Of a DNA stretch of 64,000 nucleotides, positions 1 to 64,000 are shown one piece after another (the stretch's first letter is position 1; each line of letters begins with the position of its first letter). The notes under the pieces were generated by a model. The model made no database searches. It had not been told where the DNA came from and saw nothing but the letters and a program-made list of their open reading frames with translations. This DNA is from Gammaproteobacteria bacterium (GTDB lineage: Bacteria > Pseudomonadota > Gammaproteobacteria > UBA4575): the NCBI GenBank assembly GCA_965221955.1, contig CBDCTA010000022.1:1-64000 (forward strand), in the 5' to 3' direction. The translations under genes and the position numbers were made by a program.

Positions 1-1926
1 GCTCACCACATAAGTGCCGATTAAGGTACACGTCGCACCCGCGGCCACCGTCGCACATGGTGTGGTGCCGCCGGTTGGGGTAATTAAGTTGTCGCTCACC
101 ACCACGTTGTTCAAGGTGCTGGTGCCATCGTTGGTCGCGGTCACGGTGTACGTTAAGGTGTCACCTTCGCTGATGTCACCGGAACCATCTTCATCCGCAT
201 TCGCCGTCACCGCTTTGGCAATCGCGACACTATCGTTTTGTACCACCGGTGTGTTCAAGATGGTTTGTACCGGTGTGGTGATTTCATTACTGACCACGCT
301 CGCGGTGTTGGCAATGTTGCCCGCAATCGCATCCGCGTTGCTCACCACATAAGTGCCGATTAAGGTACACGTCGCACCCGCGGCCACCGTCGCACATGGT
401 GTGGTGCCGCCGGTTGGGGTAATTAAGTTGTCGCTCACCACCACGTTGTTCAAGGTGCTGGTGCCATCGTTGGTCGCGGTCACGGTGTACGTTAAGGTGT
501 CACCTTCGCTGATGTCACCGGAACCATCTTCATCCGCATTCGCCGTCACCGCTTTGGCAATCGCGACACTATCGTTTTGTACCACCGGTGTGTTCAAGAT
601 GGTTTGTACCGGTGTGGTGATTTCATTACTGACCACGCTCGCGGTGTTGGCAATGTTGCCCGCAATCGCATCCGCGTTGCTCACCACATAAGTGCCGATT
701 AAGGTACACGTCGCACCCGCGGCCACCGTCGCACATGGTGTGGTGCCGCCGGTTGGGGTAATTAAGTTGTCGCTCACCACCACGTTGTTCAAGGTGCTGG
801 TGCCATCGTTGGTCGCGGTCACGGTGTACGTTAAGGTGTCACCTTCGCTGATGTCACCGGAACCATCTTCATCCGCATTCGCCGTCACCGCTTTGGCAAT
901 CGCGACACTATCGTTTTGTACCACCGGTGTGTTCAAGATGGTTTGTACCGGTGTGGTGATTTCATTACTGACCACGCTCGCGGTGTTGGCAATGTTGCCC
1001 GCAATCGCATCCGCGTTGCTCACCACATAAGTGCCGATTAAGGTACACGTCGCACCCGCGGCCACCGTCGCACATGGTGTGGTGCCGCCGGTTGGGGTAA
1101 TTAAGTTGTCGCTCACCACCACGTTGTTCAAGGTGCTGGTGCCATCGTTGGTCGCGGTCACGGTGTACGTTAAGGTGTCACCTTCGCTGATGTCACCGGA
1201 ACCATCTTCATCCGCATTCGCCGTCACCGCTTTGGCAATCGCGACACTATCGTTTTGTACCACCGGTGTGTTCAAGATGGTTTGTACCGGTGTGGTGATT
1301 TCATTACTGACCACGCTCGCGGTGTTGGCAATGTTGCCCGCAATCGCATCCGCGTTGCTCACCACATAAGTGCCGATTAAGGTACACGTCGCACCCGCGG
1401 CCACCGTCGCACATGGTGTGGTGCCGCCGGTTGGGGTAATTAAGTTGTCGCTCACCACCACGTTGTTCAAGGTGCTGGTGCCATCGTTGGTCGCGGTCAC
1501 GGTGTACGTTAAGGTGTCACCTTCGCTGATGTCACCGGAACCATCTTCATCCGCATTCGCCGTCACCGCTTTGGCAATCGCGACACTATCGTTTTGTACC
1601 ACCGGTGTGTTCAAGATGGTTTGTACCGGTGTGGTGATTTCATTACTGACCACGCTCGCGGTGTTGGCAATGTTGCCCGCAATCGCATCCGCGTTGCTCA
1701 CCACATAAGTGCCGATTAAGGTACACGTCGCACCCGCGGCCACCGTCGCACATGGTGTGGTGCCGCCGGTTGGGGTAATTAAGTTGTCGCTCACCACCAC
1801 GTTGTTCAAGGTGCTGGTGCCATCGTTGGTCGCGGTCACGGTGTACGTTAAGGTGTCACCTTCGCTGATGTCACCGGAACCATCTTCATCCGCATTCGCC
1901 GTCACCGCTTTGGCAATCGCGACACT
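1..1926. repeat. Tandem repeat, 339-bp unit, ~5.7 copies visible
   Basis: The same sequence recurs every 339 bp; the ORF track gives identical antisense 112-aa ORFs at 14, 353, 692, 1031 and 1370. Confidence 0.97.
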
Positions 1927-2163
1927 TGGTAATGACAAGGAGTTATTGTCGGATGCAGAGTTTACTCCACCACTTGAAGTTGGATCCGTTACACCTGCTG
2001 GTACAGTAATAGTAGCGGTGTTAGTTAACGGATCAGGAAAAGCTGCGAAGGATGGAAATACCGCAGTAGCTGAAAACCATAAAATAAAAAATCGGAGGGC
2101 ACAGTTAAGTGCTCGTATATACGATTCCTTATTCGATGAATTCCATTTGTAGAGTTTGGACAC
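1..2163 (-). CDS. Large secreted repeat protein / adhesin (DUF11/DUF7507-like Ig-fold repeats), 3' end beyond window
   Basis: Hand-translated minus frame: GTG at 2163 after AAAGGA, then MSKLYKWNSS...ALRFFILWFSATAVFPSFAA (signal-peptide-like). 113-aa repeats follow (...SVAIAKAVTANADEDGSGDISEGDTLTYTVTATNDGTSTLNNVVVSDNL...CATVAAGATCTLIGTYVVSNADAIAGNIANTASV...). No stop before position 1. Confidence 0.85.
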   Translation of the reverse strand, partial: MSKLYKWNSSNKESYIRALNCALRFFILWFSATAVFPSFAAFPDPLTNTATITVPAGVTDPTSSGGVNSASDNNSLSLPSVAIAKAVTANADEDGSGDISEGDTLTYTVTATNDGTSTLNNVVVSDNLITPTGGTTPCATVAAGATCTLIGTYVVSNADAIAGNIANTASVVSNEITTPVQTILNTPVVQNDSVAIAKAVTANADEDGSGDISEGDTLTYTVTATNDGTSTLNNVVVSDNLITPTGGTTPCATVAAGATCTLIGTYVVSNADAIAGNIANTASVVSNEITTPVQTILNTPVVQNDSVAIAKAVTANADEDGSGDISEGDTLTYTVTATNDGTSTLNNVVVSDNLITPTGGTTPCATVAAGATCTLIGTYVVSNADAIAGNIANTASVVSNEITTPVQTILNTPVVQNDSVAIAKAVTANADEDGSGDISEGDTLTYTVTATNDGTSTLNNVVVSDNLITPTGGTTPCATVAAGATCTLIGTYVVSNADAIAGNIANTASVVSNEITTPVQTILNTPVVQNDSVAIAKAVTANADEDGSGDISEGDTLTYTVTATNDGTSTLNNVVVSDNLITPTGGTTPCATVAAGATCTLIGTYVVSNADAIAGNIANTASVVSNEITTPVQTILNTPVVQNDSVAIAKAVTANADEDGSGDISEGDTLTYTVTATNDGTSTLNNVVVSDNLITPTGGTTPCATVAAGATCTLIGTYVVS

Positions 2164-2667
2164 TCGTTAATCCTTTAACGCTCTTATGAGCCAAACCCGC
2201 CCGTCAACGAGATGGAATAAATCCAAATCGCTGCTCAAAATAATTGAGCATTTTGAAGTCGAGTTGAGGCTTTAAAACCGTTCTAAAATTTCAGAACGAA
2301 GTTGATAAATCATTGACTTCTAAAAGAAATTTTTAATTTCTTTGTCGTTGCCAATAATACGACTACAGCGTCAAATTTTAGACGGTCAAAGTCTCAAAAT
2401 ACGGGATAATTAGACAAAACCCGACTCAGTGACATGATTTGACGATTGAAGGTGTTAAGAAAAAATTTAATACTAAAGGTGATAAGTTGTTGTTTTTCAA
2501 GGATAAATGGACAACTTTTTTAAGACCGATTAAGATCCTATAAACGAACTGATAATGCTATAGAAATCAATAGGTTAAGAAATTTTAACTTGAAATAATC
2601 GCAATTGATATACTTGTTTATATAACTAGTTATGATCTATAACTAAAATTAAGTTTTTAAACTTAAT

Positions 2668-3225
2668 CTAGTTTTTCCACTTGATATTACAACCCACACT
2701 TGGTTTTTGTTCTGTAGTTACTTGCTCACCAGCAAGAATCGAATCCAAGGCGCTTCGTAAATCTGAACCACTAACAGGTATATTATTACCCGGACGAGAA
2801 TCATCGAGTTGACCTCGATAAACGCATTTTAATTCATGGTCAAAAACAAAAAAATCTGGCGTACATGTAGCATCATATTTTTTAGCTACTTCTTGGGTTT
2901 CGTCATATAAATATGGAAAGTTATAACCTAATGATTGCGCAAGAACTTTCATCTTATCTGGCGAGTCTTCTGGATAATTCTCAACGTCATTCGCACTTAT
3001 GGCTACAATGCCAATACCCTTGCTTAAGTAATCCTGTCCAAGTTTTACGAACTCATCTTGCACATGCTTTACAAATGGACAATGGTTACAAATAAACATA
3101 ATAAGCGTCGCATGTGTACCTTTAATCTCTTGTAATGTCCTACGCTCACCTGAAACCGTATCAGTAAGACTAAAACTAGGGGCAATCGTGCCTAAAGGCA
3201 TCATATTTGAAGCTGTTTGTACCAT
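2668..3225 (-). CDS. Thioredoxin-fold AhpC/TSA family protein
   Basis: FICNHCPFV motif, YDATCTPDFF, C-terminal GCNIKWK. Confidence 0.85.
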   Translation of the reverse strand: MVQTASNMMPLGTIAPSFSLTDTVSGERRTLQEIKGTHATLIMFICNHCPFVKHVQDEFVKLGQDYLSKGIGIVAISANDVENYPEDSPDKMKVLAQSLGYNFPYLYDETQEVAKKYDATCTPDFFVFDHELKCVYRGQLDDSRPGNNIPVSGSDLRSALDSILAGEQVTTEQKPSVGCNIKWKN

Positions 3226-3368
3226 AACGTGAGCTACTTACTTTCTATGTGAATTCGTATGCGTAAAATACTGTACCCGATATTAATCATATAACTAATG
3301 GGTTAAATAATAATACTATCCCTGTAATAAACTATAGCTGAAATACCAGCCTGCAAAGGAATTTATCA

Positions 3369-4526
3369 ATGTCGACGACACGTGTTTTTACTTCGGAATC
3401 TGTTTCTGAAGGTCACCCAGATAAAATGGCGGATCAAGTATCAGACGCCATTCTTGATGCAATTTTAGAACAAGACACGAATGCCCGTGTAGCCTGTGAG
3501 ACAATGGTTAAAACGGGCATGGTGGTACTTGCCGGTGAAATCACCACCTCAGCACAAATTGAATATGAAAAAATTGTGCGCGATACAGTGAATGGCATTG
3601 GCTACGATAATTCTGATGTAGGTTTCGATGGCCATAACTGTGCCGTGCTTAATGCACTTGGCAAACAATCTCCGGATATTGCTCAAGGTGTAGATCGCAA
3701 GTCAAAAGAAGAGCAAGGAGCCGGCGACCAAGGCATGATGTTTGGTTATGCAAGCAATGAAACAGATGTGCTGATGCCCGCACCCATTACTTACTCACAT
3801 CGCTTAGTTCAAAAACAATCTGAAGTTAGAAAAGCAGGTACATTAAGATGGTTGCGCCCTGATGCAAAAAGCCAAATTACTTTTGTCTATGAAGATGGCA
3901 AACCCACTAGCATTAACGCAGTAGTGTTATCTACACAGCATGATCCTGACATAAGTCAAAGTGATTTACATGAAGCGGTGATGGAACATATTATTAAACC
4001 TACTTTGCCAGAGAAGTGGTTATCTAAAGATACAAAATATCACATCAATCCTACAGGTAAGTTTGAAATTGGTGGGCCAGTCGGTGATTGTGGATTAACA
4101 GGACGCAAGATTATTGTAGACACCTATGGCGGCATGGCAAGACATGGCGGTGGAGCTTTCTCAGGTAAAGATCCTTCTAAAGTAGATCGTTCTGCAGCTT
4201 ATGCAGGGCGTTATGTAGCAAAAAATGTTGTAGCCGCGGGTTTGGCGGAACGTTGCGAGATTCAGATTTCTTATGCCATCGGTGTAGCTCAGCCTACCTC
4301 TGTATCTATCGATACATTTGGAACAGGAAAAATTGCCGATAATAAAATCGAAGATATTGTACAAGATGTATTTGATTTACGTCCTTATGGAATTGTTACG
4401 ATGCTTGATTTATTACATCCAATTTATCAGGCTACTGCGGCTTATGGACATTTTGGCCGTGATGAATCTAGCTTCCATTGGGAACGCACAGATAAAGCTG
4501 CTGAATTAAAAGATCGCGCATCTTAA
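3369..4526 (+). CDS. metK: S-adenosylmethionine synthetase
   Basis: [19 protein letters not shown] and GGGAFSGKD signatures. Confidence 0.98.
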
Positions 4527-4571
4527 AAAGTTTATTTCTAATTATTGAATGCTTAAGGAGCATACTTAAAT

Positions 4572-5885
4572 ATGACTACGCAAACTGCAGAAAAACTTGA
4601 GCCAGATTTTAAAGTGGCTGATATTGCATTAGCCGATTGGGGCCGCAAAGAAATTGCCATTGCAGAAACCGAAATGCCAGGTTTGATGGCATTGCGAGAA
4701 AAATATGGTAATGAAAAGCCGCTATCAGGCGCACGTATCGTAGGCTGCTTACATATGACCATTCAAACTGCGGTGCTGATCGAAACATTAGCTAAACTTG
4801 GTGCAGAGATTCGCTGGTCATCTTGCAATATCTTTTCTACTCAAGATCATGCGGCCGCAGCAATCGCTGCAGAAGGCGTACCCGTCTTCGCCTGGAAAGG
4901 TGAAACTGAAGAAGAATACGAATGGTGTATCGAACAAACCATAACAGGCCCAAATGGTTGGACACCTAACATGATTCTGGATGATGGTGGTGACTTAACC
5001 AAAGTGATGCACGAAAAATATCCTGAATTACTCAAAGAAGTAAAAGGTCTTTCCGAGGAAACTACAACGGGTGTACATCGTTTACATGAAATGGAAAAAA
5101 CTGGCGAATTAAAAGTCCCAGCATTCAATGTTAACGATTCAGTTACCAAATCTAAGTTCGATAATTTGTATGGTTGTCGCGAATCTTTAGTCGATGGTAT
5201 CAAACGTGCTACCGATGTCATGGTTGCAGGTAAAACCGCAGTGGTTTGTGGTTACGGCGATGTAGGCAAAGGCAGTGCGCAATCTCTTCGTGGTCTTGGT
5301 GCAACGGTTTTGATCACTGAAATCGATCCGATCTGTGCACTACAAGCAGCTATGGAAGGTTATGGTGTTGTTCAGTTAGAAGACGTTGTAGACACTGCAG
5401 ATATTTTTGTTACTACTACAGGTAATTTTAACGTCATCAACCATGAGCATATGCAAGCTATGAAAGACCAAGCTATTATCTGCAATATTGGTCACTTTGA
5501 TAATGAAATTGATGTAGCAAGCTTAAAACAATACCAATGGGAAAACATCAAACCTCAAGTGGATCATATTATTTTCCCTGATGAAAAACGCATCATATTA
5601 TTAGCTGAAGGTCGTCTTGTGAACTTAGGCTGCGCAACTGGACACCCAAGTTTTGTAATGTCTAATTCATTTACTAACCAAGTGCTTGCTCAAATGGAAC
5701 TTTGGAAGAACTCTGAAAAGTATGACAACAAAGTTTATGTGTTACCAAAAACACTTGATGAGGAAGTTGCGCGATTACACCTTGAAAAAATTGGCGTAAA
5801 GCTAACTAGACTTACTCAAGAACAAGCAGACTATATCAGCGTTGATGTAGATGGTCCGTACAAACCTGACTACTATCGTTATTAA
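4572..5885 (+). CDS. ahcY: Adenosylhomocysteinase
   Basis: [32 protein letters not shown]. Confidence 0.98.
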
Positions 5886-5923
5886 GTTAAATTAGTATGC
5901 CTTTTCACTCGCCTTGAGTTTCG

Positions 5924-6661
5924 ATGCGAGTCATCCGTCTATATACCTGCCAACATCTAGCTCCGGATTTAGATCTAGAGCTAGATGATGAAACACGCCA
6001 CTATGCCACAAATGTGTTAAGGCTCAATAAGCATTCCAGGCTCACACTTTTTAATGGTGATGGTTTCGATTACACATGTGAAATTCTAGATTGTAAAAAA
6101 TCAATCTTACGCGTAAACATCTTACAACAACTTAAATTGAATAATGAGTCGCCATTAAAAACTCATTTATATTTAGGTGTTTCAAAGAGTTCACATATGG
6201 ATTACGCCATCCAGAAAACGGTAGAGGCAGGTGTCTCAAGTATTTATCCTATTTTAATGGAACGCACGGTTAGCAAAGCAAGCAGCAAATCATTAGAAAA
6301 TAAACACCAACACTGGCAACGCATTATTCGAAGCGCATGTGAACAAAGCGGTAGAGCAGTTATTCCTAACTTATCCGAAGTGAGTGAATTAACTGCGATC
6401 GCACCATGTTTAGAAAATGAATATGGATTGCTTTTTGATATACATTCAAAGCAAAATATGCAAAGTTTAGAAATCAAAAAGCCCGCATCAATTAAACTAT
6501 TGATCGGACCAGAGGGTGGATTATCTAGCAACGAGATAGAATTTGCCTTGCAAAAAGGTTTTCATGCGGTGAATTGCGGTCCGCGGGTTCTACGCACTGA
6601 AACAGCTGCACTTACTGCAGTGTTACTAGCCCAACAGGAATGGGGAGACCTAGCAGGGTAA
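5924..6661 (+). CDS. rsmE: 16S rRNA m3U1498 methyltransferase
   Basis: HYATNVLRL, ACEQSGR, IGPEGG, GPRVLRTETA. Confidence 0.95.
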   Translation: MRVIRLYTCQHLAPDLDLELDDETRHYATNVLRLNKHSRLTLFNGDGFDYTCEILDCKKSILRVNILQQLKLNNESPLKTHLYLGVSKSSHMDYAIQKTVEAGVSSIYPILMERTVSKASSKSLENKHQHWQRIIRSACEQSGRAVIPNLSEVSELTAIAPCLENEYGLLFDIHSKQNMQSLEIKKPASIKLLIGPEGGLSSNEIEFALQKGFHAVNCGPRVLRTETAALTAVLLAQQEWGDLAG

Positions 6662-6773
6662 TTGAAGTAAGTGAAAATTTATAGACCTACACAGCTCTGT
6701 TGCTAGCACAATAAAATTGTCAAGTTATTAACTTTGGCCTAAGACACTCTATTACCAGAATAATTAATTGTAT

Positions 6774-7250
6774 TTAATTTGCACGTGTTAAAAGAATTTC
6801 TTCAAGCTTTTGAAAATTAGGAATTGCCAATTCTTTACTACCGATCTTCACGTAATGCGAAATAAGCTCAGAGTGTTTACTCATCATACCATCGTGATTA
6901 TACAGAGCTCGGCTATCTAGAATTAGAGGCCTAGGCATTGACTGTACTTCAATGGCATATAAAGGGAACGCTTCAGTATTTTCGATGACATAACAGATAA
7001 CCGCACGAATATGTTTGGTTTTAGAAACCCTAGGTTGATTGCAAAGTCTTTCAAATGAAACCACAGGTACAACATAATCTTGCCACTCAATATCACCAAT
7101 TAACCAATCTTCATCATCTTCATAAGTATTAATTGCAGGTTTATAAACTACTTCTTTTACAATCGATTTAGGCAATAACACATCGTTGCTACCTAGTGGT
7201 AACAATAGGCAACTAAGTGTTGGATAAGTTGAAACTTCTGATAACGACAT
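6774..7250 (-). CDS. chpC: CheW-like protein ChpC
   Basis: CheW-like (LLPKSIVKEV, WLIGDIEWQDYVVPVVSFE); lies directly downstream of chpA. Confidence 0.75.
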   Translation of the reverse strand: MSLSEVSTYPTLSCLLLPLGSNDVLLPKSIVKEVVYKPAINTYEDDEDWLIGDIEWQDYVVPVVSFERLCNQPRVSKTKHIRAVICYVIENTEAFPLYAIEVQSMPRPLILDSRALYNHDGMMSKHSELISHYVKIGSKELAIPNFQKLEEILLTRAN

Positions 7251-7254
7251 ACTA

Positions 7255-10200
7255 TTATTTGACTACTTCACGAACACAGTCCAACAACTGACTTTCATTG
7301 TAAGGTTTACCTAAATATTCCTGTACACCAATATCTAAAGCACGCTGACGATGTTTATCGCCTGTACGCGAAGTAATCATAATAATGGGTACATTTTTCA
7401 AGCGTTCATTATTTCTTACATGAGTGGCTAGCTCAAAACCATCCATGCGAGGCATTTCTATGTCTAATAGAATCAGTGCAGGCGTAAAGTCTTGTAGTTT
7501 TTGTACTGCATCCACACCATCTTTTGCAGTAGTGACTTTATAGTTATTACGTTCAAGGAAACGCGTAGTTACTTTACGAATCGTAATTGAATCGTCTACC
7601 ACCATAATAGTTGGCTGCGCATCAATAATTGCTTCTTCACGACTAGGCGACACTTGTCCCAGCTCTTCAATCGAATCCATGCGAACTAGTCCTTGTACAT
7701 CCAGTATTAACACAACATTGCCATCACCTAAAATCGTGGCACCTGAAATAGCAGGTAAACGGCTTAGCTGTGTCGCAAGAGGCTTGACGACGATTTCATG
7801 ATTTCCTAGTGTTGCTTCTACATGTATTGCCATACGAGATTTACCGGAACGTACTAGCAATACTGGAAACATTTTGTCGGCACCATCTAGCTGAGGGTGA
7901 CTTAAACCTAATAAGCTCGCTAAATGACTGAGTCGATAGCTTCTGTCTGCATAATTATAAACAGCAGAGTCTTCTGCATATTTCTGCTTGAGCTCATGTG
8001 CTGACATTCGCACCACACCTTCTACACTTGCCAATGGCACGGCATAAATATCATTAGCACATTTAACAAGTAACGACTGGGTAATCGCTAAAGTAAACGG
8101 AATATGAATCGTAAAGGTTGCTCCTTGCCCAAATTCAGTATCAATTTGCAAAGCACCGCCTAGTTGCTTGATCTCACTCGCAACAACATCCATACCTACA
8201 CCACGCCCAGAGACTTGTGAAACTTGACCTGCAGTACTAAACCCTGGTGTTAAGATTAAATTTAATGCTTCACGATCAGGTATATTGTCATCATCAATTA
8301 AACCAAGTTCTTGCGCTTTATTTTTTATCTTTTCAACATCAAGACCTGCACCATCATCCGTAACCACAATTACAATTTCTGCACCTTCACGAGCTACTTC
8401 TATTTTAATTTCTCCACGCTCAGATTTTTGCACCGATGAGCGTTGCTCGGGAGCTTCGATTCCATGTGAAATTGCATTTCTAACCAAGTGTTCAAGCGGC
8501 GCAACAATGCGATTCAAAATGGAACTATCAATTTCTGTATTTTGACCCACCACTTTTAAATCAGCTTGTTTTTCAAGCTCACGTGAAGTTTGACGCACGA
8601 TGCGCTGCAAACGTGGTACAAGTTGATTAAACTGCACCATACGTGTGCGCATTAAGCCTTCCTGTAGATCACCACTAATACGGCGCTGCTGCATTAGCAG
8701 CATTTCTGATTCACGCACTTGATCAGATAAAATTTCTTTTATACTTAACAAATCATTAACGCTTTCTGCTAATGATCTTGACAGTTGTTGTATATTTGAA
8801 TAACGATCTAATTCAAGAGGATCAAAATCTTCTTGTTCAGGTGCCTCATGTGCATGTCGAGATAAAATCTGAGTTTCTGTCTCAATTTCAAGATTACGCA
8901 ATTGATCGCGCAATCGGTTTACAACCTGGTCTAATTCATAAATATTAGCGGTGTAGTTATTGCTAACCTGCTCTAATCGCGCTTGAAAGATATTCACCTC
9001 GCCTGCGTTATTTACAAGGTTATCCAACACACTAGACTGTAATCGTACCGCTTGCTGACCTGAAATGAGTGGTTGAATATTTTGTGAGGGATTTGTTTCA
9101 ACAGGATTGCGCAATACAGGAATTTTTACTACTTTATTGGATTCCTCAACACTTTCACTAGATTTAAATACCGGCGCTTCTTCAAAGGCAGAATTTTCCT
9201 CTTTTTTAAATACATCCGGCTCAGCAACTGGAGGAACGCCAACAACACTATCATCTACACTTAATAATGCATCAATATTCTGTATTAATTCAGTTGCCGG
9301 TGGAACAGGGTGTTTTGCTACAGCCAAGTCAACCATTTCATTTAATTGATCTAAACAACGTTGAACAATATTAAAAATATCTTCATCTGCATTTACACGA
9401 TTATCGACGATTGAAATCACAAGATTTTCAAAAGTATGGCTTAAATTTCCGATGTTGCTATAGGTTGCCATACGTGCACTACCTTTGAGAGTGTGCAATT
9501 GCCGACGAAACTCTGAAACAGCACTTTCATCTTTATGATTTGTTCTCCACTTATCTAAACACTCATTACACGTCTCAAGTATGTCTGCTGCCTCTTCAAG
9601 AAAAATTTCTACTAAATCTTCATCTTTGCCCTCATAAACATCACTATCATTAGACGCATCAACATTTTCAGTCAACCCAGTTACTTCAGCATTGGGCTCT
9701 GAAAGTGTAGCGCTTTGTGGCTCTTCTAATTTATCACTATCTTTCTCGACAAAGACTTGTTCTTCCACAACAACATTTTCTAAAACAGGAATTTCAACAA
9801 GTTTTAAATTATTAACCTTGCCTAATAAATCGAGATTGACTTCTTCCTCTTTGAAGGCGGAAGAATTGTTTGTAACACCTTTTTTTACATATTCGATGCA
9901 TTCAACAAACACATCGAATTGTTCAGCCTTAATTTTTTGATTATGTTGACCACATTCTTGACAAAACTTATCAAGCGGACCAATAAGTTTAGCGACTGCA
10001 TCCACCTGAGCTGTACGTGAACAACCAAATAAGGTGTGCAATGCATGTAGCAAGGTTTCATCAATAGGCAGAATTTTATGTTCTTTTTTCTGCTCGATAA
10101 TTTCTTCAATTGTGTTGATATGCTGACTTGCTTCATCTAGGAACAAGCTATAAAGCTCATCATGAAGTGAATCCTGTTGTTCAATTTTTTCTAACTCATC

Positions 10201-13200
10201 GATGTCTAAGTTGACAACTTCAATATTCGATTGAATTGCTGAATCTTCAGGTTGATCAATGAAATCTTCTTCTAAGCTCTCCTGTTGAGGATTGTTTTGC
10301 TGGTCAATAAATTCTTGTGCTTCGACATATAACTTAGTCACATCAGCGACAGGTTCACGCTCTGTTTTTATTTGCAACACTAGCTCATTAAGCAACGCTA
10401 CTGATCTTTCAAGCAACTCATGAATATCGCTTGTCACCTTCAAAGACTTATCAATTACTTTATTTAAGATGTTTTCAATTTGCCACGAGTATTCACCAAT
10501 AATTTCGGCCCCAACCAAACGGCCACTACCTTTTAAAGTATGGAAAGATCGACGTATGATAATAAGTGCATCCTCATTGCCTTGATCTTCTTGCCAAATT
10601 TTTCGATTAAGGTTTATTTTTTCTACTTCTTCCTCTGCCTCTTCAATAAAGATCTCTACAACATCTTCATCAGCATCATCACGATTAGCATACAAAACCT
10701 GCTCTAAACCGTCGTCTTTGATAGTAATGCTGTATGATTGTGGATCTTGCTGTGATCCATCTGAATCCTTTTCGCTAATTCCTGACACCAATTCAGGTAA
10801 AGACTCTTCGTCATTAGCAGAGTCTTGACTAAGAATATCGAGTTCATCACTCTCATTAGTAACTTGGGATTCTTCAAGATTATCTAAGTCATAAGCTTGA
10901 GCATTTGTACTTAATTCTTCTTCAATTTCGTCAAGTTCAAGTAAATTGGTAGCATCAAGATCTACTTCGACGACGCCCACCGCTTCATCTTCGTCACCCA
11001 CATCCAAGGCGAGATCATTTCTGAATTCTTCATTTGCAATACTATTTAGCTCTGTAGCTGCTTCTTCGATACTTGTAGATTCAAGCTCAATAAGATCAGC
11101 AGATAACTCTTCATCAGCTTCAGATAAATCTAATAATTCCGTTTCATCCAATGCATCTTGGTGTATAGCATCTGAACTTACAGATTCTTCATCTATTGAC
11201 GCGGGGTTTATTAACTCTGGGTTTAGTGGTTCAGGATCTACTATATTTTCACTAAGCGGCTCTTGCTCAACGTTGCTGGAATCTTCATCAAGCAGGTCAA
11301 AATCTAATGAGAGGTCTAATGAGGTAGCACTTAGATCTTCCAGATCAATCTCATCATCCAAACTGGCTTTAGTTCGTTTATTACTGGATTCTGTTTGCCC
11401 CATGCTAGCTGGGCTAGAATTAACATGCTCGTCACTTCCTTGATCAGCATGATCAGCCCCTATACTCCCTGAGGCCGGTTGATCAGAATTGGTCAAATCG
11501 TGCGCCTTAGTTTTTATATCTGGCCCACTTATTTTAGATTTTTTTTTTAGTTCCAAATCAGAAGAACTTAGCAAAGCAAGTGCATCATCTTCTTCAGCAG
11601 CAAACTCTTCTACTTCTACTGTTTCCAATGGTTGAGTCTTTTTTGATAAAGCAACCTCACCACCCACCAATAAAGAGACATTATTTATCCCATATTCGAG
11701 AATATCTTTTTGATTGCCTTCGTCAACAATCAAAGCTTCAAGGTAGCACTCTACACTGGTAATCGAATCAGCAAATGCATCTAATTTATCTGCTTTTGAA
11801 CTCAACTCTTGCACAGCATTCTCATCAAGCAAATAAGCTTGAATACATTCTAGTATCTTAGCCGCATCATCTAGGTTAAGCATTGATAGAGCACCCATCA
11901 CTTTGCGGAAGTGATCTTGTACTTTTACAAATTTTTCTTCATCTTCAGGTGCAGTAAGAACTTGAGAAAAAGTATTTTTTGCTTCTTCGATTTCACTCAA
12001 TGCTTCAGTAATTGTTTGCACTTGTATCTTTCTAAACTGATTTGCATCATCAGATGATTCAGAATGATCTTCAGTAGAATCAATTAGCTGCACAGCAGGC
12101 TTATTCAAAATTCTGTAGTTAACAAAATTATCAACAATATTTTCTGCTTTAATTAAAGTCTCTGCGATGGCAATAAAATTGCTATCCGCATGCTCTAATT
12201 CTTCAACCGACAAACCATTTAGTGCAGTTACTTCACGCAAAACTTCTTCTCTTGGTTCATCTAAACCAAGCATACTTAAAGTATCAGCAATTTTTTGTAA
12301 TTCTTTACCTACCTCTTTTACGCTTTCTGGAGATCTATTTTTACTATGCACATATAACTCAATAGCATCTTTTACAGTCTCAATATCTTCATGCAGCGCT
12401 TTTGAAACGGCTTGCAATACATCAGAATTTGGGCCCGACAAACCTTCGCGCATTTTATCGATGTCCATTTCGGAAGGAATAAGATCATTAAGTCCATAAG
12501 CTTGTTTTACTTTATCAACAATACGACCACGATCTTCTGCAATACCTACATAATAAAGTAAGTTCTTAATCAAACCAGCTGGGATTTCTTTTGCAAAGTT
12601 TGCTTCATCAAGTTCAATAAATCGTTTAATTTGTCGGTCTACCTGCCCCAATAATGATGCAAGTCCTGTACTAGTAGGCAATGCCTCTATCGCTAAAGCT
12701 TGTGCAATTGCACTTGAAACCCACCACAATCTACGTGCGGCAATTTCGTTTGAACATTGATGAAGACGAATTGCAACTTTACATATTTTTGTCGCTGCGA
12801 CATCGACTTCTTTATTTTGGATTAAGTTAACTAAACCAATTTGGAATCCATAACGAATTTTCTTTGCATATTCCTGAGCAGGAATCTCTATTTTCACGTG
12901 TACTTTAGGAACATCGATATCATCTAAATCTGGAAAAAATAAAATATGTTCTGAAAGCAATGGTGCTTCGCGAACACCGCGCAGATCATTTAAAAGTGGA
13001 AGCAGTACTACCGGAAGATCTTTATGACCCGCTTGCACATACTCAAGATAATCAGACATCTGTAGAATACCTCGCGACAAGCATTCTTGTGCTTTTTCTT
13101 TTTGTGTGATGGTTTCACTCATCAAGCCTTCAACCACGTCACACATTTCACGTGCTAAAACAGCTGCACCATTAATTTGTACAAGTTGCAGAGTTCGTTC

Positions 13201-13368
13201 AACTTGCGCAAGAGAATTAGAAGCCTCGGCTAATAACGACAGATCAGATTCCTCTTCAACATATTGCTCTAATTTAGTACGCGCCTCTTCGATAATGCTA
13301 TCGACTTCATGCTTAACTTTTTTTACCGCAACTTTCTCAAGCGCGCTGTTTCGCATTTCCATATTCAT
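7255..13368 (-). CDS. chpA: Chemosensory pili histidine kinase ChpA (Hpt domains, CheA kinase, CheW, receiver)
   Basis: HTLKGSGR and HTLKGSAR Hpt motifs, HLVRNAISHG, GRGVGMDVV, C-terminal receiver (VVDDSITIR, LDIEMPRMDG). Confidence 0.95.
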   Translation of the reverse strand: MNMEMRNSALEKVAVKKVKHEVDSIIEEARTKLEQYVEEESDLSLLAEASNSLAQVERTLQLVQINGAAVLAREMCDVVEGLMSETITQKEKAQECLSRGILQMSDYLEYVQAGHKDLPVVLLPLLNDLRGVREAPLLSEHILFFPDLDDIDVPKVHVKIEIPAQEYAKKIRYGFQIGLVNLIQNKEVDVAATKICKVAIRLHQCSNEIAARRLWWVSSAIAQALAIEALPTSTGLASLLGQVDRQIKRFIELDEANFAKEIPAGLIKNLLYYVGIAEDRGRIVDKVKQAYGLNDLIPSEMDIDKMREGLSGPNSDVLQAVSKALHEDIETVKDAIELYVHSKNRSPESVKEVGKELQKIADTLSMLGLDEPREEVLREVTALNGLSVEELEHADSNFIAIAETLIKAENIVDNFVNYRILNKPAVQLIDSTEDHSESSDDANQFRKIQVQTITEALSEIEEAKNTFSQVLTAPEDEEKFVKVQDHFRKVMGALSMLNLDDAAKILECIQAYLLDENAVQELSSKADKLDAFADSITSVECYLEALIVDEGNQKDILEYGINNVSLLVGGEVALSKKTQPLETVEVEEFAAEEDDALALLSSSDLELKKKSKISGPDIKTKAHDLTNSDQPASGSIGADHADQGSDEHVNSSPASMGQTESSNKRTKASLDDEIDLEDLSATSLDLSLDFDLLDEDSSNVEQEPLSENIVDPEPLNPELINPASIDEESVSSDAIHQDALDETELLDLSEADEELSADLIELESTSIEEAATELNSIANEEFRNDLALDVGDEDEAVGVVEVDLDATNLLELDEIEEELSTNAQAYDLDNLEESQVTNESDELDILSQDSANDEESLPELVSGISEKDSDGSQQDPQSYSITIKDDGLEQVLYANRDDADEDVVEIFIEEAEEEVEKINLNRKIWQEDQGNEDALIIIRRSFHTLKGSGRLVGAEIIGEYSWQIENILNKVIDKSLKVTSDIHELLERSVALLNELVLQIKTEREPVADVTKLYVEAQEFIDQQNNPQQESLEEDFIDQPEDSAIQSNIEVVNLDIDELEKIEQQDSLHDELYSLFLDEASQHINTIEEIIEQKKEHKILPIDETLLHALHTLFGCSRTAQVDAVAKLIGPLDKFCQECGQHNQKIKAEQFDVFVECIEYVKKGVTNNSSAFKEEEVNLDLLGKVNNLKLVEIPVLENVVVEEQVFVEKDSDKLEEPQSATLSEPNAEVTGLTENVDASNDSDVYEGKDEDLVEIFLEEAADILETCNECLDKWRTNHKDESAVSEFRRQLHTLKGSARMATYSNIGNLSHTFENLVISIVDNRVNADEDIFNIVQRCLDQLNEMVDLAVAKHPVPPATELIQNIDALLSVDDSVVGVPPVAEPDVFKKEENSAFEEAPVFKSSESVEESNKVVKIPVLRNPVETNPSQNIQPLISGQQAVRLQSSVLDNLVNNAGEVNIFQARLEQVSNNYTANIYELDQVVNRLRDQLRNLEIETETQILSRHAHEAPEQEDFDPLELDRYSNIQQLSRSLAESVNDLLSIKEILSDQVRESEMLLMQQRRISGDLQEGLMRTRMVQFNQLVPRLQRIVRQTSRELEKQADLKVVGQNTEIDSSILNRIVAPLEHLVRNAISHGIEAPEQRSSVQKSERGEIKIEVAREGAEIVIVVTDDGAGLDVEKIKNKAQELGLIDDDNIPDREALNLILTPGFSTAGQVSQVSGRGVGMDVVASEIKQLGGALQIDTEFGQGATFTIHIPFTLAITQSLLVKCANDIYAVPLASVEGVVRMSAHELKQKYAEDSAVYNYADRSYRLSHLASLLGLSHPQLDGADKMFPVLLVRSGKSRMAIHVEATLGNHEIVVKPLATQLSRLPAISGATILGDGNVVLILDVQGLVRMDSIEELGQVSPSREEAIIDAQPTIMVVDDSITIRKVTTRFLERNNYKVTTAKDGVDAVQKLQDFTPALILLDIEMPRMDGFELATHVRNNERLKNVPIIMITSRTGDKHRQRALDIGVQEYLGKPYNESQLLDCVREVVK

Positions 13369-13386
13369 GTTATAAACCTATGCGTA

Positions 13387-14697
13387 TTATGACGCTTCTC
13401 GGTTTTCTATCACGGTATCCTCAATCGATTGAGGTAGCTTGAAGCCCGCCACCGAACGCTTAAGTTCTTGGCCAAGATTTTTCAACTTGCCCACCCAACT
13501 TGCGGTATTACTTGCGCTATCCGAAGTTTGCATGGTGATTTCTTGAATCACATTCATCGTTTTCGAAACATTTCCCGCAGCGATGGTTTGCTTTTCAGCT
13601 GCATCGGTAATATTTTGAATCAGTGCTGCTAAGTTATCCGATACAGATTCGATCTCTACCAATGCTTCGCCAGCATTCTCTGCAAGCCTCGCACCACTTA
13701 CCACGTTAGAAGTACTTTGCTCCATAGAAATAACAGCTTCATTCGTATCACTTTGAATGGTTTTGACCAATGCCTCAATTTGCTTGGTTGCCGTACCCGC
13801 ACGTTCCGCGAGTCGTTGCACTTCATCTGCAACCACAGCAAAACCTCTACCTGCTTCACCTGCAGTGGAGGCTTGAATCGCTGCATTCAATGCAAGAATA
13901 TTAGTTTGATCAGCAATCTCATCAATCAAACCAACGATGTCACCAATTTCCTGTGAGCTTTCACCCAGTCTTTTAATTCGTTTCGAAGTTTCTTGAATTT
14001 GTTCACGAATAGTATCCATACCATCAATGGTACGACTTACTGCTTGTGCACCTTTATGCGCAATGTTTACAGATTGCTGCGCTACATCAGCAGAACTTTT
14101 AGCATGATCTGAAACTTGTTCGATTGATTTAGCCATTTCGGAAACAGCAGAAGTTACATTGGCAATTTCACGTGCTTGTTTTTCACTGGACGTAGTAAGT
14201 TTTTGAGTTGAGTCGTGCGTTACGTCTGCAGCCGAAGCAACTTGTTTAGACGTATTGTTAATCGTGTTTACAAGATTACGTAATGCATCAATAGAGTAAT
14301 TTACGGAATCTGCTATCGCGCCGGTAATATCTTCCGTAACCGTGGTGTGCACGGTTAAGTCACCTTCTGCAAGATTTGTCATTTCGTCAAGCAATAACAA
14401 AATCGCTTGCTGGTTACGACGATTTTGTTCGTCTACTGCTGCGAGCTGGTGTTTAACTTTACCTCCCCATTTATTTACGAATACGAGCAATACAATTAGA
14501 CATGCCATACCGGAAATAAAAACCGCTGCAGAGAAGATACTATTGCTTGTACTAAAGCCTGCTAACTTTCCTAAATCAAACGCTAGAATTGCCATTGCAC
14601 CCATAACTAAAAATGCTAACAGCGCCATTATGGTCAGAGCGGATTTGCTAGATTGACTTTCCTTGTCTGCACGAGCAATTGATTTTGTTAAGGCCAT
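13387..14697 (-). CDS. pilJ: Methyl-accepting chemotaxis protein PilJ (short form)
   Basis: [14 protein letters not shown] and [13 protein letters not shown]...[17 protein letters not shown]; position within the pil-chp cluster. Confidence 0.9.
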
Positions 14698-15005
14698 AAT
14701 TCAAGTATTCCTAATTTCTAACTAAATTCGATACAAGTGATGGTTTTGATATACAAATATCTTTTATTAAATTCTGTGTATTGATAACGGGCATAAAAAT
14801 TTTCAAATCAGTAAATACCCACCAGAAATCAATAATTTCCAGACACTAATGATACGTGTGAATGGCATCCCTAAAGGCATTGCTGTGTCGTGAAAATACT
14901 CACTTTTATCGGTTAAAAAGACGGGCTTCGAATAACCATTAAACAGCTTGCCTATGATCAGCAAGCAGCTAGCAAACAAATGGAATTACACCTGAAAACT
15001 TAGCT

Positions 15006-15563
15006 TTAACCGAGGTTGCGCAGCTCGTTAAAGCGCTCATCCGCTAATAAACTTTGAATGGATAGTGCTGCGAACCACTCTTCACCAGAGCTGTAAAATG
15101 CCCCAATATGATCAATATGCTCGTAGTCAAATCCTTCAGGAACTTCATCAACACCTTGATCTTCATGAAAAGACTTCATTCCAATAATTGAATCTATAAT
15201 TAAACCGTAGTGATAAGACTCTTGTTTAATCAGCAACATACGTTTAGCTGAATATTTACCTTCAATAGGTTTTGAAAATATAAATTCATGAATATCTAAC
15301 AAAGTAACTAAATTACCTCTTACGTTCGCTATACCTACCAACCAAGCGGGTGATCGAGGGATATGTGTATAGTCTTTTACGCTTAATACTTCACTCACAT
15401 CTACAATTGGAATAATGTACTTATGTGCACCCAGCTGAAAAGCTAAACCATGTGAAAAACTAACCCCTGATTCTTGTTGTACCAAGCCACCTTGTTGTGC
15501 AACACACTTACGATCTATCGATAATAAATACTCAAACGGGGTTGTTTCTTCAGAAACCGCCAT
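15006..15563 (-). CDS. pilI: CheW-like protein PilI
   Basis: WLVGIANVRGNLVTLLD; synteny with pilGH. Confidence 0.88.
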   Translation of the reverse strand: MAVSEETTPFEYLLSIDRKCVAQQGGLVQQESGVSFSHGLAFQLGAHKYIIPIVDVSEVLSVKDYTHIPRSPAWLVGIANVRGNLVTLLDIHEFIFSKPIEGKYSAKRMLLIKQESYHYGLIIDSIIGMKSFHEDQGVDEVPEGFDYEHIDHIGAFYSSGEEWFAALSIQSLLADERFNELRNLG

Positions 15564-15569
15564 AACAAT

Positions 15570-15935
15570 TTATGCGGCTAGAAATGATTTGATCGAATTG
15601 ACCAACATTTCAGAATCAACAGGCTTAACCAAATAACCTTTTGCGCCTTGGCGAGTTGCCCAAACCTTATCGGTTTGTTGGCTTTTTGTAGATACCATCA
15701 CGACAGGAATCTCTGCGGTTTCAGGACTAGTAGTAATCTGTCGAGTTGCCTGAAATCCATTCATACCTGGCATTACGATATCCATAAGAATTAAATCAGG
15801 ATGCTTATCCTTTGCTGCCTCCACTCCTTGTTCGCCACAATTTGCAGTAGACACTTTGTGTCCGGTTTGCTCTAGAAGTTTAGAAATAAAATGACGCTCT
15901 GTGGGGGAGTCATCAACAACAAGGATATGAGCCAT
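15570..15935 (-). CDS. pilH: Response regulator PilH
   Basis: MAHILVVDDSPTE, MDIVMPGMNGFQATR; start placed at ATG 15935. Confidence 0.92.
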   Translation of the reverse strand: MAHILVVDDSPTERHFISKLLEQTGHKVSTANCGEQGVEAAKDKHPDLILMDIVMPGMNGFQATRQITTSPETAEIPVVMVSTKSQQTDKVWATRQGAKGYLVKPVDSEMLVNSIKSFLAA

Positions 15936-15957
15936 GTCAGTATTGTTCAGGTGATGT

Positions 15958-16383
15958 TTACTTGCCACTGTACTCAGCAATGGCCCCGAGTAAATCGTCG
16001 CGTGTAAAGGGTTTAGTTAGATATTGTTCTGAACCTACAATTTTGCCACGCGCTTTATCAAAAATACTGTCTTTACTAGATAACATAATTACCGGTGTAG
16101 ACTTAAACATACGGTTATTTTTAATCAGTGCACAAGTTTGATAACCATCTAAACGCGGCATCATAATGTCAATAAATATGAGATTAGGACGATGCTCTGC
16201 AATCATGGCTAAGGCTTCGAAACCATCATTTGCCGTAAGAACTTCACAACCTTCTTTTGTTAACAAAGATTCTGCTGATTTACGAATTGTTTTGCTATCG
16301 TCAATCACCATTACCTTTAATGCACCAGAAGGTTCCCCACCAGCCTGTGCTGAATCATCCAATGCCAAACCACTTTCTTGCAT
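15958..16383 (-). CDS. pilG: Response regulator PilG
   Basis: VMVIDDSKTIR, DIMMPRLDGYQTCALIKNN. Confidence 0.95.
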   Translation of the reverse strand: MQESGLALDDSAQAGGEPSGALKVMVIDDSKTIRKSAESLLTKEGCEVLTANDGFEALAMIAEHRPNLIFIDIMMPRLDGYQTCALIKNNRMFKSTPVIMLSSKDSIFDKARGKIVGSEQYLTKPFTRDDLLGAIAEYSGK

Positions 16384-16604
16384 AATTACTTCCTAAGATC
16401 GCATTTTGAACTGACATCACCCAAATATAATTTATAATATTTGAATATCAGATTGTTATTCTGTAACCCACACAAGCATAATTACCTACCGAGACAATAA
16501 GCCTAAAAACTCATAGCGTTATGTGGAAATCTAACCATGCCAGCTATGAAATATAGGACAACAAGCTTCCGATATAAGTAGTCTAATCCCGGACGAGGTA
16601 TGCA

Positions 16605-17561
16605 GTGACAAGCACAAAACTAGCCGTAATCATGGACCCGATAGAGGGTATAAATATAAGCAAAGACAGCACCTTTGCCATGCTCCTAGAAGCTCAGCAC
16701 CGAGGCTATGAAATCCATTACCTACAAGCAAGTGATTTGATCCTTAAAGATAGCAAGGTCCTGGCTCAAACCTGCTTGCTCGAGGTACAGGATCAAGCAA
16801 AAAACTACTTTTCCAAGCAAGCCCCTAGACTAATAAATATGTCCGATCTAGACGTGGTACTGATGCGCAAAGATCCACCGTTTGATATGGAGTATATCTA
16901 CACAACCTATCTACTCGATCGTATTCAGCAAAATGGAACTTTAGTGGTTAATGATCCTACAAGCTTGCGGAATGCCAATGAAAAATTATTTGCCACACAA
17001 TTTAATAACTGCATTGCTCCTTATGTAGTTACGCAAAAACAATCGACACTAAATGAATTTATCGACGAATATAAACAAATCGTGGTGAAACCCTTAGATA
17101 GCATGGCAGGGGATTCTATATTTCAAATCAAAGAAGACGATGCAAACCGCAATGTTATTTTGGAAACCATCACACATCAACAGCAGCGCACTGTAATGGC
17201 ACAAAAGTTTATTCCTGAATACACTCAAGGCGATAAGCGTATATTGCTAATCAATGGCGAAGCGATTCCTTATGCTTTATTAAGAATCCCCGCTAAAGGT
17301 GAGCTACGCGCAAATTTAGCCAAGGGTGGCAGCGCGCAAGGAATCGAATTAAGCACACGTGATCACTTCATTTGCCAACAAATCAAACCCATTTTACAAA
17401 ATATGGGGCTCAGCTTTGTTGGTATTGACGTAATCGGTGATTACCTAACAGAAATTAACGTGACTAGCCCGACAGGCATCCGTGAGTTAGATAAGATGTA
17501 TGACTTGAATATCAGTGTAAATTTATTTGACCATATCGAAATACAACTTAAAGCTGAATAA
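16605..17561 (+). CDS. gshB: Glutathione synthetase
   Basis: KDSTFAML, MRKDPPFD, EINVTSPTG. Confidence 0.96.
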   Translation: MTSTKLAVIMDPIEGINISKDSTFAMLLEAQHRGYEIHYLQASDLILKDSKVLAQTCLLEVQDQAKNYFSKQAPRLINMSDLDVVLMRKDPPFDMEYIYTTYLLDRIQQNGTLVVNDPTSLRNANEKLFATQFNNCIAPYVVTQKQSTLNEFIDEYKQIVVKPLDSMAGDSIFQIKEDDANRNVILETITHQQQRTVMAQKFIPEYTQGDKRILLINGEAIPYALLRIPAKGELRANLAKGGSAQGIELSTRDHFICQQIKPILQNMGLSFVGIDVIGDYLTEINVTSPTGIRELDKMYDLNISVNLFDHIEIQLKAE

Positions 17562-17698
17562 TTAATCTTACTCGTCTAATTTCCTACCATGCGGCTTGTC
17601 TCACGAGATAAACGAAGTTCGAACCAAGTTATTTCATGCTCACAAACCCATACAATAGATAAATTCAAACCAAACTTGATGCCAAACGTATTAATACC

Positions 17699-18589
17699 AT
17701 GTCAGCAGTAGTCAATACCGTACAAATTACTGCGTCCGATCGACTTGGCTTTAGTTTATTTATTGCGGCGATCTTGCACGCCATTCTAATTTTAGGTTTA
17801 GGCTTTGGCTTGCCTTTTGCACGTGATTTTAACTCAGCATCCATGCTTGAAGTGACTATGGTGCTCACTAAAACGCATCAAGAACCTATCGATGCCAAAC
17901 ATATTGCCAGTGAAAACCAGTTAGCCAGCGGCAGCACAGATCAAGAAAACCAACCTTCCGCTCCATTTAGTGGTAGTAGTTTTAATCAAAACATTGGTAT
18001 CGCACAAAAACAAACCACACAAAGTTCCACTCCTTTAACAAAGGCGGATGAACAACATGAACCGCTTATTGCACTGCAAGAAGCCTCCACACGTGTATTT
18101 GTGAATGATGCGCAAGAAACACCTGAGCAGCTCAGCCAAAATACACAAGATAAAGTTTCAGAACAGCAGCTTGAACTGGCCAAACTGGTTGCTGAATTGC
18201 GCCAAGAAGAAAATGATTATGCAAAACGCCCACGTGTCAACTACATCGACACCTTAAGTGCTAAAACTGCTACAGAAGCAACTTATGTACGTGAGTGGGT
18301 AGAAAAAGTTGAACGTATAGGCAATCTAAATTATCCCGATGAGGTTAGAAATTTAGGCCTATCTGGGACATTGATCCTCAGTGTGCTTTTAAATCATGAT
18401 GGCACTGTTGAGTTGATGGAAATCCGCTCTTCGGCTGGTAAATCGTTGCTAGACGAGTCGGCAAAAAGAATTGTTAATTTTGCTTCTCCATTCCAACCGT
18501 TCCCTGCCGAAATGCGAGATAATTACGATCAACTAATGATTACCCGAACCTGGTTGTTCGGTAAAGACAACACATTACTCACACAGTGA
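17699..18589 (+). CDS. TonB family energy transducer (TonB3-like)
   Basis: N-terminal TM helix, WVEKVERIGNLNYP, ITRTW; synteny between gshB and algH. Confidence 0.85.
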   Translation: MSAVVNTVQITASDRLGFSLFIAAILHAILILGLGFGLPFARDFNSASMLEVTMVLTKTHQEPIDAKHIASENQLASGSTDQENQPSAPFSGSSFNQNIGIAQKQTTQSSTPLTKADEQHEPLIALQEASTRVFVNDAQETPEQLSQNTQDKVSEQQLELAKLVAELRQEENDYAKRPRVNYIDTLSAKTATEATYVREWVEKVERIGNLNYPDEVRNLGLSGTLILSVLLNHDGTVELMEIRSSAGKSLLDESAKRIVNFASPFQPFPAEMRDNYDQLMITRTWLFGKDNTLLTQ

Positions 18590-18619
18590 GTGAGCCAATC
18601 AATGGTGTAGTAAATTAGG

Positions 18620-19204
18620 ATGTCAGAAAATCTGACCAAGCAACTACTCATCGCCATGCCTAGCATGGAAGACCCCAATTTTTCTCGTACTGTCACCATC
18701 ATTTGCGAACACAATCAAAATGGCGCAATGGGCATCATCATCAACCAACCAACTTCTATGTCGGTGGACGAGTTACTAATCAATTTTACTTCTGACGATG
18801 TTAGCGAAACCACAAGGGAAAACCCTGCTATCAGCGAAAGCCAACATGGACCTGTTTATGCTGGTGGACCCGTACATATTGATCGAGGCTTTATCTTGCA
18901 CGATTCAGATCGACAATGGCCTTCTACACACATCATCGATAACGATTTAAAGCTCACCACTTCTGAAGATATTCTTGTTGATATTGCACAAGGCAAAGGG
19001 CCTGAAAATGCAATTGTTGCGCTGGGTTATGCGGGTTGGGGAGCTGGCCAACTCGAACAAGAGATATCAGAAAATTCTTGGCTCACTGTGCCTTACGAAG
19101 CCGATATCATTTTCAACACCCCTGTTGAACAACGTTGGCAATCTGCAGCAACTAAAATTGGTGTAGACCTACATTTAATCTCTAGCCAGACGGGCCATGC
19201 ATAG
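18620..19204 (+). CDS. algH: YqgE/AlgH family protein
   Basis: LLIAMPSMEDPNF, GGPV, LGYAGWGAGQLEQE. Confidence 0.93.
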   Translation: MSENLTKQLLIAMPSMEDPNFSRTVTIICEHNQNGAMGIIINQPTSMSVDELLINFTSDDVSETTRENPAISESQHGPVYAGGPVHIDRGFILHDSDRQWPSTHIIDNDLKLTTSEDILVDIAQGKGPENAIVALGYAGWGAGQLEQEISENSWLTVPYEADIIFNTPVEQRWQSAATKIGVDLHLISSQTGHA

Positions 19205-19239
19205 TTTTTTCATAATCGTCACATTTACACACAAACATA

Positions 19240-19677
19240 ATGTCTAACGTGATTGGTTTTGATTATGGAGAACGAAGAATAGGAGTTGCAATTGGTATTT
19301 TAGATGTAAAAACGGCTAACCCTCTCACCACCTTAATTGTTCCTGCAGCCGGCACGCCTTGGGATAAAATCACTGCAATCATAGAAGAATGGAAACCTAC
19401 TACGCTAGTGGTCGGCTGTGTCGAGCATGCAACGCAAAATAACAATGCGATTCAAAAGAAAGTACAAAACTTTTGCAAAAGCCTCAATACACGTTACCAT
19501 TTGCCAGTAGAAACCATTGATGAGTCTTACACCTCAGTCAAGGCATATGAAATTCTTAAAGATCTGCGTAGCCAAGGGCGAAAAAAAATAAATAAGACCG
19601 ATATAGATAAAGCCTCTGCAGCCATTATTTTAGATTCATGGTTTTCATATAAAAGTGCCGGTGACAGAAAACTATGA
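19240..19677 (+). CDS. yqgF: Pre-16S rRNA nuclease YqgF/RuvX
   Basis: GFDYGERRIGVA, IDESYTS, DKASAAIIL. Confidence 0.92.
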   Translation: MSNVIGFDYGERRIGVAIGILDVKTANPLTTLIVPAAGTPWDKITAIIEEWKPTTLVVGCVEHATQNNNAIQKKVQNFCKSLNTRYHLPVETIDESYTSVKAYEILKDLRSQGRKKINKTDIDKASAAIILDSWFSYKSAGDRKL

Positions 19678-20177
19678 CAAATTTTAATACACAACAGTTA
19701 CTAGAGGACCTTGGCAAAGACCTAAAAGATTATTTGGCTCAACATAACATCTCTGACCCTATTTTTATTGGCATTCAAACTGGTGGGGTATGGGTAGCTA
19801 AAAAATTACAGTCTTTATTAAACCATACGAACAAACTTGGCGTTTTAGACATCACTTTCTATCGTGATGATTTTAGTCGTGTTGGTATTCAACCCACAGT
19901 CAAGCCTTCCAAATTACCTTTAAGTGTCGATAACCGAGACATTGTTTTAATTGACGATGTTTTACATACAGGTCGAACGATTCGAGCAGCCTTAAATGAA
20001 ATATTTGATTATGGGCGACCCGCGTCGGTCACGCTTGTTGTTTTAGTGCAGCGCAATGGTAAAGAGTTACCTATTCAACCAGACGTAGTCGCGAGTACAG
20101 TTAATTTAGACGCAACGCAACATATTAAATTACGTGGCCCTGAACCCTTAGAATTAGAAATTATCGATCAAAAGTAA
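19674..20177 (+). CDS. pyrR: PyrR regulator / uracil phosphoribosyltransferase
   Basis: LDITFYRDD, LIDDVLHTGRTIRAAL, ELPIQPD. Confidence 0.95.
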   Translation: MTNFNTQQLLEDLGKDLKDYLAQHNISDPIFIGIQTGGVWVAKKLQSLLNHTNKLGVLDITFYRDDFSRVGIQPTVKPSKLPLSVDNRDIVLIDDVLHTGRTIRAALNEIFDYGRPASVTLVVLVQRNGKELPIQPDVVASTVNLDATQHIKLRGPEPLELEIIDQK

Positions 20178-20183
20178 TCAATA

Positions 20184-21140
20184 ATGCGACATTTTTTACA
20201 AATAGACGGGCACAGCACTGAAGATTTGTATCATATTTTAGATACTGCGGAATCATTTACTAGCGTAGATGATCGTGCAGTAAAAAAAGTGCCTCTATTG
20301 CGTGGTAAAACGATTGTAAATTTATTCTTTGAACCTAGCACACGCACACGCACTACTTTTGAATTAGCCGCAAAGCGTCTTTCCGCAGATGTGCTCAACA
20401 TTAATATTGCAACCTCTGCAACCACTAAAGGCGAAAGTTTACTCGACACTCTATTTAACCTTGAGGCGATGAATACAGACATGTTCATTGTCAGGCATCC
20501 TGAAAGTGGTGCTGCTGAATTTATGAGTAATTATGTTGCGCCACACGTCAGTGTTATCAACGCTGGAGATGGAAGACATGCACATCCCACTCAAGCTATG
20601 TTAGACATGTTTACTATACGTAAACATGCAGACGATTTTTCTAAAATCAAAGTTGCTATTGTTGGGGATATCTTGCATTCGCGTGTCGCACGCTCACAAA
20701 TTGAAGCGTTAAATTTATTAGGTACGCGTGAAGTACGCGTTATTGCTCCAAGAACTTTATTACCTGCAAACATTGCTCAGCTTGGTGTAGAAGTATTTCA
20801 AAATTGTAAAGAAGGTTTGCATGATGTCGATGTAGTCATCATGTTAAGACTACAAAAAGAACGTATGCAGGGTGGCTTTCTACCCAGTGAACATGAATAT
20901 TTTCAACTTTATGGTTTAACGCCTGAACGGTTGGCCATTGCAAAGCCGAACGCGATCGTAATGCATCCTGGGCCCATTAATCGTGGCGTGGAAATAAGTT
21001 CCGAAGTAGCTGATGGCCCACAATCTGTGATTTTGCAACAAGTTGAATATGGCATAGCGGTGCGCATGGCAATTTTATCCATTGCTATGAGCTCATCTGA
21101 TCAAGATAACTCCCTTAAGGAACAGGGAGACAAAGCATGA
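20184..21140 (+). CDS. pyrB: Aspartate carbamoyltransferase catalytic subunit
   Basis: [25 protein letters not shown]. Confidence 0.97.
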
Positions 21141-22420
21141 AACTCGAAATCATAAATGGCCACCTAGTTGATCCTAAAAATGAAATTGATCAACTAGCGA
21201 ATATCTATTTTGCGGACGGCAAAGTGGTAGCAGTAGGCAAGCAACCTACTGACTGGAAAGCTGATCAAAGCATTGATGCAACAAACAAATTAGTGCTTCC
21301 TGGTTTAGTTGAGCTATCTGCGAGCCTTCGTGAACCCGGGCATGAACATAAAGCAACGGTACAATCAGAAACTGCAGCAGCCGCGGCAGCAGGCATTACC
21401 AGTCTTGCCTGTATGCCAACAACCAACCCCGTTGTAGACACTCCTGCACAAGTAGAACTCATCGAGCAACTTTCAAACGAAAGTGGAAAATGCAACGTGT
21501 ATGTGATCGGTGCTTTAACCACCGGCTTACAAGGCGAGAACTTAAGTGAAATGGCTGCGCTTAAGACAGCAGGTTGCGTAGGAGTAAGTAACGTTTTTCA
21601 CCCAATGAAAAGTTCCTTAGTCTTACGTCGTGCAATGGAATATGCAAGCAGCCAAGACTTAACTGTATTTTCATATCCATTAGTACATGCATTAGCGAAC
21701 AATGGTTGTGTACATGAGGGTGTTACCTCTTCACGTTTAGGCTTACCAGGAATTCCGGCCGCTGCTGAAACAGCAGCTGTTGCATTTCAAATTGCATTAA
21801 TTGAAGAACTCAATGTACGCACACATTTTTGTCGCATCTCAACACATCGTTCTGTAAATATGATTGCACGCGCACGTTATGACAAACTTCCTATTACTGC
21901 AGACACCAGTATTCTGCATTTATATTTAACCGATCAAGAAATCCAAGGTTTTGATGGTTTGTGCCATAATCAACCTCCATTTAGAACCCTTGATGACCGC
22001 GAAGGCTTACGTACAGGCATTAAAGAAGCCACGCTTTCCGCAATTTGTGCAGATCACCAACCACATGAAATTGAAGCCAAACTTGCGCCTTTTCAATCTA
22101 CTGAACCTGGCAGTTCTACATTAGAAACGTTATTACCGTTAACCTTAGAGCTAGTAAAAGAAGACGTGCTCACATTAAGCGATGCCGTTAACCTTATCAC
22201 GCAACAACCAGCAGATATTCTTGGTATCCCAGCTGGCAATCTATGTATTGGAGAAAATGCAGATGCATGTATTGTTGATTTAAAACATAGTTGGATCTTA
22301 AATAGTGAGAATATGTACAGCCAGGGTAAAAATACACCTCTACTGGGTGACCAACTCAATGGTCGAGTGACTCATACCATCCTCAATGGAAAAATAATTT
22401 ACGAAAACGTTTTAAAATAA
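21137..22420 (+). CDS. pyrC: Dihydroorotase-like protein (probably inactive PyrC')
   Basis: DHOase fold following pyrB; the metal-binding HxH is replaced ([11 protein letters not shown]). Confidence 0.85.
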
Positions 22421-22432
22421 AAAGGAAGTACT

Positions 22433-23302
22433 CTGAATTCTCATCGCGGAACAATTTTTGAAGAAACTGCCAACGTCATCCATCAAGAAGCACTCGCTGC
22501 AGAACAATATTTTCTAACGCTATATGCGCCCAAGTGCGCACAACACGCACGTGCTGGAAATTTTGTGCATCTACAATGCGATGTTCAACTTGGTATGCGT
22601 CGACCCTACTCTATTATGCGTGCTGATGAAAATACTGGGCAAATTGATATTCTTTACAAAGTCGTTGGCACAGGCAGTTCCTACTTAGCTACGCGAAAAC
22701 CTGGCGACATGATTCAATGTTTAGGCCCTATTGGTAATCAATTCATTTTAAGTGAAAATACAACGCATCCATTATTGTTGGGTGGTGGTGTAGGGATACC
22801 ACCGATGATATTTTTTGCAAATGAGCTAAAAACACAAACAGATATTCATCCGTTCGTGATCATGGGTTCTGAAATCCCTTTCCCATTTACAGCAAAGCCT
22901 TCAAAGATAGTCGTGCAAAATATTGCAAGCGATGTCATTGCTGCAATGCCATTGCTTGATGATTGGGGCATCGCATCACGCTTAACCAGTCAACAAGGCT
23001 ACCAAGGCTGTTACCAAGGTTTTGTACATGAACTTGCCGAACAATGGGTACAAGGATTAGATGAACAAACTAAAAAGGGTGTAGAAGTGTTTTCCTGCGG
23101 CCCTACTCCAATGCTACAAGCAGTTGCAGTCTTTGCCAAAAAATATTCACTACCTTGCCAGCTTTCTTTAGAGGAACACATGGCTTGCGCAGTCGGCGGA
23201 TGCGCAGGATGTGTAGTACCTTATAAAGAAAATGATAAAGTTACTGCTATGAAACGCGTCTGTGTTGATGGACCCATTTTTAATGCAGAAAATATTTATT
23301 AG
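22433..23302 (+). CDS. pyrK: Dihydroorotate dehydrogenase electron transfer subunit
   Basis: RRPYS, GGGVGIPP, CGPTPM, MACAVGGCAGC..RVCVDGP. Frame is open from 22421; CTG 22433 after AAAGGA proposed as start. Confidence 0.85.
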   Translation: MNSHRGTIFEETANVIHQEALAAEQYFLTLYAPKCAQHARAGNFVHLQCDVQLGMRRPYSIMRADENTGQIDILYKVVGTGSSYLATRKPGDMIQCLGPIGNQFILSENTTHPLLLGGGVGIPPMIFFANELKTQTDIHPFVIMGSEIPFPFTAKPSKIVVQNIASDVIAAMPLLDDWGIASRLTSQQGYQGCYQGFVHELAEQWVQGLDEQTKKGVEVFSCGPTPMLQAVAVFAKKYSLPCQLSLEEHMACAVGGCAGCVVPYKENDKVTAMKRVCVDGPIFNAENIY

Positions 23303-23438
23303 TGAGTACATAGATGTACTAGCACTGGAAATTCAGGATGGAAGATTTACAGTGAGTCCGAATAAGAGTTGCAACAAGGAAGTTGCTTTATATCAAAGAT
23401 TTCTCTATTTTAAATTGTATGCTTTATTAGACACCTCT

Positions 23439-23975
23439 TTAATTAAGCTTATCTTCCACCCCGATCGTGTGCGGCCGCCCACTAATTATATTCTCAACCA
23501 TACTACCTAAGGTTATCAACAAATCCTTTTCACTATACGTAAATCTCCTCGGCTCAGTATCTATTAAACAAAGTGTGCCAATATTTTTTCCTGTGGAACA
23601 CAAAACGTAACCGATATAAAACCGAACCCAAGGCTCACCAATCACGAGCGGATTGTCTGAGAAACGAAGATCTTGATACGTGTCTGGAATTTCAAAAATA
23701 CGTGAACTTTTAATACGAACGCCAGCATTAAGAATGGCATGCGCGCAAAAAGATGAAGCGCGAGGAGTTTCTGAGATTTCTAAACCTTGTACAGATTTAA
23801 ACCACTGTCGCTTTGCATCGACTAAGCTCACTAAACAAATGGGAATACTTAAATGCTGACAAGCAAAACGCGTTATGCAATCAAAACGTTCATCTGGCTG
23901 AGTATCGAGAATATTCAGCGAATACAATACTTGTAAACGCAGGAATTCATCTTTCGGAATAGGTGCAATTTGCAT
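23439..23975 (-). CDS. Stand-alone GAF domain protein
   Basis: LNILDTQPDERFD, SLVDAKRQWFKS, SFCAHAI, IGTLCLID. Confidence 0.85.
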   Translation of the reverse strand: MQIAPIPKDEFLRLQVLYSLNILDTQPDERFDCITRFACQHLSIPICLVSLVDAKRQWFKSVQGLEISETPRASSFCAHAILNAGVRIKSSRIFEIPDTYQDLRFSDNPLVIGEPWVRFYIGYVLCSTGKNIGTLCLIDTEPRRFTYSEKDLLITLGSMVENIISGRPHTIGVEDKLN

Positions 23976-24050
23976 CGGTTTATTCTATTCACAAGCAAAG
24001 CTCCTGTCTCATAACTATGCTCAAGGGAGTAAATTCAAAATAATTTATGG

Positions 24051-24111
24051 GTGAGCGCATGGATGCGCGAATATGAGTAACAACAGGGATGTTGTTACAG
24101 ATTAAAGTTAG
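24051..24111 (+). repeat. 61-bp double-hairpin element, forward copy L1
   Basis: GTGAGCGCATGGATGCGCGAATATGAG...ACAGATTAAAGTTAG; similar to copies at 39520 and 45729 and to the reverse copies. Confidence 0.85.
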
Positions 24112-24122
24112 GTGAGCTTGAT

Positions 24123-24152
24123 TATGTCTGCTTTCGGCCAATAGCGGTCATT
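24123..24152 (+). repeat. 30-bp palindromic cassette-boundary site (spacer TCGGCCAA)
   Basis: TATGTCTGCTT-TCGGCCAA-TAGCGGTCATT. Confidence 0.85.
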
Positions 24153-24179
24153 CAATATAATGAGCCAACAACGTAATAC

Positions 24180-24680
24180 TTAGTAAATGGGGATAAGCGC
24201 ATAGCCTTGTTTTTGATACCCAATTAACGACACAAAGGTATTACCCACAGGTTTGACCTCAGAAATAATTGTGTCATTGTCAATATTGAGCAGTCTTGCT
24301 GCTATTGAACACGATTCCATTTTTATTCCTGGTTTTTTACTAAATTTTACCAATAACTCTAAAACTTCCTCATGCGCCTCTTCTTCATCCAGTGCTAAAT
24401 CAGGTGACTCTGTGGTAATGAGTTTCATAACAGGGCCGTGAAAGGCAAAAACCATATCTGGTTTAACGTTCTGACGCTCGAGGTCATCATATGTTTCTTC
24501 GATTACTTTTAACATCAATAAAAGCTTTTTAGGATTACCGACAGTAACATCCCAAATCACTTTGCCTTCATTGATTTCACCTAATGCATCAGCATCTGAT
24601 GGTTTTTCAGCATTCACTAAACTTAATGTGAGAAGACTCAGGACACCAATAAAGATAATGATTCTATGTTTTGTATACAT
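24180..24680 (-). CDS. Secreted DsrE-family protein
   Basis: Signal peptide; VIWDV, VFAFHGP, ESCSIAA, VGNTFVSLIGYQKQGYALIP. Confidence 0.75.
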   Translation of the reverse strand: MYTKHRIIIFIGVLSLLTLSLVNAEKPSDADALGEINEGKVIWDVTVGNPKKLLLMLKVIEETYDDLERQNVKPDMVFAFHGPVMKLITTESPDLALDEEEAHEEVLELLVKFSKKPGIKMESCSIAARLLNIDNDTIISEVKPVGNTFVSLIGYQKQGYALIPIY

Positions 24681-24710
24681 AATTCTTACTCCTATTTTGA
24701 TATGTATATG

Positions 24711-24811
24711 AATGTCCGCTTAGATTCGTAAGCAGTTATTTTAAGTTTGTAAAACTTTGAATCCAATCAACTGAGTCCGATTTTATGTCTTTTCAGCCAT
24801 AAGCGGATGTT
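24711..24811 (+). repeat. Pair of degenerate cassette-boundary sites (24711-24740 and 24784-24811)
   Basis: AATGTCCGCTT-AGATTCGT-AAGCAGTTATT and TATGTC..TTT-TCAGCCAT-AAGCGGATGTT. Confidence 0.7.
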
Positions 24812-24864
24812 TGCATGTTTTTGTTGGATGATAAATGATATTTTCAGATATAGGATCTAAATAT

Positions 24865-25491
24865 ATGAGTGACAATTGTTGCCAAGGCGATATTAATGTT
24901 GCAGCTTTGAACAAGAAACAACGACGTATTTTAGTTATTGTACTTGTTATCAATGTAATAACATTTCTGATGATGATAACTGCTGCAAGAATAAGTGGTT
25001 CTTCATCTTTGCTGTCTGGTGCATTAGACAATTTCGGTGATGCAATGACGTATCTAATTAGTTTGTTTGTTGTTGGGGCAAGTGTCGCAGCCAAAGCCCG
25101 AGTAGCTTTGTTTAAAGGTTTATTGATCCTAGGGGCTGCTCTAGCTGTTGCCTTTGCGATTGTCTCACGATTGCTGCATCCTGATACACCTATATTTGAA
25201 TCAATGGGTATTGCTGCATTTCTAAATTTAGCGGCTAATTTACTATGTTTGTGGCTACTAACTCCTTATCGTAATGGTGATGTAAACATGGCCTCTGCAT
25301 GGGAGTGTTCACGTAATGATGTAAGTGAAGGACTAGCTGTTATTGTCGCGGCAATTGCGGTATGGATGTTTGAATCTGGTTGGCCAGATTTAGTGATTGC
25401 AATCAGCCTCTTGATTTTGTTTTCACGTTCAGCAGTTCATGTACTACGTAATGCATGGCAAGAACTTTATTCAACTACGATGCAGAACTAA
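24865..25491 (+). CDS. Cation diffusion facilitator-like transporter (short form)
   Basis: SSSLLSGALDNFGDA, WECSRND, WPDL; ATG 24865 after TAGGA. Confidence 0.8.
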   Translation: MSDNCCQGDINVAALNKKQRRILVIVLVINVITFLMMITAARISGSSSLLSGALDNFGDAMTYLISLFVVGASVAAKARVALFKGLLILGAALAVAFAIVSRLLHPDTPIFESMGIAAFLNLAANLLCLWLLTPYRNGDVNMASAWECSRNDVSEGLAVIVAAIAVWMFESGWPDLVIAISLLILFSRSAVHVLRNAWQELYSTTMQN

Positions 25492-25494
25492 CAT

Positions 25495-25617
25495 AATGTC
25501 CGCTTTGGGTCGTTAACGATCATTTTAGTAAACAAGATGTTAAATCAGAAGCAACTTCCATGTTGCAACTCGTATTCGCATATCCTGTGCTCACACTTTG
25601 GATCGGTAGCAGACATT
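25495..25617. repeat. Boundary site (25495-25524), reverse 61-bp-type element (~25540-25594) and half site (25596-25617)
   Basis: AATGTCCGCTT-TGGGTCGT-TAACGATCATT; reverse complement GTGAGCACAGGATATGCGAATACGAG...; CTT-TGGATCGG-TAGCAGACATT. Confidence 0.8.
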
Positions 25618-25673
25618 CTAATACAAGAAAAAATTTGAAAAAACATTCGCAGACTTGCGAATATAAAAAAGAA

Positions 25674-27017
25674 TCATTGATCCCCAAACACTGATTTCAA
25701 ACGATCTAGATACCCATCATCCTTGCCTTCTTCTTCATCAAGAATAGATTGCTCTGGTTCAACGGAGGCATTTTCACCTGACATATCTGTATCTAAAACA
25801 TCAGCATCTTCTAATCCAAAGTGGCTATCCAGTGTGGCTTCATCGTCCTCTATGGCCTTAGACAAAGTAGGTTGTACTCCACTGCCATTTGCTTTCTCTT
25901 TAACTGGCTCTTCGGATGGGAAGACTAGCTGATCACTGGTTTCACTAACACTTTTAACACCACCACCAAAATTGATTTGCCATTCAAGATTACCGCGAGA
26001 ATCAGCATTACTTAACGCATCATCAAGAGAAATTCTTTCACTCTTATATAAATCATACAATGATTGGTCAAAGGTTTGCATTCCCGCCGCTGCACCTTTT
26101 TCCATAATCGCTTTTATTTCACCCACATCGCCACGTTTAATTAACTCAGAAATATAAGGCGTGTTAATCATTACTTCTACCGCAGGGACTCGGCCGCCAT
26201 CAACGCTAGGAATCAAACGTTGTGAAATAATGCCGCGCAAGTTCAAAGATAAATCCATTAAGATTTGTGATTTACCTTCAGGCGGGAAAAAATTAATGAT
26301 ACGATCTAATGCTTGGTTAGAGTTCACCGCGTGCAAAGTGGTTAAACAAAGATGACCAGTATCCGCATAGGTAATCGCCGCTTCCATGGTTTGCTTATCA
26401 CGCACCTCACCAATCATGATCAAGTCGGGTGCTTCACGCATGGCTTCACGAAGAGCATTTTCATACGAGAGTGTGTCTAAACCTACTTCGCGTTGACCAA
26501 TAATAGATTTCTTATGACTGAAGGCGTATTCGATAGGATCTTCAATAGTAAGTATATGTCCAGTTTGTTCAATGTTGCGATGCTCGATCATTGAAGCCAA
26601 TGAAGTCGATTTACCTGAACCTGTTGAACCAACAACAAGCACCAAACCATTTTTTTGCATCACCAATTTTTTAAGAATGGGTGGTAAACCCAAATCTTCT
26701 AATTCAGGAACATCACCTTTGATGTAACGAATTACCATAGAAATTTCGCCACGTTGATAATATACGTTGACACGGAAACGACCCGCGCCAGCAACTGAAA
26801 TACCAAGGTTCATTTCCTTAGTCATTTCAAATTCTCGAACTTGTTGCTCATCCATGATGCTGTAAGCGATTTTCTTCACAACACCTGGTTCTAGAATATT
26901 ACGACTTACACGGCGCGTAACACCCTCAACTTTCGTGCAAACGGGTGCACCTGTTGTAAAAAACAGGTCAGAAGCATTTTGCTCCACCATCAGTTTTAGA
27001 TATGGATCTATGTTCAT
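25674..27017 (-). CDS. PilT/PilU family ATPase (second PilU-like copy, acidic tail)
   Basis: GSTGSGKST, TIEDPIE, GEVRD, TGHLCLTTLH, GMQTFDQ. Confidence 0.9.
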   Translation of the reverse strand: MNIDPYLKLMVEQNASDLFFTTGAPVCTKVEGVTRRVSRNILEPGVVKKIAYSIMDEQQVREFEMTKEMNLGISVAGAGRFRVNVYYQRGEISMVIRYIKGDVPELEDLGLPPILKKLVMQKNGLVLVVGSTGSGKSTSLASMIEHRNIEQTGHILTIEDPIEYAFSHKKSIIGQREVGLDTLSYENALREAMREAPDLIMIGEVRDKQTMEAAITYADTGHLCLTTLHAVNSNQALDRIINFFPPEGKSQILMDLSLNLRGIISQRLIPSVDGGRVPAVEVMINTPYISELIKRGDVGEIKAIMEKGAAAGMQTFDQSLYDLYKSERISLDDALSNADSRGNLEWQINFGGGVKSVSETSDQLVFPSEEPVKEKANGSGVQPTLSKAIEDDEATLDSHFGLEDADVLDTDMSGENASVEPEQSILDEEEGKDDGYLDRLKSVFGDQ

Positions 27018-27034
27018 TTAGTCTATTTTATAAT

Positions 27035-28225
27035 TTAACCAAGGTTCGCGCGTTTAGCTGGTGCAATTAATCCTGCATCTTCGTCAGTCTCTTCAACCAT
27101 TAGACCATCGGTGCCATCTAATAAGTCTTGATCTTTAGATTCTTTGCTGTCGAGCTTCAAACGTAAACGTAGATCGTTAACCGAATCTGCATTACGTAAA
27201 CCATCCTCCATTGTAATTAAACCTGCTTCAATTAATTGGAATAGATGTTGATCAAAGGTTTGCATACCAAGCTCATTTGATTTTGCAATCAGCGCCTTCA
27301 TTTCATGCACTTGTCCTTTGAATATAAGGTCAGCCATCAAAGGAGTGTTTAACATCACTTCTACTGCAGGTACGCGCCCTTCTTCACCTTTAATGGGCAA
27401 TAATCGCTGCGAAATAACCGATTTCAAATTTAGGGAAAGATCCATTAACAATTGATCACGACGATCATCCGGGAAAAAGTTAATAATACGATCTAAGGCT
27501 TGGTTAGTACTGTTAGCATGCAGAGTGGACAAACATAAGTGGCCGGTTTCTGCAAAAGCGATTGCATGTTCCATAGTTTGACGATCACGGATCTCACCAA
27601 TCAAAATCACATCAGGAGCCTGTCGCAGAGTATTCTTCAAAGCAATATCATAATCCTCAGTATCTACACCCACTTCACGCTGTGTGATAATGCAATTTTT
27701 ATGTTTATGTACAAATTCGATTGGATCTTCAATTGTCACAATATGACCAAAACTATTTTCATTACGATAACCCACCATCGCTGCCAATGACGTAGATTTA
27801 CCACTGCCGGTACCTCCGACAAAAATAACTAAACCTCGTTTAGTCATTGAGATATCGCGCAATACAGGCGGCAACCTTAACGATTCAAACTTTGGTATTT
27901 CAGAATTAATTACACGCAATACCATGCCAGGACTGCCACGTTGCGCAAAAGCATTGACACGGAAGCGCGACACATTTGGTAGACTAATTGCGAAGTTACA
28001 TTCTTGGGTTTCTTCAAATTCGCGAGATTGTTTGTCGTTCATAATTGAACGTACCAAAACCTGAGCATGGCTAGCAGTTAATGGTTGATTAGTTACTGGC
28101 ACCATCTTGCCATCAATTTTCATCGATGGTGGCGCACCCACTGTAACGAATAAATCCGACCCACCTTTGGTAAGAAGGTTGCGTAATAGATCATGCATAA
28201 AGCTGATGGCCTTATCTCTATCCAT
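27035..28225 (-). CDS. pilU: Type IV pilus retraction ATPase PilU
   Basis: GGTGSGKST, TLRQAPDVILIGEIRD, HANSTNQALDRIINFF. Confidence 0.93.
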   Translation of the reverse strand: MDRDKAISFMHDLLRNLLTKGGSDLFVTVGAPPSMKIDGKMVPVTNQPLTASHAQVLVRSIMNDKQSREFEETQECNFAISLPNVSRFRVNAFAQRGSPGMVLRVINSEIPKFESLRLPPVLRDISMTKRGLVIFVGGTGSGKSTSLAAMVGYRNENSFGHIVTIEDPIEFVHKHKNCIITQREVGVDTEDYDIALKNTLRQAPDVILIGEIRDRQTMEHAIAFAETGHLCLSTLHANSTNQALDRIINFFPDDRRDQLLMDLSLNLKSVISQRLLPIKGEEGRVPAVEVMLNTPLMADLIFKGQVHEMKALIAKSNELGMQTFDQHLFQLIEAGLITMEDGLRNADSVNDLRLRLKLDSKESKDQDLLDGTDGLMVEETDEDAGLIAPAKRANLG

Positions 28226-28267
28226 AGTTTCTTCCTTTAACTACACTCTTTGCTAATCAATTAGTTT

Positions 28268-29302
28268 TTAAAAGTCTGCCTTATTTTCAGCCTTACGACG
28301 TGCTTCCTCGCGCGCAATTAATCCTTTCGCCAAAATCTCTTGTAGGTTTTGGTCCAATGTCTGCATACCTACATTGTTACCGGTTTGAATCGCTGAATAC
28401 ATTTGTGCAACCTTATCTTCGTTAATTAAGTTACGAATTGCAGGCGTTCCAATTAATATTTCATGCGCTGCTACACGACCTCCACCTATTTTTCGGCACA
28501 GTGTCTGCGATATAACCGCGCGTATTGAAGCCGCTAGCATCGAACGCACCATGTCTTTTTCTGCGCCCGGGAATACATCGATAATACGATCAATAGTTTT
28601 TGCTGCGGAGCTTGTATGTAAAGTGCCTAAAACTAAGTGGCCAGTTTCTGCAGCGGTGAGTGCAAGTCGAATGGTTTCTAAATCACGTAACTCACCAACA
28701 AGAATCGTGTCGGGATCTTCACGCAACGCAGAACGTAATGCTTCATTAAACCCTAATGTGTCACGGTGTACTTCACGTTGGTTAATTAAACTCTTTTTAC
28801 TTTCGTGAACGAATTCAATTGGGTCTTCAATGGTTAGAATATGGCTATATTCATTATCATTTTTGTGGTCTAGCATTGCAGCAAGCGTAGTTGATTTACC
28901 TGAACCCGTAGGCCCAGTAACAAGTACTAACCCACGTGGATAACTTGCAATTTCTGCAAAAATATTTGGGCAAGCTAAATCTTCAAGCGTGAGAATTTTG
29001 CTAGGTATGGTACGAAACACTGCACCTGCGCCACGGTTTTGAATAAACGCATTAACCCTAAAACGTGCTAAACCAGGAATCTCAAATGAAAAATCTGTTT
29101 CTAGAAATTCTTCGTAATCTTTTCGTTGTTTGTCGTTCATGATGTCATATACCATTTCATGAACTTGGCGATGTTCCATTGCAGGAACATTGATACGTCT
29201 TACATCACCATCGACACGTATCATCGGCGGCACACCTGCGGAAAGGTGTAAGTCTGAAGCGCCATTTTTAACGCTGAATGCAAGTAATTGCGAAATGTCC
29301 AC
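28268..29302 (-). CDS. pilT: Type IV pilus retraction ATPase PilT
   Basis: ASDLHLSAG, GPTGSGKSTT, AIRNLINE; divergent from yggS. Confidence 0.96.
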   Translation of the reverse strand: MDISQLLAFSVKNGASDLHLSAGVPPMIRVDGDVRRINVPAMEHRQVHEMVYDIMNDKQRKDYEEFLETDFSFEIPGLARFRVNAFIQNRGAGAVFRTIPSKILTLEDLACPNIFAEIASYPRGLVLVTGPTGSGKSTTLAAMLDHKNDNEYSHILTIEDPIEFVHESKKSLINQREVHRDTLGFNEALRSALREDPDTILVGELRDLETIRLALTAAETGHLVLGTLHTSSAAKTIDRIIDVFPGAEKDMVRSMLAASIRAVISQTLCRKIGGGRVAAHEILIGTPAIRNLINEDKVAQMYSAIQTGNNVGMQTLDQNLQEILAKGLIAREEARRKAENKADF

Positions 29303-29669
29303 GAATACTCCTTTATCTAGCTCGGTTGAACACGCGTGGCGTTATAGAAACTCCCTGTATAACGACCTATCATTAACCCAATCCATCTCAGTCAGTTAGA
29401 GGCAGAATGTTCCTTGAATAGAACCTGAGTTACGCATCTAATATTGCTAGTTTTGATCGAATAAGAGGAGACAGAGTTTGATTCTCGACAAGCCGCTAGA
29501 TTCATGCGACTAAATGGCCCGTGAGACCCATAGATTCAAAAAAACTGAGCAATATTGAGTTACTTATCGGCATATCACTTCTCGTCTGAAGCGTGTTAGA
29601 GCACCAAAAAATGAGACCAAAGTCACAACTAATAGGCCTGCTCAATGCAGCAATTTAGCAATAAAAAAT

Positions 29670-30362
29670 ATGATTGAAACTTCACAAATCGGGGCTAATT
29701 TAGAATACACGCTAAAAGCTATACGTGAGCTTGAAATAAAGTATCAGCGCCCAATAAATAGTGTACAGTTACTTGCAGTAAGCAAAACCAAACCAGTTAA
29801 AAGCATCCTAGAGGCTCATCAATTTGGGCAAATGCATTTCGGTGAAAACTATTTGCAAGAAGCTATTGAAAAAATTCATGCACTTGCTGACAAACATTTA
29901 CACTGGCATTTCATTGGACCAATCCAGAAAAATAAAACTCGTTTGATTGCAGAACATTTTGACTGGGTACATAGTATTGATCGCCCTGTTATCGCACAAC
30001 GATTAAGTAATCAACGACCCGACTCATTACCGCCGTTGCAAGCTTGTATACAAGTAAATATAGATAATGAAGATACAAAGTCAGGAGTCAATATCGATGA
30101 CATTCTGACTATGGCTGAAATGATAAGGAGTTTAAAACACATCAAATTGCGTGGATTAATGGCAATTCCTTTAGCAAGCAGCGATACTAAGCAACAACGA
30201 AAATCATTTGCAAAACTGCGCAAACAGCTAGAATTACTAAATCAAAATGACTTCGAACTGGATACGCTGTCGATGGGAATGAGCAGGGATCTTGAAGCAG
30301 CCATTGCTGAAGGTGCAACCATAGTGCGGGTGGGTACCGCTATATTTGGAAAACGAGGCTAA
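29670..30362 (+). CDS. yggS: PLP homeostasis protein
   Basis: LLAVSKTKP, FGENYLQE, LSMGMS, VRVGTAIFG. Confidence 0.95.
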   Translation: MIETSQIGANLEYTLKAIRELEIKYQRPINSVQLLAVSKTKPVKSILEAHQFGQMHFGENYLQEAIEKIHALADKHLHWHFIGPIQKNKTRLIAEHFDWVHSIDRPVIAQRLSNQRPDSLPPLQACIQVNIDNEDTKSGVNIDDILTMAEMIRSLKHIKLRGLMAIPLASSDTKQQRKSFAKLRKQLELLNQNDFELDTLSMGMSRDLEAAIAEGATIVRVGTAIFGKRG

Positions 30363-31208
30363 TTGAGTTTACATATGAGTCAAGCACAGCAAATCCTAAA
30401 TATCGTATTTATCGGTGGTGGCAACATGGGTCAAGCATTGGTAACAGGCTTGCTTGATAGTGCCTGGCCTGCTGACAATATTGCAATTGTGGATAACGAT
30501 CAGGCAATGCTTGCAAAACTAAACAAAAAATTTCCTCATTGTCATGTTTATTCACAATTCGAAGCGGCACTGAATCTTGCGGATGTTGTTGTTTTAGCAA
30601 TTAAACCTCAAGTGATGCAAACTGCTTGTGAACAAATTGCTGCAGTTTGCCAAATTAAACGCCCACTCATTATTTCTATTGCAGCAGGCATGCTGATTAA
30701 GAATATTGATACCTGGTTAGGTGGACAACTACCTATTATTCGCTGCATGCCCAACACCCCTGCGCTGGTGCAAGCCGGAGTGACAGGTATATATGCCAGC
30801 ACCGAAGTATCTGCTGAGCAAAAAGAAATCGCCAATCAAATTCTAAGCAGTGTTGGCGCGGTATGTTGGCTTGAAAATGAATCTTTGCTAGATGCTGTAA
30901 CCGCGGTGTCTGGCAGCGGCCCTGCATATTTTTTCTATTTGATAGAAGCGATGATGGAAGCTGGACAAAGTTTAGGTCTGAGCGAATCTCAAGCACGTGA
31001 GCTGACTGTCGCAACCGCAGCTGGTGCTGCAAAATTAATTGCTAAAAGTAGTAAAACACCTCAAGACCTACGTCTAGCCGTGACTTCAAAAGGAGGTACT
31101 ACTGAAGCGGCAATAAACTCTTTACAGCAAGAGAATATGAAAAAAATTATTCAAACTGCGATAAAAAAAGCAGCTGAAAAATCGCAACTTTTAGCCAATT
31201 GCGAGTAA
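30363..31208 (+). CDS. proC: Pyrroline-5-carboxylate reductase
   Basis: FIGGGNMG, RCMPNTP, SGSGPAY, VTSKGGTT. Confidence 0.96.
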   Translation: MSLHMSQAQQILNIVFIGGGNMGQALVTGLLDSAWPADNIAIVDNDQAMLAKLNKKFPHCHVYSQFEAALNLADVVVLAIKPQVMQTACEQIAAVCQIKRPLIISIAAGMLIKNIDTWLGGQLPIIRCMPNTPALVQAGVTGIYASTEVSAEQKEIANQILSSVGAVCWLENESLLDAVTAVSGSGPAYFFYLIEAMMEAGQSLGLSESQARELTVATAAGAAKLIAKSSKTPQDLRLAVTSKGGTTEAAINSLQQENMKKIIQTAIKKAAEKSQLLANCE

Positions 31209-31245
31209 ACATACAATAAAAATATTTATTCAGAGTTAATTCAAC

Positions 31246-31797
31246 ATGAATCCAGTCAATAATGTTCTAGATTTTTTAATACACGTTTTATTTACCATGT
31301 ATATCTACGCAGTCATAGTTCGGATGCTGCTAGGCCTCACACGTGCTGATTTTTATAACCCTTTTTCACAATTTATCTTAACGGTTACTAATCCTGTTCT
31401 GACTCCACTACGAAAATTCATTCCCAGCATAGGTGGAATTGATACTTCAGCAATACTTTTAATTTTAGTGCTTAAATTTGTTGAGTTAGTACTGCGCAAT
31501 TTATTAATAGGTAAACAAATATTTTTAGGCTCTCTTATTGTTCCTGCGATTATCGCTGTACTCCACCAAGTACTGAATATATTTATTTTTGCAATTATTC
31601 TTTTAGTCATTATTAGTTGGGTTGCCCCTCATATGCATGGACAAAGTAATCCTATCACACCTATTTTGCGCTCTATCAGCGAGCCCTTAATACGACCAGC
31701 GCGCAAACTAATTCCACCTGTAGGAATTTTTGATCTTTCTACTTTTGTGGTATTGCTGGGTCTGTATTGTATTAAAATATTTTTACACTCTTTATAA
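31246..31797 (+). CDS. yggT: YggT family membrane protein
   Basis: RADFYNPFSQF, two YGGT-like halves, synteny. Confidence 0.9.
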   Translation: MNPVNNVLDFLIHVLFTMYIYAVIVRMLLGLTRADFYNPFSQFILTVTNPVLTPLRKFIPSIGGIDTSAILLILVLKFVELVLRNLLIGKQIFLGSLIVPAIIAVLHQVLNIFIFAIILLVIISWVAPHMHGQSNPITPILRSISEPLIRPARKLIPPVGIFDLSTFVVLLGLYCIKIFLHSL

Positions 31798-31864
31798 AAG
31801 ATTGCTTGTAGTGCAAGCGATCATTACACTGCAAGACTAGTAGATATAACTAATAACTTAATAC

Positions 31865-33001
31865 GTGCCAGACACACTTCCTGCAGATTCTGTTGGTCTC
31901 GTAGAGACCCAATTTTTAACTTTCAAGCAACCTTTAGAACTTGATTGCGGGCGCGCATTACCTGAATTTACACTCGCCTATGAATCCTATGGAACACTAA
32001 ATGCAGACAAAAGTAACGCACTTTTAATTTGCCATGCGCTTTCAGGAGACCAACATGTAGCTGGCTACAATAGCATGGAAGATCGTAAGCCAGGCTGGTG
32101 GGATAATTGCATTGGCCCTGGCAAGCCTTTCGATACTAATCGTTTTTTTATTGTCTGCCCAAATAATCTGGGCGGTTGCAAAGGCAGCAGTGGCCCTAAC
32201 ACGATCAATCCAAAAACAGGTAAGCCTTATGGCCCAGACTTTCCATTAGTCACTGTACATGATTGGGTGGTTAGCCAAGGACGCCTCGCTGACTCACTAG
32301 GTATACAACAATGGGCCGCAGTAATTGGTGGCAGTCTTGGTGGCATGCAAGTCATGCAGTGGGCTATTGATTACCCTGAAAGATTACGTCATGCCTTAGT
32401 AATTGCTGCTACACCAAAGCTAACCGCACAAAATATTGCCTTTAACGAAGTCGCTCGTCAGGCAATTTTTTCTGATCCGGATTTTCATGAGGGTCGTTTT
32501 TATGAGCACGATACCATTCCTCGCCAAGGCTTAATGCTTGCACGTATGCTTGGGCACATTACTTATTTATCTGATGATGCAATGCGAGAAAAATTTGGTC
32601 GTGATTTGCGCGAAGGTAAACTGAACTTCGGTTTTGATGTTGAATTTCAAGTCGAGAGTTACTTACGTTATCAAGGTAAATCTTTTGTTAATCGTTTTGA
32701 TGCCAATACTTATTTACTCATGACAAAAGTGCTTGATTATTTTGATCCTGCATTACAATTTGATCACGATTTATCACAAGCATTTATAAATACAGATGCA
32801 AATTTTTTAGTCATTTCCTTTACAGGTGACTGGAGGTTTACACCTGCACGTTCGCGTGAAATTGTGCGCGCACTCATTGCTGCAAACAAAAAGGTAAGCT
32901 ATGCAGAAATTGGAGCAGAACTAGGACACGATGCTTTTCTTACCTCTATCCCCGAATACCATAGCGTGTTACGTGCTTATATGGACAAAATTAATATCTA
33001 A
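31865..33001 (+). CDS. metX: Homoserine O-acyltransferase MetX
   Basis: [20 protein letters not shown]. Confidence 0.95.
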
Positions 33002-33012
33002 AAGATACAAGC

Positions 33013-33639
33013 ATGAAAACATCTTCAACAGAACATTTAAGGCCCGATTTAGAACTGATATGTGAATGGATTAAACCCAACACACGTATTCTAGATTTAG
33101 GTTGTGGTGACGGTGCGTTGCTAAACCACTTACACAAAACACGCAATGTTTCTGGTTATGGACTAGAAATTGATCCAACAAACATCGTGCAATGTGTTTC
33201 AAAAGATGTGGATGTAATTCAAACCAACTTAGACGAAGGTATCACAGAATTTTTTGATGAGAATTCTTTTGACTATGTAGTAATGACACAAACCTTGCAA
33301 GCGATTCAACATCCAGAAAAACTATTAAGTGAAATGATGCGAATTGGTAAAGAAGGTATTGTCACTTTCCCAAACATGGCGTACTGGAAAAATCGCTTGC
33401 AATTAGCGTTGGGAGGACACATGCCCGTCACACGAACTTTGCCAAGTTCATGGTATGACACACCGAACATTCATTTATGTTCGTTACTGGATTTTGAGCA
33501 GCTATGCCAGGAAAATAGTATAAATATTATACAAAGAGCGATGGTTGATCATGCCCATCGCTATAGCGTGCGTTCCAAATTATTTCCCAATTTGCTTGGC
33601 GAAATTGCACTCTATCGTTTTAGTAAAAATTCAGCCTAA
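33013..33639 (+). CDS. metW: Methionine biosynthesis protein MetW
   Basis: LDLGCGDG, WYDTPNIHLC; follows metX. Confidence 0.93.
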   Translation: MKTSSTEHLRPDLELICEWIKPNTRILDLGCGDGALLNHLHKTRNVSGYGLEIDPTNIVQCVSKDVDVIQTNLDEGITEFFDENSFDYVVMTQTLQAIQHPEKLLSEMMRIGKEGIVTFPNMAYWKNRLQLALGGHMPVTRTLPSSWYDTPNIHLCSLLDFEQLCQENSINIIQRAMVDHAHRYSVRSKLFPNLLGEIALYRFSKNSA

Positions 33640-33823
33640 ACTCATTTTGGAACAAGTCTAATCGTAGATTTAGTTAGATAAGTTTCGTTTAGCATTCAAA
33701 ATAGTGGAAAAAGTGCTATGTTCCTCGCATTTTTTCCAACATTACTATTGTAATTTTTTTCATAGTGTTTGATCATACTGCCGCACTTAATTACTGTTCA
33801 TTATCGATTTAGAGGAATTATGC

Positions 33824-34153
33824 ATGGCCGCTACAAAAAGCTCATCTGTTAAGAAACCACCTACAAAATCAGAAATCTTGAATCGCATCGCTGACGATAC
33901 TGATCTTTCTCGCAAAGAGGTTGCATCGGTTCTTGAGTCTCTAGAAGGATTGATCGCTAAAGAATTGAAACCACGTGGCGCTGGTTACTTTAATCTTCCT
34001 GGTCTACTAAAGATTAAAGTTGTCAAAAAACCTGCCCGCAAAGCACGTAAAGGCATCAACCCATTCACTGGCGAAGAAATGATGTTTAAAGCAAAGCCTG
34101 CAAGTAAAGGGGTTAAAGTTCTACCGCTTAAAGGTTTAAAAAGCATGGTATAA
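33824..34153 (+). CDS. HU family DNA-binding protein
   Basis: KSEIL..IA, RKGINPFTGE, KAKPAS. Confidence 0.88.
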   Translation: MAATKSSSVKKPPTKSEILNRIADDTDLSRKEVASVLESLEGLIAKELKPRGAGYFNLPGLLKIKVVKKPARKARKGINPFTGEEMMFKAKPASKGVKVLPLKGLKSMV

Positions 34154-34156
34154 CAC

Positions 34157-34193
34157 AAAAGGGTGCGCTCATTTATTTAGCGCACCCTTTTTT
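34157..34193. terminator. Bidirectional rho-independent terminator
   Basis: AAAAGGGTGCGCT-loop-AGCGCACCCTTTTTT between convergent genes. Confidence 0.85.
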
Positions 34194-34207
34194 AGTTTAG
34201 TAACCTA

Positions 34208-34660
34208 CTAAACATCGGTTACATTTAGTTTGGTTTGAATAAAAACACTGTGTGGAATATAAAGTAAATCTGCAATTTTACGAATTTGATATTCCTCATA
34301 CTTATCTAGCTTGTCATCCGCGTAAGCAACACGCCACAAATCTTCCAGCAATACCTTTTTTTCTTCCGCAGAACAGCTGTCGTTAATTATTTTAATGAAT
34401 GGATGTATCGATACATGAGTATCTTGCTCGGTTCGTGCTAAATTAATTAAATTATTTGCTGCCTCATCAGAAAAGTTGAATCTTTCTGACAAGGATTTAG
34501 CAATTGAAGTTAATTCTTCACCTTGTATATCAAAATCCGCACGACTTACTTCTAGTAATAATGCCGTAGAAGCCAGATGCAATATTTGTTGCTCATCTAT
34601 TTCTTCTTCGTTTCCTTTACTAATTTTTTCTTGTACAAACTCACTAATCGCTTTGAACAT
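34208..34660 (-). CDS. TerB family protein
   Basis: ALLLEVSRAD, LWRVAYAD, EEYQIRKIADLL. Confidence 0.85.
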   Translation of the reverse strand: MFKAISEFVQEKISKGNEEEIDEQQILHLASTALLLEVSRADFDIQGEELTSIAKSLSERFNFSDEAANNLINLARTEQDTHVSIHPFIKIINDSCSAEEKKVLLEDLWRVAYADDKLDKYEEYQIRKIADLLYIPHSVFIQTKLNVTDV

Positions 34661-34697
34661 TTTTGATTTTGTAATATAGGTTTTTTAGGAGTTAATT

Positions 34698-35009
34698 TTA
34701 ATTATTCGCGCGGTAATTTTGATAAGCGCCATTTTCAAAGCAATCAAAAAAATCTTCAGTAAGTGGATGAGTGATGGGTTCAGCACTAGTATCTGTTTCT
34801 AAATGTCGTTCTGCAACATAAGTTGTCATGAGCTGCCCATCAACTAATACGTGATACCATGGCTTATCCTTTGGCGGTTTAGACTTAGCCACTTTTTCAT
34901 ACCATTCTTCTGTGCCCGTATATTCAGCATCTACATCATAGATGACACCACGGTAATTAAATTTTTTATGCACGATCAGCTGACCAATTGAGAATTGTGC
35001 TTGATGCAT
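34698..35009 (-). CDS. hspQ: Heat shock protein HspQ (YccV-like)
   Basis: FSIGQLIVH..FNYRGVIYDVD, PWYHVLVD, YVAERHL. Confidence 0.88.
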   Translation of the reverse strand: MHQAQFSIGQLIVHKKFNYRGVIYDVDAEYTGTEEWYEKVAKSKPPKDKPWYHVLVDGQLMTTYVAERHLETDTSAEPITHPLTEDFFDCFENGAYQNYRANN

Positions 35010-35181
35010 ATGACTGACTCCTGAAGTAGCAAATAATGATTAAAACTAAGGTGATTTTACGCTATCTATATTACTTCGGGGCAAAAGATACATGGTATAA
35101 ACAAAATAATCTGCTAGGCTATAGTCATTATAATTTTTACAGTTATATTGAGAAAACTCTCTTTTTATATATTGGCAATCA

Positions 35182-35481
35182 ATGACCACCCGAAGCAAAG
35201 AGCAGCGAATATTAGTCGTCATGCGAAAACTATTGGCTCAAATCGTAAAAGATACAACGCCAGGGCCCGGCATGCGTCATCCCTTAAGTGAACAAACCAT
35301 CAAGGATATTCGTGACTGCTTTGGTTTAATTTCAGCAAGAGAACGAGAACTTGCCGAACAGGCAGGCATCGAGAATAAAGACCGTCCACGCTACATTGAT
35401 GAACCCAAAACTTCTACCGTAGTCGAATTTAAAAAACCGCATAAACATTCTTCTGATAACAAATTAACTGATGACGATTGA
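35182..35481 (+). CDS. Conserved hypothetical protein
   Basis: 99-aa ORF (KEQRIL..MRK.L..IVKDTTP.PGMRHPLS); function not assignable. Confidence 0.7.
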   Translation: MTTRSKEQRILVVMRKLLAQIVKDTTPGPGMRHPLSEQTIKDIRDCFGLISARERELAEQAGIENKDRPRYIDEPKTSTVVEFKKPHKHSSDNKLTDDD

Positions 35482-35514
35482 CCGCGTTAATTCAACGCCT
35501 AGTCATAATAACAA

Positions 35515-35919
35515 ATGTCGTCACTTTCCACACAGCAGCAAATTAATGTTACGCGCCATACTATGCGCATATTAGACGAGTGGGGAGTTTCTGGTAAAGA
35601 TATCATCCAACTTCTAGCCTTACCCAAAAATATACGTTTGCGTCATTTAGATCGATTCCGCGATGGTCAAACCTTTCCGGAATCAAACGAACTGATGGAA
35701 CGTGTAACTCATATTGCAGGCATTGCTGATGCATTACGTACAAGTTTTCCTCGCAATGCTCACATGGGAATCGTGTGGATGCAGACGCCACACCGTCGTT
35801 TTAAAAATCAAACACCTTTGAGCGTATTATCAGAACAGGGATTAAATGGCCTTCGTATGGTACGTTCAGAATTGGATTGCGCATTCTCTTGGGACGAATC
35901 GACTAACCACTATAAATAA
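35515..35919 (+). CDS. Xre/MbcA/ParS antitoxin-like domain protein
   Basis: HTH-like N-terminus; WMQTPHRRFKNQTPL resembles the MbcA/ParS C-terminal motif. Confidence 0.6.
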   Translation: MSSLSTQQQINVTRHTMRILDEWGVSGKDIIQLLALPKNIRLRHLDRFRDGQTFPESNELMERVTHIAGIADALRTSFPRNAHMGIVWMQTPHRRFKNQTPLSVLSEQGLNGLRMVRSELDCAFSWDESTNHYK

Positions 35920-36006
35920 TTTAATCCTGTCATTTGCAATGTTTGTTTCATATATAAACATGCACGTTTATAATATGAATACTTGTCAACTATTCAGCCT
36001 ATATAA

Positions 36007-36423
36007 ATGGAACTGCTAGCCGATATCAAAGTTAAGCTTGAACCTGGAGTAGAAATCACTGCAGAAAATAAATGTGGATTTTGTACTAATTCATATTGTT
36101 GCAGCTATGTTACCGAGGAGCTTGAAACTCCAAAAACAAAAACTGACTTCGAGCATATGTTATGGCAAGTCTCACATAAAAATGTTTCCGTTTATAAAGA
36201 TGATGAAGGTTGGTGGGTCTCATTTGCTGCTAAGTGTGATCACTTACAACCCGATGGAGGCTGCGGCATCTATGAAGTACGCCCACAAATCTGCCGTGAT
36301 CATACTAACGATTATTGTGAGTTTGATTCACCTGCAGAAGATGATTTCGATCTCTACTTCCCTGACTATGCAACCTTACTGAAGTATTGCAAAAAACGCT
36401 TCAAGCGCTGGAAGCGAGGATAA
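36007..36423 (+). CDS. YkgJ family cysteine-cluster protein
   Basis: CxxC..CC and C.HL...GGCGIYEVRPQICR. Confidence 0.85.
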   Translation: MELLADIKVKLEPGVEITAENKCGFCTNSYCCSYVTEELETPKTKTDFEHMLWQVSHKNVSVYKDDEGWWVSFAAKCDHLQPDGGCGIYEVRPQICRDHTNDYCEFDSPAEDDFDLYFPDYATLLKYCKKRFKRWKRG

Positions 36424-36432
36424 GCCTGTTAT

Positions 36433-37092
36433 TTAGGGCATAATTTCTTCAAAATTTGCTATAGCAGGGTAATGCAAAGTGTCTTGAGTAGGCTTTGAAC
36501 TATCCGGCTGTTTTATAGTGACTAAATGCTTCACTCCATATTCTTCTGCCGCTGCCAGCACTGCAAGGTTGTCATCTATAAAAAGTGTTGACCTGGGATC
36601 AAAAGGTTCAGCCTGCATGAGTTTATGCCAAAATTCTGCTTCTTCTTTAGCATGCCCATAATCGTGTGAAGAGATGATTTTTTCAAAATGACTTTCAAGG
36701 TTCAGATGATCCATTTTCACAGCAATACTTTTACGGTGTGCATTAGTCACTAAGGCAATATTTTTACCAAGATGATTGAGTTTACCCAAGAACTTTTCAA
36801 CGTTTGGGAAGATCTGAATATGTTTAGAGACCTCACGTTTTAATGCAGCAATATCTAATTCTAATTCATCACTCCAATAATCAATACAATACCAATCTAA
36901 TGAACCTGACTTACTCTTATAACGTGCAAGTAATTCTTGCTTGGCATCCTTGAATTGAATCGCGTGCTTTTCGCTAAATCGCAATGGCACATGCTCATGC
37001 CAGAAATAATTATCAAAATACAAATCCAACAACGTGCCATCCATATCTAAAAAGACAGTGGTAATCGTTTTCCAGTCCATCAGTGTTTGCAT
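36433..37092 (-). CDS. yrfG: GMP/IMP nucleotidase (HAD family)
   Basis: LDMDGTLLDLYFDNYFW, VTNAH, FIDD. Confidence 0.9.
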   Translation of the reverse strand: MQTLMDWKTITTVFLDMDGTLLDLYFDNYFWHEHVPLRFSEKHAIQFKDAKQELLARYKSKSGSLDWYCIDYWSDELELDIAALKREVSKHIQIFPNVEKFLGKLNHLGKNIALVTNAHRKSIAVKMDHLNLESHFEKIISSHDYGHAKEEAEFWHKLMQAEPFDPRSTLFIDDNLAVLAAAEEYGVKHLVTIKQPDSSKPTQDTLHYPAIANFEEIMP

Positions 37093-37122
37093 TAAATAGT
37101 AGATCCTTGATAATTACTCAAC

Positions 37123-37944
37123 ATGGAAATGAATGATATACGGCTAAAGAAGCTGGTCAATCCTGTTTGCGAAATAGCAAAACAAGCAGGTGCTGAAATC
37201 AAGAAAATTTATTCAGAAGGATTTGAGATTCAGGAAAAAAATGACCACTCACCTCTTACGACGGCTGATATTGCCTCACATGAAATTATTACTAGTGAGT
37301 TAAAAATGCTCACTCCAGATATTCCACTTTTGTCTGAAGAATCTACTTCAATTTCTTTTAACGAACGATCAAGTTGGAAAAACTATTGGCTAATTGATCC
37401 TCTTGATGGCACACGCGAATTTATTAAACGCAATGGCGAATTCACTGTTAACATCGCATTAATAATGGAACACAGTTCAAACCTAGGAGTAGTATACGCC
37501 CCAGTACAAGATGTTACGTATTTCGCTTCTCGAAATTATGGGGCATACAAACAAACTGAGAATCAAACGCCCGAAAAAATAACAGCTCGAACTTCTACCC
37601 CTGATAATAAACCTACTATATGTGGCAGTCGTTCACATGCCGGAAAATCGCTACAAGCTCTACAAGACAAAATTGGTGATTTTGAATTAATTAGTATGGG
37701 CAGCTCAATAAAAATGTGCTTGGTAGCAGAAGGGGTTGCAGATATTTATCCGCGCTTTGGGCCCACATCAGAATGGGACACTGCTGCTGCACATTGCATT
37801 GTCAACGAATCAGGAGGGAAAATTGTAGACACTGAACTGAAAACACTACGCTACAACACCAAAGATTCGCTGCTAAACCCCTCGTTTCTTGCAATTGGTG
37901 ATATGAATCAACAGTGGCGAGACTTTCTTAGCAGTAATCTATAG
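37123..37944 (+). CDS. cysQ: 3'(2'),5'-bisphosphate nucleotidase
   Basis: SPLTTAD, WLIDPLDGTREF, EWDTAAA. Confidence 0.95.
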   Translation: MEMNDIRLKKLVNPVCEIAKQAGAEIKKIYSEGFEIQEKNDHSPLTTADIASHEIITSELKMLTPDIPLLSEESTSISFNERSSWKNYWLIDPLDGTREFIKRNGEFTVNIALIMEHSSNLGVVYAPVQDVTYFASRNYGAYKQTENQTPEKITARTSTPDNKPTICGSRSHAGKSLQALQDKIGDFELISMGSSIKMCLVAEGVADIYPRFGPTSEWDTAAAHCIVNESGGKIVDTELKTLRYNTKDSLLNPSFLAIGDMNQQWRDFLSSNL

Positions 37945-37956
37945 CAGTTAAACTGA

Positions 37957-38373
37957 TTAAAAAGCGGGTAGTTCTCCATCGAGAAACCAAGTTTCCGCTT
38001 CTTCCAAGTACCACCAGTTTTGGGTGTCACGTATGCTTTTTACTGCATTAGTTGTTTCAAAATAGTATGAAATCTCTGCATGCACAACAGCCGTTTTTAA
38101 ATCCTCGCCCATTGCCACTTTCTTGATTTCATAATCCGTCACACGCACGTCTTTATATTCCTCAAGATCAACCTCAACAGTAGATTCATCTTGATGGCGA
38201 ATCATATTTACCGCACCTTCATACTCCCGCCAACGTAACAAGCGGCCATAAAGTCGAGAGCGTTCATCAAAAGTGTTGAGAGTTTTATTTTTCTGTGTTG
38301 AAGCACAGCCTTGTATAGATAAAGCTGAACATAGTAAAAAGCCGACAATAATAAAAACTACTTTAGCTTTCAT
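37957..38373 (-). CDS. Hypothetical lipoprotein
   Basis: Signal peptide ending IQGC. Confidence 0.7.
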   Translation of the reverse strand: MKAKVVFIIVGFLLCSALSIQGCASTQKNKTLNTFDERSRLYGRLLRWREYEGAVNMIRHQDESTVEVDLEEYKDVRVTDYEIKKVAMGEDLKTAVVHAEISYYFETTNAVKSIRDTQNWWYLEEAETWFLDGELPAF

Positions 38374-38382
38374 AATAATTAG

Positions 38383-39405
38383 TTAAACACTCCAGTTTTG
38401 TAAAACGATTTTACCAATCGTATGTCGCCCTTCAATTTCAGCATGTGCAGCTTTTAAATTTGCAGCATTAATTGGTTCTAGTACTTTATTTGTTGTCGTT
38501 TTAATCGTGCCGGCATCTACAAGTTCAGCTACACGATTTAATATATTATGTTGTTCAATCATATCATCAGTTTCATACATAGAACGTGTGAACATGAACT
38601 CCCATGAGAATGTAGCACTCTTACTCTTCAATGCACCTAAATCTACATCACCCGCAGTTTCTACGATGGAACAAATTTTACCTTGTGGCTTAATCACGGT
38701 AGCGATCGATTGCCAATGCTCATCCGTATCATTGAAACATAAAACATAATCGTATCCTTCTATACTTAGTTCCTGAACCTGCTCGGGAATATCAAGATAA
38801 TGATTGATGATATGATCCACACCTAAATCTTTACACCATTTTTTCGACTCGGGACGTGAAGCGGTAACTGTGATAGAAAGTTTTGTCAGTTGTTTGGCAA
38901 ATTGAGTAGCTACAGAGCCCACCCCTCCTGCACCACCTATAATGAGTAATTCCTTGCCTGCATCTTCATTACCTTGGCTAATTTCCAAACGATCAAACAT
39001 TGACTCCCATGCCGTAATACTGGTCAGCGGCATGGCAGCAGCTTGCGCAAAATCTAAGGACTTCGGTTTATTACCTACAATGCGCTCATCCACAATATGA
39101 AATTCGCTATTGCATCCAGGCTGTATAAAACTACCCGCATAAAAAACCTCATCACCTGCTTTAAACAGAGTGACATCAGGCCCAACTGCTTCAACCACCC
39201 CCGCAGCATCCCAGCCCAAAATTCTTGGACTTTCCTCAACCTTATCCTGTGGTGCCCGCATTTTTGTATCGACCGGATTCACCGCAACGGCGCGCACAGC
39301 AACCAATAACTCTTGCCCTTGTGGGCTGGGTTGGTCGATCTCAACATCAACCAAAGAATCCGGTGCATCAATAGGAAGGTATTTATATAAGCCAACTGCT
39401 TTCAA
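38383..39405 (-). CDS. Zinc-binding alcohol dehydrogenase / quinone oxidoreductase family protein
   Basis: VNPVDTK, LGWDAAG, GGAGGVGS, WEFMFTR. Confidence 0.9.
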   Translation of the reverse strand: MKAVGLYKYLPIDAPDSLVDVEIDQPSPQGQELLVAVRAVAVNPVDTKMRAPQDKVEESPRILGWDAAGVVEAVGPDVTLFKAGDEVFYAGSFIQPGCNSEFHIVDERIVGNKPKSLDFAQAAAMPLTSITAWESMFDRLEISQGNEDAGKELLIIGGAGGVGSVATQFAKQLTKLSITVTASRPESKKWCKDLGVDHIINHYLDIPEQVQELSIEGYDYVLCFNDTDEHWQSIATVIKPQGKICSIVETAGDVDLGALKSKSATFSWEFMFTRSMYETDDMIEQHNILNRVAELVDAGTIKTTTNKVLEPINAANLKAAHAEIEGRHTIGKIVLQNWSV

Positions 39406-39519
39406 GATTGGTCTCCAGGTTATTTATGTAAGTGTGTTTACGGCAGATCCGTATTATTCCATATAAATCGCGTCTATCGTGCTGACAGAATACTTTTTAA
39501 CCATTAAATTAATATTATA

Positions 39520-39580
39520 GTGAGCGCAGGGATGCGCGAATATAAGGTCCATCAGGGATGATGCAACAGAGTAAAGTTAA
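39520..39580 (+). repeat. 61-bp double-hairpin element, forward copy L2
   Basis: GTGAGCGCAGGGATGCGCGAATATAAGGTCCATCAGGGATGATGCAACAGAGTAAAGTTAA. Confidence 0.85.
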
Positions 39581-39628
39581 ATATACTCAAAAAATGAACA
39601 ATTTTAAAAGTCCTAACCTGGTCTCAAA

Positions 39629-39658
39629 AATGACCGCTTTTGGCCAATAGCGGTCATT
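39629..39658 (+). repeat. 30-bp cassette-boundary site
   Basis: AATGACCGCTT-TTGGCCAA-TAGCGGTCATT; contains the stop codon of the adjacent minus-strand gene. Confidence 0.9.
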
Positions 39659-40064
39659 CTTCATTCTCAACAATCTCTTCCGAGACACCCATTGTCCTAA
39701 TAAATAAAAGAAATATTACGATTGCTGCAAAACTTCGTGAAAATATTTGACCAAAACTAATAAACTCTGAAATAAATATGAGCAGCACCAATATGCAACT
39801 GGCTATAGACCAAATTGGCGCATAGTTAAGAATTTTCCATTTAGACCTATCTTCATTTATATCACTAAAATAGTGTATACATAATATCAACGCCAAGGAC
39901 ATGACTGTGATAATCACTAGACTAAAAACAGTTCTGTTACTTGATACAATAATGTAAATCCAAAGAGGGATAGAATAACTTATGCTTTTATAAAAATTTG
40001 TATCTACAAGTTCAGATATTTTTTGGCCTTTTTTGGTAAATAAAAACAAATCTTTAAAGTTCAT
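39654..40064 (-). CDS. Hypothetical membrane protein (cassette-like)
   Basis: 136 aa, about four hydrophobic segments, very AT-rich. Confidence 0.65.
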   Translation of the reverse strand: MNFKDLFLFTKKGQKISELVDTNFYKSISYSIPLWIYIIVSSNRTVFSLVIITVMSLALILCIHYFSDINEDRSKWKILNYAPIWSIASCILVLLIFISEFISFGQIFSRSFAAIVIFLLFIRTMGVSEEIVENEE

Positions 40065-40088
40065 TTTTCCATAGCGCCTGTAAAATAT

Positions 40089-40201
40089 TATGTCCGCTTT
40101 GGGTTGTTAGCAGACATTTTGAACGTTTGTTTTGAAGTTTCCAACCTGACTTCCCCTAAATTGATCTTAATTTTGTCCGCTTTCGGCCAATAGCGGACAT
40201 T
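40089..40201 (+). repeat. Pair of cassette-boundary sites (40089-40118 and 40172-40201)
   Basis: TATGTCCGCTT-TGGGTTGT-TAGCAGACATT, then a CCAACCTG linker, then TTTGTCCGCTT-TCGGCCAA-TAGCGGACATT. Confidence 0.9.
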
Positions 40202-40593
40202 TAATTACTTAATAAATCATCCATTTTATTCCAAGCTTCATTCTTAGAATAATTCTCCCTATCACATTTTTCAGCAGTGTTTTCATCAACCTCTAAATTA
40301 TCAATTAATTTATTTGTAAGACAAACTGGATCAATAACCTCTTTCCCTTTTTCTCTTTGATCTAAAACAAATTTAGATTCAACTGTAATGCAATGGTTAA
40401 TCGCCAGCATAAATGTTTCCTCACAGCTATTTTTAGACACTTCCCAACAAGCAAGCAGGTCATTATTTCCACATAATAATTCACTTATGTGAGTTTCATA
40501 AAATATTTGTGATTCACTTTTTTTGTCATCTGAACAAGAAGCTAGTAGAACTGCTGCAAAGATATAAATTAATATAATGAGATAGTTGGACAT
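40201..40593 (-). CDS. Hypothetical cysteine-containing lipoprotein (cassette-like)
   Basis: Lipobox LLASC; six further Cys residues. Confidence 0.7.
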   Translation of the reverse strand: MSNYLIILIYIFAAVLLASCSDDKKSESQIFYETHISELLCGNNDLLACWEVSKNSCEETFMLAINHCITVESKFVLDQREKGKEVIDPVCLTNKLIDNLEVDENTAEKCDRENYSKNEAWNKMDDLLSN

Positions 40594-40610
40594 AAATGTA
40601 TTACGGTGTG

Positions 40611-40772
40611 AATGTCCGCTTTGGGTCGTTAGCGGTCATTTTAATGATCTGATTTGTATTACCCAACCTGCTCATTATTCAAGTCTATCTAACTTTAATC
40701 TGTTGCATCGTCCTTGATGAAACTCATATTCGCGCATCCATACGCTTACACTTTGAGTTGTAAGCAGTCATG
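40611..40772. repeat. Boundary site (40611-40640), reverse 61-bp element (40689-40749) and half site (40751-40772)
   Basis: AATGTCCGCTT-TGGGTCGT-TAGCGGTCATT; reverse complement GTAAGCGTATGGATGCGCGAATATGAG...; CTT-TGAGTTGT-AAGCAGTCATG. Confidence 0.88.
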
Positions 40773-40824
40773 CGAAGCTTATAACAGAGAACTAATGTAG
40801 ATACGTAATGTTATTATTTAGCTC

Positions 40825-41211
40825 TTATAATTGCTCTATCACTTTCTTTAGTTTTTCTTGCACTTGATTCGCAATATCCCCTAATTTAGCATTCTCAATC
40901 GCGCGCATAGAGGCAATTGGGTCTACAGCTGAAACTTCTATCTCGCCATCATTCGTTTCTTGAACAACTACGTTGCATGGCAACATAGTTCCTATTTTAT
41001 TTTCTGCTTGCAGTGCTTGATATGCAAACGGTGGGTTGCATGCACCTAAGATACGATAGTTTTTATAGTCAACGTCCAACTTCTTTTTCAAAGTTGCTTT
41101 TACATCAATGTCTGTTAACACACCAAATCCTTCTTTTTTCAACTCCTCCGTAACCTTTTCTACAGCTTCGTCGAATGGAATTTTCATTTTGGTACTAAAG
41201 TAATAGTTCAT
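40825..41211 (-). CDS. DUF302 domain protein
   Basis: EGFGVLTDIDVKATLKKK, YRILGACNP, MLPCNVVV. Confidence 0.9.
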   Translation of the reverse strand: MNYYFSTKMKIPFDEAVEKVTEELKKEGFGVLTDIDVKATLKKKLDVDYKNYRILGACNPPFAYQALQAENKIGTMLPCNVVVQETNDGEIEVSAVDPIASMRAIENAKLGDIANQVQEKLKKVIEQL

Positions 41212-41242
41212 ATTATTCCTCTATTAAAGTAATTGTTTATGA

Positions 41243-41369
41243 AATGTCTGCTTTGGGCCGACAGGAATTTACTCCTCGGCATTTGTTCCATGCATTGCCC
41301 TACCTCCTACATCCATGTAGTCGTGCAATTTCTGCACTTCCACCCTCCATGGTAGTCGTAGCAGTCATT
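41243..41369 (+). repeat. Boundary site split by a ~97-bp insertion
   Basis: AATGTCTGCTT-TGGGCCGA [insert 41262-41358] TAGCAGTCATT. Confidence 0.75.
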
Positions 41370-41417
41370 TTAAAGATCTGATATGAAGCTCCCAACCTGC
41401 ACATTTTTTAATTATAA

Positions 41418-41478
41418 CTAACTTTAGTCAGTTGCATCGTCTCTGATGGTCCTCATATTCGTACATCCATACGCTCAC
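41418..41478 (-). repeat. 61-bp double-hairpin element, reverse copy
   Basis: Reverse complement GTGAGCGTATGGATGTACGAATATGAGGACCATCAGAGACGATGCAACTGACTAAAGTTAG. Confidence 0.85.
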
Positions 41479-42515
41479 AACTTATCTAATTCAATCTCCG
41501 CAACAGGTATTCCATGATCAGACATAGTGCGATCGGCTTCTCTCGCTGTTAACGACCAATCAAACAAATGATCATTAAATATATGTTGGTAGGTTACTTT
41601 TCCAATACGTTTGGAGTTGCGATGATAAAACTCTTGCGATACTAGAATATGGTCCAACACATCACGATTTCCTCGATGTATATGTGTATAACCAAAGTCT
41701 TTTAAATCTTGACGTGTTTGAATGGTATTCGTGCTATACAACAGCACATCCCAATACATCCGTTTTATTTTAGTTGGCCAACGAAAATGAGGCGCTTGGC
41801 CAGCAATTATTTGAGTACTTGTGCTTTCGACAATGTCATTCAAGTCTCCAAGGACAATGAGTGGTTGTTGGTTATCTTTTATATCTTCAACAACTTTAGC
41901 ACGTAATGCTGTCGCTTCTAAGCTACGAATGAGTTGTGCACGTAAAGAGCCCAGTGCACGGTGTATGGGGTTTTCTCGATCTTCACTTTCTTTATAAATC
42001 GGACGTTTTGATTTTAAATGTGCGACATAAACGACAATCTTGATATCTTCCTCAGGAATTAACACTTCTGCACGTAGCGGAGGACGTTCAAATTTTTCGA
42101 TAGGCACATCGATCAGTTGCTCTGTTCCATCCGGAGCTTTGCTAGGTATTTGAAAATCTGCAGTAGATGGAAATTTTTCGATGGATTCATGACGCAAAAT
42201 TTGAAAGCGTGTGGCCAAACCTACTTTTGGACGTAATGCTTTACCATCTTCTTCATTATTTTCACGCTCTGCACCTGGGGATAAAACTTGAGTGTGTTCC
42301 GGAAAATTTTTCGCTTTTCTTATTGCAGCCTCAAGACTTTCACTACTAAACACTTCTTGAAAACCGACAATATCAGGCTGCGCTTGATCCAGCATATGTG
42401 CAGTCCATTTAAGTTTTCGCTCATACTCCTGTTCTGTAAAGGGAGGTAACTCGTAGTAGCCAACCTGCGGCCGCACTAAATTAAGGAGATTAAAAGAAGA
42501 AACTCGAAATTCCAT
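41475..42515 (-). CDS. Endonuclease/exonuclease/phosphatase family protein
   Basis: SFNLLNL, GFQEV, HLKSKR, LGDLND, LDHILVS, SDHG. Confidence 0.9.
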   Translation of the reverse strand: MEFRVSSFNLLNLVRPQVGYYELPPFTEQEYERKLKWTAHMLDQAQPDIVGFQEVFSSESLEAAIRKAKNFPEHTQVLSPGAERENNEEDGKALRPKVGLATRFQILRHESIEKFPSTADFQIPSKAPDGTEQLIDVPIEKFERPPLRAEVLIPEEDIKIVVYVAHLKSKRPIYKESEDRENPIHRALGSLRAQLIRSLEATALRAKVVEDIKDNQQPLIVLGDLNDIVESTSTQIIAGQAPHFRWPTKIKRMYWDVLLYSTNTIQTRQDLKDFGYTHIHRGNRDVLDHILVSQEFYHRNSKRIGKVTYQHIFNDHLFDWSLTAREADRTMSDHGIPVAEIELDKL

Positions 42516-42521
42516 TTTCGA

Positions 42522-44879
42522 TCATAAATGATTTGCTAAGTACATCCATGTGCTTAACACAGAATCTGGATTCAGTGAAAGACTATCTATGTTTTGCTCC
42601 ACTAACCAATTAGCAAAATCTGGATAATCCGAAGGTGCTTGCCCACAAATTCCAATGTATTTATTTACTTGTTTACAAGATTGGATTGCGCGACTGATTA
42701 AAAACTTTACTGCATCGTTTCTTTCATCAAATTTACTCGCAAGAATTTCTGAATCTCGATCCAAACCAAGCGTCATTTGCGTTAAATCATTTGAGCCTAT
42801 CGAAAATCCATCAAAATATTCTAAAAATTGTTCTGCTAATAATGCGTTTGATGGAATTTCACACATCATAATAACCTTGAGATCATTTGCGCCACGCACC
42901 AAACTATTACTGGCTAAAATTTCCGTTACTTGTTTTGCCTCTTCTAAGGTTCGTACAAACGGAATCATGACTTGAACGTTAGTAAAACCCATTTCATCAC
43001 GCACTATACGCACTGCTTGGCATTCCATTTCAAAACACGGCGCAAACATTTCAGATATATAACGTGATGCACCACGAAAACCGATCATTGGATTTTCTTC
43101 TGTTGGCTCAAACAAATTACCGCCAATTAAATTCGCATATTCATTGGATTTAAAATCAGACAAACGCACGATGACAGGTTTTCCTTCAAATGCTGCAGCT
43201 AAAGTTGCAATACCTTCTGTTATTTTGCTTACATAAAAATCGGTTGGGCTATCATAAGCAGCAACTCTTGATGCAATAATGGTTTGCGTCTCATTTGGCA
43301 GAGAATCAAATTCCAACAAAGCACGTGGATGAATCCCTACCATATTGTTAATAATAAACTCTAATCGCGCTAAACCAACGCCTGTGTTAGGGATTTGCGC
43401 AAACGAAAATGCGCGCTCAGGGTTACCAACATTTAACATGATCTTGCATGGAATTTCGGGCATTTTCTCTAAGCGTATTTGATCCACATCAAACTTGAGC
43501 AAACCTGCATACACATTACCCGTGTCACCCTCTGCACAAGAAACGGTAATGTCTTGCTCCGTTTTAATGCTTGACGTAGCATCACTACATCCCACCACTG
43601 CTGGCACACCTAGTTCACGTGCGATGATTGCTGCATGACAAGTACGTCCTCCTCTATTAGTAACTATTGCGGCTGCACGCTTCATCACGGGTTCCCAATC
43701 AGGATCCGTCATATCCGTAACCAACACTTCACCTTCTTGAAGCTGTTCAATTTCCTTTAAAGACTGAATCACACGTGCTTTACCTTTGCCAATACGGGTT
43801 CCAATACTACGACCTGTAGTGAGCACTGTTGATTTTTCGCGTAATGAATATTTTTCAATTACTTTTTTAGATTGACTCTGCACTGTTTCTGGGCGAGCTT
43901 GGACAATATAAAGTTTTCCATCTTCACCATCTTTTGCCCATTCGATATCCATTGGACATTGATAATGGTCTTCGATAGTTACTGCCATTTTGGCAAGTAT
44001 TTCTATTTCTTCATTGCTAATGCTAAATTTTATTTGCTCTGCATCATTAACATTCAGCGTTTCTACACCACTTTGATTTTGCTTAAAAATCATTTTTTCT
44101 AGCTTGCTACCACAGGTGCGACTTATTACAGCTAATTGCCCACGCTGTAATGCCGTTTTAGAAACATAAAACTCGTCTGGATTAACTTGTCCTTGCACAA
44201 TAGTTTCACCTAAACCATAACTAGAAGTAATGAACACTACATCACGAAAACCCGATTCGGTATCTAAGGTAAACATGACTCCGCTTGCCGCAAGATCACT
44301 ACGGATCATTTGCTGAATTCCAGCTGAAAGTGAAACATCCGCATGTTCAAAACCTTTATGCACACGATAAGCAATGGCTCTATCGTTATATAAAGATGCA
44401 AACACTTTTTTAACTGCAATCAATACTTCTTCAATCCCGCAAACATTTAAATAAGTCTCTTGTTGCCCAGCAAAGGAAGCATCAGGTAAATCTTCTGCTG
44501 TAGCTGATGAACGCACTGCGACTGCCACATTCAGATGAACTTGTTGTTCTAACGCTTCGTAAGCTTGTCGAATATGTTGATCGAGTTGCTGAGGTAGTTC
44601 AGCATTCAGCACTGAATCTCGAATTTCTTTCCCGCATTTAGTTAGAGCGCTTATATCATCAACATTAAGTGAATTAAGACGTTGATCGATTTCATCTTTG
44701 AGATTATTTTCAGCAAGGAACAACTGAAACGCTTCTGAAGTCGTTGCAAAACCGCCTGGAACCATTACTCCAACCGAGCTAAGATTCTGTATCATCTCAC
44801 CAAGTGAGGCGTTTTTACCCCCTACTTTTTCTAGATCATTTGAATTAAGTTCAGCTAAATTTATAACGTAAGCATTCAT
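42522..44879 (-). CDS. ppsA: Phosphoenolpyruvate synthase
   Basis: [32 protein letters not shown]. Confidence 0.97.
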
Positions 44880-44898
44880 AGATAGTAATTTTTATATT

Positions 44899-45732
44899 GT
44901 GAAAACCAAAAATATTCAAAATGTGTTTTTTATTTCAGATAGCACAGGGATTACCATTGAATCACTAGGGCATTCTTTATTCACACAGTTTCCTAAGTTT
45001 ACATTTGAAAAAGAAGTTTTCCCATTTGTCACCGATAAAGAAGATGCTGAAAAAGTGATCTCACGCATAAAAAAAGTAGCATCGAATTCTCAAAGCAAAC
45101 CTATCGTATTTACTAGTTTAGCTGACGAAAAACTGAAAAGTTTATTCATATCTAATGGCATAACCGTATTCGATATTTTTTCAACATTTATCCCCGACAT
45201 CGAGTCACACTTAGGCACCCATGCATCTCATGCTATAGGCGAAACACATGGCGTGGGTAGTACATCCGGTTATCTACAACGTATTGATGCACTAAATTTT
45301 GCATTAAGCCACGACGATGGTATGAAGATTAATGATATCGAACATGCTGATATTATTTTAACGGGTGTATCTCGCAGTGGGAAAACCCCTACTTGCCTAT
45401 ACCTCGCTATGCACTACAACTTAAAAGCAGCCAACTACCCTCTTACCGACTCAGATTTTGATAATCCTTTTTTACCTGAAATATTAAGCAAGGTACAGGA
45501 ACGAGTATTTGGTTTAACCATATCCCCACAACAATTAAATAAAATTAGAGAAGAGCGAAAACCTGATAGTCAATATGCATCCTACGAACAGTGTGTTTTT
45601 GAAATAGAAAAAGCAGAAACGATGTTTAATAATTCAGGATTAGATTTTATTAACACCTCAGCTGTTTCTATTGAGGAAATTGCAACTACAATAATCCAAC
45701 ATATGGACTTAAAACCACAAGGAAAATGGTGA
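44899..45732 (+). CDS. ppsR: PEP synthase regulatory protein
   Basis: ISDSTGIT, HDDG, GVSRSGKTPT, AANYPL; divergent from ppsA. Confidence 0.95.
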   Translation: MKTKNIQNVFFISDSTGITIESLGHSLFTQFPKFTFEKEVFPFVTDKEDAEKVISRIKKVASNSQSKPIVFTSLADEKLKSLFISNGITVFDIFSTFIPDIESHLGTHASHAIGETHGVGSTSGYLQRIDALNFALSHDDGMKINDIEHADIILTGVSRSGKTPTCLYLAMHYNLKAANYPLTDSDFDNPFLPEILSKVQERVFGLTISPQQLNKIREERKPDSQYASYEQCVFEIEKAETMFNNSGLDFINTSAVSIEEIATTIIQHMDLKPQGKW

Positions 45733-45912
45733 GCATAGGGACATGCGAATATGAGTTACAACAGGGATGTTGTATCAGGTTAGAGTTAGGGAATTTTAAA
45801 AACGTCCGCCGCTTTCTGTGAATAGCAGTCTTTATTGAATATTCTTAAATTTGAAATCCCCAACTTGAACTTAGTCAAACCACCAAACTTTAATCTGTTA
45901 CTTCATCCATGC
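45729..45912. repeat. Forward 61-bp element (45729-45789), degenerate site (~45804-45833) and partial reverse element (~45886-45912)
   Basis: GTGAGCATAGGGACATGCGAATATGAG...; CCGCTT-TCTGTGAA-TAGCAGTC; AACTTTAATCTGTTA. Confidence 0.75.
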
Positions 45913-46211
45913 TGCACTTCATATTCAGGCATCTCAACGATTTGGCCTTTCCTATGCAAAAAAATTGCACATGCGACGCGAAGAAAAGAAGTAAAGTTTT
46001 GCACATCTTTATGTGTATCTAAGATTTCATCATAAAGTACGTTAATAAATTGCGGCACAGTTTGATTTTCTTCTTCAGCCATTTGATCAAGTATTTCCCA
46101 AAACTCATTTTCTAGCCGAATACTTGTAACGCAACCTTGAATGCGAATAGACCTGCATTCACTGTCGTAACGATCTGGTTGTGTTCCTGTATAAATATTA
46201 CACATAGGCAA
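45903..46211 (-). CDS. Ribbon-helix-helix domain regulator
   Basis: RSIRIQGCVTSIRLENEFWEIL..NFTSFLRV. Confidence 0.85.
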   Translation of the reverse strand: MPMCNIYTGTQPDRYDSECRSIRIQGCVTSIRLENEFWEILDQMAEEENQTVPQFINVLYDEILDTHKDVQNFTSFLRVACAIFLHRKGQIVEMPEYEVQHG

Positions 46212-46300
46212 AGAACCTTATAAAAATAATGGTTTAATTGTGGTTCTATGAACTCTTTACTGTCTTACTTATTTATAGTGCAACTGTTCTATATGCACAA

Positions 46301-46318
46301 GTAGTATTCCCTTACTAC
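46301..46318. promoter_or_regulatory. Inverted repeat, candidate operator
   Basis: GTAGTA-TTCCCT-TACTAC between the divergent RHH and VOC genes. Confidence 0.5.
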
Positions 46319-46368
46319 CTGAAGATTTATTAGGTTTTTATACTTATTCACTAAGCAAAAGGAAAGAC

Positions 46369-46764
46369 ATGGCAAAAGTAATTCATTCAATGATACGTGT
46401 ACTCGATGTAGATCGTTCTAAAGCATTCTATGAAAAAGCGTTTGGCCTAAAAGAAAAGCGCTATCTAGATTTCGATGATTTTGCCTTAGTGTATTTGGGC
46501 AATGATGAGAATGATTTTGAAATCGAACTAACTCTAAACAAAGGCCAAAAAGATGCTTATACACATGGCAATGGCTATGGGCACATTGCGGTATGTGTTG
46601 ATGATTTAGATTCGGAACACGCGCGAATTAAATCACTTGGATATGAACCGCAAGATGTTGTGGAATTCAGTCCAGGTGGTGAGTTATTAGCAAAGTTTTT
46701 CTTTATTAAAGATCCAGATGGATATGAGATCGAAGTATTACAACGGCACGGAGCCTATACGTAA
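46369..46764 (+). CDS. VOC / lactoylglutathione lyase family protein
   Basis: HSMIRV, ELTLN, GYGHIAV, DPDGYEIEV. Confidence 0.9.
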   Translation: MAKVIHSMIRVLDVDRSKAFYEKAFGLKEKRYLDFDDFALVYLGNDENDFEIELTLNKGQKDAYTHGNGYGHIAVCVDDLDSEHARIKSLGYEPQDVVEFSPGGELLAKFFFIKDPDGYEIEVLQRHGAYT

Positions 46765-46831
46765 ATAATTAAAACTATCCGCCTCTTAAAAAAATAAAAA
46801 ATCACTAGAGGCTTACCGGAGGAGGTAACCC

Positions 46832-47401
46832 ATGTTAGACCTTGATCTAACCCGTCGCGATTTCTTAAAAACCAGCGGCACAGTGCTAATGGGAACATTA
46901 GCTACTAGCACAGGCATTCTTGGTATGTTGGCACCTAGCCAAACTTGGGCATTGGAATTGACTAAGCTTGATAAAGCAACGGGTCAAACATTGTTACAAG
47001 CCACTCGCCACATATTTCCACACGCAACATTGGATGATGCAGTGTATGCACTGGTTGTGAAAGACCTTGATGCTGCAGCGGCAGGGGATGATGCGGTTGC
47101 AAAACTTCTAACTGATGGCGCTGCTGAACTCAATGCAGGCGCAGGTGGCGATTGGCTCGCTGCAGACAGTGATAAACAATTTTCGGCAATTGAAAAAATG
47201 GCAGGAAATGATTTCTTTGAAAAAATTCGTGGAACAGCTGTGGTTTCTCTTTATAACAATGATATGGCCTGGGCACATTTTGGTTACGAAGGCGAAGCAT
47301 GGTCAGAAGGCGGTTACCTTACACGTGGCTTTAATGATTTAAATTGGCTACCCGATCCACCTGCAGATGCGAGCCCTGCAGCATTCGCAACAGAATCCTA
47401 A
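46832..47401 (+). CDS. Tat-exported GMC oxidoreductase accessory subunit (gluconate 2-dehydrogenase subunit 3-like)
   Basis: TRRDFLK Tat motif; FGYEG..GGY..RGFNDLNWLP. Confidence 0.8.
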   Translation: MLDLDLTRRDFLKTSGTVLMGTLATSTGILGMLAPSQTWALELTKLDKATGQTLLQATRHIFPHATLDDAVYALVVKDLDAAAAGDDAVAKLLTDGAAELNAGAGGDWLAADSDKQFSAIEKMAGNDFFEKIRGTAVVSLYNNDMAWAHFGYEGEAWSEGGYLTRGFNDLNWLPDPPADASPAAFATES

Positions 47402-47411
47402 GGAGAACACC

Positions 47412-48980
47412 ATGGCAAAATATAAGTTAAATGATGATGGTGTGGTTGTAGTCATTGGTTCAGGCGCTGGGGGCGGCACACTTGCAAATGAACTCTGTCA
47501 AAAAGGAATCGAAGTGGTTCTACTTGAAGCGGGTGGACACGAATCGAACGATAGTTTCGTAAACGATGAGTGGTCTTCGTTTGGACAAATCTCATGGTTA
47601 GATTCACGTAGCTCATCAGGTACTTGGCGAGTAGGCAAAGACTTTAATGGACTACCTGCTTGGATTTGTAAAACCGTTGGAGGTTCGACTACGCACTGGG
47701 CTGGAGCAAGTTTACGTTTTCAAGAACATGAGTTCCGCATTAAATCCGAATATGGAGACATTGATGGGGCCAACATGTTGGATTGGCCAATTACGTTAAA
47801 AGATCTAGAACCGTATTACGATAAAGCCGAAGATAAAATGGGCGTCACTCGTACTAACGGCATTCCTGGCTTACCTGGCAACAATAATTTTAAGGTGATG
47901 TATGCCGGTGCGAAAAAGTTGGGTTACAAACATTGTCATACCGGGCGCATGGCGATTAACAGTAAACCACGTGATGGACGTGCTTCTTGTTTACAACTTG
48001 GCTTCTGTTTCCAAGGTTGTAAAACGGGTGCGAAATGGTCAACTTTAGTATCTGAAATTCCAAAAGCCGAAGCTACTGGCAAACTAGATCTACGCCCTAA
48101 GTCTCATGTTCTTAAAATTGAACAAGACAAATCTGGAAAAGTCACCGGTGTGGTATATGCCGATGCAGATGGCAATCATCATATGCAAAAAGCACGTGCT
48201 GTTTGTGTTGCCGGCAATTCAATTGAAACACCGCGTCTACTTTTAAATTCAGAAAATAGTCACAGTCCTGATGGACTCGCAAACTCTTCTGGACAGGTAG
48301 GTAAAAACTATATGCGTCATATGACAGGATCTGTTTATGCCGCATTCGAAAAACCTGTGCATATGTGGCGCGGTACTACGATGGCAGGAATTATTACCGA
48401 TGAATCTATTAATGATCCGAAACGTGGTTTCGTCGGTGGTTATGAGATGGAAACGCTTGCGTTAGGTTTACCGTTCATGGCGGCATTTTTAGACCCAGGT
48501 GCTTGGGGGGCAGACTTCACGCGTAAGATGGATACTTATAGTCATATGGCAGGTATGTGGTTAGTAGGTGAAGACATGCCACAAGAGTCTAACGCAGTGA
48601 CTTTACATGCAGAAAACAAAGATCAATATGGCATGCCTACTCCTAATGTGCACTTTGATGATCATCCAAATGACATTGCAATGCGTGAGCATGCCTACAA
48701 GCAAGGCTCAGCGGTTTATGAGGCGGCTGGTGCAAAAGAAAATTATTTAGTACCGCCGTATCCTTCTACACATAACCTAGGTACTTGTCGTATGAGTGCA
48801 GAAGCAAAAGATGGTGTGTGCAATGCACACGGTCAAACGCACGACATCTCTAATTTATTTATTTCAGATGGCAGCCAATTCACCACCGGTGCAGCAGAAA
48901 ATCCAACATTAACAATTGTAACGTTGGCGATTCGACAAGCGGATTACATCGCAAAACAAATGAGCGAAAAAGCGATTTAA
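47412..48980 (+). CDS. GMC family oxidoreductase
   Basis: IGSGAGGG, Cys cluster CLQLGFCFQGC, HNLGTCRM, NPTLTI; ATG 47412 after AGGAG. Confidence 0.92.
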   Translation: MAKYKLNDDGVVVVIGSGAGGGTLANELCQKGIEVVLLEAGGHESNDSFVNDEWSSFGQISWLDSRSSSGTWRVGKDFNGLPAWICKTVGGSTTHWAGASLRFQEHEFRIKSEYGDIDGANMLDWPITLKDLEPYYDKAEDKMGVTRTNGIPGLPGNNNFKVMYAGAKKLGYKHCHTGRMAINSKPRDGRASCLQLGFCFQGCKTGAKWSTLVSEIPKAEATGKLDLRPKSHVLKIEQDKSGKVTGVVYADADGNHHMQKARAVCVAGNSIETPRLLLNSENSHSPDGLANSSGQVGKNYMRHMTGSVYAAFEKPVHMWRGTTMAGIITDESINDPKRGFVGGYEMETLALGLPFMAAFLDPGAWGADFTRKMDTYSHMAGMWLVGEDMPQESNAVTLHAENKDQYGMPTPNVHFDDHPNDIAMREHAYKQGSAVYEAAGAKENYLVPPYPSTHNLGTCRMSAEAKDGVCNAHGQTHDISNLFISDGSQFTTGAAENPTLTIVTLAIRQADYIAKQMSEKAI

Positions 48981-49000
48981 TACTTTTGCATATCCAAACT

Positions 49001-49029
49001 AAAAAGCCTCCTTAACCGGAGGCTTTTTT
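49001..49029 (+). terminator. Rho-independent terminator
   Basis: AAAAAGCCTCC-loop-GGAGGCTTTTTT. Confidence 0.85.
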
Positions 49030-49564
49030 ATATCTGCTTTAATAAATATTGCTGATATTAACTATAAATAAAATATAGCAACGAAAGTACCGAGCAATTT
49101 TCACATTAAAAAGTGGGTTATAAAATGCACCGTCAAAAACTTTACTTAACAAATAAATAATGCTGCTATTACAGGAAAAACTACCTACTTAAACAAGAAG
49201 ATGAAGTAACTTATGCAAGCATTTATTTATCACACTTATCATTAAAAAATGTTTTTTGCCTCATAAATAAAATCGTAGTCGTTTATGAAGAACATTTAAA
49301 ACTATTATCAAAGGGCATCTACTTATCATGCATAATAAATCTGTGTTATCAGTCTATGCCTTTCTTAAATTAAATTTATTCAAGAAACTGCATAACTGAT
49401 AAGTTTTTTAAACTCAAGATATAAATATATTAGCGGTTTAAACACACTAAAAAACTCGATAGATTAGAAGTGCAGATTAAGCTGCATCATTGATTACAAA
49501 AAATAACAATAAAAACTTGTTAAGCATGATCGCTTAATCGCCATAAAATTAAGATAAGGGGTTA

Positions 49565-50107
49565 ATGATGAAAACTAATTACTATCTTTCTCCTACTTTA
49601 AATAGTACTCAAGAGATCTCTGATGATTTGCATGCAGTTGGTGTGAATGATTGGTTCATACACGTAATCAGCAAAGATGAAGCAGGACTTCACAAAGAGC
49701 ATGTACATTCAAGCAACTATCTCGAAACCTTAGACTTAGTTCGTAATGGTGGTATTGGTGGTTTAATTGGTTTCATTGTTGGTGTATTTGCAGCGGGTGC
49801 ATTGATGTTTTTCAAACCTTTTGGGCCCAACATGCCTGAATATGTATACCTCATCGTAATCGCCGTTTTCACACTGTTTGGGACTTGGGAAGGCGGCTTA
49901 ACAGGTGTTGCTTGCGAAAATAAAAAGCTGGCTAAATTTCACGATGATTTAGAAGATGGGAAATATTTAATCTTAATCTATACGTGGAAGAGTCAAGAGG
50001 AAGCAGTCAAAAAAGTAATGAAAGAAAAACATCCTGAAGCTCAATTAGTCGCAACAGATATTCAATACTTTAATCCTTTCTGTCCATTAAAAAGGTTAGA
50101 AAACTAG
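49565..50107 (+). CDS. Hypothetical membrane protein
   Basis: Glycine-rich TM hairpin; first gene of the oxidase cluster. Confidence 0.7.
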   Translation: MMKTNYYLSPTLNSTQEISDDLHAVGVNDWFIHVISKDEAGLHKEHVHSSNYLETLDLVRNGGIGGLIGFIVGVFAAGALMFFKPFGPNMPEYVYLIVIAVFTLFGTWEGGLTGVACENKKLAKFHDDLEDGKYLILIYTWKSQEEAVKKVMKEKHPEAQLVATDIQYFNPFCPLKRLEN

Positions 50108-50147
50108 ATCAACACTCATTAACTCACACTAATAAAAAGAAAAACCA

Positions 50148-51047
50148 GTGAGCGCAACCTTAACAGCAACAAGAAATGTACTAAGTGACTTTATCGAGAT
50201 CTGCAAACCCCGGATTGCATTACTAGTTCTCGTCACTACATTTGCAGGCATGTGGCTTGCAAGTGGTGCTAATTTAGCAATCGACTTAGTCATTTTAACT
50301 TTACTAGGTACAGGCCTAGCCTCTGCAGCAAGTGGTGCATTTAATAATTATATAGATCGCGAAGTAGATAAGCTCATGGCGCGCACACGTACACGCGCCC
50401 TACCTTGTTCGCGCTTACATCCTCAACAAGCTTTGTGGCTCGGCGTGATGCTGAGCTTATGGTCGTTTGCAATCCTTTTTTATTTAGTCAACCCATTAAC
50501 AGCACTTTTAGTTCAAACAACCACATTTTTCTATGTCGTGATTTACACCATGTGGTTAAAACGCAGCTCACCACTTTGCACTGAGATAGGAGGAGTTGCG
50601 GGAGCCATGCCTCCTGTTATTGGCTGGGCTGCAGTAACCAATGAGATTGCTTGGCCTGCTCTAGTAATGTTTTTAATTATGTTTATCTGGCAGCCTCCAC
50701 ATTTTTGGGCTTTAGCATTATTACGAAAAGATGAATATCGAAAAGCAAAGCTACCCATGCTGCCTGTAGTTGCAGGAGATCGCGCAACTAAAGTTCGCAT
50801 GTTGTTTTATACCGTTGCGCTTATTCCTGCGAGTTTAGCGATGTACTACTTAGAACTTGTAGGCTTAGTGTATTTAATCTTAGCTCTTGCATTAGGGATT
50901 GCATACTTATTACTGACAATAGATTTTGCGCGCAAACCTATTACACATCAAAGCACAAGAAAGTTATTTGGGTTTTCAATTTTGTATTTACTAGGTTTAT
51001 TTACACTAATTTTTATTGACTGCCGATGCGACAGTATTGCCGCATGA
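50148..51047 (+). CDS. cyoE: Protoheme IX farnesyltransferase, copy 1
   Basis: KPRI, NNYIDREVDKLMARTRTR, WQPPHFWAL. Confidence 0.93.
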   Translation: MSATLTATRNVLSDFIEICKPRIALLVLVTTFAGMWLASGANLAIDLVILTLLGTGLASAASGAFNNYIDREVDKLMARTRTRALPCSRLHPQQALWLGVMLSLWSFAILFYLVNPLTALLVQTTTFFYVVIYTMWLKRSSPLCTEIGGVAGAMPPVIGWAAVTNEIAWPALVMFLIMFIWQPPHFWALALLRKDEYRKAKLPMLPVVAGDRATKVRMLFYTVALIPASLAMYYLELVGLVYLILALALGIAYLLLTIDFARKPITHQSTRKLFGFSILYLLGLFTLIFIDCRCDSIAA

Positions 51048-51076
51048 ACACACCTTATATTTAGGGAGCATAGAGC

Positions 51077-52429
51077 ATGGTAATTGCCATAGTTATTATT
51101 CTTTTAGTGATTGGTTCCGTTATTTTCCATTTTGCCAGCCCGTGGTATTTCACCGATCTAGCCTCAAATTGGGGCAGCATGGATACTACAGTAACCATCA
51201 CTTTTATTGTATGTGGTGTGGTTTTTGTTTTGGCTAATTTATTTATGGCCTATTGCATCATTAAGTTCCGTAATAAAAGCAAAGATCAACGTGCTGCCTA
51301 TGAGCCTGAAAATAAAAAACTTGAAGTGTGGTTAACGGCAATCACTTCAATTGGGGTTGTCGCCATGCTTGCACCTGGCTTAGTCGTTTGGGCCAAGTTC
51401 GTTTCGCCACCCGTAGATGCCAATATTGTTGAAGCCGTCGGTCAACAGTGGCAATGGAGCTTTCGTTTACCAGGTGAAGACAATCGCTTAGGCACTGTCG
51501 ATACAACAAAAATAACTATTGACAATCCATTTGGCATTAATGAGGAAGACCCTTATGGACAAGATGATGTACTGATTCCGGGTAACGAATTACATCTTCC
51601 TATTGGTCAAGCGGTTAAATTTAATCTTCGCTCGAAAGATGTATTACACAATTTCACAGTACCCCAATTCCGCACAAAAATGGATCTTGTGCCAGGAATG
51701 ATAACTTGGCAATGGCTTACACCAACTAAATTAGGCAGCTATGAAATCCTTTGTGAAGAGCTATGCGGAATTGCTCATCATAGTATGCGTGGCAAAGTCG
51801 TTGTTGAGGAAGAAGAAGATTATCAAAAATGGTTGGCGGCACAAAAAACCTATGCTGAATTTAAAGCCGAAAAGAAAGGTGACCCTCATGCTGGGAAAGC
51901 CCTTTATCAAGTATGCGCTTCTTGTCATGGACTTGAAGGCGAAGGGAATCCCGCACTGAATTCACCCAAAATTAGCGGACAAGAAAGTTGGTACGTTGAA
52001 CGTCAACTCGGCTATTTTAAACATGGCATTCGAGGTTCAAATCCTGAAGATACATTTGGTGCACAAATGGCACCCATGGCGGCAACCTTGGTAGATGAAG
52101 CTGCAATAAAAAATATTGCTGCTTATATTGAATCACTACCTGATACGCCCGCACCACACACTATTAAAGGTGATATCGAAAACGGCAAAGATCTTTATAT
52201 AACCTGTGGCAAGTGTCACGGTAAACAAGCTCAAGGTAGATGGGCTGTAAATGCTCCTCGTATGGCAGGCATGAGTGATTGGTATTTACTCACTCAATTA
52301 AAGAACTTTAGACATGGTTTACGTGGCGCACATCCTGGAGATATAACCGGAAGACAAATGGAAACTATGGTACTCAGTTTAAATGAAGAAAAAATGAAAG
52401 ACATCATTGCTTACATTAATTCTTTATAA
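51077..52429 (+). CDS. Cytochrome c oxidase subunit II fused to a di-heme cytochrome c
   Basis: CuA ligands HNF...CEELCGIAHHSM; heme motifs CASCH and CGKCH. Confidence 0.92.
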   Translation: MVIAIVIILLVIGSVIFHFASPWYFTDLASNWGSMDTTVTITFIVCGVVFVLANLFMAYCIIKFRNKSKDQRAAYEPENKKLEVWLTAITSIGVVAMLAPGLVVWAKFVSPPVDANIVEAVGQQWQWSFRLPGEDNRLGTVDTTKITIDNPFGINEEDPYGQDDVLIPGNELHLPIGQAVKFNLRSKDVLHNFTVPQFRTKMDLVPGMITWQWLTPTKLGSYEILCEELCGIAHHSMRGKVVVEEEEDYQKWLAAQKTYAEFKAEKKGDPHAGKALYQVCASCHGLEGEGNPALNSPKISGQESWYVERQLGYFKHGIRGSNPEDTFGAQMAPMAATLVDEAAIKNIAAYIESLPDTPAPHTIKGDIENGKDLYITCGKCHGKQAQGRWAVNAPRMAGMSDWYLLTQLKNFRHGLRGAHPGDITGRQMETMVLSLNEEKMKDIIAYINSL

Positions 52430-52472
52430 ATTTTTTATTTAACAGTAATCGTTCAAGAAATGAGGTAAACAT

Positions 52473-54221
52473 ATGGCACACGTAGCACTCGCTGACAAAG
52501 GCCAAGATCTTGCACATCCTAAAACCTGGATAGGCGCTTATGTCTGGAGCCAGGACCATAAAGTAATTGGTATTCAATACATCATCGTTGCAACCTTAGT
52601 TGGGCTAGTGGCCCTAGCATTATCTGCGATGATGCGTTTGCAACTGGGCTTCCCCGGTGTATTTGATTTTATTCAACCGAATGAATACTACGCTGCTGTC
52701 ACCATGCACGGCATGATCATGGTGGTATTCATGCTCACCGCTTTTTTCCTAGGCGGATTTGGAAACTTATTAATTCCACTGATGTGTGGCGCTAGAGACA
52801 TGGCATTTCCATATATGAACATGCTCAGTTTCTGGGTATATCTCGCATCAGTTCTTGTACTTTGTGCGAGTTTCTTTGTACCTGGGGGAGCCACTGGAGC
52901 AGGCTGGACGCTTTACCCACCTCAAGCCATAACTGAAGGTTCTGCCGGATACGGCATGGGCATTAATTTGATGCTCATTGCATTAGCCCTATTTATTGTG
53001 GCCTTCACCATGGGTGGTTTAAATTATATTACCACTGCTTTCCAAGCACGCACACGTGGTATGACGTTAATGCGCATGCCGTTATCGGTTTGGGGAATCA
53101 TCATGGCAACTATTTTAGGTTTGCTTGCCTTCCCTGCACTCTTAGTTGCAGCGATCATGATGCTCATCGACGCCAACTTAGGCACAAGCTTTTTCATGCC
53201 TGCAATTTCATCGTTGGGGGAAACCAGTAGTACAACTGGTGGCACACCTATTTTATTCCAACATCTGTTTTGGTTTTTTGGTCATCCTGAGGTGTATATC
53301 GTTGCATTACCCATGTTTGGAATCGCTTCGGATTTAATTAGTACTCATGCACGTAAAAATATTTTTGGTTATCGAATGATGGTTTGGGCCTTAATTGCAA
53401 TTGGTGGTTTAAGCTTTATTGTTTGGGCACACCATATGTATGTAAGTGGTATGAATCCTTACTTTGGATTTTTCTTTGCCACAACTACATTAATCATTGC
53501 AGTGCCTACCGCCATCAAAGTCTACAACTGGGTACTGACTCTATGGCAAGGAAACATTCACTTAAATGTTCCCATGCTATTTGCAATTGGATTTATTTTT
53601 ACCTTTATACATGGTGGCATTACAGGATTATTTTTAGGTAATGTTGCGGTAGACGTGCCTCTTTCTGATACATACTTTGTAATCGGGCACTTTCACATGG
53701 TCATGGGTGTTTCACCCTTCTTAATTGTTTTCGGTGGTATCTATCACTGGTACCCAAAATTCACTGGTCGCATGCTGAATGACACCATGGGTAAAATTCA
53801 TTTTTGGGTCACCTTCCTAGGTACTTATGCAATTTATTTACCTATGCACTATATCGGCATTCTTGGCGTGCCAAGACGTTACTTTGCGTATGGCACAACA
53901 GAGACCTTCCCTGATTCTGTCCAAGTTATCAATGCCAGTATCACGATTGCAGCCCTTACGGTAGGTGTTGTGCAGCTATTATTTATCGTTAATCTGATTT
54001 GGAGCTTATTCTACGGCAAGAAAGCCAGTAGCAATCCATGGCGAGCCACTACATTAGAATGGCAAACACCTGACACACCTCCCAAACATGGTAACTGGGG
54101 CCCCGAGCTGCCTGTGGTGTACCGTTGGGCTTATTCTTATAGTGTTCCTGGCGCAAGAGAAGACTTCATTCCACAGACTGAAGAGCCAGGTGAAAACTCT
54201 AAACACGAAGCGGAAACTTAA
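52473..54221 (+). CDS. Cytochrome c oxidase subunit I (A-type, CoxN-like)
   Basis: TMHG, WFFGHPEVY, WAHHM, GHFHMV, PRRY. Confidence 0.96.
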   Translation: MAHVALADKGQDLAHPKTWIGAYVWSQDHKVIGIQYIIVATLVGLVALALSAMMRLQLGFPGVFDFIQPNEYYAAVTMHGMIMVVFMLTAFFLGGFGNLLIPLMCGARDMAFPYMNMLSFWVYLASVLVLCASFFVPGGATGAGWTLYPPQAITEGSAGYGMGINLMLIALALFIVAFTMGGLNYITTAFQARTRGMTLMRMPLSVWGIIMATILGLLAFPALLVAAIMMLIDANLGTSFFMPAISSLGETSSTTGGTPILFQHLFWFFGHPEVYIVALPMFGIASDLISTHARKNIFGYRMMVWALIAIGGLSFIVWAHHMYVSGMNPYFGFFFATTTLIIAVPTAIKVYNWVLTLWQGNIHLNVPMLFAIGFIFTFIHGGITGLFLGNVAVDVPLSDTYFVIGHFHMVMGVSPFLIVFGGIYHWYPKFTGRMLNDTMGKIHFWVTFLGTYAIYLPMHYIGILGVPRRYFAYGTTETFPDSVQVINASITIAALTVGVVQLLFIVNLIWSLFYGKKASSNPWRATTLEWQTPDTPPKHGNWGPELPVVYRWAYSYSVPGAREDFIPQTEEPGENSKHEAET

Positions 54222-54223
54222 AC

Positions 54224-54889
54224 ATGGCAACCACCCTTATCGTTTTAGCCATCATCATGGGTGCGGTGGTATTTTGGTTACTAAAACAAACCTTTAATGT
54301 TCAACCCTGGGCAGAAGAAGGTCTAATCGGTCAAGATCATGCAGGTGGACCATTATCGAGCACGCCTGCAAAAATTGGTTTAATTACCTTTCTTGCAGTT
54401 GCGAGTTCCTTATTTTCACTCTTTGTTAGTGCCTATTTCCAACGCATGGACTTTGGAGACTGGAAAGTTGCACCTGAACCTATGGTGTTATGGCTAAGTA
54501 CTGGTTTATTAATTTTTGCGAGTATTTTTTACCAACGCGCTAGAAATGCTGTCATTAGAGATCAATCAAGCATTGTTAAATCTAATTTATTGATTGCTGG
54601 AGTGTTTACCTTTGCATTTATTGCAGGACAATTATGGGCATGGCAAGTCTTCCACAGTGATGGGTATGTACTTTCAGGCAATCCCGCAAATTCTTTTTTC
54701 TACGTGCTCACTGCTGCACATGCGCTACACATTCTTGGGGGGCTATGGGTATGGAGCAAAACCTTATTCAAATTACAAAACAATATTGAAGTTCGTAAAG
54801 TTCGTGTAGCGGTAGAACTATGTGCAATTTATTGGCACTTTTTATTATTAGTATGGCTAGCGCTATTTGCACTATTGCTATCAACTTAA
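54224..54889 (+). CDS. Cytochrome c oxidase subunit III-like (CoxO-like)
   Basis: NSFFYVLTAAHALH, YWHFLLLVW. Confidence 0.88.
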   Translation: MATTLIVLAIIMGAVVFWLLKQTFNVQPWAEEGLIGQDHAGGPLSSTPAKIGLITFLAVASSLFSLFVSAYFQRMDFGDWKVAPEPMVLWLSTGLLIFASIFYQRARNAVIRDQSSIVKSNLLIAGVFTFAFIAGQLWAWQVFHSDGYVLSGNPANSFFYVLTAAHALHILGGLWVWSKTLFKLQNNIEVRKVRVAVELCAIYWHFLLLVWLALFALLLST

Positions 54890-54914
54890 GCTAATCAAAA
54901 CAGGAATTAACCTC

Positions 54915-55590
54915 ATGTCACAAAGCACAGGGCAAATTACTAAAGACGCAGTCAAAGATCTGGTAACAGATTGGCAAGAAGATAAAGAAGTATTCAAAGT
55001 CCACTGGGGTAAAGCCATGATGTGGATTTTCCTACTAAGTGATACCTTTATTTTCACTTCCTTCTTAACGGGTTACATGAAAGTACGCGCAAGTGCGACA
55101 TTGCCATGGCCAAATTCCTCTGAAATTTTTGCCTTAAGTTTTGGTGGCGAACCAATTCCACTCATTTTAATCGCGATTATGACGTTCGTCTTAATTACCA
55201 GCAGTGGCACTATGGCCTTAGCAGTAAATTATGGTTATCGACGCGATCGATCGAAAACAGCACTATTACTATTTATCACTGCAGGGTTTGGATTACTTTT
55301 CGTTGGCATGCAAGCTTTTGAATGGACCAAGCTAATTGTTGATGAAGGAATTCGACCTTGGGGTAATCCATTTGGTGCACCACAGTTTGGAGCATGTTTC
55401 TTCATGATTACGGGTTTTCATGGAGCCCATGTTTCGGGAGGTGTTATCTACTTAACTTACGTCGCAATTGGAGTGCTCAATGGCCGCTATGAGAAGAAAG
55501 GGCTATGACATTGTCGAAATATGTGGCCTGTATTGGCACTTCGTGGATTTAGTTTGGGTATTTATTTTTGCATTCTTTTATCTTTGGTGA
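54915..55590 (+). pseudogene. Subunit III-like (CoxP-like) with a 1-nt frameshift near 55500
   Basis: ORF stops at 55508 (KKGL*), but the +1 frame continues GYDIVEICGLYWHFVDLVWVFIFAFFYLW* to 55590. Confidence 0.8.
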
Positions 55591-55599
55591 GGTATAACC

Positions 55600-55965
55600 A
55601 TGTCAGCTTCAGAATCAGGACATCAAGAGCATCCACTTAGTATTTATCTTTGGATTTGGATATTGTTGTTTGTTCTCAGCACATTCTCCTATATGGTCGA
55701 TTATTTTCAATTTCAAGGCGCCTTGCGTTGGAACCTCATCATCATCTTTATGATGTTAAAGGCAGGCTTCATAGTAGCCATCTTCATGCATATGACTTGG
55801 GAACGACTCGCATTAATTTCTGCCATCTTAGTTCCGCCACTCTGTTTACTGGTGCTCATCATATTGATGTCAATTGAAGGACAGTATACCTATTCACAAA
55901 GAGCAACATTTTTTGGGATTGAGGAAGCACCTGTTGTTGAACACCATGGTAGTAAAAAGCATTAA
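55600..55965 (+). CDS. Cytochrome c oxidase subunit IV family
   Basis: HPLSIYLWIW, KAGFIVAIFMHM.WER. Confidence 0.88.
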   Translation: MSASESGHQEHPLSIYLWIWILLFVLSTFSYMVDYFQFQGALRWNLIIIFMMLKAGFIVAIFMHMTWERLALISAILVPPLCLLVLIILMSIEGQYTYSQRATFFGIEEAPVVEHHGSKKH

Positions 55966-56040
55966 ATATATAATTTCTTCTACAACCCCATATATTTACC
56001 GTGTATCCTATTAAGATTAAAATATCTTGATTAATACACC

Positions 56041-56649
56041 ATAATTCGCTTTCTTTATAAACTTCTCTTTTGCTGCACGCTTTACTTGTTTCTATGTGCA
56101 GAATCATTTTCACACGGTGGTGTATTCATCGAAGAAGATGTGTGCGTGATACAAATCGACTTTTTTCAAGCTCACTTTACTATTTACCAACCGCAAATCA
56201 GCCAACACGAAGAACTATGTGAAGACATTCCAACAATTGGCGAAACTATTTTTGTCATGGAGTATCTACATGATGGTTTGCGTCAAATGCCTGTAGATTT
56301 TCGAATCATCAAAGATACTCAAAAACTTGGACGCTTCGCAAAATTGGAAGATATAAAAAAAATAAAGGATATCCATTCACAAACAGTGTATTACCAAGCA
56401 CCTCAGGAAGGTCCGGATGGCATATATATGGCTAGATACGAATTTGATGAGGAGGGATACTACATTGGTATTGTCTCAGCCCTACAACCAGAAGATGGTA
56501 TGACTTATACAGCGGTATTTCCCTTTAAAGTTGGGGGTAGTGCTTGGGGTTATATACCCGTAATAATCGCTTTAGCCATCTTTTTACAACTTAATTATTG
56601 GCTGATGAATGGAGGCTTTGCACGCTTACGCAAAATGTTTAGGTCATGA
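56041..56649 (+). CDS. PmoD/AmoD-like putative copper-binding membrane-anchored protein (start uncertain)
   Basis: HGG...C-x7-Q-x-HF..YQP...ELCEDIP..G.T...LRQMPVDFRII and a C-terminal TM helix. Frame open from 56035; track start is TTG 56086. Confidence 0.6.
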   Translation: MIRFLYKLLFCCTLYLFLCAESFSHGGVFIEEDVCVIQIDFFQAHFTIYQPQISQHEELCEDIPTIGETIFVMEYLHDGLRQMPVDFRIIKDTQKLGRFAKLEDIKKIKDIHSQTVYYQAPQEGPDGIYMARYEFDEEGYYIGIVSALQPEDGMTYTAVFPFKVGGSAWGYIPVIIALAIFLQLNYWLMNGGFARLRKMFRS

Positions 56650-57056
56650 AATTTTTATACAGCATCATTTTTTTAGTTATATATTTTATAGGCTCAATAG
56701 CTATAGGCTCAGCAGGAACCAACATCGGAGCAATAAAAAAGTCTGACAATCAGCATTTTACAGTAAGCTATCTAAGTAAAGCTGCACCTATCAAAATTAA
56801 TAAAATACATGCATGGATCATTTGTATTAAAGATAAAAATGGTAACAGTATTGATAATGCTAAGATTACAGTAGATGGAGGCATGCCTGAACATAATCAT
56901 GGTCTTCCCACACAACCTCAAATCACAAAAAATCTAGGTGACGGAAGTTATCTACTCGAAGGTATGAAATTCCATATGTTGGGATATTGGACGATAACTT
57001 TATCTATTTCCTACGGCGATGTAAGTGATGAAGTAACTTTCGAATTAAATTTTTAA
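56646..57056 (+). CDS. YtkA/FixH-like secreted protein
   Basis: GGMPEHNHGLPT, GMKFHMLGYW. Confidence 0.75.
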   Translation: MKFLYSIIFLVIYFIGSIAIGSAGTNIGAIKKSDNQHFTVSYLSKAAPIKINKIHAWIICIKDKNGNSIDNAKITVDGGMPEHNHGLPTQPQITKNLGDGSYLLEGMKFHMLGYWTITLSISYGDVSDEVTFELNF

Positions 57057-57065
57057 ACTCTATTC

Positions 57066-58379
57066 ATGAGTTTTTTAAATCCACGCAATTTTCAATACAT
57101 CATTATTGCTTTAAGCATTATATTCGCTGGATACTGGTTGTTATCGAATCAATCTACAAAGCTCGATTGGTCTCCTGAAGAGATCAAAATTTTAACTTCT
57201 TTATCGCTTGATCATCTAGAAACATTACCTAAAAGCCAAAGTAATGCAGTAGCTGATAATCCAGACGCTGCAAAATTTGGTTGGCAATTATTCTTTGATG
57301 AACGTCTCAGTCATAACGGAAAAATTTCCTGCACTACTTGTCATATACCTGAGCTGTATTTTACAGATGGTTTAAAAACTGCTGCAGGTGCGCAATCAGG
57401 ATTACGTAACACGAACACAGTGGTAGGTGTAGCTTACAGTCCTTGGCAATTTTGGGATGGTCGTAAAGACAGTGTTTGGTCACAAGCATTAGCACCGCTG
57501 GAAAATAAGTTAGAACATGCAGGCACTCGTACACAGTTTGCTCATATCATTTCCAAAGATGAAAATTATAAAAAGCAATATGAAAACATATTTGGTCCTA
57601 TACCGGATTTTACAGATACCGATCGTTTCCCAAACGCAGCAGGACCAGTAGAAGACAACCAAGCATATAATCAAGCTTGGAAAGCTATGACAGATGCAGA
57701 TAGAGATTTAGTTACTCAACTTTTTGTCAATCTAGCAAAAGCGCTTGAAGCCTACCAACGATTGCTCATACCTAGTCCTAGTAGGTTTGATGAATATGTA
57801 CAAGGTGTTATCGAAAATGACGCTGAAAAACTGAATGCTTTAAACAAAGATGAAGCACTGGGCCTTAAATTATTTATTGGAAAAGCACAATGCATTAATT
57901 GTCACAATGGGCCACTTTTTACAAATAACGAATTTCATAATACTGGCATACTCTCACCTATACGGCAGCTTCCAAGTATAGGAAGAGCAGAAGGCGTACG
58001 TAAATCTTTACAGGATCCGTTTAATTGTTTAGGTGAATACAGTGATGCAGAGAAAGAACAATGTAGTGATTTACGTTTTGCCAAATTAGGGGATGAACTC
58101 ATTGGCGCGCATAAAGTACCTACACTCAGAAATACCGTTGAAACCGCACCTTATATGCATGCAGGTCAACACGATACACTTGAACAAGTAATTGAACATT
58201 ATAATAGTGCGCCATTGGCCATGATTGGACACAATGAAATCAAACCTCTTGAATTAAGTAATAGAGAAAAAAAGCAACTCAAGTCATTTTTATTTAGCCT
58301 CTCTAGTCCACTTGCCACGGACCCTAAATGGCTAAAAAACCCACATAAAAATGAGCAAGCCCAGGCAAGCTATTTCTAA
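57066..58379 (+). CDS. Di-heme cytochrome c peroxidase / MauG family protein
   Basis: LFFDERLS, CTTCH, QFWDGR, CINCH, KVPTLRN, APYMH. Confidence 0.9.
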   Translation: MSFLNPRNFQYIIIALSIIFAGYWLLSNQSTKLDWSPEEIKILTSLSLDHLETLPKSQSNAVADNPDAAKFGWQLFFDERLSHNGKISCTTCHIPELYFTDGLKTAAGAQSGLRNTNTVVGVAYSPWQFWDGRKDSVWSQALAPLENKLEHAGTRTQFAHIISKDENYKKQYENIFGPIPDFTDTDRFPNAAGPVEDNQAYNQAWKAMTDADRDLVTQLFVNLAKALEAYQRLLIPSPSRFDEYVQGVIENDAEKLNALNKDEALGLKLFIGKAQCINCHNGPLFTNNEFHNTGILSPIRQLPSIGRAEGVRKSLQDPFNCLGEYSDAEKEQCSDLRFAKLGDELIGAHKVPTLRNTVETAPYMHAGQHDTLEQVIEHYNSAPLAMIGHNEIKPLELSNREKKQLKSFLFSLSSPLATDPKWLKNPHKNEQAQASYF

Positions 58380-58506
58380 AGCAATAGTGATGCACGCAAA
58401 GCAATCTATCCTGTTAAGGATATAACTAATTCACCAGATTAATTAATATTAAACCCGCTATAATTGCCTCTATAACAACAGCATCTCTTCTTTTGGAGCT
58501 CTTACA

Positions 58507-59403
58507 TTGAACGCCACCATTACTGCAGTTCGTACTCAAGCAAGTGATTTATTTGAACTGTGTAAACCACGAATTGCTTTATTAGTCTTGCTTACTACCT
58601 TTACAGGTATGTGGTTAGCCGCGGGTGGTTATGTGTCAATTGATTTAGTCATTTATACATTGATCGGCACTGGCCTTGCTTCAGCCGCAAGTGGTGCACT
58701 GAATAACTATGTAGACCGTGAAGTGGACAAGCTCATGGCCCGCACGCGAACACGTGCCTTACCTTCATCAAGACTCTACCCACAGCAAGCATTATGGCTA
58801 GGCGGTTTGTTAAGCATCTTATCTTTTGCAATTTTATTTTATTTAGTCAATCCGTTAACAGCTTACTTAGCACTTGGTACTACTTTTTTCTATGTCGTAA
58901 TTTACACCATCTGGCTGAAGCGTAGCTCACCACTGTGCACAGAAATTGGTGGCGTAGCAGGTGCACTACCCCCAGTAATTGGCTGGGCAGCAGTCACTAA
59001 TGAAATTAGTTGGCAAGCTCTTGTGATGTTTTTAATCATGTTTATATGGCAGCCACCGCATTTTTGGGCTTTAGCATTATTACGTGCAGACGAATACCGT
59101 CGTGCTAACTTGCCGATGTTACCTGTTGTAAGCGGAATGGAAGTAACTAAGTTTAGAATGTTGCTGTATACCATTGCACTCATTCCAATAAGCACAACCA
59201 TGTATTGGTTTAACTTAGCTGGTCCAGTTTATTTAGTTGCCGCATTAGTGCTCGGTGTGATTTATTTAGTCATCACGATTGATTTTGCACGCAAACCCAT
59301 TACTCATCAAAGCACTAAACGCTTATTTGGTTACTCAATCATTTATTTATGCGGCCTGTTTGTATTTATATTTGCTGATTGTCAATGTGGCTCAACTCTG
59401 TGA
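58507..59403 (+). CDS. cyoE: Protoheme IX farnesyltransferase, copy 2
   Basis: Same motifs as copy 1, with long identical peptide stretches. Confidence 0.93.
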   Translation: MNATITAVRTQASDLFELCKPRIALLVLLTTFTGMWLAAGGYVSIDLVIYTLIGTGLASAASGALNNYVDREVDKLMARTRTRALPSSRLYPQQALWLGGLLSILSFAILFYLVNPLTAYLALGTTFFYVVIYTIWLKRSSPLCTEIGGVAGALPPVIGWAAVTNEISWQALVMFLIMFIWQPPHFWALALLRADEYRRANLPMLPVVSGMEVTKFRMLLYTIALIPISTTMYWFNLAGPVYLVAALVLGVIYLVITIDFARKPITHQSTKRLFGYSIIYLCGLFVFIFADCQCGSTL

Positions 59404-59553
59404 TCTATTAACTTACTCTCTCGAATAAGTGAGCCTGATTCTTAGGTTCACATACCGCACAAGCACTTAATCTAGGCGCCTTTTAAACAATTATAGTTTT
59501 TTTCTAAATGGCCGATATCCGTATTGGTATCTCTTGTTTAAGCCATCACTATT

Positions 59554-59928
59554 ATGAAAACATATATATGTTTAATCAGCTTAATTCTCCTAAGCACTCA
59601 AAATGCATATTCTGCAATAACCACGATTACTTGTAATTACGACATCTTCGCTTCGGTGCAAAAAGTTGATCGAACTACTGAGATTATGCAGTTAACTTTT
59701 ACCGTTAACATGGAAACCAGCGAAGCTCAAATTATTCGTAAAAAGGGGACAACAGCTGTAGACCTATACCCTACAGGTGGTGGCTTTACATTTATTGAAA
59801 TTAATGAGCGTGGCAACGTACTGACTACTACCGTAGATATCCATGGGAAATCTGCACACAGTCGAAATACGATATTAGATAGCGAGCTTGTCCCAAGTCA
59901 GTTCTATGGAACCTGTGACTACAACTAA
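59554..59928 (+). CDS. Hypothetical secreted protein
   Basis: Signal peptide; Cys near both ends; SAHSRN..SQFYGTC. Confidence 0.7.
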   Translation: MKTYICLISLILLSTQNAYSAITTITCNYDIFASVQKVDRTTEIMQLTFTVNMETSEAQIIRKKGTTAVDLYPTGGGFTFIEINERGNVLTTTVDIHGKSAHSRNTILDSELVPSQFYGTCDYN

Positions 59929-59947
59929 TACATTTAATTATTAATGA

Positions 59948-60700
59948 TCAGCCTTGATCATATAGTTCACAAGGGCTGCGCAATTCCTCCGGTACATCTG
60001 GCGGGCAAATACCGCAAGCTTCATTTCCTGGTACGGCAAAATCTATTTTTCTAGGATAAGGCAAATCAAGGTTATTCATAATTTTAACGAACTCATCTTT
60101 TGGCATTTCATTGCCTAACCTAGGATTACGGGCTTTTTCCTGTGCAATGCTACTCACATGACGACCTTCATAGTCATGCCCCGGATAGACTAATGTCTCA
60201 CCTGCCAAACTAAATAATTTTTTATGAATACTGTCGAATAGCATTCCAGCATCACCGGATTGAAAATCGGTTCTTCCACATGCATCAATCAACAACGCAT
60301 CACCCGTAAACACCATTTGCTGTACATCATTCGCAATTAAATATGCATAGTGATGATCAGTATGCCCGGGAGTAAATAAAGGATGAATTTCTATAGAACC
60401 CACACGAAATATTTTTCCTTCCTCAATATACATATCAGCACAGGGCAACTCTGCTTGTTTAGGATAAACAATTTTACTTTCAGCAAGTTTCTTAAGTTTA
60501 GTAGCACTAGTGAGATGATCTGCGTGAATATGCGTATCAATCGTATACGTGAGTTTTAATCCCAGCTCTTGAATAGCCTCAAGATCTCGGTCAACGGTTT
60601 CCAGTACTGGGTCAATTAATGCCACTTCACCTTGCTTAGGACATGCAATTAAATACGTAAAAGTAGATGAGCTCGGTTCAAAAAGCTGGCGAAAAATCAT
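59948..60700 (-). CDS. MBL-fold persulfide dioxygenase (ETHE1-like)
   Basis: MIFRQLF..SSTFTYLI, THIHADH, TPGHT, CGRTDFQ, YPGHDY. Confidence 0.85.
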   Translation of the reverse strand: MIFRQLFEPSSSTFTYLIACPKQGEVALIDPVLETVDRDLEAIQELGLKLTYTIDTHIHADHLTSATKLKKLAESKIVYPKQAELPCADMYIEEGKIFRVGSIEIHPLFTPGHTDHHYAYLIANDVQQMVFTGDALLIDACGRTDFQSGDAGMLFDSIHKKLFSLAGETLVYPGHDYEGRHVSSIAQEKARNPRLGNEMPKDEFVKIMNNLDLPYPRKIDFAVPGNEACGICPPDVPEELRSPCELYDQG

Positions 60701-60731
60701 TAGTTCTATTTTTACCTTTTCTTATACAACA

Positions 60732-61019
60732 CTAATTATGTGCAATGGGTTTTTCCGTAAATAAGTAGTCTTTTAATTCTTTATCTAAACTAGGATCTTT
60801 TCGACGAATCCATTCTAATACCATAGCAGCATGTTCTTTTTCTTCATCTCGGTTATGCGCAAGAATGGCTTTTAATTCTGAATCTTTGCAAGCATCTACA
60901 CGCTGATTATACCAATCTACTGCTTCTAACTCCTCCATAAGAGAAGTAATGGCGCGGTGCATATCACGCGTTTCATCTGTTAATTCATCAATTGGTTCAT
61001 GATAACCTTCATTTGCCAT
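60732..61019 (-). CDS. Encapsulin-associated ferritin-like protein (EncFtn/Flp family)
   Basis: HRAITSLMEELEAVDWYNQR..HNRDEEKEHAAM.LEWIRR. Confidence 0.88.
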   Translation of the reverse strand: MANEGYHEPIDELTDETRDMHRAITSLMEELEAVDWYNQRVDACKDSELKAILAHNRDEEKEHAAMVLEWIRRKDPSLDKELKDYLFTEKPIAHN

Positions 61020-61096
61020 GCTTAACTCCTTATTATCTAATTACTATAGATATAGTTTACTAAACTGAATAATATTTTCTTGATAATAAGCCCTCC

Positions 61097-62473
61097 ATGC
61101 AGTACGAAGTTATAGATGCCCACGTATACCCTGATGGCCAACTAGATGTTCTATCTAGAATTGAAGTCAGCAGACTACTAGATACCAGTCAGGGAGGGTT
61201 ATTTACCCTGTTTCGAAATTCCTCATTGGCCGTGCTTAATTGTGGCAACCCACTCGATGATGGACGAGAACTTTTACAACGCTATGAATCTTTTGATATT
61301 TCACTCATTCAAGAAGAAAAAGGCATCAGTCTAAAATTAAAAAATGCGCCAGCTAGCGCCTTTGTAGATGGCTCTATTATTAAAGGAATAGGTGAACATT
61401 TATTCGCTGTTTTACGCGATGTGATTTATGCCAATGACGAAATCAATGCAAATCCAAAACTGGATTTAAACACCTCAGAAGGCATCACGGATGCAGTGTT
61501 TCATATCCTGCGCAATGCCGATGTACTACAACCCAATACTGAACCTAGAATGGTAGTTTGCTGGGGCGGGCACTCCATAGGTAGAAAAGAATACGACTAT
61601 TCTAAAGAAGTTGGCTACCAACTAGGTTTGCGTGGACTTAACATTTGTACCGGTTGCGGACCTGGTGCCATGAAAGGCCCCATGAAAGGCGCAACCATTG
61701 GGCATGCCAAACAACGTATCAAAGCTTCTCAGTATCTTGGATTGACTGAACCTGGAATTATTGCAGCGGAACCACCAAATCCTATTGTGAATGATTTAGT
61801 TATCATGCCAGATATTGAAAAGCGTCTTGAAGCTTTTATACGGCTTGGTCATGCAATGATTGTTTTTCCTGGTGGAGTTGGTACCGCTGAAGAAATTTTT
61901 TATACCTTGGGAGTATTATTACACCACAGCAATGAAAAGCTTCCTTTCCCACTGATATTTACGGGACCTGAAAGTTCAAAAGATTACTTTACTGAAATCG
62001 ATAACTTTATTTGCAATGCTCTAGGCCCTGCTGCACAAAATTTTTACAAAATTATCATTAATGATCCAAATGCAGTTGCAGTTGAAATACAAAACGGTAT
62101 TCGCTCAGTAAGTAAATACCGTGAAGATAAAAATGATGCCTATTACTTCAATTGGACATTAAATGTCGATCCAATATTTCAAACGCCTTTCAAACCTACA
62201 CACGAAAATATGTTGGGATTAAACTTTCATCCAGATCAAGAAAAGTATCAACTTGCGAGTAATATCCGTAGTGCATTATCAGGTATTGTTGCAGGTAATG
62301 TTAAAGAAGAAGGCATTAAGGAAGTTGAAAAGCAAGGGCCTCTAAAAATTCGAGGTCAACGCGATATCATGCAACCTCTCTCTCACTTACTACAGTCATT
62401 TGAAAAAATGCATCGCATGAAAATTTCTAGCAGTGATTATCTACCCTGCTATGAAATTGAATATTCAGATTAA
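61097..62473 (+). CDS. ppnN: Nucleotide 5'-monophosphate nucleosidase
   Basis: VCWGGHSI, CTGCGPGAMKGPMKGA, PGGVGTAEE, GIVAGNVK. Confidence 0.93.
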   Translation: MQYEVIDAHVYPDGQLDVLSRIEVSRLLDTSQGGLFTLFRNSSLAVLNCGNPLDDGRELLQRYESFDISLIQEEKGISLKLKNAPASAFVDGSIIKGIGEHLFAVLRDVIYANDEINANPKLDLNTSEGITDAVFHILRNADVLQPNTEPRMVVCWGGHSIGRKEYDYSKEVGYQLGLRGLNICTGCGPGAMKGPMKGATIGHAKQRIKASQYLGLTEPGIIAAEPPNPIVNDLVIMPDIEKRLEAFIRLGHAMIVFPGGVGTAEEIFYTLGVLLHHSNEKLPFPLIFTGPESSKDYFTEIDNFICNALGPAAQNFYKIIINDPNAVAVEIQNGIRSVSKYREDKNDAYYFNWTLNVDPIFQTPFKPTHENMLGLNFHPDQEKYQLASNIRSALSGIVAGNVKEEGIKEVEKQGPLKIRGQRDIMQPLSHLLQSFEKMHRMKISSSDYLPCYEIEYSD

Positions 62474-62522
62474 TTAATAGTCGAGTAATTGAGATCTTAA
62501 ATCATTCACACAAGCTTCATCA

Positions 62523-62753
62523 CTATTTCCAAAAATCCCAAACCTCATAATAGGTGTGGTCATTTTTAAAAATTGTACGAATCCCTGCTTGCCGATTATG
62601 ATTTTTACAACGCTCTACAGCATGATTATATGCGGATGACCCATCAGAGTCTTTACGGGCACGAAAATGCGTGACCAAATGCCAACCCTTACGGTTTAAA
62701 ATATCTGTATCTTCACCATCTAATGTTTCAATTTCCATAGAATTCTCAGACAC
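62523..62753 (-). CDS. Small hypothetical protein
   Basis: 76-aa ORF, GTG start after AAAGG. Confidence 0.5.
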   Translation of the reverse strand: MSENSMEIETLDGEDTDILNRKGWHLVTHFRARKDSDGSSAYNHAVERCKNHNRQAGIRTIFKNDHTYYEVWDFWK

Positions 62754-63005
62754 TTATATACCAACCTTTTTTGATTTTTTTATAGTAACTAGAATTAAAT
62801 TCATACAGACGTGTCGCCTTATGTAGACTTGCACTATACATAAGGCCGCAAAAAACCTTAGAGGTTTACCGATATTTTGCAATATTGGGGGCCTTAATGG
62901 TTGCGCTTGACAAATATATTAAACACCCATTATTTCGAACACGTATTCAACTATAAATTAAGCAAAAAATTTTCTATATAAATTTAATCTGTTGTTAATA
63001 ATAGT

Positions 63006-63602
63006 TTGATGAAATCAACACTCAAAAATAATTTATTACCGAAAGATGGCGAAGTTTTTTTATTTAAAAACGTTTATTCTGTTTCTGAAAGTGATCGCTT
63101 ACTAGGTTCTTTATATAAATCGGTTGAATGGAAACAAGAAAAAATCAAATTGTTTGGCAAGTGGCATAGACAACCGAGACTAAGCGCTTGGTATGGAGAA
63201 AGGGGAAAACAATATACGTATTCAGGAATTACACTTAAAGCAAAACCATGGAACACAACACTACTAAATATTAAAAGTAAAATTCAAACTAAGACAGATG
63301 CAGAATTTAATAGCGGCCTATTAAATTACTATCGAAACGGACAAGATAGTATGGGCTGGCATCGCGACAATGAAAAGGAACTCGGCCCAAAACCAGTGAT
63401 TGGCTCCATAAGCCTCGGTGCTACAAGAACTTTTTGCATGCAGCATATAAAAGATAAACAGCTAAAGATTAATGTAGAGTTATCTACTGGCAGCTATTTA
63501 ATAATGCAAGGTGACACCCAACATTTTTGGAGACATTGCGTACCCAAACAACATAAATGTTCTAAACCTCGATTGAACATTACTTTTCGAAATGTAATCT
63601 AA
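63006..63602 (+). CDS. AlkB-like 2OG-Fe(II) dioxygenase
   Basis: PRLSAWYG, NYYRNGQDSMGWHRD, HCVPK, RLNITFR. Confidence 0.9.
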   Translation: MMKSTLKNNLLPKDGEVFLFKNVYSVSESDRLLGSLYKSVEWKQEKIKLFGKWHRQPRLSAWYGERGKQYTYSGITLKAKPWNTTLLNIKSKIQTKTDAEFNSGLLNYYRNGQDSMGWHRDNEKELGPKPVIGSISLGATRTFCMQHIKDKQLKINVELSTGSYLIMQGDTQHFWRHCVPKQHKCSKPRLNITFRNVI

Positions 63603-63604
63603 TC

Positions 63605-63630
63605 GATATTACACATCCTTGTGTAATATC
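63605..63630. terminator. Hairpin between convergent genes
   Basis: GATATTACACA-TCCT-TGTGTAATATC (perfect 11-bp stem). Confidence 0.5.
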
Positions 63631-63641
63631 TAAATAATCAC

Positions 63642-64000
63642 TTAGATTTTTCCGTCTAATCCCATCTGATAATACTTATGTGTAATCTCTTCTTGGTTTT
63701 CTAGTAACCAATCTATATTAGGTTCGTTATTCATCGCTTTATGAACCGCGCTGGCCATTGCCTTACGGTGAATATCAAACAGAACTTTATGATCTAAATC
63801 ATCTGCTTTAGAAACCATAGGATTTAACCAAACTGAAACGATAATACCAATATCATTAACCTTATCTTTTGGAATATCACCCGCACGCACAGCGTCTAAT
63901 ACACCATTAGCGATCGCACCTTGTACCGTACCCATTAAAATATTGGTATAGCGTTCATCTTTAACCGTTACTTTGCTAACCATTAACGTAGCAGGACGCA
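63642..64000 (-). CDS. fae: Formaldehyde-activating enzyme family protein (5' end outside window)
   Basis: RPATLMVSKVTVK...GTVQGAIANGVLDAVRAGDIP...IIVSVW, a Fae-family pattern. Confidence 0.75.
   Translation of the reverse strand, partial: RPATLMVSKVTVKDERYTNILMGTVQGAIANGVLDAVRAGDIPKDKVNDIGIIVSVWLNPMVSKADDLDHKVLFDIHRKAMASAVHKAMNNEPNIDWLLENQEEITHKYYQMGLDGKI

Follow-up and report, generated by a model that had tools for sequence, protein, structure and literature searches.

Do small genes separated by closely similar palindromes form a gene-cassette system, and if so, is it an integron or something else? This question is raised by positions 39520 to 41479 of the window, by which we mean the whole stretch of DNA that was analysed (64,000 nucleotides). 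An earlier reading made from the letters only (the sequence-only reading) had proposed such a system for this locus, with a recombining enzyme encoded elsewhere. We refer to the locus as an islet, and to the genome under study, which is 96.6% complete, as G000.

Organization of the islet

The features of the islet are as follows.

39520-39590, plus strand: T module, islet left end; core 39520-39546 (GTGAGCGCAGGGATGCGCGAATATAAG), a second small hairpin, then CAGAGTAAAGTTA
39629-39658: A-class 11-8-11 site, spacer TTGGCCAA, 0 mismatches; overlaps gene 1 at its TGA stop codon
39654-40064, minus strand: cassette gene 1, a hydrophobic protein of 136 aa without family match
40089-40118: B-class site, spacer TGGGTTGT, 1 mismatch; 24 nt upstream of the gene 1 start
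40116-40144, minus strand: promoter-like element in the linker, TTGGAA (40144-40139), 17 nt, CAAAAT (40121-40116); abuts the B site
40172-40201: A-class site, spacer TCGGCCAA, 2 mismatches; abuts the stop codon of gene 2
40201-40593, minus strand: cassette gene 2, a protein of 130 aa without family match; N-terminus resembling a signal peptide or lipobox
40611-40640: B-class site, spacer TGGGTCGT, 0 mismatches; 17 nt upstream of the gene 2 start
40680-40750, minus strand: internal T module with its core at 40723-40749, in the opposite orientation to the T at 39520
40751-40772, minus strand: half B site, left arm plus spacer (...CAACTCAAAG), fused straight to T
40825-41211, minus strand: cassette gene 3, DUF302, 128 aa (PF03625, 95 bits)
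41243-41369, minus strand: B-class site split by an X module of ~95 nt; arms 41243-41260 and 41359-41369
41367-41395, minus strand: promoter-like element in the linker, TTGGGA, 17 nt, TAAAAT; consensus score 9/12
41452-41479, minus strand: T module, islet right end; the adjoining EEP-family gene takes its TGA stop codon (41475-41477) from the GTGAG of this module

All three minus-strand open reading frames lie between sites as originally described. Of the labels given to them DUF302 stands, whereas "membrane protein" and "lipoprotein" derive solely from hydrophobic, cysteine-containing N-termini; neither gene 1 nor gene 2 has a match in Pfam or NCBIfam. The T modules bounding the islet exactly at its two ends and the X module that splits the site at 41243 are additions to the earlier description. 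The T module at 39520 forms a 140-nt inverted repeat (74%) with 40610-40749. On the gene strand, a run of T residues comes after the A site at 39629.

A second islet of the same build, a T-to-half-B array with two genes, spans 24051-25620, a locus that is variable across the genus.

24051-24077: T module, left end
24123: A site
24180-24680, minus strand: DsrE-like gene
24711: palindromic site
24835-25491, plus strand: CDF gene
25495: B site
~25569-25595: inverted T
25596-25620: half B site, right end

Sites are tied to gene boundaries

Using the consensus of the sequence-only reading with at most three mismatches, the window yields 12 strand-matches at seven loci (39629, 40089, 40172 and 40611, together with 24123, 24711 and 25495). 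Shuffled windows give a mean of 0.01 matches, and none of 100 shuffles reached 12, so the palindromes are as noted; the sequence also shows the half site at 40751-40772 and the split one at 41243-41260 plus 41359-41369. Each site is a palindrome of ~30 bp built from 11-nt arms around a spacer of 8-10 nt. The proposed division of spacers into two positional classes is borne out, with A sites at stop codons (overlapping or abutting those of genes 1 and 2) and B sites ahead of start codons, by 24, 17 and 31 nt for genes 1, 2 and 3.

The genome scan with a site profile that had been suggested finds 157 loci in 2.69 Mb, the majority of them in arrays and tied to gene boundaries rather than scattered like plain REPs; a looser setting gives 182 sites in 55 clusters, the largest containing 24. 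Among 61 B-to-A intervals genome-wide, 42 hold one same-strand open reading frame, five an opposite-strand one, and 14 fall into neither group. The median distance from B site to start codon is 28.5 nt (~8-44 nt is the range in the explanation favored below) and that from stop codon to A site is 5.5 nt; in 10 of the 42 single-frame intervals the TGA of the A arm is itself the stop codon.

A-linker-B units (n = 32) are 89-113 nt long. The outer arms are conserved (45/49 and 47/49) and the inner arms are polymorphic. In A and B sites alike, the arm next to the gene hardly varies, and the opposite arm is degenerate. No pairing covariation was found in the palindrome stems in the comparison of 49, and the inner arms are often mismatched. 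This combination—conserved outer arms, polymorphic inner arms, no covariation—fits a protein-binding site. Rfam gives no match in the window at gathering scores, and only noise for 39400-41600 at E≤1. Spurious open reading frames in annotations and broken assemblies are a practical effect of the sites.

An alternative that we judge possible but rather unlikely is that these are mosaic repeats of REP/BIME or MITE type with no dedicated enzyme, the cassettes being shuffled between the repeats by host homologous recombination or replication template switching, perhaps following DNA uptake. Palindromes, linkers, T and X modules would then be expression punctuation (terminator or mRNA-stabilizing hairpins, promoter, possibly operator) that builds up around accessory genes. 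The unit does consist of two inverted palindromes around a spacer, as do REPINs and BIMEs, and 23 of the 55 clusters are lone sites. Sites of the same class are nearly identical across 30 bp, near the RecA minimum, so that RecA recombination within sites is possible. The mismatched inner arms and the lack of compensatory change, however, argue against a selected RNA or DNA stem.

A conserved promoter-like element in the linker

Linkers between successive genes are 45-55 nt long and share CCAACCTG, as had been noticed. Alignment of the 32 A-linker-B units reveals TTGGAA, a 17-nt gap and (T/C)AAAAT upstream of each B site; both hexamers are ~90% conserved, and the gap is constant in length and variable in sequence. 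The sequence-only reading had held that there is almost no room for a promoter and that the genes are promoter-poor like integron cassettes, a view that the presence of this element in each linker does not support. Judging from its conservation, the cassettes are probably expressed on their own from a linker promoter. A promoter consensus scan returns 12 matches in total, which is not above shuffles (9.1±3.4), and flags one unit in the region; the copy at 40116-40144 scores 8/12 and is not flagged.

One linker subfamily holds AATCAATAAATTA, which we take to agree with the IHF consensus. An IHF-like sequence, a promoter-like linker and the T-run after the A site at 39629 are all features that the repeat-mosaic alternative accommodates well.

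Cassette turnover and portability

Closely related strain variants differ in their arrays. The flanks of C14 and C23 are 99.0-99.5% identical, while the arrays are ~2.5 kb versus 11 kb, with one extra 1,035-bp cassette, and the breakpoints sit at hairpins. Likewise, C10 and C29 have flanks of 98.7-99.7% identity and arrays of 1.4 kb versus 4 kb with zero cassettes in common. These variants are co-assembled strains of one metagenome-assembled genome (contamination 4.3%) and not a pedigree. On a crossover map of few informative nucleotides, the crossover at junction 1 of the C14/C23 pair falls in the interval from GGCCAA(A/T) to the right arm. The two variants have the loop of junction 3 in opposite orientations, which is not what homologous shuffling of repeats would predict.

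The limits of the moving unit are seen where 2700-3057 of C11 matches 25760-26117 of C5 at 96.9%. Homology starts in the loop of the left hairpin and stops at the outer edge of the right one, and the two copies differ upstream, one following a B-linker and the other a T. The portable unit thus runs from hairpin to hairpin, and the linker is left behind when the gene moves, so that it resembles an Acinetobacter dif module more than an integron cassette. It also speaks against a repeat mosaic, since homology stops at the palindromes even though linkers are repeated too, and units of 100 nt should often cross over within the linkers.

Relatives tell the same story at greater distance. In G008, of the same genus, the islet 39520-41479 is absent, the empty site having ~37 bp, with homology ending at 39520 and resuming at window position 41485; G007 and G015 have unrelated genes at the locus. 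The DsrE-like gene is a B/A-flanked cassette in four different contexts (G000, G007, G011 and G012), and in G018 and G019 it is hairpin-free and beside an ArsR-like gene; the CDF cassette has a similar pattern of contexts, and homologous DUF302 cassettes occur at other places in G006 and G007. Comparison of gene content among relatives, as had been proposed, therefore finds it different rather than identical, and the description of modular cassettes delimited by palindromes holds, with content differing by strain and species and breakpoints within sites. In public-read data, where contigs were searched, all joints have sides of 18-34 nt and match other repeat copies. The public runs containing the stretch are labelled as marine metagenome or with a coded organism.

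T and X modules

The T hairpin covaries, with 134 of 150 cells paired compared with 112.8±2.7 when partners are shuffled (0/1000 shuffles as high). Inverted T modules cap arrays and islets, and T usually joins a site just after the spacer. These fusions share no homology, occur at one fixed post-spacer position and have differing left halves, all of which is unexpected if host recombination between repeats produced them; the junction ...CCAAAGT/GTGAG (half B site to T) is found again at other loci. Copies of the X module also occur elsewhere, for example at C23 10663 and C22 168308.

T starts with GTAAGCG, which is presumably an IS66 end motif. The islets were therefore considered as MITEs or non-autonomous transposons of IS66 type and rejected: the ends are inverted, but inspection of the islet ends (flanks, empty site and variable locus) showed no target-site duplication and no cleanly reconstructed target, and the cognate IS66 DDE transposase is present in 0/17 carriers.

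Integrons and the search for an enzyme

IntI (TIGR02249) scores over the cutoff in 10 of 61 relatives, including the hairpin-free G018, yet in just one of the 17 hairpin-rich genomes; G000 itself reaches 83 bits at best, where the cutoff is 265. In the three intI-adjacent arrays inspected (G020, G018 and G033) there are 0 hairpins, and the array of G020, a genome with 110 hairpins elsewhere, has canonical RYYYAAC/GTTRRRY ends. An attC site ends in RYYYAAC (R'') at its 5' side and GTTRRRY (R') at its 3' side; the A-linker-B consensus starts with AATGTCCGCT and ends with AGCGGACATT, without AAC/GTT boxes. The statement that the sites are neither attC nor dif is supported by these ends, by those in G020 and by comparison with the host dif given below.

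It nonetheless deserves asking whether the A-linker-B units might be unusual attC sites, the arrays CALINs, and IntI lost or acting in trans. Small accessory genes are co-oriented in the arrays, and IntI does occur in the clade. As single-stranded DNA the unit folds, by minimum energy, into one long imperfect hairpin (−18 kcal/mol, z −4.3; no supporting covariation) in which outer arms pair with outer and inner with inner, the outer (R-like) arms being conserved and the inner (L-like) ones variable. CALINs are frequent, and one in two is found in a genome devoid of IntI (PMC4889954). Against this stand the scarcity of IntI among carriers, the hairpin-free arrays beside intI, the unit ends, the linker that stays when the gene moves (an integron cassette carries its whole attC), and the change of cassettes between ~99%-identical strains in an IntI-less genome. 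The diverged-integron reading is largely refuted and barely credible; an ordinary integron or CALIN is rejected on the same IntI count and on the three intI-adjacent arrays inspected in the clade being without these hairpins.

The wider search likewise gave no support to an enzyme encoded elsewhere. Profile searches of G000 detected no IntI, Y1/RAYT, IS110, IS66, rve or RT, and its recombinases are XerC, XerD, a phage-type integrase and a prophage serine recombinase, the first three being its only tyrosine recombinases. Judging by their neighbors, the integrase (431 aa) and the serine recombinase (540 aa) seem to belong to a prophage or island, and both were set aside. Of the families profiled across relatives (IntI, Y1, IS66, DDE_Tnp_1 and Transposase_mut), none tracks the hairpins: the hairpin-rich genomes show IS66 DDE in 0/17, DDE_Tnp_1 in 1/17, Transposase_mut in 0/17 and Y1 (PF01797) in 2/17, so that 15/17 are without a RAYT. 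A search for IS91/Y2 had no match, with a control that was itself silent in 14/14 genomes, and around 107 site loci from diverse taxa no recombinase family recurs near the site. Candidates rejected on these grounds are hairpin targeting of the IS110/seekRNA type (DEDD enzyme absent from G000), IS66 (0/17 carriers, in spite of GTAAGCG), RAYT/REP (no Y1 in G000, 2/17 carriers), and rve and RT (none in G000). A tyrosine recombinase may still act at the sites. That none of the profiled enzyme families tracks the repeats, in a family of carriers that is transposase-poor, counts for the repeat mosaic.

Possible Xer recombination

The chromosomal XerC/XerD pair could in principle recombine the palindromes as dif-like sites, as has been proposed for Acinetobacter pdif. 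XerC and XerD are the sole tyrosine recombinases common to the carriers examined, and the architecture resembles that of dif modules in alternating orientation, a conserved and a variable arm, and spacer classes (PMC13141974). The largest G000 array begins ~0.6 kb from xerD, and in two further genomes xerD is within 8 kb of a site; as a functional link this was rejected, the adjacency being absent in four other carriers. The canonical dif-like site of the host (C4:59807) is ACTTCGCATAA-TATATA-TTATGTTAAAT, with a perfect XerD arm, and the hairpin arms match its arms at only ~3-4 of 11 positions. In addition, the spacer is 8-10 nt instead of 6, the near-complementary arms suggest a homodimer, and hairpin-free relatives also show matches at the level of XerC/D. 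We regard Xer recombination as improbable.

Distribution

Within one gammaproteobacterial family there are up to 184 sites per genome. Sites recognizable by their sequence are present in other classes and phyla, among them 23 copies in a Xanthomonadales-type isolate and 16 in a Gemmatimonadales MAG, with both spacer classes kept in each. Retention of the arms and both classes across phyla differs from the lineage-specific nature of REPs. Phages and plasmids were rejected as vehicles, there being 0 matches in viral contigs and in 72,556 plasmid records, and so was an uptake signal, as the arm motif has merely 321 occurrences with no excess outside sites, a point that also counts against the repeat mosaic. 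Literature searched by site sequence and descriptive terms holds no description of the system, with subscription journals and supplementary files outside its coverage, so that an earlier description is possible. Matches to the site sequence strings are unrelated primers.

A model for cassette exchange

The explanation that we favor, and hold to be probable if only narrowly, is an integrase-independent, genome-wide cassette system recombining at heterospecific palindromes, of which the region at 39520-41479 is one islet. It builds on the observed site anatomy, positional rule, strain and species turnover with breakpoints in sites, portability, and independence of IntI and attC. Each module would be a small accessory gene between a B site (before the start) and an A site (at the stop), and a sigma-70-like promoter in the linker would fire through the B site, such that each cassette is self-expressed. 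Recombination restricted to the palindromes, with crossover near the boundary of spacer and conserved arm, would account for the gain, loss, inversion and exchange of modules. The two spacer classes would act as heterospecific sites, like lox variants, or as dif-module sites needing matched spacers, and inverted T modules would cap arrays and islets. We infer that a dedicated site- or structure-specific enzyme catalyses exchange; the spacers would enforce partner choice, and the linker is predicted to be an active promoter.

The textbook example of gene capture is the integron; a second system, borne on plasmids, is that of the Acinetobacter dif modules. Tentatively, and with rather less confidence than in the model itself, we suggest a previously unrecognized cross-phylum cassette platform parallel to integrons, in which accessory genes lie between heterospecific 11-8-11 palindromes (two conserved spacer classes, a strong and a weak arm), with a new family of recombinase or structure-specific nuclease, portable promoters and T-capped ends. 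If true, this would be a third gene-capture system—chromosomal, and associated with neither IntI nor Xer-type sites nor any of the transposase families tested—and would widen the known ways in which bacteria shuffle accessory genes. The conserved 30-bp site is a concrete target for finding a new DNA-recombination enzyme, and since heterospecific site pairs are the principle of engineered cassette exchange, the natural enzyme and sites could serve as a tool. The sites also mark hypervariable accessory-gene hotspots in marine metagenome-assembled genomes.

Comparison with known systems

REPINs with their RAYTs and the BIMEs of E. coli are similarly extragenic, with two inverted palindromes around a short spacer and mosaics of short modules in tens to hundreds of copies. 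Here, 15 of 17 carriers are without a RAYT and the GTAG/CGTC end tag (PMC3733652) is missing; unlike REPINs and BIMEs, the sites are conserved across phyla, tied to gene boundaries, and delimit mobile units.

Correia elements and NIMEs of Neisseria comprise units of ~100-150 bp that have inverted repeats at their termini, an internal IHF-like site and promoters directed outward, as well as N8-spaced repeats of dRS3 type that are recombination targets. The size, terminal inverted repeats, internal IHF-like site and promoters all have counterparts here, although the sequence is unrelated and the Neisseria elements are not known to package arrays of exchangeable genes.

Heterospecific lox sites are used with Cre in engineered recombinase-mediated cassette exchange. 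No Cre-like enzyme was found in G000, but inverted arms around an asymmetric 8-bp spacer are common to both, and two spacer classes per gene would favor exchange over excision.

Integrons and CALINs share with these arrays co-oriented, packed small accessory genes, imperfect palindromes between them, and strain-variable content; by its predicted minimum-energy structure, which no covariation supports, the unit here may likewise fold as a single long hairpin with conserved outer and variable inner boxes. They differ in that 16/17 carriers here have no IntI, RYYYAAC/GTTRRRY is absent, and the clade's true integrons do not use the 11-8-11 palindromes; moreover, each half-site here is itself such a palindrome, the linker remains behind, and a promoter-like element accompanies every cassette.

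In Acinetobacter dif modules (pdif sites with XerC/XerD; PMC13141974 and PMC6449649), inverted sites of ~28-30 bp with a conserved and a variable arm likewise bracket genes. Alternating modules, spacer classes, crossovers inside sites, and inversions, deletions and single-module replacements are further points in common. The system described here differs in having arms unrelated to the host dif and a spacer of 8-10 nt rather than 6; it is chromosomal, with up to 184 sites per genome, 0 in 72,556 plasmid records and a presence in several phyla, and in its arrays tiny promoter-bearing linkers alternate with the gene modules.

Palindromic sites in the window

The consensus AATGWCYGCTT-N8-TAGCRGWCATT is matched at seven loci of the window (12 strand-matches with up to three mismatches), against a mean of 0.01 matches in shuffled sequence (0 of 100 shuffles at 12). 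Four of these loci had been named in the sequence-only reading, and the half site and split site that it listed are likewise present; the other three mark a second locus built in the same way.

Site loci in the window
39629, consensus site, first islet (39520-41479)
40089, consensus site, first islet
40172, consensus site, first islet
40611, consensus site, first islet
40751, half site, first islet
41243, split site, first islet
24123, additional consensus site, second islet (24051-25620)
24711, additional consensus site, second islet
25495, additional consensus site, second islet

The three minus-strand open reading frames described for the first islet exist, and a protein-family search identifies the third as DUF302 and returns no match for genes 1 and 2. 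The two positional classes of spacer also stand: the A-class sites, whose spacer is T(C/T)GGCCAA, overlap or directly adjoin the stop codons of genes 1 and 2, and B-class sites, with the spacer TGGGT(C/T)GT, lie 24, 17 and 31 nt upstream of the three start codons. The very start of the contig (window 1-1926) is a perfect tandem array with a period of 339 bp (113 codons) and 5.7 copies, 100% identical; the array may encode a repeat protein, or may have arisen where the assembly collapsed or expanded repeats at the end of the contig.

The sites appear as MECHANISTICALLY. In 49 units of A site, linker and B site, taken from this genome and its relatives, the gene-proximal arms are nearly invariant (C in 45 of 49 A left arms; G and A each in 47 of 49 B right arms), and the linker-proximal arms are polymorphic and often mismatched to their partners. 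No covariation was detected in these units, either for two local hairpins or for a long-range fold. Such a pattern, with one arm strong and the other weak, is more readily explained by a protein binding the double-stranded site than by selection for a stem, and it has a parallel in pdif sites, where the XerD arm is conserved and the XerC arm variable (PMC13141974). The minimum-energy fold of the unit as single-stranded DNA is one long imperfect hairpin (-18 kcal/mol, z -4.3) resembling integron attC, so a folded single strand may also serve as the substrate.

Organization of the arrays

The genome under study (2.69 Mb in 29 contigs, ~38.5% G+C, completeness 96.6%, contamination 4.3%) contains 157 site loci by a consensus scan of the whole genome, or 182 sites in 55 clusters under a looser arm pattern. 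Of these clusters, 23 consist of a single site and 16 of a pair, and the largest arrays reach 23-24 sites. The window corresponds to C22:1-64000 of this assembly. The contig pairs C14/C23, C10/C29, C11/C26, C1/C25, C12/C13, C18/C8, C19/C3 and C24/C6 are 90-99.8% identical over 1-11 kb, indicating that the assembly is a mix of closely related strains, which inflates copy numbers (xerD, for example, occurs twice).

Within arrays (e.g. C5 675-6309, C23 10824-23376) every co-oriented small gene is trailed by an A site and then a B site, with a linker of 45-55 nt between the two, and the next start codon comes ~8-44 nt past the B site. Among 61 B-to-A intervals, 42 contain one same-strand ORF and five contain an ORF on the opposite strand, with other content in the remaining 14. 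The median spacing is 28.5 nt from B site to start codon and 5.5 nt from stop codon to A site, and in 10 of the 42 single-ORF intervals the stop codon is a TGA within the A arm. The products, assigned by eye and for seven proteins also with Pfam, are accessory proteins of ordinary kinds (secreted proteins, lipoproteins, peptidase-like, GNAT-like, PPK2-like, Hsp20-like, CDF and DUF302), and none of the cassette genes inspected encodes a recombinase-like product.

The linkers are themselves conserved. An alignment of 32 A-linker-B units, each 89, 103 or 113 nt long, gives a single consensus, in which the hexamers TTGGAA and (T/C)AAAAT are each ~90% conserved and are separated by a constant 17 nt of variable sequence; the second hexamer abuts the B site. 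This looks like the signature of a sigma-70 promoter aimed at the downstream gene, and it contradicts the sequence-only reading, which saw no room for a promoter. In the region, only one unit of this kind was flagged by a promoter consensus scan, whose total of matches was no higher than chance, so the argument for the putative promoter is one from conservation.

Movement of cassettes

One locus is present in two versions, on contigs C14 and C23, with flanks 99.0-99.5% identical. Between the flanks, a 1,035-bp cassette is extra in C14, which also has ~1.5 kb in place of 11 kb in C23. Each homology breakpoint is at a palindrome. At junction 1 the crossover maps to where the spacer (GGCCAA[A/T]) meets the right arm, and at junction 3 the same arms in both versions flank a loop that is oppositely oriented. 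A change of gene content between strains with breakpoints in the sites, for which the sequence-only reading proposed a test, is seen in this pair; in a second pair, C10 and C29 (flanks 98.7-99.7%), the arrays of 1.4 kb and 4 kb have no cassette in common. Where a cassette is duplicated in different contexts, its copies end at the palindromes. The cassette at C11 2700-3057 matches C5 25760-26117 at 96.9% identity and its ends fall 0-1 nt from the outer edges of the hairpins; the upstream context is a B-linker in one copy and a T module (described below) in the other. As the homology begins inside the loop of the hairpin on the left and ends at the outer edge of the right one, the portable unit runs from hairpin to hairpin and the linker stays behind.

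The first islet is absent from G008, a genome of the same genus, in which the adh flank extends to window 39517 and the EEP-gene flank resumes from 41485, ~37 bp apart; G007 and G015 have unrelated genes without hairpins at this position. The second islet is also in a variable hotspot. Its DsrE-like gene (24180-24680) adjoins an ArsR-like gene and has no hairpins in G018 and G019, and has a B site upstream and an A site downstream in four different neighbourhoods in G007, G011, G012 and the genome under study, which reads as gene capture. The CDF gene and the same site pair stay together across five genomes. We regard the genes as very probably mobile cassettes delimited by the sites.

Relatives also carry, in the hotspot orthologous to window ~23300-25680, a ~200-nt intergenic element (…CATTGCATCACGCTGAGAAGCG…GGTGAGCCGCCAAATT…CCCAGCGACAA) that is conserved in two species (L152, G012:C93 ~14440-14750; L151, G010:C125 ~3690-4050), shows no relation to the hairpin family, and might represent a small RNA or a different repeat.

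T and X modules

Inverted copies of a T module, GTGAGCGCATGGATGCGCGAATATGAG followed by a second small hairpin (36 copies), cap arrays and islets, and an X module of ~95 nt lies in the loops of B sites. The limits first given for the islet, 39520-41478, span exactly T to T; both modules were overlooked in its inventory. The first T hairpin has compensatory changes at three stem positions, with pairing in 134 of 150 cells versus 112.8 ± 2.7 with shuffled partners (0 of 1000 shuffles as high). T joints typically fall straight after the loop of a site or of another T (e.g. ...GACCCAAAGT|GTGAG, ...GGCCAATTA|GTGAG). From this covariation and the fixed post-loop joints it follows that T probably acts as a folded strand, and that the joints are not products of homology.

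Several further T-related features were observed. A T module with six mismatches at window 45729-45840, with a degenerate hairpin after it, may be what is left of the end of an islet. A T-like start (TGAGTACATAGATGTAC) at 23301-23330 directly follows the stop codon of the 22565-23302 gene, and the orthologous intergenic spaces of G013, G012, G010 and G019 contain T-like, X-like and hairpin fragments. The TGA stop (41475-41477) of the EEP-family gene (41475-42515, minus) comes from the GTGAG terminus of T, and the end of the protein (...EIELEE* versus ...EIELDKL*) differs in G008, the genome without the islet. The small hairpins of T and X (39520-39590, 40680-40750, 41261-41358, 41400-41479) all have CA[T/G/A]GGATG loops. 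CsrA/RsmA proteins bind a GGA in a hairpin loop, a consensus that these loops would resemble as RNA; since islet ends carry T in either orientation, no more than one end could have such a role as RNA. The T and X hairpins have no Rfam match.

Distribution

The hairpin is patchy among 61 relatives, with 28-184 copies in 13 of the 14 other same-genus genomes, 14-175 in four sister genera, 0-2 in four genera of the family, and almost none in the remaining families of the class. The pattern run in reverse as a control had 0 matches in every genome. An exact 22-mer of the B site occurs in more than 107 stretches, which among the matches listed include Gamma-, Beta- and Alphaproteobacteria, Nitrospina, Gemmatimonadales and Anaerolineales records, and whole A-linker-B units are present in Arenicellales and Gemmatimonadales records. 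Both spacer classes are found in a cultured isolate titled Noviluteimonas lactosilytica A6, where 23 sites punctuate accessory genes, and in a Gemmatimonadales MAG with 16 sites. That the arms and both spacer classes are conserved across phyla implies that the carriers either keep a trans-acting partner in common or draw on one pool of cassettes.

ORFs read through the sites start MSALGRKRTF..., within the palindrome, so the sites probably seed spurious 'hypothetical proteins', of a kind widespread in annotations. Six-frame ORFs from palindromes (MSALGRKRTF..., MSALGRQEF..., ...CPLWVVSGH...) in L184-L187 (stretches of G066) and at window 40586-40717 and 41244-41381 are artefacts of an ATG in the arm.

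Mechanism and search for an enzyme

The reading we favour, by a narrow balance of probability, is an integrase-independent cassette system with recombination confined to the palindromes. The two spacer classes would act as heterospecific partners, and a dedicated enzyme would lie behind the exchange; the enzymology is the weak part of this explanation. The main rival is a family of REP/BIME- or MITE-like mosaic repeats that supply promoters and hairpins, and are shuffled by host homologous recombination or template switching. Such repeats would account for the missing enzyme. They are hard to reconcile with homology that stops sharply at the 30-bp sites, with T joints free of homology, with the loop inverted at C14/C23 junction 3 and with conservation across phyla, and we consider them unlikely, if well short of negligible.

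No protein of the genome under study reaches the IntI cutoff (best 83 versus 265 bits). XerD has an equivalog above cutoff, duplicated through the C14/C23 assembly variants; a second tyrosine recombinase match, at C22:143093, is taken to be a putative XerC, the third is a phage-type integrase, and the sole serine recombinase adjoins a terminase. IntI is above cutoff in 10 of the 61 relatives, yet in one (G020) of the 17 carrier genomes with at least 28 hairpins, and G018, the only hairpin-free genome of the genus, has it. The intI-adjacent arrays of G020, G018 and G033 contain neither hairpins nor T, and inter-cassette ends in G020 are canonical attC (ACATAAC...GTTAGAT, ATCTAAC..., ...GTTAAGC), with 110 hairpins elsewhere in that genome; true integrons therefore coexist with the hairpin system and are distinct from it. 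These direct tests disfavour a diverged integron or CALIN, which is highly improbable. Of the sequence-only reading, the mobile modular cassettes are supported.

The same reading proposed to look for a co-occurring tyrosine recombinase or HUH/RAYT gene; beside the one carrier with IntI, Y1/RAYT is present in two of the 17 carriers. DDE_Tnp_1 occurs in one, and IS66 and Transposase_mut in none; IS110, rve and RT are absent from the genome under study, and in the Y2 search the control was silent. Across 107 loci from diverse taxa, no recombinase was found repeatedly in the neighbourhood of the site, and the site was not found in 2.9 million viral contigs or 72,556 plasmids.

Modules dependent on Xer are disfavoured by direct tests as well, and have little probability. 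The genome has a canonical dif-like site, with arms unrelated to the hairpin arms, which is probably the chromosome terminus marker:

C4:59807-59834, minus strand, ACTTCGCATAA-TATATA-TTATGTTAAAT

xerD lies near the largest array of this genome, a proximity not seen in four other carriers and rejected as a link to the arrays.

Relationship to known systems

No description of the system was found in the literature searched, including by the site's own sequence, a coverage mostly outside subscription journals. A new enzyme family behind it, should there be one, would make the system categorically new. Integrons are closest to the hairpin system by function and Acinetobacter dif modules by architecture, and it shares enzymes and sites with neither.
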